Below, piece after piece: positions 1 to 64,000 of a stretch of 64,000 bases of DNA. The notes below the pieces were generated by a model. It searched no databases. It was not told the DNA's origin and saw only the letters and a program-made list of their open reading frames with translations. How positions within the stretch are numbered: position 1 is the first letter of the stretch; every line of letters starts with the position of its first letter. This DNA is from Patellaria atrata CBS 101060 (Eukaryota), in contig MU006097.1 in NCBI GenBank assembly GCA_010093705.1, positions 73,905 to 137,904 on the forward strand, written 5' to 3'. Both the position numbers and the translations under genes were made by a program.

Positions 1-996
1 TGAAGTGAGACGTACTCCTCTTGAGCAGATTGATCTTTTCAATCGTATCCCTCTTCGCCTTATCCCGCTCCTGCAACTTCGCGATCTGGACCTGCTTGCC
101 GAATTTCTTGAGATCGCGTTGTCTGCGCGCGTCGCTGGCTGCTTTCTTGCTCGCGGCCTCGTCGATCAGTTTCTGCTTTATCTTCCCCATGTGCTCGTCG
201 CTCTTGACCATTTCGGCGAAGTAGTCTGTCGGGCGGGAGAAGGGGAGGTTTTCGGCTTTTAGCTGGGAACGTGCTGTCTTCGCTGCTGATAGCGATTGCG
301 AGTAGAACGCTAGCTCGCGATTTAGGTCATCATTGATGTCGGGGATTTCCGTCGGCGTGTCCGTAATGACTGTCATGTGTTCGGAGAAGGGGAGCGTGGA
401 GGTTGGGAGGGAGATCGATTTGAGCGCTTTGAGGAGGGCGGTTGTGTTGTTTATTGTGAGGCGTTGGTGCGGGATTATGTCGACTCTGTCTTCTGAGGCT
501 AGAGATTCTATGTCGGAGAGGGGGATGTCTTCTTCTTCGTCGTCTTCTTCGTCTAACTCATCTTGTTCCTCTAGATCGTTATCCTCCGCGGAACTAGAGC
601 TGTCGGTGTCATCTATTCTTGAAGTATCGAACTGGGAAAGATATTAGTAAGGGTGCACGAGAAGGGATAAATAGTAATTCATACTGCGATACCTGCTGTC
701 CCCTCCCCGTCCTCACTGCCTTCTTCTTCCTCCTCATCAGTCTCCCACACTTCGTCTTCCACGCCATTTATGGGTTTCTTCGTAGTCTTCGCCTTTGCTC
801 TTTCACCGCTCCCATTTAAAGCTACTCCCCCCTCTACCGCCTCCTCACCTTCATCTTCTGGAGTGTCTTCCGAGTGCTTCTGTTTCTTCTGCTTCTTATT
901 TCTTTCCGCTTGTTTTCGAAGTTTCTTATCGCGCTCAGCTTTGTGGTCAACGCTTTGGTATCTCTCTAATGCACTCTTTAGTTTACTCTTTGCCAT
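1..996 (-). CDS. EBP2: rRNA-processing protein Ebp2 (3'-truncated at window edge)
   Basis: Exon 1 996-685 (MAKSKLKSAL...), GT-AG intron 684-632. Exon 2 reads ...DINDDLNRELAFYSQSL...PFSRPTDYFAEMVKSDEHMGKIK...RDLKKFGKQVQ, the Ebp2 signature. Confidence 0.93.
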
Positions 997-2318
997 TGAG
1001 AATATGTGATGTGTGAGGTTGTAATATCTGTAAACAATTTGTAGGTTGGTGACATAGAGGATCCATGAAAAAAGTTCAGAACCTCGAGACTACCGCGAAA
1101 TCTTGGCGACGCTAGTGCTAGATTTTTAACCTTAATTTAGCGTCAGAGCTTTACAACCTCTGGTGTCTCGACGACATCAGTCACATCAATACAGTAATGT
1201 GATAACTTGTCCTGTAACTTATGAATGCCGATCTGCTCAAATAGCGTAACTAGATAATAATAACAGAAGTTGTTGCTAGCCATGTCTCTCGAATGCTTCT
1301 TGACCATAGTAGTTCTATGCATAGAATATATCTCAACTCCTTATCCACTATACTATTCCTCGCCCTTCTCCTTTTATTCCTTTCCTCAGTGATACAATAT
1401 ATCTTCGTTCTTCACTGTCTTTCTTCCGTACCATTAAATATTCCCTTACAAATTGTACATCTTCAAACACTTCAATGCCTTCTAGAAACCAACAAGTCTA
1501 CTTCAAAGTGTGGCAACAACACGGATTGGGAGGTAACGGTAGACGGTAAGACTGTGATTTCAGATACCTAGAATGTGAGAGAGAGGTAGTGAGATTTGGT
1601 TTTCAGAATACCCTAGGAACAAGTCTTTCTATTCTTTCCTTCTCTTCTCTGCTATATATCTTCCATGAATGAGGGAAGATTAGTATTTCAGATTTAATAT
1701 AGCATGTTAGTTAAGAAACATTACTATGCTTCATTGCGAGCTCCATAACTACTCTAGTTCCCTTCACCTGTTTGAGTCCCTATTTCGTCGAAGTGAGATA
1801 CAGATGGAACCATCTAAGCTTAAAGTAAGAGATTAATGGTCTGAAAGGTAAACCGTCGTTTAATTGATTATGAAAAAGAGATACAAACATGGATTCAGAA
1901 ACAACCCAAAGAAAAACGGTCTTTTCAATATAGAAAATTGTCCGAGCATTTACTTAAGTAGATCGTTACATTCCAACTCCCTCTCCTTCCTTACTTGAAT
2001 TTTAACAGCGTGGGCTACTCTACTACACGATAGCATAAAGTGCGAACTTGAAATATACACAGGATAGATATAGCCCTCAGCTTAGACAACAATAATGTAC
2101 CAGAAGTAGAAATGACAATAAACCAAACATCTTGCCCTAAAACACAAACCCACAACCCATCCCCATCCCAAATCCTATGACCACGTGCCCCATTCACCCT
2201 TCAAAACCACAACCCACATCCTCACGTGCCTCACACCAAACACATTCTTCCCACCCCTTCCTAATCCACTCCCCACCCCTCTCCCATATAATCAACAAAC
2301 CCTACCTCCCCTCCCAAT

Positions 2319-2507
2319 TCCCCGATGGTGTAGTTGGTTCTCTCCTTTGTCGCTTTCCTTCAGTCAAATTTTGTATTTCCTGTGTCCTCTGTTCGAATCC
2401 CGCCAACTACACCGGAAGATAAAGCAAAACCGCTTCGGCGGCTTTCTTGGCCCTCACCCACCGGGGGTGGGGGTGTTCTTTTGCAATTTGAATTCATTTA
2501 TTTTTTT
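2319..2507 (+). ncRNA. putative Pol III structured ncRNA (tRNA-type A/B box, non-cloverleaf)
   Basis: A box TGGTGTAGTTGG 2326-2337; B box GTTCGAATCC 2391-2400; 2327-2337 is perfectly complementary to 2403-2413; CCGC-UUCG-GCGG hairpin 2430-2441; GC hairpin 2451-2473; T4 at 2479-2482 and T7 at 2501-2507. Confidence 0.6.
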
Positions 2508-3020
2508 GGTGGTTTCTTTTGCAGCATGCAGATGAAGAGTGCGTAGGTAAAAGATGGTGTGGAAAACAACTGCACGTATATAACCGACTTGCTCAGGCAA
2601 TTGGGTGCATCCTTATGTTAGAGATGCGGGTGTGGGATTACTGAGGACGTAGGGTAGGTTATGGGACTAAAGTCTTGCCCATCATCGAATGATCGAACGG
2701 GTTATGCTATATTTATTTTACGTCCTGAGTCTAAAGAATCATAACTAGCTTATAGAATAGTAGATATCACTGTTAATTCGCGGCGATTTATAGTTGAGAC
2801 TTGGTTTTGATATAGAGTACGATTTACCATTGAGATCCAGTCCTAGTATATAGTACGATTGATCCTATATGCTCGTGGTGCCCGGCACTTCATAGCCAAA
2901 CCTTGATAATCTTTCCACGAGACCAGTCCCTTACATACAAATCATACAATGACCTGAAATCCCACCTAGAACGCCTCACCGAATGACTAGCCTTGAAAAC
3001 AGCAAAGTATCTCAGTTAGC

Positions 3021-5263
3021 TTAAATCTTTATGATTTCTACCTTTGCCCTTTCGAAAAGCTTATGTCCAACCATCTCTCCCCTTTCCAATTCCTCATCAC
3101 TAACATCACGGGGTAATATTGTCATTCGCGCATAAGTGCCAAACCCCTTTCTCTTAGCCAGGGTACCTGGATTGATGACCATAACATTTTCAACAACCTA
3201 TTTTGAAAATTAGCGATACTGCGTCCATAAGATTGAAGATAGACAGAACTAGGGGACATATATTAGGGACAACTTACAACAGTACAAGGGTCCAGCGCAG
3301 AAGGAGCCAGTAACAGATCAGGTCGAACGTTCTGCCACTCTCCCAACTTCAAATACCCAACATCTAGCGATGCGCCAAATGGTGCCAAATACTCCGCACC
3401 AGGCTCATCCTCTTGACCCTCCACGGGTTCCTCGCTCTCGCTTTTGATGTTTGTCCCTTTCGCGATTTTAACGCCTTCCATTGGAGCAAGAGCCTCTCTG
3501 TCCGTTGGCGGGACTATAGGAAAGAAGGATCTCTGATCAATGAGCTGTTTCGCTAACCTCCGCATAGTCGCTCCTTTATCTATAGTTTTCGCTGCTTCCG
3601 AAATACACTCCTCACGACGAATGGTATAAAGGACGTCTAAGCTTGTCATGCCGACGACGAACTCATTGAAGCTTAGAGTTACCGGATTTGTGACGCTCTG
3701 TACGCCCTTGCCGAGCCCTAGATCACGTTTTGGGAGCCGGTCTTGTGGCCAGCAGGTGTGGTGAGAGACAGCATCGCGGACGCTTGGAACAAGAATGATA
3801 CTGCAACTGGGAAGATTGGATGTGAGGTCTGTAAGGGCGGTAGAGATATGGTAGCGGAAGAGATCAGAGAGGGTAGCGGTGTCAGGGGAGACAGGAAAGT
3901 CATCTGGGAGGGTGAAGGAACCGGTGCGGACAAGAGGGTGCTCGGCATCAATAAAGGGACCATGGAGAATCAGAGCGTCGGCGGAAGCTGAGAGGGCAAT
4001 CTCGCAAAGGGCACGGAGGGGTGAGAAGTCGAGTGTATCATTGGTAGAATAGGGGCCTGCCGCAATAAGGACCGTAAGTGGGTGTGCAGTGTCCGAGTCG
4101 GGTATGGATGTCTGGAGACGAGTGGAGAGTGATACGAGGTCCTGGGGGATGGAAGCAGGTGGGTCCAGCCAAGGCAAGGATAATATCTCCTTGACGGTAA
4201 AGTAGTCCCCGGATGCATTCTGTCCGCGTAAAGCAACTATTTGCCCTGGAAAGAACTCGTAATGCTTGATTGAAGAAACATCAAGAGGTACTCGACGGCC
4301 ACGGCCGGCGCGACGAGAGGTCTCAAGGAGTAAGTTTGCCTTCTGGAGCTTCGCATTGCTAGTATCAGATGCGATGCGTCCTACTGTTACGATCTCCGAA
4401 GTACTCTGGGTGGCGGGATCCCCAAAGTCTTGATCTTCGAGCTTATGGCGCACTTGTACGAGATCCATGAATAGATCGATACGCTCATCGAGGATCTCGC
4501 TACTTTCGGAAAGCTTCATGGCCATAGTTTTGTACGTGAATTTTCCCATGTCAGTATTAGCCTTAAGTTTTATACGGGGTTCCATAGGTGGCGTGGGTAG
4601 TGACTCAGGGGTGAGGATATGGTCATTAAACTCGTTCTCGAGCTTACCAACGTCCCCACGTTTATCAAAATTAATAGCACTACATGTTTGTTAGATATAC
4701 AGATGGTATGAAAGTGAGTGTCTCTTACTGAACACCATTCATAGGGAATGGTACGTTCGACCTGCGTGGCGAGGTCCCTGAACGGTTTTTACTTGCTTTA
4801 GGGGCGGGAGTCTCGAAATTTGACTTCCGTTTGATAGTACTCCCATTTGCGCTGGGCCTTGGTGTATTCGATACAAGACCACCGAGCCTAGAAATCTGTC
4901 AGATCATACCCTTAAGTTATGTGTAGAATGCAAGATAACCCACATTCCATATACATCTCCACTATTTGTAGCCCCTCGGGGTGTTTGAGCAACCTTCTTC
5001 TTCTCTTGACCTCTTGCTGTCTTTTCCCTACTTTCACGTTCAAGTACTTCTTGAATATCTTTTCTCAAATCTCTTGCAGTTTTAATATCCAGTCTGATAT
5101 CTCCTCCCATCTTGATGCTGTATGACTCCCATTTGTAGAACAATTCTTGCGGTGATATAGAGTGTAGTCGAAGAATCGAGGATAGTTCCCTTTCCACATC
5201 TTCAGACAATTGGGTGTTAGGAACAGAGAAAAGGTCATTGAGCGCTTCCGACACGTCCGTCAT
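3021..5263 (-). CDS. POL12: DNA polymerase alpha/primase subunit B
   Basis: Four exons (5263-4944, 4887-4729, 4679-3278, 3197-3021). N-terminal ELFYKWESY motif, plus FFPGQIVALRGQNASG, AAGPY, GPFID and VINPG motifs of the Pol alpha B subunit. Confidence 0.95.
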
Positions 5264-5350
5264 GTTTGGTAATTATATCGATCGTGGTATGAAAAACTTG
5301 TGGTGTTGATTTGACTTGTTGTTACTTAGGACGAGTAGTACATGAGGAAG

Positions 5351-5366
5351 ACGCGATTTGACGCGT
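5351..5366. promoter_or_regulatory. tandem MCB-like elements (ACGCGA, ACGCGT) upstream of POL12
   Basis: ACGCGA 5351-5356 and ACGCGT 5361-5366, about 90 nt upstream of the POL12 ATG. MCB boxes are typical of fungal G1/S replication genes. Confidence 0.5.
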
Positions 5367-5853
5367 TGGAACATCCCCGCCAATCCACCAGGTCTAAAGT
5401 GGTCTCCTTACTAAGCGAATATTACCATTAGGTCCACTAAACTTGCGACAATACAGACGGAAATATTTGACGAAATATATCCTTAACGTTCCTCGATGGT
5501 CACACGTATGACCAAGGCAGTGTAACTCACAGTGAACTAAATAAAATCCTCTTTCGTGCTGGTTGTATTATTCTATCGTGTTCGCCTACATCTCCAACAG
5601 CAAAAAGAGCATCTCCATTTGTATCAATATGTATCTAATGACAAACAAATCTATCGATATAGCCATGCAAGCCATAATCTTACTAAGACCTCCTCATGTT
5701 TACATTGGCCAGAGCTCCAATGGAGGATGAGCGGCTGATGAAAATATGCGGGCCTCACACACAACAAAAAATTTCCCCTGATCACAGTCAAACCTCCGTC
5801 AATTGATTCTCTCACCTCTCCACGACCTCAGTGACTCAATACCCAGCGCAATC

Positions 5854-7093
5854 ATGGCAACAGCAACAGAACCTCTCCCCACCGCTGAGCCCCAGCAGGT
5901 GAACTCAAAAGCTCAAGACGTAGTAGTCACAGAAACCAGCAAGCCAGCCTCCAGTTCCGCCAGCACTTCTGTCCCAGTAGAAGCACCCACCTCCGCTCCA
6001 ACGGCGACCTCCCACTCCGCCGACCATGACGAAACGCACACCGGGCCCTTCAAAACGCCCCTCCCACACCCTCTTCCCACCTGCAAACCCACACCCCCGG
6101 CCGACCTGACCCCAGAGCAGCAAAAGAAATACGATGACCTCCTCGCGACGGCGCAATCATGGACCGACGCCCCCATCTCGACCGCCCGCAACGCCGCCAA
6201 ATCCCCCCTCACCGACAGCGAAAAGATGTGGCTAACGCGCGACTGCCTTCTGCGCTACCTACGCGCGACGAAGTGGAACCAGGCCGAAGCATCCAAGCGT
6301 CTCCTCGCCACCATATCCTGGCGACGGGAATACGGCGTCGAGGGGCTAACGCCCGAGCACATCAGCCCGGAGAACGAGACGGGCAAGCAGCTGATCTTCG
6401 GCTACGACAACGACGCACGGCCGTGCCTGTACCTCAATCCCGGGCGGCAGAACACGAGCTACAGTCCGCGGCAGAACCAGCATCTCGTATTCATGCTCGA
6501 GCGGGTCATCGAGCTGATGCCCCCGGGGCAGGAGAACCTAGCCCTCCTGATCAACTACAAGGACACGAGCAGCGGGAAGAAAGGCCCCGGCTTGAGCCAG
6601 GGCAAGGAGGTTTTGAATATTTTGCAGAATCACTATCCGGAGCGCTTGGGGAGGTGTTTGATCAGTGATTGTGTGTATACCTCTTTCTTACTTTAGCCCC
6701 TTACCCCACCCATCTTACACGCCATAGCTAACCCCATACCCAACAGTACCCTGGTTCATAACCACCTTCTACAAACTAATAACCCCCTTCATCGACCCCG
6801 TCACGCGTCCGAAGCTCAAATTCAACCCGATCCTGCCGGAGCACGTGCCCGCGTCCCAGCTCGTCGCCACCGTCGGCGGCGACGTCGAGTTCGAGTACGC
6901 CCACGACGTGTATTGGCCCGCGCTCAACCGCCTGTGTGAAGAGCGCCGGGAGGCGTATCGGCGCCGGTGGGAAGATGGGGGGAAGAGGGTGGGTGAGAGT
7001 GAGAGGGTGCTTAGGGGTGGGGAGGTGCAGGGGGAGGGGGAGGGGGTGGAGAAGATCACGGAGGGGGTAAGGGAGGTCGAGGTTAAGGGGTAA
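5854..7093 (+). CDS. PDR16: CRAL/TRIO (Sec14-like) phosphatidylinositol transfer protein, Pdr16/Sfh3-like
   Basis: WLTRDCLLRYLRATKW, ENETGKQ, LQNHYPERLG; intron 6671-6746, then LPWFITTFYKLITPFIDPVTR; stop at 7091-7093. Confidence 0.88.
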
Positions 7094-7582
7094 CGGGTAG
7101 TGTACCGTGCTGAGCTGATATCCCTGGATACGATGGATGGAAATAGGGGGTATAGATATGATAGAACTAATAGTAATATCACGAGAGATACCCAAATGGC
7201 GGTATTCCATCTCAGATGAAGGAATGGGGTAAGGAGAATAGTCGATGTAACTCTGAGATGACCTAGCTGGAACTATGCAACAGGCGACGGACCCATAACC
7301 CATATTTGCTGGACCTGTATGAGCAGCGTAGATCAGCTATGGCGGGATGTCTACTTCGGAGTATCGTATCACGGGAGACAAGCAACGACGAGCCGGAATA
7401 TCCAGACACGCTATAACCACATAGCCCAAATCGCACGTTCGAGATCAAAAAGGCTGCTATTCCTATCCAGACGCAGCTATAACCCCCAGCCGAGAAAGAA
7501 ACAGAGAGAATAACCATCTCTATCGCTAAAGGCGCGCACATATTTCCCCCCCTCCCCTCCCCACTCCCTAAAAAAAAAAGAA

Positions 7583-7682
7583 NNNNNNNNNNNNNNNNNN
7601 NNNNNNNNNNNNNNNNNNNNNNNNNNNNNNNNNNNNNNNNNNNNNNNNNNNNNNNNNNNNNNNNNNNNNNNNNNNNNNNNNN
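7583..7682. other. assembly gap (100 N)
   Basis: Run of exactly 100 N following an A-tract. Confidence 0.99.
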
Positions 7683-7790
7683 AACATACGAAAAGCCCAT
7701 TTTGCATGCACCATCCCAACTCAGATGCCTTCCCGATATAGGGTCAAAATATCAACTCCAAGCATTGTCCTATAGACCTCATACGCTGCC

Positions 7791-9462
7791 TTATAACACA
7801 CCACCCGGCAACTGCACCGCCGCACCACTACTATACCCCTGACCCCCATAACTGGCCCCCTGGCCCGCCGCACCGCCCGGGATCGTACTGACATGTCCCT
7901 CAGCCGGCGCAGCATGCTTCCTCAGCATGAACATCGGTTTCCTGCCCTCCTTATCCAACTGCTTGAATAGAATAAGGGGCCGTTCGTTCAAGCCCAGACA
8001 CCTCTCCTGATCGCCATGCACGATGTAGAGCGCATACTGCCGCCAATCGGCCGTGATGTTGTACTTGCGCAGCGCGACTGGGAGGACCTTGTGACACGGG
8101 TCGTCGATGGAGACGCGGAAGGATTTGAAAATCTCGACTTGGGGGTTTGAGGACGAGGAAACGGTGGAGGAGGTGGTGTTGGGGGTTAGTGCACCGCCAC
8201 CTGAGCTTGGTTCGGAACCTTCACTGGTGTTCTGGCGACGGGAGGTGAGAGGGGCGGGTGTGGCGTTGCGGGTATCCCGCTCGAGGGTCGAAGAGCTGGA
8301 CCAATTCGATGAGTTTGTGTGACTGTAGTCGTCCTGGTGTGTCGAGGGGAAGTTGGAACGGGACGACGACGAGGGTTCGCCGCGGGGAAAGTTACGGTTG
8401 CTTTGGATTGTTTGAGTAGTGTATGCTGGGGAGGTCGGTGACGGTTGGGGAAGATGTGGGGATGGTTGTGGTTGTTGACCAGCGCTTAGTGAAGCAGTGA
8501 GGTGGGATGATGCAGCCATTGCGGCAGCTGAAGGGTCAAGATTCGAACTGTCGTTAAGTGTACGGCCTTCGTGGATAGTTGGAGATGGATTTTTAGGGGC
8601 AGAGCCTAGGAAGAGCTTCTTTGTTGAGAACTTTCTTGATAGACTGCTTCCCTTATTGTCCGGCTGGGCTAAGGGGGGAGAGGATGCATGCTCTTCGTTC
8701 GGTAGGGGCAAGGGATGTGACCTATCCTTGACCATACGTACGACGGGTAAGACGTCTTCCCGTAGCCTCTTGTTCTCTTCTGCTACTCTATTTAGATCAT
8801 CTTTCAGTAGCCGTAGTTCTGCTTCAGTAGCTTGGATTCTTTTATCACGTTCCTTGATAATGTCTATAATCCGTGCTATATCGTCTTGAGTAGGGGTGGT
8901 ATCTTGTCCAGCAGCTTCTGCAGCTAATCCTGAGTCAGAAAAGGAGTACCGAGAAAGGGATCCAGCAGTACTTACATAGTGGGACATATTCCCCCTCTTC
9001 TATAGCGATGTTCTGTTTCACTTTGATGTCATAGACGCTCTTTAGCACTGTGAGACGGTGTCCGATGCTATTCACGCCCATATCCTTTAAATCATCATGT
9101 TCCAAGGAGACCAAAGCTTCTCCGGTAATAGCTTCCTCTATACATTTGTCAGTATAATGGGGTTCAAAATACCACTTGCATATAGACCTACCAACAAAGG
9201 TATCCGCATATTGCTCCAAACCTAAACTCGATACAAAATCCGCACATTGCTCAGCAGACCATTGTGTTATTTTGCCCACAGGTGAATCATGGCTTCCTCT
9301 AGAGTGTGTATATGTTGTAGGTGTATGCTCCGCAGACGGTGGATCTGAATCGGTAGGGGAGGATTCGAAGTCTTGAGGAAGCGTCGGCGAGGTATATGTG
9401 GTGCGCTCATACTCGTCATCCGCATCCGAGTCTTCGTGATATGTTGACTTATACGCCATCAT
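7791..9462 (-). CDS. STE50: MAPKKK adaptor Ste50 (SAM + Ras-association domain)
   Basis: Exons 9462-9192, 9137-8976, 8923-7791. SAM domain (WSAEQCADFVSSLGLEQY...GHRLTVLK) and RA domain (FKSFRVSIDDPCHKVLPVALRKYNI...KPMFMLRK). Confidence 0.93.
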
Positions 9463-11148
9463 GCTGCCAGCTTGTCTTCAAGTTTGCTTTGTCCGCAAGC
9501 GCATCTACCAGAATACGATATCCAAGATAGAGTGAGGGGGAGGATAGGCTTATCCAGCTTCTGGATTGTGCCCGTTGAGGATCAGGCTTGACGCAAGAAC
9601 AAGGCTGATGTTGAAAGGTATGGTAACCCTGCTGAGACAGAAGCGAAATTGGAAGAGGCGTCGACCGGTCACCGACGACCAGGTTGATAGTGGTTCCTGA
9701 GACTGGAGAGAAAGATTCGAGGGCAACTAGAGAGTCTCAAGCTGAACGGTATGATGTCTTTTGAAGTTGAAGGATCAGCGTGGGGTTCAAGCGCCGGGAT
9801 AGAGAGCGGTGCGCAGAGGTTGGAGGTTGGAGGTTGTGGCGGCGGCTGGAGATGGGGAAGGTAAGCTAAAGGTATGAAAGCCACAAAGGTTGTAACAAGT
9901 TTCGTTCGGGAGGTTTTGGTCTGAGAAGAGTTTTAAAGCTTCTCAATTTCTAAGACATGGTGGGAAACGTGGTGAAGAGTAGGATTTGTGTATAGGAGAG
10001 GGAAGATTTAAAAAGACGGTCGAAAAGGTTTCGTCGTTTTCCAAGTCGAGCGGTTGACGCCTTGTTCTGTCTTTTGCTCTATTGGCTTGGCTTGGAACTT
10101 TTCAGGTCTTCAGGAACGGCTTGCCGATCTCATCAACTACAGTAGAACTAAACTGCATGTAATCATATATTTGGGACTTGGGAATACCTCCGTAGATTGG
10201 ACAATACTATTAGAAAGCTAAGGGCCTTTTGCTGCGAGCTTTGAACCTGTGCCTCTCTACCGGTTCTCCTTGGTCACATATAGTCTCTATCGCTATCAAG
10301 CGCCCAAAGACCTTACTCGCTGACTCGAACTCCACCAACTGAAAGGGAACGAAATCCGAGCTTGCCTGTTGGTAGAATGCAGGATGCAGATGTAGATGCA
10401 GGACGCAAATGCACGAGTTCGGTTCCTTTTTTGAATAGCCATAATACCATACCACTACCTACGTCTATCAGAATATTCTTACAGCTGCAATGGCCGGAAT
10501 TAACTTTCTTCCCGTCGCCTGTCATACGTCTCAGGTAGCCTGTCAAACTCCTCTTTAGCTGTCAATCCTGGAGAGACCTTCACTTTTCCATGGATCGGAG
10601 TTAAGGTAGCATATCCTGTAATGTAGGTATTCTCCCTCGTGGGGTACGGTATCTTTCATTGCCAGACGAAGAACAATATCGGCATCGGCATCCTCGGCAC
10701 GTCGGTGATAGTTACCGGCCCGAGTCAATAGACTAATCTCGGCAACACCATTGTCAGGTTCTCCGTTTCTTTGGCTTCTACCTCCACCACCAACACCCCA
10801 TTATCCTCCCACATTCGTCGACACTTTCAGGCAGCTGATCAAAGGTCCCACATACCTCGGCCTCAGTCTGCAGCTTCGCGCGCACAAATCACACACGCAA
10901 ATCACACACGCAAACCCCCTCAATGGTTTTCAGGCCTCGGTACCGACGATCAAGCCTCTGACCACCGTACCGTTCCATCCGCTCACGGCGAACCTCAAAT
11001 TCCACCCGCTCAAGGCCCTTGACTCAGAACCCACTGGCTACATCCGCAACCCTCTTTCTATCCAGTCGATTCGCACTTCGGGTCCCTCATCCCACTCTCA
11101 AACCCAAACAAAACCGAACCACACCAAACATCCCCCCCTAAATAAACG

Positions 11149-11592
11149 ATGTCCACCCAGCAAAAGCTCCCCCTCGAATCCTCTTCCCTCCCCTCCACCA
11201 TCCCACCCACACACCCCCTCCCGCCCAACCTCCACACCTCCCTCCTCTCCGCCCTCCTAACCGCGCACTCGATCCCGGCAATCCAATCCGCGCTCCTGAC
11301 CTCGCTCTCGCAGACCGGCTGGACGACCAACATCCGTGCCTACATCCTCGAGCTGCTCCGCAGCGGCGAGTGCGGCAGTTACAACGAGCTGATGGCCAAG
11401 GTGCTCGAGGAGGCCGTTGGGAAGCAATCCGAGGACATGAATGGGAAGGAGGGGAGGGTTAACGGGGTCGGCAATGGAGAGGCAGAGGGAGAAACCGGGA
11501 TCAGGATACCGGAGAAGGCGGTGCAGGCGGGTATTAAGGCTGTCAGGCAGGAGTTGGAGAAGGTGTGTGATGTCACGTTTGGAGATGAGTGA
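11149..11592 (+). CDS. SUS1: Sus1/ENY2 transcription and mRNA export factor-like protein
   Basis: Single-exon 147 aa ORF with LSQTGWTTNIRAY...ELMAKV...IPEKAV pattern of the EnY2 family. Confidence 0.75.
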   Translation: MSTQQKLPLESSSLPSTIPPTHPLPPNLHTSLLSALLTAHSIPAIQSALLTSLSQTGWTTNIRAYILELLRSGECGSYNELMAKVLEEAVGKQSEDMNGKEGRVNGVGNGEAEGETGIRIPEKAVQAGIKAVRQELEKVCDVTFGDE

Positions 11593-12115
11593 TGTGCTCG
11601 TCTTGAGCACGGAGGTATAGGTATTTCGGTGAGGGCCGTTGGGCATTTTATGTCACGGAGTCTTGGCTTAAACGCAATTTTATGCTGGATATAGAGTCTG
11701 GGTAGCATTGGTGGCGTCTTGAGTGATATATGATGGGCTATTGCAAGAAAGGGGATTGGTATGTCATAGTTGAGATGCTATGTGTACATAATCGGAATGG
11801 ACATTGATTTGGTTGTACTCCATCATGATGCTATCACTCTCCGTTTCTGCGGATACACGTCTTATTACGATTTTTGCAACCCGAAGTTCACTGTTAGTTC
11901 AACCATTCGAGGAACTTGACGGGCACACGCAATTGGTGATTTTGAAAGTATGTGTTGATTTTCGTTATACACTTGGATGTAATGCAGCCGGTCCGCTTCG
12001 AAGATCAGATTGAAACCGTAAGTAAAGAGCAATCCGTGACATAAGCCCAGCATTTAACCAGCCACCCCTCTACACTTCTTCCGCATGCGCCGTTTTCCCC
12101 ATTCTGACGAGTGAT

Positions 12116-12584
12116 TTATCGGTGCTATTGACTAGTTAGCCACGCCGTTTCTCTGACCACAGGAAAATCATCACATCAAGCATTCGGTTTATGATAGCAG
12201 AAGGAGTAGAAAGTGTGCTGTCTATGTCCCGGGGGCGGGGGAAGGGGGGGGCAGATCGGGGGGCTCTCCATACCTTAACGAAACCGATATCCGTGCTCTT
12301 CTCTCTGAAGCATTGACGGCAGATATTGAGACCATACTTGCGGATGAGACCGGCCCTGTGCGTGCAGACGCGGCTATTTTTTAATATCAATCAGCAATCC
12401 GTTCCTTATCCGCCCAGTTCCTGAAGTCCTATAGCAATGCCCATCCTCATATAGCCCTTCAACAAAGCGTCCATAGTTTCTACAATGCATTTTAAGGGAA
12501 GGAGAAAGAAGGAGTGACATACCAGGCCCTGGAGCCCTTGCCATACGTCCTAGGCCGCGAATGCCAGACCGATTCGTGAGACAT
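12116..12584 (-). CDS. RPS29: 40S ribosomal protein S29 (uS14)
   Basis: Exons 12584-12523, 12373-12274, 12124-12116 give a 56 aa protein [56 protein letters not shown]. Confidence 0.97.
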
Positions 12585-12944
12585 GATTGCAGTTTATGGA
12601 GGTGTGTGAGACGTTTCTGTGGAATTCATCAGCATTTCCCACACCAACCCAACTCTGTTATGAGCGGAACATACGTCTGAGGAGGTATCTCGGTCTGTTG
12701 CGCGGTTCGTAGTCCAAAGAATCGATGTACGTCGTCCGTCGGCGAGGAAATTCAACGTTGGAGGTGCGGCGAAATAAGCGAAATGGCTTGGCACAAAGCT
12801 GATCCAATATTCCTCCCCCCCCCAAAAAAAGTTGGTCTGTGCGCCCGTGGGACATCACCTCGCGATTGTTTACGTCGGTGCAGCTCCTCAACCACCGACT
12901 CCCAGACAAACACCACCTTAAATCCCCCAAACTAAATAATAATA

Positions 12945-13342
12945 ATGGTGAGCTCTAACCTCCAGCCCATCCCACGTCTACTAAGAACCGCACCACACAG
13001 TCCCGCGACTCCTCCCACACCCACCTCCACCTGCACTCCCCCCACCACGCCGACCTCCTCGAAGACTTCACCTCCCCGCGCTCCGCCCTCTCACCCGAGG
13101 AAGTCTACGTGCCTCCGCACCACCAGCCCATCAACCCCGAGGATGAGGACGACGTCGTGCCGGACCAGCACGCCGCGTTCGGCATTGTGCGCGCGATGAA
13201 GGGTCCCGAGAGGGTCAGCTGGCGCGATCTCGGGCTGGAGGAGCTGCTGCGTAGAGGGCCGGGGGTTGCGGGCGCGGGTGGGTCTGCGCAAGTCGTATTG
13301 GCGGGGTTGGGGACGAAGGGGCCGAGGAGATTGCCTAGGTGA
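12945..13342 (+). CDS. APC13: anaphase-promoting complex subunit Apc13/Swm1-like
   Basis: ATG-only first coding exon, intron 12948-13000 (GTGAG...CAG), then SRDSSH...DLLEDF...YVPPHHQPINPEDEDDVVPDQHAAFGI...WRDLGL, matching fungal Apc13. Confidence 0.8.
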
Positions 13343-13850
13343 GGGGGTGGAGATGGATGTATAATGGGATGGGATGGGGTGGGTGGAGAACTATGATTGC
13401 GCTGAGCAGCATGATAGGGATATGGAAAGGAAGGCCAACATAATTGATTAGATGGAGGATATCCCATCATTTCAATGCTAAGGGATGCAGGATAGCCTGC
13501 AGTCCTTGTTCACAAAAGAGTTTTACTGTCCAAGAAGTGAGGGAACAAGAACTTAGAAGAGCCAGAGGTTCGAATAGACTGTAACATATAATCCGAACCA
13601 TCTATTTAAGGGAAAAAAAAGGGTGGTGCTATAGTGAACAAGATACCGGAAAGCGGTTTCCAGCAAATATACCCAGTGCCCAACCAACGGCCTCGCAACA
13701 CATCCCTCCCATGCCTACCCAATTCCCTCCACGCTATACAGTATATAATATATCTCACTCACAACCCTATAGACCAATCCTCCAATCGTCCCAGTCCAAG
13801 CCGTAAAACGCAACCCACAAACCACACAACCCATAAATCCCCTTAGAAAT

Positions 13851-14022
13851 AAAAAAAAAAAAAAAACAGTTCCCACGCCCCCCTAGAGGGGCGTAGTACA
13901 TCTGCTGCCCCACCGAGGGCCCGAAGATATGGGGGCAATTTGCCCCCTCGGGGATTCGACCCCGGGGCTGTCGTGTGCTGCCTAGCGGCTTTACCGCTAG
14001 GCTATCCCCGGGATATTGGGAA
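13851..14022 (-). ncRNA. putative Pol III structured ncRNA (tRNA-derived promoter, multi-hairpin)
   Basis: Minus strand: A box TAGCCTAGCGG 14004-13994; T-arm-like CGGGG-TCGAAT-CCCCG around 13964-13949; several perfect GC hairpins; ends in a T16 tract 13866-13851. Confidence 0.55.
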
Positions 14023-14829
14023 TGGCTGCCGAATTATTGTATTTACCGTTCGTGGTACGGGTGCCAAGATAGGCGTGTTTGGAGTGAATGGACGGGATGG
14101 GAAGGTTGTGGGTTTGTTGGTTCACGTACTCGAGGGCCTTACGTCCTTACTGTACACGGAGTTACATTCCTCACTCATTGTACACCACTCTTTTATTGTG
14201 ACGTCTATATGCATGAATTGAGGCTAGAGTTGACTATATTCTGCTACGAAGCAGTCGCTAAGCCAATGCGAGAATTATGGAAACGTTTAAAAGTCAGACG
14301 TCACTACATACCCCTATTTCCCTCACATCGTCAATCTCAATGCGGAAGACAGGATGGAGACGCCCAAGTGATGGATATAGAAGAAGGAGATGTTGGATAT
14401 ATCATGTGGTTCAAAAGAGTCCTGTATCTGTATAAAGGGCATGATATCAACCCAGAGGGATAGCTTCCGATTGAATCATTAAGAAGATAACGATGGCTTA
14501 ATACAGAGGGTCACTATTCATAAGGAGCTGTATATCACGAAAGGGACATGGTATAAGAGTCATAAGCTCGAATAGCTTCTATTATGAGATTCGGGATGTC
14601 CATGTAACAGACTACCCTCCAGCAATGATAGCGAGTGGGGGATGGGATAGGGGTATCTAGTAGCTATACCCAAAGCCCGACCAACAATCTAATGTATTAC
14701 TTCCTGCAATAGCCCTAGAAGAGCACTGCCGACGACTGTACGCTAAACACAAGTCGCTTCTCTATAGCCGTCGTACTCCATTCTTTCCAAGTGAGGTCTG
14801 TACTATACATGTGAACTCGACCAGTTCTA

Positions 14830-17273
14830 TTACTTTCTGCCGCGCCATAGTTGCTAAGGTGATGTCAGCTTAGAGCACTCCAAAAATTAGGAATAAGTAC
14901 ATACTTTGGCTTCACGCGCAGTATCTGTCTCGGCCTGGAAGTCGCGATAGAGACGCTCAATTTCTCCCGCTTTCATCATTTCCTCGACCACTTCATTGGC
15001 GTACTTACCTCGTTTCTTGGTGCTCCACCGTTCCCTTTCCACTAGTTTCTCAGCACTACAATATCCTTGGTTCTCTAGATAATCGACGATCCAATCGTTG
15101 AGATGGTAGCGCCAATGAGCCAAGGTATGTGCCGTAGTTGCGTTGTTCTTACAGAAGACACCAAGATTGTAAATCCTGTCCTCGCTAGGGATCACACGAC
15201 CCTTACTGTCATACTGCTCTCCCCTCCGAGCCGGTTCATCATCGGAGTCCTCCTCCGAGACCTCATCCAGTGTCTCGATATGGTACGGTGTTCCCTGAAA
15301 TTGGATTGTAAACGTTGCTGGATGACTCTGTCGACCGCACGCCTCACAACCCAATCCTTTAAATCCCCCAGAGAGTTCGTTTACAATGATCTCCGGACGA
15401 GCTTGTAGTGCATAGGTGAAGTCTTGCCTCCATACGGACGATGTAAATTTGGAACCGACAAGCCCCTTAACTTGATCGTCAAGCTTCTTAAAGGCTAGAT
15501 CATAGATTTCCGCGTCATGATCGAAAGCAGGGTTTATTTTCCTTTGCACGAACCACTGCACGGCGTACTTAAACAACCCTTTTGCCTTCATCGTGGCAAC
15601 ATTGGTGAATGCAAGAGGCATATCAACAGGCGCACCAAGGGTATCATCCTCATCAGAGACAATGAAGTCTTCGTCATTTTCATCCTCCTGGAACATATCT
15701 ACAGCCTTAGATCGGTGATGACGGATACGAGGGTCTTCATCCTCTTCAATCTCTTGGATGTCAGAATCTTCATCATCTGCCTCGCTGTCTTCTCCAAGAT
15801 CATCTTCAGAGTCGCTTTCTGTATCCCCTGTGCGTCTGGCGATCGGGCTTGATGGACCCTCCTTATGTATCGCTGCTGAGCGGCGTTGCTTCAAGCGTTC
15901 TAAAGCTTCTAGACGGGGATCCTTCTTAGTTCTTATCGTATCTAGGGATTCTATCAAACAGTTATTATTGCATTACAAAGTAAGTCACAAGGTGTCAGTA
16001 CTCGTAGGAGATTGTAGGAATTCTAGGTCCTCTGCTAAATCCTCTTGTTCTCGTCTACTCTTTTTCGATGGACTGCTAAAAGCAGGGACAAGTCTACGGC
16101 GATTTCGTGAGGGAGTAATTGGCACTTCGTCATCATCTTCGTCATTATCGTCCTCTTCCTCCCTCATAGCCTCTTTTCGTTCCCTCATTGTGCTTCGAGA
16201 TTTCCGGTTTTTCGAAATTATCTCAAGATCTTCAGAGGATTCATCTTCTGACATAGGCGCCTGCTTTCGATGTTTTGTCCTACGTCGAACGGGGGCTTCA
16301 TCTTCAGATTCCACCTCATCATCGTCAACAACGAAGGAATCCTTTTTTTCCTTGTCGTGCGGACCTTTTGGTTTCGAACGGATCTTCTTCGTTGAAGAAG
16401 AGATCAGGATCTCGTCGCCGCTTGTCTCGGGTTCGCCAATGTCAAGAGCGGAGGAATAGTCTACCGATTCTTCCGGATGTTTCTCAATTCTCACATCTTC
16501 ATCTTCGTCACTCAGATCAATATAAACAACCTTCTTGTTCGTAGCACGCTTTGAGCTCCGGGTCGTGCGAGTGGTAGGTGCAGACTGTTGACCACTTTTG
16601 CGGTCTGTGTTGCCGAAATTTCCGCCAGTAGATCTAAGTTGCAACCTAGTTCGAGTGAGAGGTACTACATCGTCCTTTTCACCCGATTCCGTTTCCGAAT
16701 CTTCCGCTATCTGCTTCGGTGTTGCCCCGGACCCAAACAACCCAACCTTGGAACGAGTGCCCCTTGGGGAAAACATAGCTTTTATCTGTGGGTGTGTCGG
16801 CGAAGAAGATGATCTTATGCTAGCAAAGCTGAAGTCGAGTTTACGTTGTGATTTCCGCCTTATATGTTCTCTGGTCGGTGCGTCACGGGGCGTGGGGTGA
16901 GGAGAACCGGGCAGGGCTGAGCTGTCCACCTCTTCGTCGGAAAACAACACGTGGGGTTGGGAAGATCGTGCTGGAGTGGGTGGTGCTTCATTCACTATAG
17001 ACACATCAGGGTGCGTTCGCGGGCATCAAGCAAACTAGACTCCGTTTGATATTTACCTTTGACACTCCTAGAGGACGCATTTCTTGTGAAACGGTCATCT
17101 TCATCGGCGAGCTTACGTCTCTTGAAAGGACTTGGAGATGTTTCAAAGGTCACAGTAGCAACACGATCTCTGATCTCAGCGGGGTAGGTGGAGGCTGATG
17201 GCGAAGACGATGGAAGCGGGGTGAAGTTGAGACGCGTTTGTCGTTTGCGCGTTGAACGAGTGGCTGACGTCAT
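14830..17273 (-). CDS. conserved protein with C-terminal DUF4211-like domain
   Basis: Spliced from ORFs 17273-, 17004- and 15957-, with last exon 14853-14830. Acidic/low-complexity N-terminus; C-terminal SSVWRQDF..ALQARP..CEACGRQSHPA..G.PY..LG.FC..H.L.HWRYHL motif. Confidence 0.75.
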
Positions 17274-17922
17274 GGTACAAGTAGCTGCTTAAGACGAATT
17301 CCTTAGGCGGAAAATAGTAATAGGGATGATAACTGATGATATATGATACTAACTTGATGCTTCATCCGAACTCTATTGAAGTGGCGGTCGTTAAAGATTC
17401 ACGTCCATGGTGGAGCTTCGGCTTCACGCGCGCACGTGATGTCGCCAATCAACCAATCGCAAACATAGAACTACAAGGTTCCGTCTGGTCTTCCAAAATT
17501 ACGGGTGTTCTCATTCAAGATAAACTCGCACCCGTAAAGTGCCAAATGCGCATCATTTAATCGTCGAACATTCATTCAAAATTACATAGCCTGCAAGAAA
17601 CCAACTGAACATAGTCGTCGGTGAGAGGGTATCTAATGACGCCGTGACCATCCCCAAACCAACAATAACTCCTCAGAATACCTCTATACAGAACACCGGG
17701 ATGTACAAGAGGAATGAGGATCTGTCAGAAACGTGACGGTTTCCACTTTTCAACCATCACGTGTAATCAAGGTATGGAATATGTATAAAGAAATTGGTGA
17801 ACCGCATGGTTCAAATCCCGCCAGAAGCTCCGAGTACCGATCCAACCATGCGGGTTAATAGGAGGTGGGGATACACAGGTAACTGACGCTAGAGTATACT
17901 ACAGCAGATAACTGTGGCTTAA

Positions 17923-18830
17923 CTAGAGAATGTTGCGTCTGTTATCAATTAGTATGAATCACCGTCCCAATTACTAGTAGGACATACCTTTTCATGACTG
18001 CCTCAAGGCTTGTGGCACTGAGTTCAGCGTCATCTGGGATCTCATCCACTATAGGAACGAGACTAGCGATCCTATCTCCAGCCTTATATGCGATTATTGC
18101 AGGTACACCTGCAGGTTCCATCTCGGCGTCTTCAAAATGCAGTTTGACAAAACGAGTTGTAAGATGTTTTCGAACAAGTTCCCTTAAACAATCTTCAACC
18201 ATATCACTGATGTCTGACTATGGAGTTGTAAGTATTGGAAAGTTGAAAGGAAGGAAGCTGAAGACCTACAAGATCATCGTAAATGTACACAACCACCACA
18301 GTACTTGATGGGCTATTTTCAATAGCATCGAGGTAGCCTTCCCCATCGACCGAGATCAAGCTTCCGTATCTGCGTGCAGGCGGACTCCTAGTCCTAGATC
18401 TAGATTTCTGTCTTGTGTCCGGCTTCTGAAGTTCCTTAAGACGATTAGCCCTCCACCGTGCAAGGAACCCATCTTCGTCTTCACGATCTTCTAGTTTTTC
18501 ATCTGCAACTTTCTCAGAGTCTTTTGACGATCGGAACAATGAGAATCGCTGTGACTTCTTGGCTTGTTCGAATGCTTGAGCATCAGCAATAACTCCTTTA
18601 GGACCAGTATTTGCTTCCGAGACTTGACGGGGTAAGAAGTATCGGGATCTCATGTTGTCGGGTTGGTAAGTGTCTAGTTCGTCAAGATCGTCGCGTTCGT
18701 AGTATTGTTCTTTGGTAGTGTCCTCAACGTCAGATGTCTCTAAAGATGATCCTTCGTCTTCTGGATGCTTTGAAGATCGATCTTTGTCTCTGAATAGCTC
18801 GTTGAATTCGTCTTGAGCAGCAGTAGACAT
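17923..18830 (-). CDS. phosducin-like protein (PhLP1 / PhnA / BDM-1 type), G-beta-gamma chaperone
   Basis: NTGPKGVIADAQ phosducin motif; thioredoxin-like C-terminus (RFVKLHFEDAEMEPAGVPAIIAYKAGD); two introns, stop at 17925-17923. Confidence 0.9.
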
Positions 18831-20815
18831 GGTGGAGAGAGAGATGGGACGCGTCGAGGAGCTAGATCTCGTATTTATAAACGAGGGCTTGCAAATGTTG
18901 GTAGTGACGGTGGATGTGAATTGGTCTTGACGTGGCCGCTTGAAGCGCTATGCAGGGTATATCTCCTTGTTTGTGACAGGGTGGAAAGGCCGCAGGAAGC
19001 GTGGTTATCGTACTGGGACTAGGAAGTTGTTCACGGGCGCTGAGGAGGCGTGAGAGGTGAAGAGCACATGGATGATCAAGGTACAATGTGCGGTAGAACT
19101 CGAAGCTAGGCGTGACAAGGCGTCGTTTCAGAATCGAGTTGCTGGGATTTCCCACGTGCGGGATCTGCAGTAGCGTGAAGCAGCTGAAGTGCCCCAAGTA
19201 AGGGGAAGCCACCGCGGTGACCGCCTAGATGTTAGGGAGACGTCGGGGCCGAACGACGGTATACCTGATAGGGCTGATCAAGTCCTCGACGCTTTAAAAC
19301 ATTATGAGCACACCACCAGCCAGATTCCTCGGAGAGATTGTCATAGCTTTCATTAGGTGCAACCTAGGTATCTGTTACTCTGTAGATTATTGCATACAAA
19401 ATTCTCTGCTTGTTTGTCCAAAGGCGTTAGGCTTGGGAGTCCAGGCTCACGGTTCGAAACAACTTGCGAGCTTCCGGGCATGATTGTACCTTCCGTTGCA
19501 TAACACCAAAACCGTCCGTGCAAAGAGGATCCAAAGTGCCGTCTCCTTTATGGTTGGTCAACCTGGCCTTTTCTAGAAGATCTTTTAAATTGCGATTAAC
19601 AACTACTTTACCTCGCATGATAATGCTCATTCTAGCTTTCCACGTGTACAGAGCAATTAACCCGTAGTAGGAATGCATCTTGACCACATAGGAACTAGGA
19701 TCTTGAGAGTCAGTGTTGATCGTCCAACTGAAACCCGCGTTTAGGCCTTAAACAAGGCTACTCTTGATGATTTGGGAATTTAGACAAGGCGTCATCATAG
19801 TCTCAGGTTTTCAGACTTGTAGCGCACTTTAGTTACCATATTACAATATATCACAGTTCACAGTTACATAGCAACGAAATTTTCGAGGATTTGGCTAAAT
19901 AACGGTAATGTGAATTTCGGAAAGGAAATGTTGCAACCCCATATATACCTACGGGTGGTAAACGGGAACATCGGGAAGATCAACACGTGAGGTCCAGGGT
20001 GTAAGCTGTGCGGGAAAAGTGTACTACAATCAGCAGTCTGAAACGTCCTGCGAAGACCAAGGTACAGTACCTAACGCAGTAAGGCCTCTCGCTGTAGCCT
20101 GTACGAGGATCCCGGTGGTACAAATAAAGATGGGTTTAACATCATCGGTGAGAGGAGAGTTGCCGCCATTATTGATAGATGTCTCGAATATAGATGGATC
20201 AATACCATTTTCGGCCATGTCAATCATGTGTCATGCACTTTCTCATTAATACACCCGGAGCACATGCAACTCACAGTTGTGTCCAACAACCAGTCAAGGT
20301 GTGCTTGCAGACGCAGAGTTCATGTTGCTGGAGAATCTAGGTGCAATGCTGAAGACATATCAAGAGCTAACCTCTGCAGGTATGCAAGCGCACAGTTTCT
20401 CGTACCTAAAGGGAACTGGCCCTTTGAACGTGAAAGTAAAAAGAATATTCCCTACAGTAGACTGCTGAAATTACATTTCAAACCTGTTTACGCCGAGTGT
20501 GTCAATTAACCAGGAAAGGTAGCTTTTACCAGGGTGGAAGAAAAGAACTGAAGTGGAATCTTGAATCAATACAACTTCAAACCTCACAAAGACCAACCCG
20601 GGGCGGAAAACAGAGAAAGCAAGGGGAATATGCGCACAAGAATATCGACGAAGGGGTATTGACCAGACACGCTCTTATTACTTACGCGTGCAGAAGCCGT
20701 TCGCGGGGCACCGAGTTCGTTCGGTATCTTCGTCAGTCGACTTCGATTGTTATTTGAAGGAGCCGATCGTACTGTGGAGGAGGTTGTAAGGCCGGTGCAG
20801 ATGAGAATGGAGTAC

Positions 20816-22153
20816 CTATGCCCAGATGCGGAGCTGTTGAGTCGCTAGTAAGTATTGATTCAAGGCTGGAGAGGAAGAGTCCTTTACCATTGAGTCCCAG
20901 GAGCCAGTGCACAAGCTCATGGCGTCATTGCTCACTCCAAGACAACTCACACGATTGTCATGACCTTGTAAGTTACCAACGCGTTCGCCACGAAGGGTAT
21001 CCCAGACCTACGGCACGAAGTCAGCCATCAATTCATACACTACACGATCAAGAACTGACCTTGCACTCAAAGTCATCATAACCAGCGAACAAAAGCCTTC
21101 CGGATACAGAGAAGGCTACCGACGTGATACCGCAAATCGGCTCTCCAATCTACACAAGGTTAGCATGCAGGAACAATCCAGCTCCACTGTGTCCTATTAG
21201 TGGAACAAGGTAAAGACATACAGTGTAGCTCTGGAGTTCACGGTCGGCACGGATGTCGAAAAGACGGCAGGAAGCATCATCTGAACCCGTTCCAAATGCA
21301 TTACCGCTCGGGAAAAATTGGATAGCGTTTATATCAGAATCATGTGCCGCGAACGTTTGAACGCACTTTTGCTGTCTGATATCCCAAAGCTTGGCGAAAG
21401 CATCGCAAGCACCAGAAACGAACTGGTTGTTGTCGAGTGGGTTTATGCTGAGACTCATGACATCACCAAGATGGTCTGCAAACTCGTGAATCTTAGAACC
21501 TGATTCCAGATCCCAGAGGACACAGGTCATATCTCCAGAGGAGGTTAGGATGCGTCGATCGCTAATAAAGCGGCAGCAACTCAGATAACCAGAGTGGCCC
21601 GAGAGCTCACGAGCAACCCTTGTTGGGCCATCTCTCGCCGAAAGGTTGTAAATAGAGCATATATTGTCGAGACCACCACAGGCCACGAAGTTACCGCTAG
21701 GTGAGTAGGCACATGTCATAACCCATGATGATCGAAGAGGAATTGCGTGAACCTTGTTCGTGGTATATGCGTCCCAAATGATTAATTTACCGTCTTGCGA
21801 GGCGGAAACAAGGTGACGGCGATCAGTAGACCAGTGCATTGCGTAGATTTTGGCTAGATGACCTTTAAGCTGACGCTTGGTCTTCATCGTCAGACGTGGC
21901 AGAGGATCGACCTTATTACGCGCGACATCGCGCACTGTGCAATATCATAGTCAGCTTGAGCAAATTTGTAGCTTTTTGTATACATGTCCAGAGGGGAAGA
22001 AGGAAAGGAACAGATGTTGAAGGTTTTGTCAGCCTTACAAGTCGTATCCGCGAGCTCATCCTTCTTGCGCTTTATTCGGTCCTTCAAAGCTTCAGCATCT
22101 CGTCTGGCGAGCTGTATCTTCTGCTGGATGGTTTCCGTATTCATATCTGCCAT
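20816..22153 (-). CDS. GNB1: heterotrimeric G-protein beta subunit (Ste4/SfaD/GNB1 ortholog)
   Basis: [18 protein letters not shown] coiled coil; [33 protein letters not shown] and further WD40 repeats; terminal exon LRIWA*. Confidence 0.97.
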
Positions 22154-23106
22154 ATCACGGAGCGATACTGGCAGTTCGTGTATTTTTGTGGCGCAAAGTT
22201 GATGTGTTGCGGCAACGCTGCTGATCCAGGGGTGGAGGTGGACGTCGGAGTTCTTGGAGTAGCGCCAACCGGGGGAAGACGACGTGGAACGGTCGTCGCG
22301 AAGCCAGCAAACAAGCAACACCTCTCAGGAACGATCAGAGGTGATACAATTGGCGATGCGAAGCTGCTGCGTCGACGTCAAAATTAAGAACGCGGCGGAG
22401 AGTAGGGTGGAGGTTCGTTGGCTGGAGAGGTAGTCGTTGGTAGTGAATGGCCAGACAGGCCTTCCCTAAAAGCGTTCCCTAGCCCAGCTTTTTCCACGGT
22501 AGGCTTGGCGAGCCGATAGTTTACAATACAACCAATCACTCGGGGAGCCGGGGTAACTGAAACACCGGAACCAATATCTCCTTAGGAAGCAATTAAACGG
22601 AAAGTAAAAGTGGTAAATGGGGAAGAATGATATTGCGGGTCAAGTAAGTTATTTCTTCAGATGGTTTTATTAGGTTGTGTTGCCAAATCGATATAAGTAA
22701 GCTATCGTACCGTACAACTGGGCGGAGTCGTTACTAAAAAATACGTTTGCTTGAAATATTTAGTTTAGGGGCCATGTCCTTGGGCCTTCCTAATTGGGCG
22801 CATGTCAATTTTCCATTCTGGTGGGCGTTGGTTTCCCCAGCTTTACCCCGACTAGAAGCACCAAACCCATTTCGTGCACACACCAAAATACTGTACTGTA
22901 CCTGAAGCGACTTCATACAGAGTATGCCCCTAAGACACAAATCATCTCATCTATAGAGGTGAATCTCTTTGGAAATCCTCGTTCAGTCACTTCTAGTCAC
23001 TGTTGACTTTCAACTGAGCATAACCACCTGCGGTCTACGTTTGTTATATGGTTCCAGCTGTTTGTGGAAGACATCATCTTGAAGATATCTCGAACCATTC
23101 TCCATA

Positions 23107-24728
23107 ATGACTTCTCTTTCCGTTGTTGATACGGAATTAACGCACGCCCTCCCAAAGATAGAGGTGACTACTTTTTGCTCAATATAAGCCGAAAGGACGC
23201 GGATGCTTGCTAACAGAGGCGTCCACCACAGTTACATGCTCATCTAACTGGGAGCATCAGTCGGCATTGCTTACACCAGGTTTGGCAGAAGAAAAAATCA
23301 AGAGACCCAGATCTCGCACTCGAGGATCCTCTTGTTACCATCCCGCCGGGTAAGGTTGATTTTAACGTGAAAACGTGAGCAACTATTTTTGCACCTCTTA
23401 CTTAGTCCCCTAACATATTTGTAGAGCTCATCATCATCTCAGTCTTTAAAACATTCTATATGTTCATTTAATCCATTTGAATCTTTACTATAGAAGTAGT
23501 ACTGTCACTACTTCTAAGCATCAATTTACGGCATCCTTTTTGAGTCCCACTTTCTCTGCGCCGTCTCATCATACCTTTTCAGCTTAGAGATTTCAGTTGT
23601 GATATTTTACTAAAGAAACGGATCCTCTTCACGCTTGCATAGGTTCTTTGGCCGCATCTTTATCACTTATCCCAGCTTGGTACGATTACAAAGTTTGATT
23701 CCAAATCACATTCGACAAGAACGAACCAGCGTCGGACACATGAGCTCATTTTGGTGTATCAGATTCTTCCCCCTGTTTTCATCCTATATATATCACCTTT
23801 GTGATGATTTACAAAGCATAATGTAGGTTATTTGTCATACCTTCTACTCAGCTAGCTCATGACTTCCAAGTTACACTACCGAGTCCGTCTTACAATCTTT
23901 TCGAGAAGACAATGTCGTCTACTTAGAACTACGCACTACCCCTCGAGCAATACCCAGTAATTCCATCACCGAAGCACAATACGTCGATGTAATACTACAT
24001 TGCATTACGGTATCAAACAATATCAACGAATGCACACATACAAGTACAATGCAGACCAACCTCATTCTATCCGTGGATCGCAGGAATACACTTGAAGAAG
24101 CGTATAAAGTCATTGATCTAGCTATAGTGCGCAAGGGAAAGGGTGTCGTCGGGGTCGATCTCTGTGGGAACCCGGAAAAAGGTGATATCGCCATCTTTCG
24201 CCCGGCTTTTGAGAGAGCCAAAGAAGCAGGATTGGGTATCACTCTTCATTTTGCAGAAACGCGAGCATCAGCAACCGAGGATGAGTTACGGGAATTGCTA
24301 AGTTGGCGACCCGATCGACTTGGCCATGTCATCCACGTTAATGATGATCTTCGAAGAGAGATCGTAAAACGAAACATAGGGGTCGAACTATGTTTGAGCT
24401 GTAATGTTCATGCTAAACTGACCGAAGGGAGTTTTGAAGACCATCACTTTGGATGGTGGAAAGAATCTGGCGTTGGCGTTGCGATTTGTGTAAGAAACCG
24501 TTTCTTATAGTATTCGATTATCAGGATATTGCTGACTTGGAGTAGACTGATGACGTTGGTATCTTTGAAAGTCCCATCTCCAACGAATACCAGCTTGCCG
24601 CTACACATTTCCATCTCTCTAAAGTGGACTTGAAGAAGATTTGCGAAAGTATCGTTGATATCACTTTTGCAAATGAGCGGGAGAAATTCAGGCTCCGTTC
24701 CATCTATTCGAATGTTGATTGGGGTTGA
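23107..24728 (+). CDS. adenosine deaminase-like protein (ADAL/MAPDA family)
   Basis: Spliced model: LPKIE|LHAHLTGSISR, GVVGVDLCGNP, ITLHFAE, DRLGH, ELCLSCN, C|TDDVGIF, which are metallo-deaminase motifs. Confidence 0.88.
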
Positions 24729-26687
24729 ATCCATTCCTAGATATCCTATATTATTTCTCGAGCATAGAATGAAAATGATATATAATTCTGACCTCTGTTA
24801 CTCTCTAAATTTCTTTGTAGATCTTTCATTTAGGAGTATAGCTAAGTCGAGCCCTTTCTAGTTATAGGCACATAGTAACGTAGGAGAGTCTTGATGTAGC
24901 AACGATGTCAGACCAAGCAGGGAGAATTATCCATATATTGCTCTCTATCTAGTACAGATATAATTCCTGTTAGACATCTGCATCCCAACGTCTCTTCACC
25001 CGAATTATACCGAATCTTTTCTGATGGTATAATTTGGCTAAAACACAATGGATTTCTCCAGCCACATCAATTCTTTCCCTAGTCATTCCCTCTGGTTCCC
25101 AATCATCCCCAAACAAACCAGCAAATTCCTAAGCAAAAGATAGTCCCACCAAGTGTCCTTCTCCTCTTCGGGGCTCTAGGTGCGAACAGTGATTTTTTCA
25201 TCTCCCACGTGATTTTTATGGGAACTTGGGCGTCGAAGGACCAATCTAATTCCTCCTGATCGTTGCGTTTTTCCGTCCTACTCGCTCATCTACCCCTCGG
25301 AAATGGTTAGGAGAGTCCGAGGGGTCGAGTCCAATCTCTTTTCTCCACATCATTCAACACTCATGAGAACTTAACCTCTTCCACGCTGTCTTCCCATAGT
25401 GATGTGCTATCCCACCCGTACCATACCCAGCAGGAGCGCGCAAAGTTGCAGGATAACGCCACGGTAAACCGTCCACAAAGTTCAGACATACCAACTTCAC
25501 TTCACCAGTCCCATCCGCGAATCCCGAGATGCAGCTCCCCGGGCGTTTTGAGATTGGGAAAACGAGGGAGACGTCGGAGACGACCTGGGAGCAAACTTTA
25601 CGGAGCGTCTAGCATCCCTGTTGAAGGTATCTCCAGACTTGCGGGCCGTGCTTGACTTTGCTGTGGCCTTCGAGCGAGCCTGTCTTCGCGTGGGAGGAGA
25701 TTTGATAGTGGTACTTTCTCTCGCTTTACCCCGTGCTTCCCGTGCTCGCTCGGCGGATGATGCGTAGTTTGAGGAGAGCATGGCGCCGAAGACTAGGAGG
25801 AGTAGACTCATCTTTTTTTTTTTTTTTTTGACAAGTTTGTGTGTTTTTATCGTTTCGGTGGAGAAATAGTAACTATTTCCTATTAGTCAACGGACTCGTG
25901 AGAAAAGAGACCGGTAGAAGACCTTTTATATTTACCTTACCCAACACCTAGCTAGTTTCAGCTTTTAAACAGGACAGCGTCCGATCCAATCGAATCGTCG
26001 TCTACGCATAACATAGCATTTACTAGATCCATCGATGATGATTACACCGGTTCTGGCCCCCAAATAGTTACAGGGGTGATGGAGGGGGGCGGATAGTCTA
26101 GGAACCTGAACTTTTACTTTACCATACGATTTCCCATATTTCTTTTTATGTAACATTTGACTACTAGGATATGTTGCTGATTAAACGTCCGCGGAATCTT
26201 GGATGCAGGTGGTGAGTGCTTGGTCGAGCAGTACAGAGGTTTCTTGATTAATAAGGAGCGCTCTTCGTGCATATAAGGGCAAGTACACGCGGTCTTGGGG
26301 GCCAAATCCTTTAGTTGTCGGCTTCTATCTTGACTATAAATAGGTAGGTTGAGATCGGGACTAGTACGGAGTATATTCCTCACTGGCAGTTTGACACATT
26401 ATAATAATTAGGGGGTAAATATCACATTCATGCTGTAAAACCCCGCGTTGAAAACCACGAACAGCAACGCCGTCAGCGATGAAGCAATTGCCTGAATGGA
26501 TGTCTGATACTCGTACACTAAGTGTAATATACAAATGAGGAAAATCAACGGTGGACATAAAATCAGAACGGCGTGCGTGGGAATCACAAACAGCATCCAC
26601 CCATATTCCAACATCAAGAACGCTAAAATCGCTATGCATAAAAGTCAAGAAAGTAGATCCCTCGCCCACCTTTGCCGTTTCCTCAAC

Positions 26688-29600
26688 TTATTTCCTCACG
26701 CTTCCAAACCCCCTCGAAAGCATATCGTTTACCTCTGGATCTAGCTCATTCCCTATTACGGGCCTCTGAGGTGATTCGTCATTCCTTGGCCTTTCCTCCA
26801 ACTCCACAGGCCTATTTGCTAGAATCTGCCTAACATCTAAACTCCTCTTCCTCTCTTCCGCCTGCATCTCTTCCTGCCTCCTGATCTCCGTACTTGTCTT
26901 CTTCTCTCCTCTATCCCACCCCTGCTGCAACTCCATCGCTGCCGCTTCTTCAAACCGTTTCTTCGCTTGAGTATCATGTTCAAGCTCTTGGAAGACATCT
27001 ACGTCCGTAGTGAAAAACGCGGCACGAAAGGCTGTGATGATGAGCTCGAAAGCGACGAGGCTCGCGAGGGTGAGGATGAGAACAAGCCACCACGTGATGT
27101 TGCGGCCGAAGCGGTGGATGATGCCGTCCTTGACATTGTAAATGACGTTGTTGGCGTAGGCGGTCGAGAGGAGGATGTTCCAGAGAAACCAGCCGCCGAC
27201 GGAGAGGACGAAAGAGATCGCGGCTACGATAGATTTGTTGTGCATCTCAAGAATCCTGTCACTTTGGGTTAGATCGGAAAGTTTATGGAGGGTAGGGTAG
27301 AATTACTGTAGCTTTGTGCTGACCATGATGATGACTGCACTGTAGGTGAGTACACCCAGTGCAAACACCGCCTGGTCGTTCGTAAAACTCATCTGGCCAT
27401 ATAAGCGAAGCATGCAGAAGAACACAATCATCGCCTCGGACGAAGCCATGAACATCCATGCGAGGTAAATCTTGAAGTTAAACCCGCCGTTGCGCTGGCC
27501 TTTCATATAGAGCTCCGGGACAGCCAAAAGAGTGCTGGCAGCTAGATCTTTTTCGAATATTCCCATAAAGATGACGGGAAGCGAGGTAAAGAGGGTATTG
27601 AACATACTCAGACTCCAAGATTCGTATAGTGAGGTACCAGTATACCCAGCCCACCGTTGATATAGTGCTTGAGTGAGGTAGAAGAGCTAGCCACGTTAGT
27701 AGTGTATGGGACTTAGGACTCGGGCTTTTCGTAGCTTACCATTTCTTTCCAGAATGTGCCGACCGTATACTTGCAAGTTCTGATATAATTCCATCGTCCA
27801 TGAACAAGAAGGAGCTTTAATAAGAACCTGAACTGCGCAATCGAATAGTCTGACGTCCTCGCTGCCTGTAGACCTTCCTTGCCCGTAATCCCAATGCCGA
27901 CATGTGCTTCCTGAATCATAGCAATATCATTAGCACCATCGCCAATTGCTAAGGTGATCGACTTTTTCACTTTCTTGCGGATGCTCTTGACAAGGCCAGC
28001 CTTTTGGCTGGGACTAGCTCTGCAGCAAATGACAGAGTCGGCTAGGATGGCTAGCTCAAAAAAGAGCGCCTGAAGAGAGCTGTCGCCTTCGATCATTGCA
28101 AGAGTCTGACCATCCACAACGACAACAGAATGGGCGACGCTGTTGTCATTGATTCCGAGTACGGCAGCAGCAATGTGTTGCTCTACCTCTCCTATCTCGT
28201 GATCAAGGACTGTGACGGTGGAGTAGTCCTTTATCAGCCTGCAAGAGTGACCAATATTGATTGCGGTCTCTCGCTTATCGCCAGTGAGCATCCACATCTT
28301 AATATTTGCTCTTCTCAACTTGTCAATCGTCTCGGGCACTCCTTTTTGCAACTTATCTTCAATGGCGGTTGCACCCGCAAGCTCAAGATCCCTTTCGAGG
28401 AGTTCGCCAGCATTCTCTATCAGCTCTGTTCGATTGACCAGACTAGTTGTTGCGTCGAGATAGATCTTTTTCCAGCTTTGGTAGTCTGCCTCGTCAATAA
28501 AGCGATATCCATAGAGCAACGTGCGTAGACCTTCGGTTGCGAAATCATTGATATGTTGGAAGCATCTTTCGATGACTAGCGGCTCATCCACTACAAGGGA
28601 CTCATCGACAAGTTCTTCTTCCTCGTACATTGAGCTACGGACTTCTGAATAAGCAAGAGATTGCCGTCCAAACTGAGCAGATGGCCTTGGCGAGTAATAG
28701 ATACTGTCATCCTCTACGGAGGAGACATCAACATCATTTTCCCGTTGTCTCAGCCACTCATCTAGTTCGTCTCGAATAGGTTCAAGTCGATGTGTATTGG
28801 TGCTGGACCGCCGCGTTGGTCCAAAACTAGCCCGGCCGAGCGCGAAACTATTCCTCTGGAGACTGTTCTTTCGATCCTGTTGCTCGCTCTTGCGTTGAAG
28901 AGCTACCTGAGCTTCGATGCTCTTTCTTTTATTGGCTCTTCGCTCAATTTCGACGACCTTTTCGTTTGCATATGCTGCCAGCTTCAGGCGTTGCATTACA
29001 ACCGAATCAGCTCCTTTACAGAACATGCATATACGCTGATCAGGAAATCGTACAATAACCGACATTCTCTTACGTTTGCTTGAGAATTCGATAACATCGA
29101 GAATCTCGTATGTTTCTTCTACTGGTTCAATTTCTTGGCCAGCAGGAAAAGATCTCAAAGTTAAAGTCTGAGTATCGCGATTCATGACCATATAACCCAA
29201 TTCTTGAGCTGCTCGTACTAGGGCTAATTCATCAGGTGAAGAAGCTTGAAAGTCGATTGATCCGTCCCCTTGGATTTCCGGTAAACATGTGTGGCAGAGT
29301 GCTATGGAGAGAAGGAGGAGTCTGGCCTTACGGGCAAACACAGTATAAGGTTTACGCTGAATATAACGTATCATTTGCACAGTCCGCATTTCGGGTTGTG
29401 ACTTGGCCGGTCGAGCAGACGATTTCCACTTAGAAATTTCCTGCTCGTCGCTCGAATCTCGACTAGCATCCCCGTTGGTCTTACTGACGCTTGATTTCCG
29501 TAAACCTTCAGAAAAGCCCGAGATGCGACTTTTTCGGGCCGACTTCTTTCCCTTACTACGCTTCTTGTGGAGTAGACGTTCCTTCTCCGGTTCCCCTTTC

Positions 29601-31992
29601 AAGTCGAGATCGTGTAACCATGCGGTTCCGGCAACACTCACTTTCCGGAACTTCATGGAATTGTCTGTGAGAGTGCCAGTCTTATCGGAGAAAATATAAC
29701 TGTCATGGATTAATTATTGAATTTAGCTTGTAGTAGGGGAATACATACCTTACTTGCCCAAGCTCTTCATTGATTGTCGACGTTCTAGCTTCCATAGGTG
29801 TATTGGACGCTTCATCGTACATATCGATGTCATTGAGCAAAACCATTTGAAATACCTTCACGATCTCTAAACTGACATAAAGAGATAGGGGTATCATGGT
29901 ATTAAACATGATAATGAATGATGCTAGGATCGGGAAAAAGGCGACCCTTGCATCCTCTAGATACCATGCTTTTGCCTCAACATTGGGTCTCCATATCTGA
30001 TAAGCGACAGTATTAAAAATTGCTAAAGCAATGACGAAGATAACGATAACGATGACGATTCTGTTCACTATGCTCTGAAGCGCTGGAGCCTTAATACGCG
30101 GGTTCTTGTTGGCATTCATACGTATTTTGCATTCTTCACCAGAGTATATGACCATGCCCACGGCTTCAGGGGTATTTCGGAGAACGCTCCCTCGGTAGAT
30201 GATTTCTGTGTTCGTGAGGGGTGAGGTCTCCCCATTGAGAGTGAGTTTGCCTTCGAAGTTGTATAAGTTTATATTGGGATCTTCAACGACGAAATGTGCA
30301 CCGCACTTTGCTGTTGATTCCCAGCTGGTGCAAACCTTGGACATAGATGTTGTTGTTTGTTTGGTTTTCAGATTTGTCTCTCCATCTAGAGCCATGGTCT
30401 CTACATATGCGGCGCCGTTGAGGCCGGTTGATCGAAGTAATACTAGATCTGCTGGAGCTGCTTCGTTGCGTCTAAGCCTAATAACGTCTCCCACCTTGAC
30501 CTCCTTCCATTTGACTGTAACCCAATCAATAGTTTCTGACGATAACGCAGAAGAAGATGCGGATGGTCCTTTTAGTTCACTTGTGGAAGATCGTCCATAT
30601 CGGTGTGTACGCATAACTGTCGCATCGCGATTATTCTCTTCTTTGTCTAGTCTATACCTCCGTAGATCATCATAACCCTCTTTCGCTATAGACAAGCTCA
30701 CAAAGAATAACAACGGAACAATGGTGGTATAAGCTGACATCTATGTTAGTCGATCAAATTAAGGGGAGTCCGAGATACGTACTTCCTGTGGTACTTAGAC
30801 CTAATCTTATTAGCAGCCTATCCAAAAGTTAAAGTACATAGCAGCTTACCGGGTATCATTTGTAAGATAGAAACACATAAAAAATAACTACTTTATGTCA
30901 GCGGAGCCCTAATTATAGAGATTCTACCTAACGACCTTACAAATTTGCTAGTTTCGAGAATTGAGCAAACAATTGACGAGGTAAAAAGTTCCATGCACTA
31001 TATCGGCTAGAGCGAATAGTGTTCCCAATGTAAGGCTTCGAAGTTCGCTCATCTATAAGAGGATGCTCATGAGAGGTATTTAAATCGATGTGCCTACCAT
31101 CTTTGGTAGGGGAAATATCATTTATCCGTAGGATTGTCTTTCGTGCGCGTCGATAAAATGCCCTCACTCGAGAGATGAGTACAGACTTCCGCGCCTTACT
31201 CTCTACCCAGCTGTGATAATGTGGTAAAGCGGATATACCCTGAACGCCTGTCCCCTTCTCTTGCTGCAGTTTGAAAGGTGCATCAGAGTCTGGGACCACG
31301 GGAGACACTGTGACTGTTGTGTCGACGGACTTTTTAGACGTAGGCCGTTTGATAGGGGATATTGTTTGATTATGTGTAGTAGAGGGGCCGCTCTCCTGGA
31401 GCTCAATTGACCCAGGACTTTGTGGGGCCTCTTTGATATTACGTTGAAATATAGACGTCCGTAGAGAATAACCTCTATTACGTGCTTGAGGAGATATTGG
31501 AGACCTATATTGCCTGTTCCGAGGTGATGTCGGGGATCTTATAGTTGAAGAAGATGACACCGAGCCATATTGCGGTAACCCGGAACCAGGTGTTGGCTCC
31601 GACCTCCCAGTGTCTATGGTTAAGTTGGGTGTTGTGGGATGCTGCCTTGAAGATAGGGAGCCAGCATTCGTTTGTGTATGTTCGCCAGGTCCATCAACTT
31701 GCGATCGAACCCCATAGTCTCTTTCAAAATCTGTAGAAAATCGGACGCGCGAGACACCCGTGGCCGAGATCGGTGATGCGACATCACTCTCTCTTGCAGA
31801 CGCAAAAGGAATAGCTATTTCAGATGAATCGTCCGCAGTCGATGTGGTATTTCCCGAAGAAGGTAATGTATAAGATTCTAACTCTACATCGGCATCGGTG
31901 GGAAATGCAACGCCTTCATTTTCGCGGGGGTGGGACAGCCTTCTTCGAATTCCTGAAGCGTCATTCTCAGATCGATCGTCGCCTATGGCCAT
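26688..31992 (-). CDS. DNF3: P4-type ATPase phospholipid flippase, Dnf3-like
   Basis: YVETMALDGETNLK, IPLSLYVSLE, FSDKTGTLT, ASSPDELAL, MLTGDKRETA, GDGAND. Multi-exon, including 37-nt and 18-nt micro-exons. Confidence 0.93.
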
Positions 31993-33103
31993 GTTCGAGA
32001 TACGTTAGGGCACCGGAATGCTCTAAGAATACATTATTAGCTTAAGTATCGCTGCTGGTGCGCTGCTTGCGATCGCTATACCTGCGAACAGGTTCGACTG
32101 AGCGAGTGGCGGTTGGTATGACCTTACCTGTAGATTCGGCCGAAATCATGGGTGAAAGGAGATGCGCACACGATCGCTTCTACGAGGAGAGTTCAATATC
32201 CTGTGAGAGGTATCATTCAATAGTCGACGCGATAGTATAGTGGATGGCATCTCAAGGAGGGGTGGTTTGCTTGTTCATCTGTTCTAAGTGCAGCGTAAAA
32301 CTATACCAAGCCGTTAGGTGTCTCTTCCTCGCAACGCGACCTCGGGCTATTTTGGGTAACCTGATGTAACACCTCAGGGGGGCAGTGCGATCCATTCAAA
32401 CTATGCTATAAGATACTGTACTACTGCGAAGTATCCGGTTTTATGGCTAGTTACATGTTCTCCTTGTCTCATTCTGCGAGCAAATCAATTTCATTTGCTC
32501 CATCTATTCCAGCTCACGACGACATAAAGGGCCAGTATGCACTTAACGGCACAAAAACACCGTTATTTTAGGAATGTACAATTGTATGGAAGAAGTTCAT
32601 ATATAAGTAATAACGACATGATGACATGCCAATTCATCGAAGATAAAAACTCTCAGTAGATAGCTAATCCAACTCTACTCCCAAGCCTAGTACAAGAGTC
32701 CAAATCATACAAACGCCTGAAAGCATACGTCCGTAAGTAGAAGAAGGAACCTGTGCATTGAAAGCATTCGATTGCAGCAAATTGTTCAGAACGCAAATTG
32801 AATATGCCGCCCAAACCGCTTGAAGACCACTTCCGTAGGATGGACAATCACAAATGCAAACGCTAGAGGCCGAACCTGCCATGAGAAGAAAGGAATAGTG
32901 GCCAACGACCCAGCTTTGTAAAACTGTCTAGAAAAGCACCCAACCCCTTAAGACGTATTGCAGTGAGGAGCATTGGATAGAAATTAAAGGAAGATGCAGT
33001 CGTGGATGGTATCATGAATAATTCGTAGAGGAAAAGTAAAAATGCGCCGTGGAAAATGCCGCTGGAAGATGTCAAAGTTTGCAAGTTGAAAATAAAATGT
33101 CCA

Positions 33104-34942
33104 TCATTGCTGAGCGGCAACACACCAGTGCCGATGGAAAACCCAGGCACTCTTCTGGCATTCCTTGCTGCAATACTTTGTCCTGCGACAACGGCGGCAT
33201 TTGGCAAATTGGCGAGGATATTGCTCCCATCGTCCACACTGGTAATAGGCGCATTGTCTAATCCCACCGCGGGAGTCATCCTTCCTACAGAGGTTTCGCA
33301 TAACCACACCTGCCCAATACTGCATGTCTTGCGAATGGTGCCGCACGGTGAATTTCTCAACAAGAGGAAATATGTTGAAGTTGTCTGGTAGGAGGTATTC
33401 CTCATCATTCTCGACGTCACAGTTTTCCGGAGAAGTCAATATTTCACCGTCTAACATCGCCAATTCCTTCCCAATCTTAAGTCTTGGTACCAGGTGCGAT
33501 TTTTGAAAATAGGAACGTAGGTTGCAATACTTCGATACATACGCGAGAAGTTGCAGGGACATTAGAACGTCTTCATCTCTTGGCATAGCGGCCAAAACTC
33601 CAGCGGTTGCTACGCGATCGTGGGCATAACGCGGGTACCATTGCGGTTGTACGGCTGGGGGTGATATGTTTATTACGTTAACGTTCGGTTGAACGGGCGA
33701 GAAGCCTATTGTACCAGCAGCTTGAGTTGCGGCTGCGTTAATCAAACTACCATCGACGGGTGGACGATGTGTGATGAAAGTCTCAGTATCCGCAACATCG
33801 ATTTCGGGCGCTTGCGGATTGATACCGACAGGAGTGGCACCTGTTTCGAGGATATCTTCAGTGTCAACCATGTCCTGCATGCTGATATCATTTTCTATAC
33901 CGATTATGGGTTCGGTCGCGGACCCTGCTGGGCCAGACGCATCGGGAACTATCTCTTCCGCTGGATTATCATCCGAATCACCGGACATTGAGAGCTGATG
34001 CCGAATGGATGGTCTCCTTCTCGGTCGAGTTGTTGTAGTTGCCGCCCTTGGAGTGGTAGATAAAGCTTGCGGTGCGCTTGGTGTTGTAGGTGATTCGGGT
34101 CGTGAAGTTATCTCTCCCTGTACTCCTGGCACCATAGATGGGAGCCGATCAACATCCCGAACCGGACGAATACCGAAATTATCTCTACCATCTAGCACTG
34201 GAACTGCTGTGCCTAGAGGTTGGGGTATTTGTTGATGAATAGGTCCTGGTGTAAACAAAGGCGCCCGATTCTCATGGCTCCGGTGATGATCGTGGTGAAG
34301 ATGCCGGGAGAAAGTAGTGCGCTCTGGTGGTGAGCTCATAGCAAATGCTGGTGGAGGAGCATCTCCAACAACATCACCGCCATGTGTGTCCGTTTGGGTC
34401 TGGTTGAATGGTTGGGGGATCTCAATTGGAGGTGGGATTTGACGCCGGATCCTCTCTGTCCTGTGAAGATGTTCGGTCGTCCTTGAGAAAGATCGACCAG
34501 ACGGAGCAAGGCGAGCAGTAGAGTTACGCTTATATTCAGCTTCTGCTTTCTCCCGGCACCGATCAATAACCTTGATATAGTTATCCAGTATCGTTGCGAT
34601 GACTGGTACCATATCGGCTTCTACCACTCGAGTCCGCACGTTTTCCGAACCCCGTACCCCTATGTTAACGACACACTGAAATGCAAGGTTCCATTTCCAC
34701 ATATCCATCATGTCCTTACTCCTCCCCTCCTTGAGTATCACAACCAGCTTTTCAACACCTCCATCGACGGTGAGAATATCGCGGATACGCGCCGAAGAAG
34801 TGGTAAGGTAGGCAAGATGGTTTAGAGAGTTGATAAGTGGTAGCGTTGATGTACAATCGAGAGCCCGTCGATCATAAAGGGCTGTGGTGATCCCGACGGA
34901 CGCTTTGTTAGCACTTGGAATACTGAAGTTCTGTTCCCTCAT
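33104..34942 (-). CDS. MUB1: MYND-type zinc finger protein Mub1/SamB
   Basis: MREQNFSIP...TALYDRRALDCTS..PLINSLNHLAYLT; C-terminal CRKDDSRGGIRQCA..C...CRRCRRTKYCSKECQ..W..H MYND finger; intronless. Confidence 0.93.
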   Translation of the reverse strand: MREQNFSIPSANKASVGITTALYDRRALDCTSTLPLINSLNHLAYLTTSSARIRDILTVDGGVEKLVVILKEGRSKDMMDMWKWNLAFQCVVNIGVRGSENVRTRVVEADMVPVIATILDNYIKVIDRCREKAEAEYKRNSTARLAPSGRSFSRTTEHLHRTERIRRQIPPPIEIPQPFNQTQTDTHGGDVVGDAPPPAFAMSSPPERTTFSRHLHHDHHRSHENRAPLFTPGPIHQQIPQPLGTAVPVLDGRDNFGIRPVRDVDRLPSMVPGVQGEITSRPESPTTPSAPQALSTTPRAATTTTRPRRRPSIRHQLSMSGDSDDNPAEEIVPDASGPAGSATEPIIGIENDISMQDMVDTEDILETGATPVGINPQAPEIDVADTETFITHRPPVDGSLINAAATQAAGTIGFSPVQPNVNVINISPPAVQPQWYPRYAHDRVATAGVLAAMPRDEDVLMSLQLLAYVSKYCNLRSYFQKSHLVPRLKIGKELAMLDGEILTSPENCDVENDEEYLLPDNFNIFPLVEKFTVRHHSQDMQYWAGVVMRNLCRKDDSRGGIRQCAYYQCGRWEQYPRQFAKCRRCRRTKYCSKECQKSAWVFHRHWCVAAQQ

Positions 34943-36714
34943 GTTTGCGAGCGGTGTATGTACAAGCAGAAGACAACCTTGATGGTAAGGTGTTAGAGGT
35001 GTTGAAGCGAGGTCGGCAGCGAAGTTGCAAGATCCAGTGCACAATGCCAAGGGGGTAGAAACTGGGATGAATCACGCAACAAGGACAATGCGAGCACGCC
35101 TATTAACAGAAAACCGGGTCCCGACCGGTTTGCGCGCACTTGTGATATTGACTCGAGATTGGTGATACCGAAGGGGTACGTTTCGGTCGAGAAGATGGTG
35201 TGGGGGACTGCTAAGGGGTGAGAAGTACAAGGCACGTGGCGAGGGCTCCTAAATGCAGACCGAAGGAGACATGGGACAACCGCCTGAAGATCGGTTATCG
35301 TTTGATGGAATTTGTCGGAGGGAGATGGAGAGTTTGTGTTTGCTCGATGCACTCGGGAAACTGCCGCCCTTGAAAGAAGACTGCACGCTGTACACCGGCT
35401 CAGGCGAATCAATCGTCCAAGCGCCGAGAAGATGGGTTGGTGGAAGTAGAAGAGCGAATACAATGTCAGAAGGAAGCAGTATGCTGGGAATGTCTACTGT
35501 CGGATAGATAAAGAGGAGACGAGGATGGGATGGAGTGGTGGAAGGGAATACTGTGACGAGATGTAGAGGTGTGGTTTGAGGTGGTGGTAATCGAGTTGAT
35601 TGAGAAGACTGCAAGGACGTGGATCAGAAAGAGGAGGCGGGCGGAAATGAAGGGCTGAGGGTTTTTGAGAGGGAAGAGGGGGAAGGGGGGGTGGTCACTT
35701 TGGGGGGTTACAGGAGCGTTAGGAGGTAACTTACCGCCCAACAACGGGGGCTTCTAGCCTGAACTTTCACTTTTCCTTGGGGCGCTTGGCCGCGACAATA
35801 CACATAATCCGTTCGAACCTCGAGTCTCAAAAGTAAATAACCCGAATACGTGTGGCAATACAGTACAGAGAATTAGAGGTCCCTTTCTGAAACATATAGC
35901 TATAGCTTTTTTACGTCCTACATACTGATACTTGTACTTTTATTACTGATGAAGATCCAGCGTCAGCAGCAGTAATCACAGATCTAAAGATCTAAAGAAA
36001 GTTAAGAGTCAGATACAGTAGATCTACTTTCATCTCACCATGCTTCCGCCTTTCGGCCGTCTTCTGATGAAATCAAGCTGAATCGAGAGTCGAATTGCCT
36101 CAACTCTGGATTTCGCCTCTTATAATATAAACCACGTGTGGATCCTTCCGTCTCACTCTTACATCGACTGTATGACCTTGGAGTACGTAGTTTTATCATT
36201 CGTCAAAAGTTCTGTGCCTCCACCACCACTTTAAAAGCTCTTCTACTAGACGACAATACTTTCTTCCCATATACGAAGTACCCTGCTGGATCTGATGTCT
36301 GATACCAGGATGGCCAGTATGGTATCTCTCGAGTCAATCACAGATAGTAGGTGCGCACCAGGCCAGAATATGTTACCAAATATCAGGGGCTAAATGGAAT
36401 GAAGTTGTACTGTACATGTATTTTGAGTTTTGTACGAGATATAGTATGTTACATCATTCTAAACTCGGGTATGTCCGTAAGGGGTTTTTTAGCCTCCGCT
36501 TTCAACGCCATAGCGCATTTCTATGGACATCCAATACAGACAAAGCTTGGGAAACAATTTTGCAACCACTAAAATATTCACTAACAATAACATATCTATG
36601 TAGAAGCTATCGCATATCTACTTCCATCTTTGAATAGATAAGGCGATAACTTTTAGGAAATATGCTAATTGATTGAATGCAACTTCTGCGTATTCATATT
36701 CCCCTTCTCTCACC

Positions 36715-38772
36715 ATGTCTGAGCCCCCAGCTCGACCACTTGAGCCTCAGCACCCAGAGGAAAATGAGGGCATTGGAGATCTGAGAGCTGTATTTCCTAC
36801 TCACCTAGAAATAGACACCACGAACCTACATCCTCCACGTCATCGAAGAGCGAGCGCCACTCCCACATCCCCCGCATCCGTCCATACTGGTCGCTTCTCC
36901 ATTGAGACGGTACCCAAGCGTCCTGGCCGTTCAAATACAATACGACAATATCACTCACCTACAAGACCGAATTGGGAGGCACCTGGAGCGGAACCCGGTG
37001 TGAATACTGAGACCGAACCAGCAGAGAATTACAAAGAATTACAAACATCATGCCAGATATCCGTCGTAGACTTCTCTGACGACAAATTTGAGAAATATGA
37101 TATGGACAATGCTGGGCTAGAGGAAATCTTATCGAAAGAGAGACCAGATTGGGTCAGTTGTAGGTGGATTAACGTCAATGGACTAAGTTGGGATGTAATC
37201 AAATCCCTGGGAATGAAACATGGCCTCCATCGTTTAGCTATTGAAGATCTCATGAATACCAAAAGTAGGACAAAAGCGGACTGGTATTCGGATCATGCAT
37301 TTAGTAAGCGTTTTATTATCTTTATACTGCAGAACTTACGCTGGGTCCGATTCAGATATAAAACTTTAGTGTAGATCGATCTTTGTGAAACACTATTCCC
37401 CCTTATTGAATCCCAATAGAATGGTTGCTGTTTGAATTGTTGACGATTTACTAATCATTCCCCAGTTCTTATGACTCTTCAGAAGCTCATCCACATCCGC
37501 AACCCGGAAGAAAGTGACAGTAGTGACTGTTCGGACAATGAAGATTATGCAAAATTTGAAAAGCGGACTACGTTTCCGGTCCCTCAGAAATCAAAGCGTT
37601 CTCTCTTGAAAGAATTCTGGCGTTCAATTCGCTCTACGTCCAAGAGACCTAGGCGGACGGACAGCAACCCACTTGATAATCCAGGTGAATTTGCCCTTCA
37701 AGCAGATGGCTCATACTATGACAAGACAATTTATCCCGGATTCAATACCCCAGGCACCATCAGAACTCTCCAAAATTATAGGGGAGGGAACATCGAGAGA
37801 CAGGAGTATATGCAAAGACAATCCCTGCTTACGAAGCGTGGTCTCGTCGTCAGTGTGGAACAAGTCTCCATCTTTCTCACCAACGAAAAAGAAAACACTG
37901 TCATCGCCTTCTTCGAGCACTCCGCCGACGATATCGAAGAACTAATCATTCCGCGTCTCCAATCGCAAGATACCCTCCTCCGTCAAAGCTGTGATGCCAG
38001 CATGGTCGTGCAAGCCATCATTGACGCCATCGTAGACCTCGCCATTCCCGTTGCCGCCGCCTACGAAGACCAGATCGGTGAGCTCGAACTCGACGTCCTC
38101 ACTGACCCTTCCATCGGCCACTCCCGCTCCCTCTACATCCTCGCCTCTGAGCTCTCCCTGCTCAAAAACAACATCCAACCCATCATCGGGCTCGTAAAAG
38201 CGCTACGCGACCACAAAAGCGACCCCTTAAGCACACCTATGCCTAGCGTTCTCAACATTCCTAACCGGCCCCACCGCCTACCGCCGAGTAGTATTACCAT
38301 ATCCCCCCTCGCGCACACTTATTTCGGCGATGTGGAAGATCACGTAATTCTAATAACGCACTCCCTGGAAAACATGCGGCAAACCGCCGAAAACATGCTC
38401 GACCTCATCTTCAACATGACCGGCACCGACCAGAACGAGTCCATGAAACAACTCACTGCAGTTACCATCTTCTTCCTCCCCCTCACCTTCATCACCGGCT
38501 ACTTCGGCCAGAACTTCGCCCGCTTCACCGGCGCCCACAATAACAGCGATGCCTTCTTTTGGTATATCGCTTCTCCGGTCATGATTACTGTGACCCTGGC
38601 CCTCATGCGGAATATGATCGGACGATGGTTCAAGAGGCGCTTTCAGAGGTGGCAGATCTCTAGTAGTAGGAAGAAGAGGACGAGGCATGAGGGCATCATT
38701 AGGAGGGAGAAGCAGAGGAGTCGGACCAGTGCGTCGACTCGTGGAGGGGTGCGTGGGGCGGCTGCAGTGTGA
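36715..38772 (+). CDS. CorA-family Mg2+/Co2+ transporter
   Basis: [52 protein letters not shown] (GQN variant of the GMN motif); intron ~37304-37465. Confidence 0.9.
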
Positions 38773-39532
38773 ATATTTGCCATTCTATGCCATCACGTAT
38801 CCAGAGGGAGCTAATTCGAGAATTGCGAGATGGTATATCTCATTGGAGATTTTTAGGTGCGATGTTAGATTTAGCAATGATACCCACTTAGTTTTAGATA
38901 AAGATAATACAGGCTTCGTCTATTTGCCACAATATCGGTTAGTAATATAGATCCCCTAATCTGTCAACTCTGCTCTCCTGCTCCTCTGTATTCCTGCTAT
39001 ATCACTGCAAGGGAACTTTAGGCTCCAGCTATTGGTAGATTTGGATTGTCTGTACAACCAGTCGTAAGTACGGCTCGAAGCCCTCCGTACACTTTCCACT
39101 TTACCGTACGGTAAAGTCAGGGACACTATACAGAGTGGTCGTACAACACCCGAATAAACAACGACAACTTAATCTGTACGATAGGGATATTTCCGTACTT
39201 TTTGACTTTCCTATATAGCAAAGTCGGGAACAACATGAGGAAGGAGGGTATCGTATGAAAGAGTTGCCATGAGAGGGAAAAGGATACAATCAGACTTTGG
39301 GGTGTGTCGGCTGGGAAAATGCGAGATGAGATACTTCTGTAGCATTACAGGTAATATGTTGTAGATTGTTGGATTGCACAAGTATATACCCATATGGCCA
39401 CTATCAGAGAGCATGGATACTTCGTTATTTAAAGCAGTATTTGGAATAATAAATCATGGAACTATCAAAACATAACGCCAGTGCTCTGCACCTTAGGGCA
39501 ATCCTCTCCTAATCATTCAGTTTCATAAATGT

Positions 39533-40764
39533 CTATACTACCAAGGCCTCTTCAACAGTTCCAACTCCGTCTTTTACCACTGCGGTCTGTCCTTTAGTCT
39601 GCGCAAATCCACTGGCTCGCACATGACTCGGATCGCAGCTGTAGAACTCGTCCACAATAGGATGGATCATGACGGTTTGCCTGTGAATAGTGAGAGTGCT
39701 ATTCGTTGGTACCGTAACCCAGTTGTCGCGCTCAAACGTCAGCGGTTCGGATGCGACGAGCACAATATCTGCGCCTTTATCGCGGCGTTCCATCCTATAG
39801 TCTGGGGCATTGGGATGGATGGGTCGTGTAGGCGAACGACCGCCGCCTCTGGCAGAAGAGGTAGAGTTAGAGTCGGATGCCAAAGAAGCAGGCGAAGGTG
39901 ACCAAGAGGTCCCAGAGGAGAAGAAAAGAGATGCCGCCTCGTCGGTCTTGCTGCTCACATAGCGAGAGCAAATCACGCTGTGGCCGTCCGTCACAGCGAA
40001 ATTCAGCAAGCTCCGGGTATCCTCAGGTCTCAATTTGTCCGGAATCTCGGCAATTAGAGCGTTGATGCGCTGAATGGTCTTCAAAAGCGCTTTGCGCAGA
40101 ACCGTGTGTCCATAACCTTCTTCCCCTGGTTCTAAAGAGGGCGAATGACCCATCCGCTCCATACTGTCTAGAAAGAGCGCAAATGCCCATTCGCTATCCG
40201 TACTGCCCTGAACATTGACGAACCACTCATCTCCTATGCTTGCTGCGAGCCGTCTCTTGATTGTTTTGAAAGCCCCTATCCCTCCGTTGTGCATGAACAT
40301 CAGACTACCATAGGTGAAAGGGTGGCAATTACTGTCAGAAAGATTACCTTCCGTTGTAGCACGGACGTGGGCAAAAATTAGCGAGGAGGTCGTCTTAGAG
40401 GCGAGGCGTTCGAGATTGATGCAGTTCCAAGCGGGGATGGTAGAAGTGAAAATGCAAGGTTCAGGACCTAGAGCGGGAGAGGTGTAGTATCCTACTCCGA
40501 AGCCGTCACCGTTATGTGGTCGGCGGAGGTCCTAGTAATCGTTAGTCATAGTTCAGCTTCAGGAAATTCGGTGCGATATGGAAAGGGACAGCTTACAAGA
40601 CGTAGGCGCGAATCATACGACTGTGTGAGGATGGAATGGGAGGGGTCTAGTATCAATTTCGACAGAAGAATTTCGTCTTTCCCTTTGTATACCTGCGTAT
40701 AACATATCATTAGAAGATGGGCATTAAGTCTGATTATGCCTGGACCTACCAAGAACCTACACAT
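39533..40764 (-). CDS. DUG3: class II glutamine amidotransferase, Dug3 (glutathione degradation)
   Basis: MCRFL|VYKG...NGDGFG...FAHVRATT...NCHPF...MFMHNGG...GSTDSEW...VASEPLT; two introns. Confidence 0.92.
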
Positions 40765-41334
40765 TCTCCCCTAGATACTTTGTGAATAACTATAACTGTA
40801 AGCTGAAGGGTGATAGGTCGCGTGAGCAACACTTTAGTTTCGAAAGACTTGTGAGAAACTCTGGATCAGATATACAAGAAAAGAATGATATCGAGATATA
40901 GGAAACAGATGTTGTGCTAGATCGAACAGCTAGCATCGAGCGACGTCAGAAAACAGGACAACAAACTTGACAAGGGAGACTGCGATGCCTCTCTGATGGC
41001 GCCATTCGCCAATGAGATTGTCTCAAAGGAACAGTCACAGTACAGAGGATGAACCGTCTCTAAGGTATAGACTTGGAACATCCACCACCATATAGAAGCT
41101 ACGATGAAGAGATTAAAGAGGTATACCAGCTGCAGTGGAGGTTTCGGAGGTTTACCTCAAGTTATCGTATGAAATGGCAGGTTGTCCCCGCGGGTCTTGT
41201 GTCGCGTAAAACTTCCTTTTTCCATGCTCTAATTCCTTGCCGAACTACTTATTTTTTTCACACCCTGTGCTCCAACGTTCAGAGCCAGATCCCCAGTTAT
41301 AGCGAAACGATAGTATATATCTACGACTGAGACA

Positions 41335-42155
41335 ATGCCTAAATCAAAGCGCATGAAGATTGTTCACACCTCCAAGACTGATAAGAAAGGAAAGGAGCTA
41401 TCAGAAAAACTATTCAATGGAGTGCGCGAAGCAGCGGAACAGTATCAGTATATCTTTGTTTTCTCTGTAGAGAATATGCGAAACACTTACCTTAAAGATG
41501 TTCGTTCAAAGTTCTCAGATAGCAGGTAGAAGACGAGCCAATGATCCTACAGGGTCTCTTGCTAATTCACTCTCTACAGAATCTTCTTCGGGAAGACGAA
41601 AATCATGGCCAAAGCCTTAGGGCAAGACGCCTCCTCAGAGCATCTTCCCAACTTACATGAACTGACGCGGCATTTACATGGCAATGTTGGTCTACTGTTT
41701 ACCTCACGCGAACCTGCCTCCGTCATTGAATATTTCTTTGAGTACACGGAAACCGATTTTGCCCGCGCCGGGATTCCTGCCCCATATACTTTCACAGTTC
41801 CAGCCGGTGTGGTATATTCAAGAGGTGGGGAGCTTTCGGTTGAGGATGATGTACCCTTACCGCATAGTTTAGAAACAACAGTTAGGAAATGGGGAATGCC
41901 GACACGACTGATAAAGGGACAAGTTCATTTAGATGGAGACTACACTGTCTGTAAGGAGGGTCAGGTTCTAAACAGTCATCAAACTGCTTTGTTGAAGCTT
42001 TTCGGGGTTGCAATGGCTGAATTCAAAGTCCAAATCAAAGCGTAAGTTTTCTCTGGACCCTTTTCCCGAGTGTGGAGAGCTTGACCCTAACCATAAGTAG
42101 ATATTATAGCGTAGCTATACAAGAAGTGATAGTAACAGAGCAGATGCAATCTTAA
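41335..42155 (+). CDS. MRT4: ribosome assembly factor Mrt4
   Basis: MPKSKRMKIV...ENMRNTYLK...SR|IFFGKTKIMAKALG...GNVGLLFT...VCKEGQVLNSHQTALLKLFG; three exons. Confidence 0.95.
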
Positions 42156-43268
42156 AGACACTGTATATCATCGGAGTTATGGCCTTGGGAACTCAAGGAA
42201 AAGAACAAAAAGTTTATGATCATCACGACTTTCATGAGGCGTTAGAAGGCGCAATTATGGAAGGAGAACCTCTGTGGAATATTCACTTGGGAATATTCCA
42301 ACTCCATGTACTGTTAATCGACGGCACTAGTGGAACTTGTGAGAATCATCTATATGCCTGGCAATTTTTGTCAACATTGGACGAGACATTGTCTCCAATA
42401 GTACCAAGTAGGGCGACAACGAGCATGCGTGGATATTGCTGGACAGCTCTGGACACGATTTCTTACCATTCATCATACCCCCCGTCTCCGTCTTCTGGAC
42501 TGTCTGCGTTAACGCTCTAATGGTACTCTCGAAGCAGAGACCTATGCCATAGAGTACCATGGGATCCTATGTAGTGAAAGAGAAAGTAGGTAGTGAATCA
42601 GAAGGAGCAATGATACGAGAATAGATACGGCTACCTCTAGACTCTTTCGGTATCAGATGATAAGCACTGTGTAGTCAAGAAGCTTTGTACCAGCATCCGG
42701 GTCTCCAAAGCAAATATATAGACTGCAACTAGCAGCATATTCCTTTTTAAGAAATATCACACCTCATCAGTTTTTATTGAGTTCGATACTTGATTACTAT
42801 GCGATGGCATGTTGATGGTGGTGAAGGGAGGATGTAGACAGGGATGTATGCTGTTGCCCCGGCACCGGTAATATATAACAGTCAGTGTAAATTATTAGCC
42901 GAGAATAAACAGAGAAGGTCTGGAAGCCAATCATATCCGTTACCTCCAAACCTTAGCTCATCTCACTATCGATACTATACCAACCACCAAAGAAGGGAAT
43001 CATCACACTGCACCTACTTATCGCCGTATCAATCGCTCTGCATCATCTTGTTCTCTCTCAAATTTCTCTTCTTCAGTTCATATTTAAATTTAGACGCGCG
43101 AGCGGTCTGTTTCTTCTTGCACCGGTCGCTACCATACCAACAAACATCACCCGCTGCACAGATCCAATCAGGTCCTCTGCCTCGAACTCCGCGCTCGCTC
43201 TGCCATAACCCCTTCAGTGTTGCATGATCATTCAAGTAGTTTAATCGCCGCTGGTAGGCACTGCGGTT

Positions 43269-45726
43269 ATGGATTCAGGATACCTTGCGCAGCAAGTCAC
43301 CACTATCATCGGCCAATTGCATGGACTATTCGATGAGATAGGTGTGCCTGGTCATGAGAGGGACTCTAGAGAAGCAGAGGTACAACCACCTGCTTGAAGC
43401 GTTACTGATACCTAGAACTAATGCTGATATGCATCTTAGCTTTTCTCTGCCCTCTCAGAAACGCTTCATAACCAGCTGCGACTGGTGACCACGTATGTAC
43501 AAACTTGAGACTTGATTATCTTTGACTGACATATAAACAGGGAGAAGCACGAAATGGCTGAAGAATGCAATCGCTTGATCTCGAATATTAAACAAATGGA
43601 AAGATCTCTTGATGGAAGACAGCAAAGTGGCTATGATATTGACGACCAAGAGTTGAAGGTTACATACCCTTTAACGCGTTGTTTACAAAACCTTAAGGAA
43701 AAACACAATAATATCAGCAAATTACATCGCGAGCGCTTTGAACAAGTAAAGAGTAGGTGTTCTGCGCATTCCACAGGAAAAGAAATCCAGCTAACGTAAT
43801 ACAGAACTTGCGGAAGCAATCGAATCATTCGCATCTCACCTAGAACCATCTTTCGTCATGGTCAAACTTCCTCCAACTTCCCCTAACGCTACAATCTCTC
43901 CTTCTTTTGATGTTTCCCCAGCCTACGTAACGTCCTTGGATAATGAATTCACACGTATTTATGAGGAATACAATAGAAGGGTTTCCGAGGTCAAAGGAAC
44001 CTGTCATGAGATTATCAACATGTGGGCGGAATTAGGTACACCACAAGCTCAGACGGATAGTTCAATCGTACAATACGCTCGCGATCAACCTGAACAGCTT
44101 GGACTGCATCAAGACGATCTAATTCAATTACGCGCTAAGAGAGATAGGCTTGTAGAAGAAAAGCGAGGAAGGGAGCGAAGGGTTAAGGAGCTGAAAATTA
44201 AGATCGAAGATCTATGGAACCGACTAGGAGTTGAAGAGCATGAAAGGAAAGGCTTTCTATCAAGCAATAGAGGATGCAGTTTGAGAACGATCAATGAGTT
44301 TGAGAGTGAACTATCAAGATTGAACGAGCTGAAACGCCAAAATCTACACCTATTCGTCGAGGACGCTCGGTGCAAACTTCAAGAGCTGTGGGATTCATTG
44401 TATTTCTCCGAGGAAGAGATGCTTGAATTTACACCAGCGTTTTCCGGTAAGTTTTACAAAGCAGTCGGGAAATAAGAACGACACTAACAAGGACTAGATG
44501 TATACAGTGACGCTTTACTCTCTGCCCATGAATCCGAGATCGCACGTCTAGAGGCGCTGAAGGAACAACGTGCACCTACGCTAGAACTCATTGATAGGCA
44601 TCGTTCTCTCGTCAAGGAACGGGACGATCTCAGTGCATCGAGTCAAGACGCATCTCGTCTAATGCTTCGGGGCCAGAAAGGCGAAAAACGGGATCCTGGA
44701 AAACTCCTACGAGAAGAGAAGATGCGTAAACGGATCGCGAAAGAGTTGCCAAAAGTCGAAGCAGATCTTAAAAAGACTTTGGAACGTTGGGAGAATGAGT
44801 ACGGCCGTCCCTTCCTTGTACACGGTGAGAGATATCTCGATGAGCTCCTTGCGGCCTCTTCAAGGGCTCCACCACCAAGGGCGAAGACTCCATCTGGACA
44901 TCCACCACCAGCCCCAAAATCTGTCCCTAAGTCGGCTCCCATGTCTCAACGTGGTGGGACCGTTCGCGGACCACCTCCTACCCGCGCGAAGACACCCACT
45001 GCTAATTCGAGCATGCTTAATATGAGCACAACGCGGAACCCTCTAGCAAGTTCAGTCTCTACGTCAACTCTCAAAAGCCCATCGAAGATACCATCTCGAG
45101 TACCACTGAGCAATATGCCGCATGGAAACAACTCCCCCGAGCGTCGTGTAAACGCTAGCAGCAGCGTTAATAACAGTAACATGTATGAAACGATGCGTAA
45201 AATGGGACCACCACGTGCACCTCCACCGAAGATGAAAGATCTATTTGCCCCTCCTGAGCCAGTTCGACACAACTCATACGAACGGGACGTCGAACGTAGT
45301 GCGAGCATCGTCCGCCACATCGACCCAGAAGACGTTTACGACGATCGTGTGCAACGAAGCGGCTCATATGTACAACGATCACAATATCCTCCACAGTACC
45401 AACCTCAAGTCCCCAGTACCAGACAGATCTCAGCAACGTCAAGTATAACGAACACGGTGTCCGGCAGTGAGAACTGGGAAACGTATGATGACGCCTCCGA
45501 TCCAGAGCCGGATGCAACGGACGCGTACTATGATAAGTTGAGACAGGCGAGGGGAAAGAGGTTCACGCCAGATGGCGGCTATCCAAGTCCCAGAGGTGGG
45601 CAAGTCAAGAAGTTCAAGGGCATCATGGCTGTGGGTGTGGAGCAGCAGACTCTCATGGAGACTGAGAATGGGCTTGTGAGAGTAGAAGAGAGCGATGCTG
45701 GATGGACGGATGAAGATGCGTTCTGA
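43269..45726 (+). CDS. ASE1: microtubule bundling protein Ase1/PRC1/MAP65
   Basis: MDSGYLAQQV...LFDEIG...; LQELWDSLYFSEEE, DASRL...RDPGKLLREEKMRKRI; multi-exon with a disordered C-terminus. Confidence 0.92.
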
Positions 45727-47112
45727 AAGTTCAGCTTGACATTCGGGGTTCACGTGTAACCGCATCTAATTCGACTGAACAATTTCATCTTCAGTTGCAC
45801 ACAACCTACCTACAGGCGCCGGCGCAAGCTCGTTTCAATTCTCTTCTCACTCACCATGATTCTCTCGATACTTCGACCTTCTCGGAAAAGTTTGCATTCA
45901 CTTCTTGTGTCTAATTACCGCTTATTGGGGGAAAAGTTTGCACAAAGACTGTTGTCGAAGCGGGTTCGTTGGGGAGATATCGATCCCCTCCACCACCCCT
46001 TTGTCTACATGTCTTTTTTTCTCTTCTTGTTTGGACTTACTATCTGGGCGTCATGAAGCTGACGATTTCTCGCACGGTTACGAACGCTGACCTCATCCCG
46101 TCACTTCATCCCGTTGACACATCATCTTCTTTTCTCATCTTTCCTACTTGCTCGGGGGGAGTTTATCGGCGTCAGATGGACCGGGATGGATTTGTTATTT
46201 TGCAAGTTTTTTCGGGCGAATGGTGGAGTGGCGAATGAGTGGGTTTGGGCTTGTATAGTTACGGTTATTGCATTGGGTAGCTAGGTACGTAGTCGAATGG
46301 AACTAGTGGATAGCTTACCTTACTTTTTTTTTTGAGTGCTTGGAGTGTTCGTCGATGATCAGCTTACTTGGTTGATATGTTAGGTGTCATGGTTTGGTTC
46401 AAGTATCTGGGCTGTATGTGTATGCCAAAGGAAGGAATCGAGAACAACACCTCAGTCGAGATATAAGGTACAGTAGGACTGCACAGATACCGTAACTCCC
46501 GAAAACATCACCGATCCCATTGTCATTTACAACACCGTTTCTACTGCGCCAGAGTTGTACTCTGTAAATCAACAGGGCAGCTGGGAATGGCATCGACGTC
46601 CGTTACGTGTGATAGTTGAGGCTGATCTGTTACACCGGGCACATGATATCGTACACATCGAATTTTCAAGCAGTCCCAGTCTCTTATAAAACTGCACCTT
46701 TTCGACTTCCTTCCCGGTGAAAATGACGACCTCACCCACCAATCCCCTAGGGAGGGGGCGCCAAAACCCGCTCCCACCCGTTCCCCAGATCCCATCAGGA
46801 TCAATAAGCACCGTTTAAAGAATGGAGGGATTTGTGGGGTACATGCCATTAGGCTTGGGATGTGCAATAGATGGGGGAGAGCATACTTACGGTAGGGGTC
46901 TAGAGTGGTGTAGGGGGTGGTGAAGATAAGCATTGTGCGTTTCTCGGGCGGAAAATCATGGACGAAGGGTTTTTTGTGGGGTTTGGAAGTGAGGTGATGC
47001 AGTATTAGTTATACGAGATGATGTGGTTGTGAGTCATGGATACATGGATGTAGGGATGAGGGTTTGTGGTTTTTGGCTTCCTCTGGTGAGTAGGTTTTTG
47101 TGTTCTACTTAT

Positions 47113-48480
47113 TATTGTTGATATCGAGGTGATGAGGTTTGGGGAGAGGGGATGATATCTAAGTCTACAGGGGTGTTTTTGGTGGGGTTATGTGGGTTTA
47201 AGCGATCTTCTAGAAGAGTGCGAAACACAACCTCAATCTATGGTAAGGTAGAATGGCACGGCAGTATTTGCGCAAGAGATAATTTACTACTGAGCTTAGA
47301 GGGAGTAGTGAGAAGGGTCAGTTGCAGTAGATTCGGGTTGAGAGATAAAAAGATTTGCTGTTTTTTCTTCTGTGGTAATCTAACATGAGCGATGACTCTT
47401 AACCTGAAGCTGATAGAGGCAATTCCCGTACGGTAGCAGACTAGGAGTTTGCGGGAGATGTCCAACTTTCTCCTTATCAACGTTCTCGCTCCTGTCTGCC
47501 GTGCTGACACTACTGGCCTTACCCGCGTTTTTCTTCCTCCTAGCTCCACAGCAAACGCTCAGTCTGCGCAGCTGTCTAAGCTCTCGTCTGACGTCTCTGA
47601 TATGTGAATGTGACCGTAGCATACAGAAAGATGATCCCCGCCGCGCGCGTGCCGGCGCGTGCCGAGATTGATTCCAAAACTCCTGACTCCTTCTCGTCAT
47701 AGCCCTCGATATTCAAATCGACAATCAAAAGAACATCTTCTAGCTTAGGGGGTTGAAAGTCCAGTGACACGATCGCAGAGGTTCCCTTTTTTTTTTTTTC
47801 GTCCGGCTTTAGTAGGTCTATCCTTCTAGGCATGCCCTGCCGGAGGAAAATGGGCGGATGTTGGGAGAGCTTTATACGCTCCCTTGGGTCTGTCACGCAA
47901 GGCTTTAAGACGCGTCATTGGATCGTGTGGATGCAATATTCGGGGGGTAGGGAGACCGGTTTGAAACCGAGGCGTCTCCATCCTGGATAGTTGTACTGAG
48001 TATAAGCTGGGCAGAGCTGCAAGCAACTGAATAAACATATAGAGAGGATAGGAGGGGGAATATGGGAGGGGGGTTATGGAGGAAGGGTTCACTGGCTGAT
48101 GGGTGGTGAAAAGGTGGGGCAGCCGGTTACGCCGGGGCGTCAACCTTACCCAACCTTCGGGGCGATCGGGACGTCACTGCGATCGGCACCAACGGGGGTG
48201 CCGTCTTGCACCAGCGCTCGAAGCGGCATGGGGTGAAAAGATTAACGATAGACGGGTGTTTATTGTTCAATGTTTATACATATGGCTTTCGAAATCGAAT
48301 AAGCTGATAGGGTTAGAATCGGCTTCTTGGAGCATTAGCAACGAGGCAACCAAGCCAGCCCGAAGGAGTCGAGGAGTTCGTGGGTATGCATGGCTTGGAA
48401 ATAGGATTCAATATGCAGGAAAATGTATGCAGAGTGGATGCAGGATTGAATGGAGATTGTTTTCGAAGAATGGATGGAGA
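47113..48480 (-). ncRNA. TER: candidate telomerase RNA (TER); 5' end approximate
   Basis: Template CUAACCCUA 48316-48308; boundary hairpin 48360-48321; enclosing helix 48378-48362/47693-47678; pseudoknot 47860-47796; terminal helix 48465-48444/47238-47221; AUAAGU 47112-47107 plus branch point 47010-47004. Confidence 0.85.
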
Positions 48481-50229
48481 ATTATGAGATATCGAGATAT
48501 ACCAGCTTGATCTCATGTACTCGATGCATATTTGGGAACGCTGAGAATTGGCTGAGAAAAACTCCTATCGCGGTATATGAGGGTGAGACCAAGCTTATTG
48601 GGCATCTCTTCCGAACCCCAACGCCGCACACGACATGTATGTTGTCGCGGCACAGCATAATTAATTGCCAGTATGGGAGTATGGCAGATGAATATGTAGT
48701 ACAGTTCTCGATGAGTGATGATTGATGAGCCTAAGCGCGTCCTCAACATGGTTTGAAGGTTTCCTTTTCCCCCACCCCAAGTCTCCCAAGACGTCAAGAA
48801 TCATCCTTATCAGCGACGACAATAGTTACAGCACATTCTAAACGGTCCCTAAACCCAGTTCGGTAGTATTCAGAGACTTTAAACTGCTTCTCTACCGCGA
48901 TAATTTCGTCTCACCTACCGTATCCCGTCGATTACCGATCGTTAACTTTTGAATCGCAGCCAGTGATGGTGTTGATCTCCATTCAGCCAGCCAACCATGA
49001 GAACGAAGACATCCAACAAGCAACACACCATCCTGAAAAGAAAAGCTTCCGATATGGTTTCAACATAGGTCGTAAACCTAATCCTGCCTTGCTGCAGCTC
49101 TTCCCAGTAGGTTTTTATGTGTGCAGTGCCTCCCCACGCGTTGCCACAGGCCCACATTTACATTCCCCACAGCCCTTTGTTTAGCTATGACTCTGCGACA
49201 CGTAGGCGACAGCTGAGGCTGCTGAACAACAACAAGAGTGAGGTGCACATACTTCGTCCGACACGGCTCCTGAATATCCCAACCACCTTAAGCTATCATC
49301 ATCTCTGCCTCAGCTCATGAGACCAAAGGGGGTACATGTGGCCCCCTCTGTCTATCCTTAGCGTTTTCACTGCAACCTGATCCCGAGACACAAATAACCC
49401 CTTTTGGCCTTGACTTCTCTTAGCACGGCCCATTATCCACCTCGAAAGTGATTTGAGATTTATCAGGCTGAGTACGAACGATATATATCGAACCTCAGAA
49501 ACTTCATGTCTCATCACTCCAAGTTTCCCACCTTTCCCACCTCCTATAACCAGAGTTGGTTATCTACTTTCAGCCATACGCGGGATATTAGCTCTAAGGA
49601 GAAGGTTCGCCTCGGCAGAACAACAAAGTCCTTTTTCCCCTTCCCTTCCCTCCCCTTCGATCCCGAGTCCCCGAGTGACCCGAAGTAGCGAAATATTCCA
49701 GAACTCAAGCCCGGTCCAGTCTGTGCAGATTATCTTGTCTGTGCAGTGAGTAAAAGCAATAAGATAATAATAAGTGGAAGTTACCTTATTACGAAACATT
49801 AGTTCCAAGGCCTTTCCAGACCAGGGGGGGGGGGGCGAATCAACGTGTCACCTATTTTTCGCGCGTCACCGACTGAAATCATCGATCATCCCATCGTAAA
49901 CTTGGAAACTAGACGGGTCCCAAAGTACCTGATCTACGCTACCACACCCAGTCACCCACGATTTCCCTATCAGCTGCTACCTGACGCTGCTTACCTGCAA
50001 ACCTGCAAAGCACATACACCACGGGAGGACAAGTAATTATTACATTTGCGAAAAAAAAAAGAAGCTTTTCGTCGCCCCGCTAGACACCTTCAGCTTTATC
50101 AAACTCTTAATTACGTTACCTGGTTATCTGTCTTTTTTTTCCATTATCGTTTACTCACCACTTTTCTTATTCTCTCTGTGACTCCTCCCCGATAATCACC
50201 TACTCGCGTGCCATACAATATACTCCAAC

Positions 50230-51684
50230 ATGATGGTACCACGCTCCTTCATGTTTCGACCACACACTGTGCGAGCAGAGGAACATAACGAGAAGAACGA
50301 TATGTCAATAAGAACACGTCCCCCCTCCGGAACCAGGATAAGGACTCCCGTTAAGCCAACGCAAGCTACTCAACCTGTCGTCATACCCACCCGCACCCAA
50401 TCTTCGCCCTCTACAACAAAATCAACCCAGACGCTGAACGTGAGAGGCCAGCGTGCAGCCCGTACTTCTCAGAAGCAAGATGCACATAACCCAAGGGCTG
50501 TCCCACCGGCTGTAGCAGCACTCCTGGCTGTGACTTCCATCCCACCTCCTCGAACAAACACAACACGACGGACCATCTCCTCATCAAGGCGACTGTCGAT
50601 CGAAGAGTTGGTGCAGGAATGGAGAGCAGAAGCCAAGGAAAGCGCGAGTGCAGGTTATGGCTCCCCGTTGGACATATTGTTAGAGGGTCAGGAAAACTGC
50701 GAGTTCGACACAACCAGTCTTTGTGAGGATTGCGATGTGGAGTCCATGAGCACGGTATCGTCGCGTTCGAAATCCAGCGATTCCATCCCATCACTGGAGA
50801 GTGACAACCAATCCATCCTTTCAAACTCGAGCATCCCCACCCCTCCTTCGACCATCCGCCGCTCGACCGGCGACCGGAAAGACAGGATAGTGAAGCCTCC
50901 TCCAACAGAGGACTGTATCTATAATCATCCGCTTCTTTCCTTTCAAAATGATATCGACGATCTCCCTACTGAAATTCCTGTTTCTACCCTTCCCCGAAAG
51001 CAAGCTCGACGGAACAGCAAATCATCTTTCAAGTCAAATCTCACTGCATCTCTCAAGGCCCTCAAATCAGCTGCGAAATCTTTCTCAAACTTCACCGCAC
51101 CCACCATCCCTCCAGAGGACCTCCTCACCCGTTCACTCTTATTCCCAGGATTTACAAGCGAGATGCGACCAAGACCATTATCAGGCCCACCAGATGCGGC
51201 GCTACGCAGGTACCTCAACCCTACAACTCCACTCACGACCACGGAGCTCGGAGTCCAACTCCATGGATACGACCGGCTCCGTGAAGAATGTCAAGACTGT
51301 CCCATGATCCAGATGCAGACCTACGACGCGAAGACGATACGCCAGCGCAAGCGTAGAACCCGCTCTCTCGCGACGGCTCCTCAGCCTGTTTCAAAGCCGC
51401 AACAAGATGTACCCGAGCCACCAAAGCAGACCACAGTGCGACAGCGCGAACCACGCGAGAATGCCGATTTCCTAAGAGTGATCGTCCTCGAGATGAACAT
51501 GAGGCGCATGGGGAAGCTGGACGCAAGGGCCATGGGTAGAGCGAGGTTGTGGTTGCCGCCAAGGACGGCCGAGAAGGTAGAGAGTGACAGTGGGTCCGAA
51601 GGCGAGGAAGACGCGGCTCCAGAAAAAGGGAGGCGAAAGGTTCCTGGGAGATGGAGGGGCGTTAGTGTTGAAGATTTCGATTGA
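50230..51684 (+). CDS. conserved fungal hypothetical protein (Ser/Pro-rich)
   Basis: Intronless 484 aa ORF. Blocks PPAVAALLAVTSIP, FKSNLTASLKALKSAAKSFS and RQREPRENADFLRVIVLEMNMRRMGKL look conserved among the low-complexity sequence. Confidence 0.8.
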   Translation: MMVPRSFMFRPHTVRAEEHNEKNDMSIRTRPPSGTRIRTPVKPTQATQPVVIPTRTQSSPSTTKSTQTLNVRGQRAARTSQKQDAHNPRAVPPAVAALLAVTSIPPPRTNTTRRTISSSRRLSIEELVQEWRAEAKESASAGYGSPLDILLEGQENCEFDTTSLCEDCDVESMSTVSSRSKSSDSIPSLESDNQSILSNSSIPTPPSTIRRSTGDRKDRIVKPPPTEDCIYNHPLLSFQNDIDDLPTEIPVSTLPRKQARRNSKSSFKSNLTASLKALKSAAKSFSNFTAPTIPPEDLLTRSLLFPGFTSEMRPRPLSGPPDAALRRYLNPTTPLTTTELGVQLHGYDRLREECQDCPMIQMQTYDAKTIRQRKRRTRSLATAPQPVSKPQQDVPEPPKQTTVRQREPRENADFLRVIVLEMNMRRMGKLDARAMGRARLWLPPRTAEKVESDSGSEGEEDAAPEKGRRKVPGRWRGVSVEDFD

Positions 51685-53387
51685 TAGTGGGCCAGAGTTG
51701 ACGTTTTGTGGAGTCGTGATGTTAGTGAGGAGAGGGGACGGACGAAGAGATGGAGAAAACGGAATTCTGGGGTGATCGTCCGGAGGATTGCGGAGGTCTC
51801 CGTTAAGGTCGAATATCAACTACATTACATTACCTACGTTACCGAATTTTTCTATTCTCTTTTTTTTTTTTTTCTTCCTTTCTTTTTCGTTTTTCGTTCT
51901 TTCTTTGTCAGGTTCATCTTTTTCCTTTCTGTCATTGGAGTTGTGGCAGCCGGTTACACACTGCTCTCGGTTCGCAACGTTTCCCATACCCTTCTTCGTT
52001 AGCAACCTTGATGGATAGATTCACGACTGCAAAGTCCACTCCACGATAGTAGATTGCGCGGTAGTTTATCTTCGACGATTGCGGCGCCGGTTTTTTTTCT
52101 TGGAGTAAGAGCATTTGCATATTTTTCAACCTGCTCGTAAGGTACTCTTTTTTGGATACGTTGGTACGCCTTGGGAACGAACTTTGAGGACTTTATATCT
52201 TAGCTGCGCGAGCGTTACGATCATGATTATGAGGGGTTTAGGGTGTATTTTAGATGGCATTGAGGAGGTATGACTGTCACTTTTGGGAGGTATGGGAATG
52301 GGATGGGATGAGATGAAAAGATGAAGGAGACTTGTTGAGTTAGGTAGAGGTTGTAGTTGAATAAGACTTGGATCTATCTACAATCTATCTATCCATAACT
52401 TATCTATACTGTTATAACTATTTACTCCCTGCCCCCCTCCTCCCCGACAATCATCAGACTCCTTCAACTCTCAGTGCGCCCTTACAACCGTCTCCCTACC
52501 TAATCTCAAGATTAAGCTCTGGAGTCAAAACTTCCGCACCCCTTCCCCGTCTAGCTTTACGTCCTTGTCTTTATCGTTGGAATGGGAAAACTGGCGAACT
52601 AGTCAGAACGGTAACTGTACGAAAGGAGAGAATTGTACAGTACGATACAAGGGCACTGTAATAGGGTGGGAGTCAGCGGATATGCGGGGCGTACAGGATG
52701 TGATGGATAGCATAAAAGGTAGGAATCGAGTACAGTAAGACTGAGTATACCTCACTCTCCAAAATGGGGACGGGATGGATCTCCAAATTGTCCCCTATCG
52801 TATAAATCATGGAAACAGTGAAGAATGAGGGCAACCACAAAACCCGCGCGATTGTACCTCAATCGCCCGAATCACCCAAGAGCTACACAAATAACTGAGG
52901 GATGCAAAATCGCCAAGCTCCCTTTACCTATAATCACAACTCGGATATCCAAACATCCATGTGGAAAGACACTTGAGCGATGTGACTTCGCTCCCCTCCT
53001 TCCCATCTCTTCAACTCGAGGTTTTACGTGTGCTGGGTGTTGCTTCTACTGCTTTATATATTTAAAATAAGGTGGTTGTATGGGAAGTGAGAATTGTGAT
53101 TCAAGACAAATGGGGCGAGATTAATGGAGATCTAATTTGATATCATGCAATTTAGGTATAGCAAGCGCATAGTAAGTAGGGAATAACCACCGTCTCAACT
53201 CCAATTCTTATGATTTCATGAGGACTCCATACATATTTAGTGTGAAGAGTCACAAACAATCATCGAATAACTTAGAGGAAACTTTTTGGAGATGGTCGCA
53301 TGAAACACGTATAATGAAACCTCAAAACGGCGTATGACGATACTGGAGAACACGTATATAATCTGCTCTAGGAACGGTGAAAAGAGC

Positions 53388-53597
53388 TCATGGATTCTCC
53401 CTCATGATTCCAGAAGCGGATCCTAGACAATTCGACCTCGCACCGCGCTTCGAGCTATCTTCCTGGATGGACCTTCGCTCTAAGCCGGCCGTGCTCTGCA
53501 CAGTAGCCTGCCTCTGGGCGTTGGAGCTGTCGGATGAATTGGTCGAGAAGCTGTGGATTGAGGAGCCTCGAGATCTGTTTTCGCTGGATGACGACAT
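53388..53597 (-). CDS. possible small Ser-rich protein (69 aa)
   Basis: ATG at 53597 after a C/A-rich leader: MSSSSENRSRGSSIHSFSTNSSDSSNAQRQATVQSTAGLERRSIQED...; no recognised domain. Confidence 0.35.
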   Translation of the reverse strand: MSSSSENRSRGSSIHSFSTNSSDSSNAQRQATVQSTAGLERRSIQEDSSKRGARSNCLGSASGIMRENP

Positions 53598-55693
53598 TTG
53601 GTGCTGGATTTTGTTTAGTGAGGCGTTCGTGTTGTGTGTTCCGAGGAGTAGGAAAATGGCACTTACAGGAATTCTGGGTGGAGTGGGATGGACTATAGGG
53701 ATGGAACAGAAGTAGAGATGTACTATCAATGTCAAATTTGGGGGTTTCAGTTATAGTCAAGAATCTATCTTACAGCTAGGAGTGGACTGTCACTAGCGGT
53801 ACCTATCGAATAGTTCTGATGTGCTTGAAAAACAAATTTTGGGATTGAGGTTCTGTTTGAAGAAGGAAAAATTGACGTATTGGGAAGAACAAGAGGAATG
53901 TCTGGAATGGGGAGATAGTGTCACTTAAATGCGGCTCAAATTTCAAACTGCCAATTTCTATAAATGACTATACAGATAGTTTTGACCCGTTGACTGCCTA
54001 AAAACCACTCGTAACGAGTTCCGGTCAACATTTGATCTTACTTCATGGTCACATCCGCTTTTATGTCAGTAGGTGGGATTCCGGTGAAGGAGGTCTTAGC
54101 TTGTGAGTAAAAGACAACCATATTTTTGATGGAAGTATATCAGTAACATATAATGACTTTAGCTGTTCAACATCGGAGAGGAAGAGTGAGAGATTCGGAT
54201 ATCAAGATAGTCTAAACGTGCTAGAACATAAAGATGTTCGGCTTATGTACTACACGGTACTCGAAGCCCGCCTTTGAGGGTGGTCAATCCACTTGTGCAA
54301 ACATGTGTTCGCCATCGACGTCTCTTCGAATCACCATTTACACAAAACATCAGTTTGACGCCTTGCCGGTTGGTTTCGTAAGGCTGCGTGCAGAGATTCT
54401 GCTGGGCGTTGCGAGCGGTGAAGGGATCGGAGGCTGTGAGCCTGAAGAATCAGGAGTACGATGCAAAGTGAGGTTAGACTAGGGTTAGGGCTGTGTTCGG
54501 TTGATATCCGGGAGAAGATGTGTGTTGTTAATTCTCATCTTTCTCGTTGCCTACAAAAGCAAATCCTTCACCGGTCAGTAGAACTACCTATCTTTCGACT
54601 TGGCTGCTTCCAATATACAACTCCGTCTCGTCATGTGCAAACCGCTTTCATCCGGTGCCCCGGGCGTTTGGCATAGTAAGTCTAGTTGTCGTATGAGGTG
54701 ATGGTGCATGTATATTGATATGGGCCGATACAAGTTCTTAGACAAGAACTAATTCTCACCCCTATATTCTAACTGAGCCATGCTCGCCTCACTATCATCA
54801 GGCTGGACGTCTAAAACGTTTACCATATCACCAGGCTAATCGGGAGTTGGCTTTGAACGCCCGGTTTTCTCACTCTTTTTTGGATGCAACTCTATCCGCC
54901 GAAGCGCAGAACTGGAACCGTAGTATTATCACGGAATTGGAGTCGATCTAATTTGTCTCGACACTAAAGATCTGCGTGAATATAGTCACCAAGTAACGGG
55001 ATTAAACTATGCAGATAGCCGGATGGTCTGCTGCCGCCAAACCGGTGTCTGTCGAAGTTGAGAAGACGCCCGTCAGCAGCTAAACGCGTCAACATACCGA
55101 CGAATAGGGAGACCGGTGAAAAATATTGGAACAACGATACTGTAAACATACCCGGATTTTAGGTAAAGGCTGTACTGGTCGCCTTGTGGGCTTGCTGGCA
55201 TTGACTGATTTACGCCCGGCTTCGCCCCGTATCCTCATACCTCCTCCATCAGATTCCGAGGTAAGGATGCATTCCTCTTCCGTGGACCAGTCAGCTCCAT
55301 TTGATTTTCATCCTGTTATCTTTATTTTCATTCTGATATGCATAAACTTGTTTGCGTTTTCGGGAATATGTCCCACAAAATCTCCTCCTCTGCGGAGTAT
55401 CGTTTCGAATCCTAGGCATATTGTAGATCTAGACAACCTTAAAGAGGTACATAAATCATCATCTATTCCGGCTTCACCTTGCCTCACTTTTCTCTAATAC
55501 TCTTTCTTCTCTTAATTCAGCCATACCTACGGGGCGCAGCCTCAGTCTTATTTCAGTTGCCTCGAACATATTATGACTCCCTGAGCGCTGCTGGTAGCCC
55601 AAATCCTTTTATCGTGCACATCATTCTGACTTTGTGATCACGAGTCATCCTAAATCCAAAACCCCTGAACGTCATCCAGTCTCAACCATCAAC

Positions 55694-58507
55694 ATGCAAG
55701 GAGGACCATCAGGGTCTAGGTATCCCACTCCACCGCCTTTTCAAATGGCTCCTCAAGCTCAAGGTCATGTTCAATCACGACCTCACCCAGAAAACAGTCG
55801 ACCTATCTATGGACAGGATCCAGGGATGGGTCCCGATGGGACTCAATTCCGACTTCTGTCAGCAGACCCTGATCGACGAAGGATGGGAACGGAATATTCA
55901 CTCCGCTCCTCACAAATTATGCATCCCACTAAGTTCCCTGTCACTTACGAAGGTTGGACGTTTAGGAAAGTTCCAAGCAATGAGCTTAGCATTGGGGAAA
56001 CACCTTCTTGGTCGCGCGTTCACAGAACACAAATGCCGGTAGACACTGAGGAACTTGCAAAAATGGTCAAGGTTCACCGAGCAAAGACCAAGAAGTCTGT
56101 GATGGAGGAATACTCCGCACTAAGATCAGAAAACCAACGCCGACAAATCGGTAAGCTCCGCCAAGAGCTTAAAGATAGTGAAAAGAACCCGAATGCGGTA
56201 TGGAATCTTGCAACAATCGAAACTGAAACTCGAAAGCTTAACTCTAGAGCAACTGAGACCATCTTGATGAAAGTAATCATGAAAAGGCAACCTGATGCAA
56301 GTCTCGTCGACTCTTCCCGTAATGCGCAAGATGGCCGATCTGGAAACTTTTCCGGCCAGTATGTAGATCTCGACGAACGTGGTAGGAGGTCACCGAGTGA
56401 CTTTCACCAATCGCCGCGGATGAGGAGCAAAGAGAATTTTGAGCACCAAGATAGACCACACACATCAAATCAAATCCCTCGCGCGTGGACGAATGAAAGA
56501 CCTACGCCCCCCGTTTCAAGTCCCCCAGGGCAACTCAATCGACCATCTAGACCACCTCCCCACGACCCTGGTAGCACATGGCCGCAAGGCCCTCCACAAG
56601 GTGTTCTCAAATCTATGGGAAGCCCATATCAGAGCGGATCGAGTTCTATTCCACCCCAACCACAAGGTTCCATGCCACCGCCTCCCCAGGCTACATCTGG
56701 GTTCATGCCACCACCTCCCCCCCAAACACACGGGAATATGCCACCTCCTCCTCCCCCAACGCACGAGACTATGCCACCCCCTCCTCCGCCAACGCATGGA
56801 AATATGCGACCCCCTCCTCCACCCTCGCACAGCAATATGCCACCCCCTCCTCCACCCTCGCACAGCAATATGCCACTCCCTCCTCCACCCTCGTACGGCA
56901 ATATGCCACCTCCTCCCCCACCCTCACACGGTAACATTCCACCTCCCCCACCATCGTCTGGGCCTCTTCCACCTCCTCCCCACCCATCACACGGGCCGGC
57001 GGCCCCTCCTCCCCACTTATCGCATGGTCCTGTTCCACCTCCTCCCCAACAAATGCAAGGGACTGCTCGCCCTCCTCCCCAACAAATGCAAGGGACTGCT
57101 CGCCCTCCTTCCCGGGCACCGCAAGGCAACATGCCACTTCCCCCACAGCCGCCGCAAGGAGCTTTTCCGCAACCACCCCCACCATCGCAAGGTAGAGGCC
57201 AACCTCATCCTCCCCCGGGTCCTGGAATCATGAAGTCTCCGCCAGCTCAAAACCACCAAATGGCGCCGAAGGGATCTGTCAAGCAGCCAAGCATGAAGCC
57301 ATCTTTTGAGAACTACCAAAACGGAGCTCCATCTGCGAAAGGGGTCCGAATCAACCCGCCTAATAATGCTGCACAGCAGAAAGTATCAAACTCCTTCGAC
57401 AGTGACAGTGACTCAGGGCCAAGTTTCGTCCAATTTGCGGATGAGCAAATGAATCGCCCAAAGAAGCAGGTTCCGAAAGTATCAGCATCACAAATCCAGA
57501 AGCCCAGAGATGGGAAATGGAGTGATCAGTCTGAAGGTCCCGATGTTTATAGGTCTCAGAAATTACCCCGAAAACCCTCTCTGAAAAACATCCTTAGATC
57601 CATGTCTCCGCAACGTGACCAGAGAGCGTACCCACGAACTCGGGATAAGATTTCTCAGTGGAACTCATATGATGGAAGCGATGATGATTCGGTGGGTAGA
57701 GATTCTGTATTTAGTGGTCGTGGAAGTAATCCATATGACACCCCTCCCTCAAGCCCTAGTGATACCAGCCGGTTTTCGGCAAAAGATTATCCAAGGGGAG
57801 GTCTTCATCGAGCTGCTTCCCCAGGCCGTCAGAACTACGAACGTGCCTACCGACAGCATGGGAAGCTACCATCCTACGTTCTTCCTCGGGCTCCCTCGCC
57901 CGGCTATATCCACGAGGATATTTACCGTAATCCTGCAGCTTACCGTACCTACAGTGGTGTAAGAGACCCAATCCACCGGTCAGGTGCAGATTACCGAACA
58001 ATTGAGGATTTGGATAGAGCTGGGTTGCGTGGGAAGCAACTGGACTATGCGCTTGACCGACGGCCGCTAGAGAGATCGATCACGTATGACAGCTATGAAC
58101 GAGATACAAACTATCTGGCTAGAAGCTATGCTCAAAGAAGACTATCTAGCGCCCTTCCAGAAAGGGATGTCTTAAGTGACATTCGACACAATACACACAT
58201 GCAGGAAGCCAAGGACCACATGCTAAGAGACAGGGAACGGGCCCTTCGCCTCGAAGCTGAGAGAAACAACATCGATCGTAGAGCCCTGGAGGTGGAGAAA
58301 CGAGCTCTCGACACCGAACTTCTACGGCAGAAGACCATCAGAGACGCGGAAGGGTTTAGACACCTTACCGAACAGCGGGAAAGGAGACTGAGGGAGCAGG
58401 AAGCGATCGAGCTGGAGCAAGCGGCGAGGTTGAGGAGGCCTATGATTAGGCATGTGAGCAGGAGTGATCTTAGGGATGAGCAGTTGTACATGCGAAAATA
58501 CAGATAG
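55694..58507 (+). CDS. proline-rich hypothetical protein with C-terminal coiled coil
   Basis: Long intronless ORF (937 aa from ATG 55694): N-terminal globular-looking segment (YEGWTFRK...W), central poly-Pro repeats, Arg/Glu-rich tail. Confidence 0.8.
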   Translation: MQGGPSGSRYPTPPPFQMAPQAQGHVQSRPHPENSRPIYGQDPGMGPDGTQFRLLSADPDRRRMGTEYSLRSSQIMHPTKFPVTYEGWTFRKVPSNELSIGETPSWSRVHRTQMPVDTEELAKMVKVHRAKTKKSVMEEYSALRSENQRRQIGKLRQELKDSEKNPNAVWNLATIETETRKLNSRATETILMKVIMKRQPDASLVDSSRNAQDGRSGNFSGQYVDLDERGRRSPSDFHQSPRMRSKENFEHQDRPHTSNQIPRAWTNERPTPPVSSPPGQLNRPSRPPPHDPGSTWPQGPPQGVLKSMGSPYQSGSSSIPPQPQGSMPPPPQATSGFMPPPPPQTHGNMPPPPPPTHETMPPPPPPTHGNMRPPPPPSHSNMPPPPPPSHSNMPLPPPPSYGNMPPPPPPSHGNIPPPPPSSGPLPPPPHPSHGPAAPPPHLSHGPVPPPPQQMQGTARPPPQQMQGTARPPSRAPQGNMPLPPQPPQGAFPQPPPPSQGRGQPHPPPGPGIMKSPPAQNHQMAPKGSVKQPSMKPSFENYQNGAPSAKGVRINPPNNAAQQKVSNSFDSDSDSGPSFVQFADEQMNRPKKQVPKVSASQIQKPRDGKWSDQSEGPDVYRSQKLPRKPSLKNILRSMSPQRDQRAYPRTRDKISQWNSYDGSDDDSVGRDSVFSGRGSNPYDTPPSSPSDTSRFSAKDYPRGGLHRAASPGRQNYERAYRQHGKLPSYVLPRAPSPGYIHEDIYRNPAAYRTYSGVRDPIHRSGADYRTIEDLDRAGLRGKQLDYALDRRPLERSITYDSYERDTNYLARSYAQRRLSSALPERDVLSDIRHNTHMQEAKDHMLRDRERALRLEAERNNIDRRALEVEKRALDTELLRQKTIRDAEGFRHLTEQRERRLREQEAIELEQAARLRRPMIRHVSRSDLRDEQLYMRKYR
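56670..57190 (+). repeat. coding minisatellite, ~33 nt units (HGNMPPPPPPS; PPQQMQGTARP x2)
   Basis: Repeated CCTCCACCCTCGCACAGCAATATGCCAC units and two exact copies of CCTCCTCCCCAACAAATGCAAGGGACTGCTCGC. Confidence 0.9.
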
Positions 58508-59797
58508 AATCCTCTTAATTGGTGTTGGAGTCAAGGGTCTTTTCTTTTCGAAACTGAATACCTATATTCTACTTTTTGGATTAAGGTGTAGCTTTAAAAT
58601 GGGTAGTAGAATTCAATTGTATCTCTCTAAGTGTACAGCAAGCGTGCATGGCAAGAGGTGTGAACCTCGAGAGCGGACAATGCGAATACAGTCTTGGCGT
58701 CCAGTTCAATTAGAGGAAGTCTTGCCCAAAGTACAAGAAAACCTTACTTTCTGAGGCGCTTCCGGAGTATGAAGGTACGATTACCCCATGCTCAGGGAAT
58801 AGGGGGCCGAACTGCAGAGTCTTTAGCTTAGATACACGGAGAAAACGTATCTTCCCATTTGCCAATTCGGCGCTGCTCGGTCGCCATACGTTTGCTCTAC
58901 GACGACTGCCGGAATATCAACTTCGGTTCGTTCCGACGTATACAAGGTATGTACAGCAAAGTGGAACATATTCCGTATGTAAGCGTACAGTTAGCCAAAA
59001 TATTTCAATGACAGGGATATGGATGACTGGGGTAACGGGAGCATGGAAGGCTACGGTATGCATACCATGACACTCGTTGTGACCCGATCATGAGAAGAGT
59101 ATCCCTAAGTGGCCCAGTCCCCATACTCCTGGATGTACAGTACTGGGACGACACCGTAGGGTTGAGTGTTAGGTGTATTTAAATTTAGTATAGATAATAA
59201 ATAGTTATAATAAAACATTGGATATCAGTCAGATTTGAGACGAGTGAGATTGGAGTTGTAAAATAAGGGACTAAACGCTACATAAAGGGGCTGTAAACCG
59301 AGGAGACGCTGTGCTAGACTACGTTGAAAAAAAGATACATCAGATATAAATCTTGACGTGATAATCCCGCTATAAGACAACTTTTAATCGTGAGACTGAA
59401 TGAAATCATGGCGCCTATCATCATTTCTGGAATTACACAGCAAGAACAGAGACTGAAAGCAGTCGAAAAAGGAAAAGTACCAGGTTGTGTGCGAACAAAC
59501 AGGCCCAAAACTAACAAGATATATCTGTTAAAGCATCCATAGCGTATCGTAAATCCGGCGAACGGATCTTTCAAACCATAATCAGGCCTAAAACCAATGC
59601 GGGTATCGAGGGTATCAGCAGGACCAAGTTGTGACAATTCAGACATCCCATCCAAGTACAGATAATGCGCTCACAGAGACCCAGACCCATAATGCGCGCT
59701 TGAATATCAGTTAAGGAAATGTCATATGCTTCTGACAGTAGAAGTAAGGTGAACATCCAAAAGTGGAAAAATCCAATGGAACAGTAGAAACTTCAAG

Positions 59798-61738
59798 CTA
59801 GGCCCAGGCACCATCCACATCTCCGCAAATCTCTTTGCATCCATCTAGCCAAGGGTTCTCCAGTATATCACCAATGGTCGGCCTAGCCAAAGGGTCCATT
59901 TGCAAACAACCTTGAACAAGATCGACGGCCTCCTCGCTGCTTCCTCTGGCATTAATCAGTAGATCACGATCCCACTCGCCTTTTAAAATCATCATAGTCA
60001 GCTTAGGTTGAAAGCTGTGCTGGAAGGGTAACTCTCCAGTCAAAAGAGCAAAAACAATCACCCCAAAGGCCCATATATCAACACTCGGCTCGTAGAGCAT
60101 AGTTCGTGCGTTAAAAAGTTCGGGAGCTGCATACTGCAAGCTCCCTACAACGCAGCTACTCAACTCCGACGGACCGATATTTGCATGCCGGTCATTGTCG
60201 TACTGCTCTGGCTCTGGGCGGTGCTCATTGGTTATGAAATCGGCCATTCCAAAATCGCAAAGTAGTACATTTCCACCTTCTTTTGCAGAATTTAGGCCAG
60301 ACATGTCTAGAAGGCAATTCTCGAGTTTGATATCGCGGTGAACGACCCTGACGTCTTCATGCAAGTAGCGGAGGGCGGAAGCTAATTGATAGACATAACG
60401 TCGCGCTAAATCATGCGTGAGGCCACGCTTCCCCGGCTCAACTTTACGGTTACTACGTACAAGGTCGAAGAGAGTGCCACCGGTATTGAGCTTAGTGATG
60501 CAAAAGGTTGCAAACGGTGAATCATAGACCGCAATAAGAGGTAGTATATAACGATGTTTAAGGAAGCGCCAGATACTGACCTCGTGCTCAAAGTCGGTCT
60601 GCAGCTTATCGTTCTCGTGTTCGGATTTTCCGTTGACCTGTTTGCGCACGATTTTGACAGCACGCGTTATCTTCTTCGAATTCTCGATGGTAAACACTTC
60701 TTTGACAACGCTGAATCCTCCAAACCCGATTTGACGACCGATGATATATTCAGAATGATCTCCAATTTCCTGCCCTTCGTCGTCGGGTTCTGTGAGTGAT
60801 GCGGCCTCCTCGCGACCCCATTGGGAAAGGAATGCGCTTGCGGGCGACATTGAAGAAGCTGCAGATCTTCCTGTACTCCGTCGAGTGTTTCGACGTTGGC
60901 TTCCAAAACTTGATTTCTCGCTTCTGGAACTCCTTGACCTTTGTTCACTAGTCCTGCGAGTTATAGGCCATGCCCCGTGCCTAGAGGCAAAGTCCATCGG
61001 CGAGGACGCGGTAAGGGGAGAGAGGAGATATTCTGCGGGGATATCTTCGGGGGTCTTGACCTCTTCTAAAATAGGTGAAGCGGTTGCTTCAGACGTCAAA
61101 GATGCTATTTGCTCATGCTCACTAATCCCTGAATCGCGTGCAAGGTCGTCCACGGTCGTTTGAAGAAGAGGATGCCGCATCTCTCCCGCGCGAAAATGCC
61201 TATACCTTGCCTTCCGTTGATCTAGAGGTTCACCGGTGGCGGGATCGAACATGAATTTCTCAGACTCGCTAAAGTTCCGTCGAAGTGGAGAGGATGATCT
61301 GAACTCATCTACCATACTCCTTGCTTGGCTATTTCGGAAAGTATCCAACTCGTGCTCTGGTTTTGGCAGAGGTTCGTGAGCGGACTGACGATGGCCACTG
61401 TCGAGAGTAACCTCATCAGCAAAAGTTATGGATTTACTACGGTTACGAAACGAGCTTTCCACATCATCGGCCGGTGATAATACGACAGATTCGCTGAGAT
61501 ACAGGTCCGCGGATGGCCGTTTCTGCCCTTCATCATTATCTATGTCTTGTCCTGGGAAGGACGAGGCAAGGTCGGACGTGGGAATAGTCGATGACTGGTT
61601 TCGAGACTGGCACTGCGTAATGCCATTCTGATTCGAGTTCTCTCTACTCAGGGATGAAAATGTAGAGGTGAGAGGTTTTGCGGGGGCTGTGTCCAGCTTG
61701 AGTTTCTGGAACGAGTGTTGACTCTCCTCCGGGGCCAT
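59798..61738 (-). CDS. Ser/Thr protein kinase, Nnk1-like
   Basis: PDDEGQEIG..YIIGRQIGFGGFSVVKE, AVKIV, HRDIKLEN, DFG, GSLQYAAPE, DIWAFG; long Ser/Arg-rich N-terminus. Confidence 0.88.
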   Translation of the reverse strand: MAPEESQHSFQKLKLDTAPAKPLTSTFSSLSRENSNQNGITQCQSRNQSSTIPTSDLASSFPGQDIDNDEGQKRPSADLYLSESVVLSPADDVESSFRNRSKSITFADEVTLDSGHRQSAHEPLPKPEHELDTFRNSQARSMVDEFRSSSPLRRNFSESEKFMFDPATGEPLDQRKARYRHFRAGEMRHPLLQTTVDDLARDSGISEHEQIASLTSEATASPILEEVKTPEDIPAEYLLSPLTASSPMDFASRHGAWPITRRTSEQRSRSSRSEKSSFGSQRRNTRRSTGRSAASSMSPASAFLSQWGREEAASLTEPDDEGQEIGDHSEYIIGRQIGFGGFSVVKEVFTIENSKKITRAVKIVRKQVNGKSEHENDKLQTDFEHEVSIWRFLKHRYILPLIAVYDSPFATFCITKLNTGGTLFDLVRSNRKVEPGKRGLTHDLARRYVYQLASALRYLHEDVRVVHRDIKLENCLLDMSGLNSAKEGGNVLLCDFGMADFITNEHRPEPEQYDNDRHANIGPSELSSCVVGSLQYAAPELFNARTMLYEPSVDIWAFGVIVFALLTGELPFQHSFQPKLTMMILKGEWDRDLLINARGSSEEAVDLVQGCLQMDPLARPTIGDILENPWLDGCKEICGDVDGAWA

Positions 61739-63314
61739 TCGAGAATACTGGGATCACTTATGGGAGGTCTGGAAAGGCAACGACCAGTGGCCCCCGGGGT
61801 CCCTATATTAAATTCCAGATCGGAAGCCCCCACGCAGACCAAACCGATTTTTCCCGTCGTATCTGGGGTAAATAGGCCTTGTGACACGCAGGACGCAGGT
61901 TCACAGGCTGCAGCTTTCCCGTGCCCAGCCGATAGAGGAATGTTTTGATAGGTTCTCAAGTTAAGGGGCGTAAGGAGCTTTGAACTATATGATCACAGCT
62001 GGTACGTAAGAAGGCGCGAATGGGATGGTTAGCAATGGTGATTACTTATAATTTATATTGAACTGGTGGGACGTCAACCCAGGTGGAGTGTCGCGAAGGG
62101 TTACTATGACGGGAAGAGAAAATAGCGTTCATTCATGGGTAGAACCAAAATTTCTAGGTAGCGATGCACGTGGACGTCAGAATTCATTGTTCACCCAATA
62201 ACAAAAAGTACGGGTGTAGCGAAACCGCTTAGCACACAAAAAAGTGAAAATAAGCACAATCCTGAGTAACAATGATTGGATATATCAACGAGTTTTCTGA
62301 GTGTTGGGAGATTGGGCGACGACCGCGAAGAGGTAAAGGAAAGGCGGGGCAATACAGTGGTAGGAATACTCCGTTCCTTTTATTAGAAAGAGACCTTATA
62401 AAGTAGTTACTCTATACACAGGGGTTTTATTCTTATATAAAGCTTGTAGATATGCATCTGCAGCCTGCGAAGGTGATCATACCTCGCAGAAATGTAGTTT
62501 TAGGTCGCAGAAAACTACCTTAGCTGAGGTCACGATCAAGAACTCTTTGACGGTCCAGTAACTGCTCTGTTACCTTACGTTTACTCTAGGCACCTATCAA
62601 GGTGGTAATTTTCATTGTATAGTATAGGTACCTCCACTTAAGCGCTTGTAGACAGTTTCAAGACAGAGTTAGGGACTATTACTAAGTTAAATAGCCAAGG
62701 TACAGAGTACCTCTACTCAATCCGACATTCTATAATACAGGTTACCTACGAGTAAACCCTAGAACTAACGACGTCAAGGTCTACTCATACTTCCAGGTTA
62801 CCTTTTAGTCTCCTTATTACCGTCTGTGTCCTGCAGAAATAGTAACAGTTTGGCACAGGCTCTCGGTATTTTGATGAAGTTGAAAATAATCAAAATTAAA
62901 AGGAATCCTAAGATACCTTGCCTTGCTTCCATTACCATGCTTAACAAGATGACGTGCACTTTCCACTTCTCTTCACGGAAAGCTTCTGGTGAGGTCGGGA
63001 GGTGAGTCGTGAGTTCTCGCTTGCCTGAGCGGACCGCCGTCGAGATCCGCCCTAGTTCTAGTTCCCAAGCTTGGCCTGCATGTGCTGCGTTGGAGTAACA
63101 GAGGGAGCTTCAACCTCCGCCGTCAACATTTGAAACCAGAGCTATTAACCAACTCAACTCATCCCACTTTGTGTTGCCCCATCGATATACATACCCGATC
63201 TGAGCCCATACCAATAGAACTTTCGCCTATCGCTATCGGTCCGGCCTTGCAGCTAGCTTGCAAGACGACGTCTCACTCTCGGTCCGCCGGCCTACTTGGC
63301 CTCCATTCAACAGT

Positions 63315-64000
63315 ATGGGCGTATCGTCCTTCTGTTCAGGCCTCTTTTCTCTTTGCTGTGGAGGTATTATGCTTCTTTCCCTCCACTTCGCTCCTGTAAC
63401 CGCTGATCTTCCCAATAGGCTCCTCTAAAGATGGCCTATACGATCCAGTGCTCGCTGATAGCGAACGCGAAGCCGTTGCAGACCTCCTAGGCTATCTCGA
63501 GAATGTATTACCTCCAATCATTGCTTTCATACGAATCATGAACTGATATCTTGTTATAGAGAGCTGATACCGACTTCTTCTCTGGCGAACCTCTGCAAGC
63601 ATTAAGCACCTTAGTCTATTCCGAGAATCTTGATCTACAACGAAGCGCCAGCTTGACATTCGCAGAAATAACGGAACGAGGTTCGACACATCCACCGGTC
63701 TATCGATATTATAACATCTAACTGTTTCTGGTATTATAGATGTACGCGAAGTTGACGAAAACACGCTGAACCCGATACTATTTCTCCTCCAGAATAGTGA
63801 TATAGAAGTACAAAGAGCAGCAAGCGCCGCCCTTGGGAACCTGGCTGTTAACAGTATGGACCGATACTAACGACTTGGAGAGAGTTGCTGACAGTTTGTA
63901 GACGAGAACAAAGTGAGGATTGTGGCTCTAGGAGGTTTACAGCCACTCATCAAACAGATGAATTCGACAAATGTTGAAGTTCAGTGTAATGCGGTGGGCT
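63315..64000 (+). CDS. VAC8: vacuolar armadillo-repeat protein Vac8 (3'-truncated)
   Basis: [45 protein letters not shown]|...[35 protein letters not shown]...[15 protein letters not shown]; Gly2 and Cys acylation sites. Confidence 0.95.

Follow-up and report, generated by a model that had tools for sequence, protein, structure and literature searches.

A candidate Pol III type-2 unit of a small dispersed family between two convergent genes of Patellaria atrata

The small RNAs 4.5SH, 4.5SI and BC1 are lineage-restricted, measure ~100-150 nt and are made from multiple gene copies with an internal tRNA-type promoter and a T-run terminator; their stability is tied to pairing of the RNA ends. In the TMERs of the gammaherpesvirus MHV68, a single Pol III transcript joins a tRNA-like domain, complete with A and B boxes, to downstream hairpins and closes with a T-run terminator. 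For filamentous fungi we know of very few Pol III transcripts besides tRNA, 5S, U6, 7SL and RNase P RNA, and fungal SINEs are, to our knowledge, poorly documented. The rodent 4.5S RNAs are reported to be SINE-related stand-alone Pol III genes (PMC3440375). In the Au-like SINEs of plants, box A occupies 13-24 and box B 57-67; a 3' hairpin at 127-144 is preserved by compensatory changes, the tail is a T-stretch, and the 3' end is common to RTE-clade LINEs, which mobilise them (PMC6007223). AfuSINE2 of Aspergillus fumigatus is characterised as low-copy and 140-493 bp long, with degenerate A and B boxes and non-cloverleaf heads (PMC5063351).

Here we describe an element of ~170 bases from Patellaria atrata CBS 101060. 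It lies in the window, by which we mean the whole 64-kb stretch of DNA that was analysed, a gene-dense region whose housekeeping genes have short introns and include RPS29, APC13, DNA polymerase alpha subunit B, G-beta and a P4-ATPase. The element is GC-rich and sits in a 1.5-kb spacer separating two convergent genes, APC13 (plus strand, frame end 13342) and a DUF4211 gene (minus strand, frame end near 14887). An earlier reading made without database searches (the sequence-only reading) had called it a GC island within lower-GC intergenic DNA, and this is borne out by a GC content of 64.1% in 13867-14022 vs 44.6% and 44.8% in the flanks. The three open frames that cross it have no match in Pfam, and a search of a protein collection with an open frame crossing it gave no candidate relative. 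On the far side of APC13, RPS29 (minus strand, 12130-12950, short introns) is divergent from it, the two having a common promoter region of ~350 nt.

All 13 sequence motifs named in the sequence-only reading were found on the minus strand, each where it had been placed. They are given first in the following list, as recovered by the motif check, followed by the promoter-like signals and the T run:

14004-13988, minus strand: A box/D-loop-like TAGCCTAGCGGTAAAGC
14002-13994 and 13988-13980, minus strand: the two arms of hairpin 1, GCCTAGCGG and CCGCTAGGC
14012-14006 and 13967-13961, minus strand: CCCGGGG and CCCCGGG
13964-13949, minus strand: CGGGG-TCGAAT-CCCCG
13947-13931, minus strand: GGGGGCAAATTGCCCCC
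13951-13945 and 13919-13913, minus strand: CCGAGGG and CCCTCGG
13894-13888 and 13881-13875, minus strand: ACGCCCC and GGGGCGT
14022-14017 and 13875-13870, minus strand: TTCCCA and TGGGAA
13994..14004, minus strand: A box TAGCCTAGCGG, with one mismatch against TRGCNNAGTGG
13962-13952, minus strand: B box GGGTCGAATCC, with one substitution against the consensus GGTTCGANTCC, inside the T-arm-like hairpin
14032..14045, minus strand: TATA-like, AT-rich tract TAAATACAATAATT that precedes the A box by 28-41 nt, read from the sequence as a possible TFIIIB/TBP site
14012..14024, minus strand: putative initiation zone, placed by tRNA-gene geometry 8-20 nt ahead of the A box
13851..13866, minus strand: T16 run, presumed Pol III terminator, its first T 96 nt downstream of the B box start

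tRNA-type A and B boxes, a non-cloverleaf multi-hairpin body and a downstream T run make up the layout of a Pol III type-2 unit, in agreement with what had been proposed. The B box starts 42 nt downstream of the A box start and has a G where the conserved T54 stands. It does depart from the consensus, as had been said, but one substitution suffices to describe the departure and a deletion is not needed. An A box (at most one mismatch) followed 25-90 nt downstream by a B box (at most two mismatches) occurs once in the window, at the element, where 200 first-order Markov simulations lead one to expect 0.56 per window by chance. When a run of six or more T within 200 nt of the B box is added, the combination appears in 5 of the 200 simulated windows (0.025 per window). 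By themselves, the promoter motifs are weaker evidence than the fold described below. Transcription of tRNA-type Pol III genes usually starts 8-20 nt upstream of the A box, and TTCCCA (14022-14017) may therefore be absent from the RNA. Fungal Pol III terminators are usually far shorter than T16. The window contains ten T or A runs of at least eight, and because long runs are so common in it, the adjacency of T16 to the element could be partly coincidental.

That the element is transcribed, where transcription would begin and end, how the RNA would fold in the cell and what role, if any, it would have are matters of inference; the proposed course of events is as follows. TFIIIC would bind the A box (14004-13994) and the B box (13962-13952, with the G at the T54 position), and TFIIIB would sit on the AT-rich stretch 14045-14032. 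Pol III would start at ~14012-14024 on the minus strand and stop in T16 (13866-13851), giving an RNA of ~150-165 nt with an oligo-U end. This RNA is predicted to fold as a tRNA-like four-way junction in which a 9-bp hairpin replaces the D and anticodon arms; the acceptor-like stem I would enclose that hairpin, a T-arm-like hairpin and a 7-bp hairpin, and two 3' hairpins would come after it.

The 180-nt minus-strand RNA has a minimum free energy (MFE) of -89.8 kcal/mol, vs -67.2 +/- 4.4 kcal/mol for 200 dinucleotide shuffles (z = -5.15), none of which (0/200) folds as well. Pair probabilities were computed for transcripts that start at 14024, 14022 or 14012 and end five U into the T run. The predicted helices, which are without any mismatch in the present copy (stem I, hairpin 1, T-like arm and hairpins 3-5), are:

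14003..14011, minus strand: 5' strand of the acceptor-like stem I, CCGGGGAUA, pairing with 13921-13929
13921..13929, minus strand: 3' strand of stem I, UAUCUUCGG, closing the predicted four-way junction
13980..14002, minus strand: hairpin 1, 9 bp, GCCUAGCGG/CCGCUAGGC with loop UAAAG, containing the A box (pair p 1.00)
13949..13964, minus strand: T-arm-like hairpin CGGGG-UCGAAU-CCCCG (pair p 0.89-0.92)
13931..13947, minus strand: hairpin 3, GGGGGCA-AAU-UGCCCCC, 7 bp (pair p 0.66-1.00)
13907..13920, minus strand: hairpin 4, GCCCU-CGGU-GGGGC (p 0.35-0.91, varying with the start)
13873..13896, minus strand: hairpin 5, CUACGCCCCU-CUAG-GGGGGCGUGG, 10 bp, adjoining the terminator (p 0.82-1.00)

According to this model the junction would consist of stem I around hairpin 1, the T-like arm and hairpin 3, with hairpins 4 and 5 as a 3' extension. 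Hairpin 1, the T-arm-like hairpin, hairpin 3 and hairpin 5 are essentially fixed in the predicted ensemble. The nine base pairs of stem I (14011-14003/13929-13921) reach p ~0.71 from the 14022 start and 0.88-1.0 from the 14012 start, and this prediction contradicts the earlier statement that no acceptor stem can form. The proposal of a switchable fold fares no better, as the alternative helices do not exceed p 0.11 in the ensemble: CCCGGGG/CCCCGGG has p 0.08, CCGAGGG/CCCTCGG 0.00 and the terminal TTCCCA/TGGGAA helix 0.04-0.11. A sequence so rich in G and C tracts can be expected to pair promiscuously, and the competing pairings are for this reason not evidence of a switch.

The view that the element is not a tRNA is upheld. 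ARAGORN finds no tRNA or tmRNA gene in the window (1-64000), and Rfam 15 finds no family, tRNA included, at gathering score. With E up to 10, Rfam gives only 12-18-bit matches to unrelated families on 13500-14400, and none to tRNA, vault, Y, 7SL, RNase P/MRP or ribozymes; the best sub-threshold scores, 18 bits with gathering scores of at least 40, belong to unrelated bacterial sRNAs. What the element has in common with tRNA genes is the spacing of the A and B boxes (42 nt, within the range of 30-60 nt), an acceptor-like stem of 7-9 bp and a T-arm-like hairpin of 5 bp. Moreover, its D-loop-like GCCUAGCGGUAAAGC presumably resembles the D regions of class II (Leu/Ser) tRNAs. Unlike a tRNA, it has no D stem. 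Where an anticodon arm would carry a loop of 7 nt, the predicted fold has a 9-bp hairpin whose loop measures 3-5 nt; the T loop has 6 nt, and the T arm is followed by an extra hairpin before the 3' acceptor strand is reached.

Searches in metagenome, prokaryote genome and viral collections gave no homologue. In metagenomes, a pattern that combined the B box with hairpin 1 returned 58 loci, all of them chance matches: in blastn they align to the element over at most 21 nt, apart from one alignment of 57 nt at 72%, all with E of at least 0.13, and ARAGORN detects no tRNA in the 34 of the 58 loci on which it was run. A core pattern has no match in prokaryote genome contigs or in viral contigs. 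Five motif strings taken from the element or its paralogues have no match in the searchable full-text literature, and the element's motifs do not occur in the text or in one supplement of the AfuSINE paper (PMC5063351).

Of the described systems, the Au-like SINEs come closest in layout. Counted from 14022, the element has its A box at ~19-29, its B box at ~61-71, a hairpin at ~127-150 and the T run from ~157. Like these SINEs, it measures ~150-170 nt and has a tRNA-unrelated body, a 3' hairpin and a T-stretch instead of poly(A), the comparison being one of layout and not of sequence (PMC6007223). The plant families are rich in copies, have target-site duplications that begin with T and share their 3' end with a LINE (PMC6007223), whereas the element has few copies, no duplication and no partner LINE among the window frames scanned; its T run is also much longer and its body more GC-rich and more tightly folded. 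AfuSINE2 resembles the element in its filamentous ascomycete host, its low copy number, its degenerate A and B boxes and its non-cloverleaf head, but is reported with target-site duplications of 4-14 bp (PMC5063351), and the element is without one. The RNAs 4.5SH, 4.5SI and BC1 differ in being mammalian and in having demonstrated transcripts and known SINE relatives, whereas the element is known from sequence alone. Finally, the TMERs, with which it was compared by description, are viral and have hairpins of pre-miRNA size, as opposed to 5 and 10 bp for the element's 3' hairpins; the likeness suggests that RNase P and tRNase Z could cut these 3' hairpins free.

Paralogues were found in two public runs of one sample (X1 and X2), contigs of which span 11000-17000. 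These contigs cover the introns and spacers of 11000-17000 without joints, which identifies the runs as DNA. No RNA run was among those listed for 13700-14200, an outcome that speaks neither for nor against transcription. One contig of 10,483 letters (X1) and one of 21,276 letters (X2) match the window at 13896-13967 only, with six differing letters and one base missing at 13924, and a further paralogue piece matches 13929-13973. In X1, 3 of the 16 aligned records are 90-95% alike. The loose ends require at least three distinct foreign contigs, two of them ending at 13967 and one at 13973. Paralogue depth is close to single-copy depth (453.8 vs 449.3 and 319.2 vs 302.4). From the distinct contigs and their single-copy depth it follows that at least three further distinct single-copy loci carry a diverged copy, a count that is a lower bound, as pieces below 90% likeness were not captured. 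Within the 64-kb window there is only the one copy. The part that the copies share is:

13896..13973, minus strand: core, at least 90% common to copies at other loci, from the contig matches

Run X2 also contains low-depth variant contigs over 13277-13410, the 3' end of the APC13 frame, with 13307 T>G and 13313 A>G; these could be minor alleles, strain variation or errors.

Divergence among the copies is uneven, amounting to ~10% in the core 13896-13967 vs about one third of the letters in the adjoining 30 nt on each side, the latter counted by eye. Outside the core the paralogues are represented by fragments of 16-30 letters, which were compared by eye, and their homology can be recognised past the clipped ends as far as the base beside the T run and into hairpin 1. 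In hairpin 1, the consensus of two paralogues has ...GUGG as its 5' arm and CCACUAGGC as its 3' arm (by eye). It contains a paired change, 13996 C to U together with 13986 G to A, which turns a C-G pair into a U-A pair, and the visible end of its A box is the canonical GTGG. The fragment is a consensus of two contigs agreeing at 0.88, so that the two changes could stem from different copies; both are CpG transitions, which are frequent in any case. A third paralogue fragment from the hairpin 1 region reads CCACUGGGC. Downstream of hairpin 1, the copies can hardly be aligned across the 12-nt linker, and the 3' strand of stem I lacks one U (13924) in the paralogues. Hairpin 4 reads GCCCC-AGUU-GGGGC in one paralogue vs GCCCU-CGGU-GGGGC here, and with this the CCCUCGG partner is gone. 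One paralogue is 6 nt shorter at hairpin 5, where a smaller hairpin can still be drawn (by eye), and the last 14 nt ahead of the T run contain one differing position. Read by eye in this way, the hairpins appear to be kept in the visible paralogue fragments. The CGG-N5-CCG of hairpin 1 was also considered as a site for a zinc-cluster transcription factor and set aside, the paralogues having TGG...CCA there.

Taking the readings as an RNA gene and as a SINE together, we consider the element probably to be a tRNA-derived Pol III type-2 unit of a small dispersed family. It would then belong to a family of small RNA genes not described before, or else be a short retroposon. In the first case it could represent a hitherto unknown small RNA of fungi that bears a tRNA-like handle, and in the second a clean example of a T-tailed SINE source gene in a compact genome, where gene and retroposon are hard to separate. 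The single reading that seems most likely to us, although we hold it tentatively, is that of a stand-alone structured small-RNA gene (or source gene) and not a freshly inserted retroposon. The SINE reading fits the layout equally well, and we lean towards the gene because no helix has a mismatch despite at least 10% divergence from the nearest relatives, because no target-site duplication is present, because divergence among the copies is strongly uneven and because the hairpins are kept in the visible paralogue fragments. Intact helices, this degree of divergence and the missing duplication together fit constraint better than a young insertion.

A more far-reaching form of the gene reading, which we regard as doubtful, would make the element a member of a previously undescribed, lineage-restricted fungal family of Pol III small RNAs, kept by selection on structure and present in several gene copies. 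Equally doubtful is its further component that RNase P and tRNase Z recognise the four-way-junction domain, a 3' hairpin RNA being released or carried along. With the same reserve, one might see in the family what corresponds in cells to the viral tRNA-like/hairpin units, or to the 4.5S/BC1-type RNAs.

A possible alternative, to which we give less weight than to the RNA gene, is that the element is a copy of a T-tailed, tRNA-derived SINE of the LINE-3'-hairpin type, either an old insertion or a source copy. The source copies might be transcribed by Pol III, and a partner non-LTR retrotransposon might recognise the 3' hairpin and tail and reverse-transcribe the RNA. This would account for dispersed copies in unique contexts of the same genome and for an internal promoter of tRNA type within the opening 70 nt, followed by a tRNA-unrelated body and a 3' hairpin directly before the T run. 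Both the layout and the T tail have parallels in the Au-like SINEs (PMC6007223), although Pol III terminators are T runs just as well, and low-copy, tRNA-related SINE-like sequences with non-cloverleaf heads are reported from Aspergillus fumigatus (PMC5063351). The sequence-only reading had named many dispersed copies with target-site duplications as the mark of a SINE or MITE. Dispersed copies do exist, at three or more other loci, but they amount to a handful, and no target-site duplication of at least 7 nt with at most one mismatch was found in comparing 14080-14005 with 13860-13800. The only exact 6-mer match, GGGGAT, lies partly within the element and is at chance level (~2 expected). Although core identity to the nearest copies is no more than ~90%, every helix here is intact. 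No reverse transcriptase, endonuclease or transposase domain was detected in the 42 frames searched of the window's 62 frames of at least 130 aa, and nothing else in the window resembles the element's 3' part. A tail of T16 would, moreover, exceed the oligo-U expected on a Pol III transcript.

We judge it unlikely that the element is a silent relic, that is, a decayed tRNA-derived pseudogene or a dead repeat copy whose hairpins come from its ancestry or from local palindrome formation; as such it would be ordinary. A relic would explain why the B box is off consensus at the conserved T, why there is neither a cloverleaf nor an Rfam match, and why the metagenome, prokaryote genome and viral collections hold no homologue, and the promoter motifs alone are near chance, with 0.56 expected per window. 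Against decay stand helices that are free of mismatches despite the divergence from the paralogues, a fold at z = -5.15, hairpins kept in the paralogue fragments, one of them through a two-sided change, and the canonical A box in the visible part of the paralogue consensus.

Still less probable, in our view, is an element that acts or arose at the DNA level, as part of a longer repeat (for example the interior of old terminal repeats), as a MITE, or as an untranscribed, TFIIIC-bound boundary of convergent genes. The position between the 3' ends of the convergent APC13 and DUF4211 genes would suit a boundary. Weak direct repeats of ~440 nt (13352-13793 and 14370-14789, offset by ~1,000 nt) flank the element; their local alignment score is 86, vs 39.7 +/- 8.6 (maximum 71) for 143 natural control segments, and the best-matching blocks measure 41 nt (76% identity) and 24 nt (79%). 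An old duplication of 3'-UTR or spacer DNA, or very decayed terminal repeats, may account for them. The family could also be part of a longer repeat, given that only paralogue fragments of 16-30 letters are to hand beyond the core, but the paralogue pieces do not reach into the flanks at 90% or more. The flanking repeats are ~55-60% alike by eye while the element is intact, so that the two are not of the same age. LTR-like repeats were rejected as the explanation of the element for this far greater decay and because no polypurine tract lies beside the presumed 3' repeat. Likewise, there are no terminal inverted repeats past the 6-nt TTCCCA/TGGGAA and no target-site duplication within the scope given above, and these features of a MITE are thus missing.

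A conformational-switch or self-cleaving RNA with alternating, mutually exclusive helices seems to us highly improbable, for even though the forced alternatives cost 2-5 kcal/mol (-84.2, -81.1 and -84.1 vs an MFE of -86.2), their helices have the low ensemble probabilities listed above, the replacement of CCCUCGG in one paralogue cannot pair with CCGAGGG while the local hairpin is kept (by eye), and Rfam at E up to 10 gives no match to a ribozyme or riboswitch family.

Two other places in the window were considered as Pol III units. A related unit at ~47725-47799 (plus strand) has an A-box-like TAGCTTAGGGG and a T13 run ~55 nt later; it was rejected, being unstructured (z = 0.08) and unmatched in Rfam at E up to 1, and is possibly the other "tRNA-promoter" candidate of the sequence-only reading. 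The T17 run at 25813-25829 (plus strand) was rejected as a Pol III terminator, as it lies directly upstream of a minus-strand ATG and is a poly(dA:dT) tract at a gene start. That ATG opens a signal-peptide-like frame, MSLLLLVFGAMLS... Further long runs in the window are T14 at 51860, T13 at 47787 and A10 at 7570 and 50051, and a 100-N assembly gap (7583-7682) opens three bases past an A10 run.

Follow-up and report, generated by a model that had tools for sequence, protein, structure and literature searches.

Telomerase RNAs evolve so fast that most fungal genome annotations miss them, and the question raised by this locus is whether a gene of this kind lies on the minus strand of the gap that follows ASE1 in Patellaria atrata CBS 101060. 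Here we refer to the whole 64-kb stretch of DNA that was analysed as the window. On its plus strand, an ORF for the C-terminal part of a MAP65/ASE1 protein (44488-45723; Pfam PF03999) belongs to a gene ending at 45726 and shows 100% identity to a protein recorded as from P. atrata CBS 101060, and the next gene, a 500-codon ORF on the same strand (50182-51681, with its start near 50230) that we call X500, follows after a gap of 4.5 kb. The candidate sits inside this gap. Judged from the sequence and from modelled folds, the minus strand from ~48.45 kb to 47113, a region of ~1.35 kb, may be the P. atrata telomerase RNA gene, a reading to which we give somewhat less than an even chance.

Searching the 21 ORFs of the gap against Pfam at E <= 0.001 gave zero matches, and for the ORFs of 100-135 codons inside the candidate the coding check consisted of this Pfam search. 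The gap has no further copy of itself within the 64-kb window. X1 and X2, DNA contigs of one sample, showed zero differences, with all 11 kb covered.

P. atrata is a phylogenetically isolated Dothideomycete, its closest ASE1 relatives being 65-74% identical among the matches listed; it is from the next-best ASE1 matches, only 65% identical, that we take the source lineage to be isolated. For the ASE1 alignment, 30 proteins were chosen from the 120 matches listed, and 80 metagenome loci were retrieved. In six of these (L001, L035, L040, L043, L045 and L049) ASE1 is followed after 1.5-2.4 kb by a homologue of X500 that keeps the orientation, and thus the adjacency is old. The P. atrata gap of 4.5 kb exceeds that of the six relatives by 2-3 kb, which suggests that there is something extra inside it; a longer gap, unique to P. 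atrata, would fit an inserted gene. Comparison of the region beside ASE1 across relatives had been proposed as a check on the candidate, and it revealed no counterpart in the six syntenic loci. Telomeric 8-mers were absent from the same gap in all six, and near ASE1 they showed no enrichment across the 80 loci. The best blastn match of the 4.5-kb gap to the 80 loci was a 20-nt one (E 0.028), while tblastx gave 0 matches, so the gap bears no resemblance to coding sequence in these loci.

All of the sequences quoted in the first-pass annotation were found in place, and among the features that it listed the sole unusual one is a long-range helix, which is the candidate core-enclosing helix and is referred to here as helix (a). 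Its 5′ arm, AACUCCUCGACUCCUUC (48378-48362, minus strand), pairs with the 3′ arm GAAGGAGUCAGGAGUU (47693-47678, minus strand), and the two enclose a domain of 669 nt. It had been described as 16 bp with one bulge, and we confirmed the sequences, the pairing and the coordinates: the duplex consists of 7 + 9 bp around one bulged C and has an energy of -24.5 kcal/mol. In the partition function of the 1368-nt RNA its pair probability is 0.98-1.0, which in practice is ~1.0, and it dominates the predicted ensemble. For the enclosed domain of 721 nt the folding z score is -2.38, and 1 of 20 shuffles folds equally well.

How rare such a helix is depends on the yardstick, as it is rare when counted as a near-perfect repeat and not unusual when judged by energy. 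Near-perfect inverted repeats (at least 16 bp, one bulge or mismatch, arms 100-2000 nt apart) occur twice in the 64-kb window, helix (a) included, against 0-1 in each of 10 Markov shuffles (mean 0.3). The same class of repeat was found 52 times in 959 kb of fungal metagenome-locus DNA, or 3.5 per 64 kb, and long-range inverted repeats are ~10 times commoner in real fungal DNA than in shuffles. By energy, 1.8% of 1500 random 17-mers reached -24.5 kcal/mol with a partner 200-2000 nt downstream, and at 21% of 336 random anchors a 17-mer that stable lay within 80 nt upstream.

Since repeats of this kind are so much commoner in fungal DNA than in shuffles, the arms of helix (a), 669 nt apart, could also be the terminal inverted repeats of a decayed 700-bp mobile-element insertion, with the template-like 9-mer incidental. 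An insertion would explain the enlarged gap, which is longer than in the six relatives. We consider such an origin very unlikely, as neither the arm nor the 1.8-kb region was detected a second time in the window, no target-site duplication was seen at the arm ends, and Pfam revealed no transposase-like ORF.

Returning to the telomerase RNA reading, the strand continues past the 5′ arm of helix (a) with a hairpin (48360-48321, minus strand; -11.4 kcal/mol), a candidate template boundary element that ends 4 nt before the 9-mer. The hairpin does exist as the first-pass annotation had described it, but its quality does not go beyond chance. An equally good hairpin ending 2-8 nt upstream was found at 11% of 600 random anchors, and 103 of 200 shuffles matched the local 67-nt fold (z = +0.16). 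The hairpin as drawn reaches an ensemble probability of 0.18, since the CCC of the template is the preferred partner for the G-run at its base. This G-run/CCC pairing leaves 6 of the 9 template bases predicted to be paired, with an unpaired probability of 0.21-0.32 in the partition function.

The 9-mer itself, CUAACCCUA (48316-48308, minus strand), is by sequence match a candidate 1.5-repeat template for TTAGGG. TTAGGG is the repeat used for telomere calling in another Dothideomycete, according to the cited part of PMC8146201, and the 64-kb window holds no telomeric array. The 9-mer is present and complementary to TTAGGG, as claimed, but it is not rare: by arithmetic, the exact 9-mer is expected ~0.5 times per window on both strands and ~3 times if any register is allowed, and a longer match lies elsewhere in the window.

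The 9-mer is followed, 30 nt further down its strand, by a TATAAA hexamer (48278-48273, minus strand), and this hexamer is the basis of a different reading. The 9-mer could be a promoter box for a Myb-type TTAGGG-binding factor which, together with TATAAA, drives some other minus-strand transcript from ~48.24 kb; the 9-mer would then be untranscribed. Telomere-like boxes mark the promoters of ribosomal-protein and snoRNA genes in yeasts, and the yeast arrangement, a single 1.5-repeat box and then a TATA box, is the one seen at the candidate. Boxes of this kind were also detected just upstream of genes among the retrieved loci: CTAACCCTA lies ~80 nt before an ATG in L043, and a telomere-like 13-mer lies ~175 nt before the start of the ASE1 match in both L033 and L034. 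Thus, they appear to be promoter elements in these fungi too, and the second telomere-like site of the window (54490-54480, described below) is likewise ~0.9 kb upstream of a small minus-strand ORF. On the other hand, neither an ORF with a Pfam match nor an Rfam family follows the candidate box, in contrast to the genes behind the yeast boxes, and the 9-mer is placed between a hairpin and a long-range helix that a promoter does not need. In addition, by arithmetic, chance alone would place a TATA hexamer within 100 nt in a few percent of cases, and a promoter leaves helix (a) and the AUAAGU described below unexplained. On balance, we find the promoter explanation unlikely.

For the telomerase RNA reading, a pseudoknot is also expected, and one had been claimed, with no coordinates, inside the enclosed domain, which our search did not confirm. 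The strict vertebrate-type triple-helix descriptor gave 0 matches. An Aspergillus-type descriptor, modelled on the pseudoknots drawn in supplement S3 of PMC3603654, gave one weak AU-rich match in 1421 nt, where 0.12 were expected (background of 11 per 128 kb). In this match, stem 1 would be a weak hairpin, GAUGUU / AAUAUC (47737-47708, minus strand), whose loop contains a U4 tract and GAUUUG, and the possible partner of GAUUUG in stem 2 is CAAAUC (47357-47352, minus strand), located after GAAGAAAAAAC. This second strand, the only one that the descriptor could offer, falls outside helix (a), which is at odds with the Aspergillus topology. For a further helix, proposed to close the whole fold, the sequences are present, but their pairing is not above chance, with a duplex of only -13.4 kcal/mol that 86% of 500 random 22-mers equal and with pair probabilities of at most 0.15.

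Downstream of the 3′ arm of helix (a), we identified a three-way-junction-like fold (47298-47199, minus strand) with a P5 stem (UAAGC/GCUUA), a long P6 hairpin and a P6.1-like UCUU-CUAG-AAGA. It is the minimum-free-energy structure of the 111 nt that end 85 nt upstream of AUAAGU. The fold is weak and not above chance, with z = -0.62 and a descriptor that matches 20 times in 128 kb. In its P6.1-like stem, 4 bp are closed by CUAG, a 4-nt loop of the N-U-N-G type. The minus strand between 46300 and 49000 yielded no P6.1 in which a 4-bp stem carries a 5-nt NUNGN loop.

The AUAAGU hexamer (47112-47107, minus strand), a candidate 5′ splice site or cleavage site, lies 1.2 kb downstream of the template and immediately past the end of the interval delimited in the first-pass annotation. 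It would set the mature 3′ end at 47113. On the minus strand, ATAAGT occurs only once within the 4.5-kb gap and 13 times in the window as a whole. A branch-point-like ACUAAU (47009-47004, minus strand), 103 nt away, is the sole such site in the 220 nt that follow AUAAGU, and no U-rich Sm-like tract was detected before AUAAGU. Along the strand, the elements are ordered as the 5′ arm of helix (a), the hairpin, the template, the 3′ arm of helix (a), the junction, AUAAGU and ACUAAU.

What is demonstrated is which sequences are present and how they are ordered, along with the stability predicted for helix (a); all of the functions named here, both RNA ends and transcription of the region itself are what we infer from them, and they would combine as follows. 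Helix (a) would act as the core-enclosing helix, and the hairpin at 48360-48321 would limit reverse transcription at the 5′ side of the template, where CUAACCCUA (48316-48308) would be copied into TTAGGG repeats. TERT would find its second binding element in the junction-like fold (47298-47199). The first splicing step at AUAAGU (47112-47107) would generate the 3′ end, as in Aspergillus telomerase RNAs.

Such a layout can be compared with two described sets of RNAs. The 3′ ends of Aspergillus telomerase RNAs lie at an atypical 5′ splice site, AUA(A/C)GU, with a branch point behind it, according to the cited sections of PMC3603654 and PMC4299874, and the first of these places a compact P5/P6/P6.1 junction a few hundred nt upstream of the splice site. 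Compared with the Aspergillus and Penicillium RNAs in the sections cited from Kuprys et al. 2013 (PMC3603654), the candidate elements stand in the same order, from the putative core-enclosing helix through AUAAGU and the branch point. The candidate template is also in the same register, with CUAACCCUA after (A/U)UC, which is the register of the human template as well, and the template with its flank, UUCUAACCCUA, resembles AUCUAACCCUAA of A. fumigatus. In both, the P6.1-like stem has 4 bp and an N-U-N-G loop (UUAG in Aspergillus, CUAG in the candidate), and in both the locus occupies an ORF-free gap. On the other hand, judged against the same sections of PMC3603654, the candidate is devoid of the Aspergillus conserved blocks that were searched, of the CRCGDCGCG promoter motif, and of the hairpin and CGGC(3-5)U(7-12) Sm-like tract that precede AUAAGU in Aspergillus. 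Its branch point is ~103 nt from the splice site, whereas ~35-40 nt can be counted from the Aspergillus alignment, and it is ~1.35 kb long, whereas the A. oryzae RNA has been mapped at 2035 nt (PMC3603654, cited sections).

The second set, N. crassa and 72 other Pezizomycotina (Qi et al. 2013, PMC3592445), has, in the portion of that paper used here, a 1.5-repeat TTAGGG template, core-enclosing helices and a boundary element, for each of which the candidate offers a putative counterpart, and, like the candidate, it has no canonical Sm site. These RNAs are larger than the ~1.35 kb of the candidate: that of N. crassa has 2049 nt and that of M. graminicola, a Dothideomycete, 2425 nt. In that portion of PMC3592445 their P6.1 is defined by a stem of 4 bp under a 5-nt NUNGN loop, and an A separates it from P6; this defining loop is the one that is absent from the candidate strand between 46300 and 49000, and their PK1/PK2/PK2.1 pseudoknot was not identified in the candidate either. 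Our literature search found no usable telomerase RNA data for Dothideomycetes.

Local folding gave no signal along the candidate, where six 140-nt segments had z values of -0.75 to +1.64, no better than shuffles. The search for known RNA families came out negative: Rfam gave no matches in the whole window at the gathering score, and at E <= 10 it returned only noise, both at the candidate and at the second site. The Aspergillus CS4 motif and the junction motif (two forms) had 0 matches in the window, and the CS3 motif had 21 matches in the window against 21.8 expected, with 0 in the candidate. Thus, taking Rfam and the three Aspergillus motifs together, no similarity to known telomerase RNAs was seen. 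The promoter motifs CRCGDCGCG and CACGTG were not found at the candidate.

These figures bear on the explanation that this is ordinary intergenic DNA, in which chance produced the 9-mer, the inverted repeat and the other motifs independently of one another, and they were singled out for their joint resemblance to a telomerase RNA. The 9-mer is expected about 0.5 (exact) or 3 (any register) times per window, an equal helix and an equal hairpin are found at 21% and 11% of random anchors, the minus strand of the window has 13 copies of ATAAGT, junction-like folds number 20 per 128 kb, and neither a local folding signal nor similarity to a known family or an Aspergillus block was detected. Furthermore, one of the relatives (L035) carries CTAACCCTAA inside a 175-codon ATG ORF, with one arm of a 16-bp inverted repeat lying 130 nt before it and an ATAAGT 1.6 kb after it; as a telomeric 10-mer and an inverted repeat occur here within an ORF, such a combination does arise by chance. 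What chance accounts for less easily is that five features, arranged as expected, fall within 1.3 kb of a gap free of ORFs, that helix (a) is rare as a near-perfect 16-bp repeat (2 per window against 0.3 in shuffles), and that the gap is 2-3 kb longer than in the relatives. We regard chance as a serious possibility, though one that stays well below even.

In favour of the telomerase RNA reading, the elements fit the published Aspergillus/Neurospora order within 1.3 kb of an ORF-free gap. Against it stand a template that is mostly paired, no family similarity, no counterpart in relatives and a longer 11-mer elsewhere. Each element alone is at or near chance, and on these data the claim is neither supported nor refuted. 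In weighing it, we took a prior of ~0.2% for the single telomerase RNA gene of a genome of ~35 Mb to fall in one 64-kb window (our own estimate) and combined chance rates of 0.5% (from repeat density) to 21% for the helix, 11% for the hairpin, ~25% for AUAAGU and ~6% for the junction, set against rough probabilities of these features in a true telomerase RNA; the location in a long ORF-free gap also entered the weighing. The resulting odds run from less than 1:1 to ~10:1 and are rough estimates of ours, not computed values. The negative results and the freedom in descriptor choice lower those odds.

If the candidate is what it resembles, it would perhaps be the smallest Pezizomycotina telomerase RNA (~1.35 kb), moved into the ASE1 gap in this lineage specifically. 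Its 16-bp core-enclosing helix would be unusually long, its P6.1 would carry a 4-nt loop, one strand of its pseudoknot would lie outside the helix, and an Sm-like site would be missing; we hold this description as a whole to be tentative, and rather doubtful. Confirmed, it would add an isolated Dothideomycete data point on the variation in size and architecture of telomerase RNAs and could be used as a tool for studying telomeres in that group. It would join a family of which ~74 RNAs are described from Pezizomycotina and Taphrinomycotina, by the count in the cited portion of PMC3592445, and the picture would be unchanged; its interest would be moderate, coming from the small size and the new genomic position rather than from a new kind of system. 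More generally, a telomere-like 9-mer with plausible helices is insufficient to call a telomerase RNA in fungal genomes, because such boxes occur in promoters and comparable helices are common.

The longer match is found 6 kb from the candidate, in the next gene-free gap, where the minus strand carries an 11-nt telomere-like sequence, CCCUAACCCUA (54490-54480). Within 220 nt of it lies a P5/P6/P6.1 fold (54347-54272, minus strand) with a P6.1 of GUGG-AUUGA-CCAC, i.e. four Watson-Crick pairs and a NUNGN loop, which satisfies the definition in the cited portion of PMC3592445. This junction is the minimum-free-energy fold, with z = -2.32 and 6 of 200 shuffles as good, and an AUAAGC, read from the sequence, comes after it (54248-54243, minus strand). 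The longer template match, the junction with its definition-matching P6.1 and the AUAAGC that follows would all favour placing the telomerase RNA, if there is one anywhere in the window, at this second site (54490-54250) instead of in the ASE1 gap. However, no long-range helix lies nearby, the best upstream duplex having -16.9 kcal/mol; the closest hairpin ends 21 nt from the template; the Aspergillus-type descriptor found no pseudoknot candidate; and the 601-nt region has z = -0.71. Moreover, the spacing between template and junction is ~10 times shorter than in the mapped Pezizomycotina RNAs of 2035-2425 nt. We therefore hold a telomerase RNA at this site to be extremely improbable, and its bolder form, a vertebrate-sized RNA of ~350 nt in a filamentous fungus, would have a chance of just a few in a hundred. 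The site is compatible with a promoter box and, from its sequence context, more likely belongs to a promoter, lying as it does ~0.9 kb upstream of a small minus-strand ORF that is preceded by an intron-like stretch. The existence of this second site indicates that telomerase-like feature sets are easily assembled in this DNA.

The adjacency of ASE1 to X500, a 500-codon ORF on the plus strand (50182-51681), was kept in six metagenome fungal loci fetched via ASE1 alignment (L001, L035, L040, L043, L045 and L049), at which the gap between the two genes spans 1.5–2.4 kb, whereas it reaches 4.5 kb in the window. A putative tRNA-like sequence (GGCCGTGTGGCCCAATGG...) was also seen in L035 at ~3290-3360 (minus strand), where it adjoins the control ORF, a 175-codon ATG ORF holding a telomeric 10-mer and an inverted repeat.

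In the window, this gap holds the possible telomerase RNA gene on the minus strand, and its candidate domain, closed by a long-range helix, contains a run of 13 A residues (47788-47800, minus). The flanks of the run pair as UCCGGC with GCCGGA and as CCCAUUUU with AAAAAGGG, forming a single long irregular hairpin. Two copies of a 9-nt direct repeat, CUUUUCACC, lie within the candidate on the same strand at 48233-48241 and 48105-48113, with a spacing of 128 nt; both are U-tracts that could face the A run. A G-strand telomere-like box, GGGTTTAGGGA, was located at 48843-48853 (minus), on the strand of the candidate template and some 530 nt upstream of it.

A second telomere-like match, CCCUAACCCUA, longer than the 9-mer of the candidate template, was identified in the gap between X500 and the next gene (54480-54490, minus). 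It is followed, within 220 nt, by a P5/P6/P6.1-like three-way junction (54272-54347, minus), at which P6.1 reads GUGG-AUUGA-CCAC, with AUAAGC 3′ of the fold at 54248-54243 (minus). Downstream of this second box, a Ser-rich ATG ORF of 69 codons (53388-53596, minus) may represent an unlisted small gene; ahead of it lies a sequence of the form GTAAGT...CTAAC...CAG (53604-53667, minus), which resembles a 5′-UTR intron.

Weak matches to C/D-box snoRNA families were obtained at 55203-55338 (minus), namely SNORD99 (17.6 bits) and sR52 (15.9 bits), both far under the gathering score. UGAUGA- and CUGA-like boxes are present, and the stretch may be a snoRNA or noise. Elsewhere in the window, 100 consecutive N (7583-7682) reflect either masking or a gap in the assembly.
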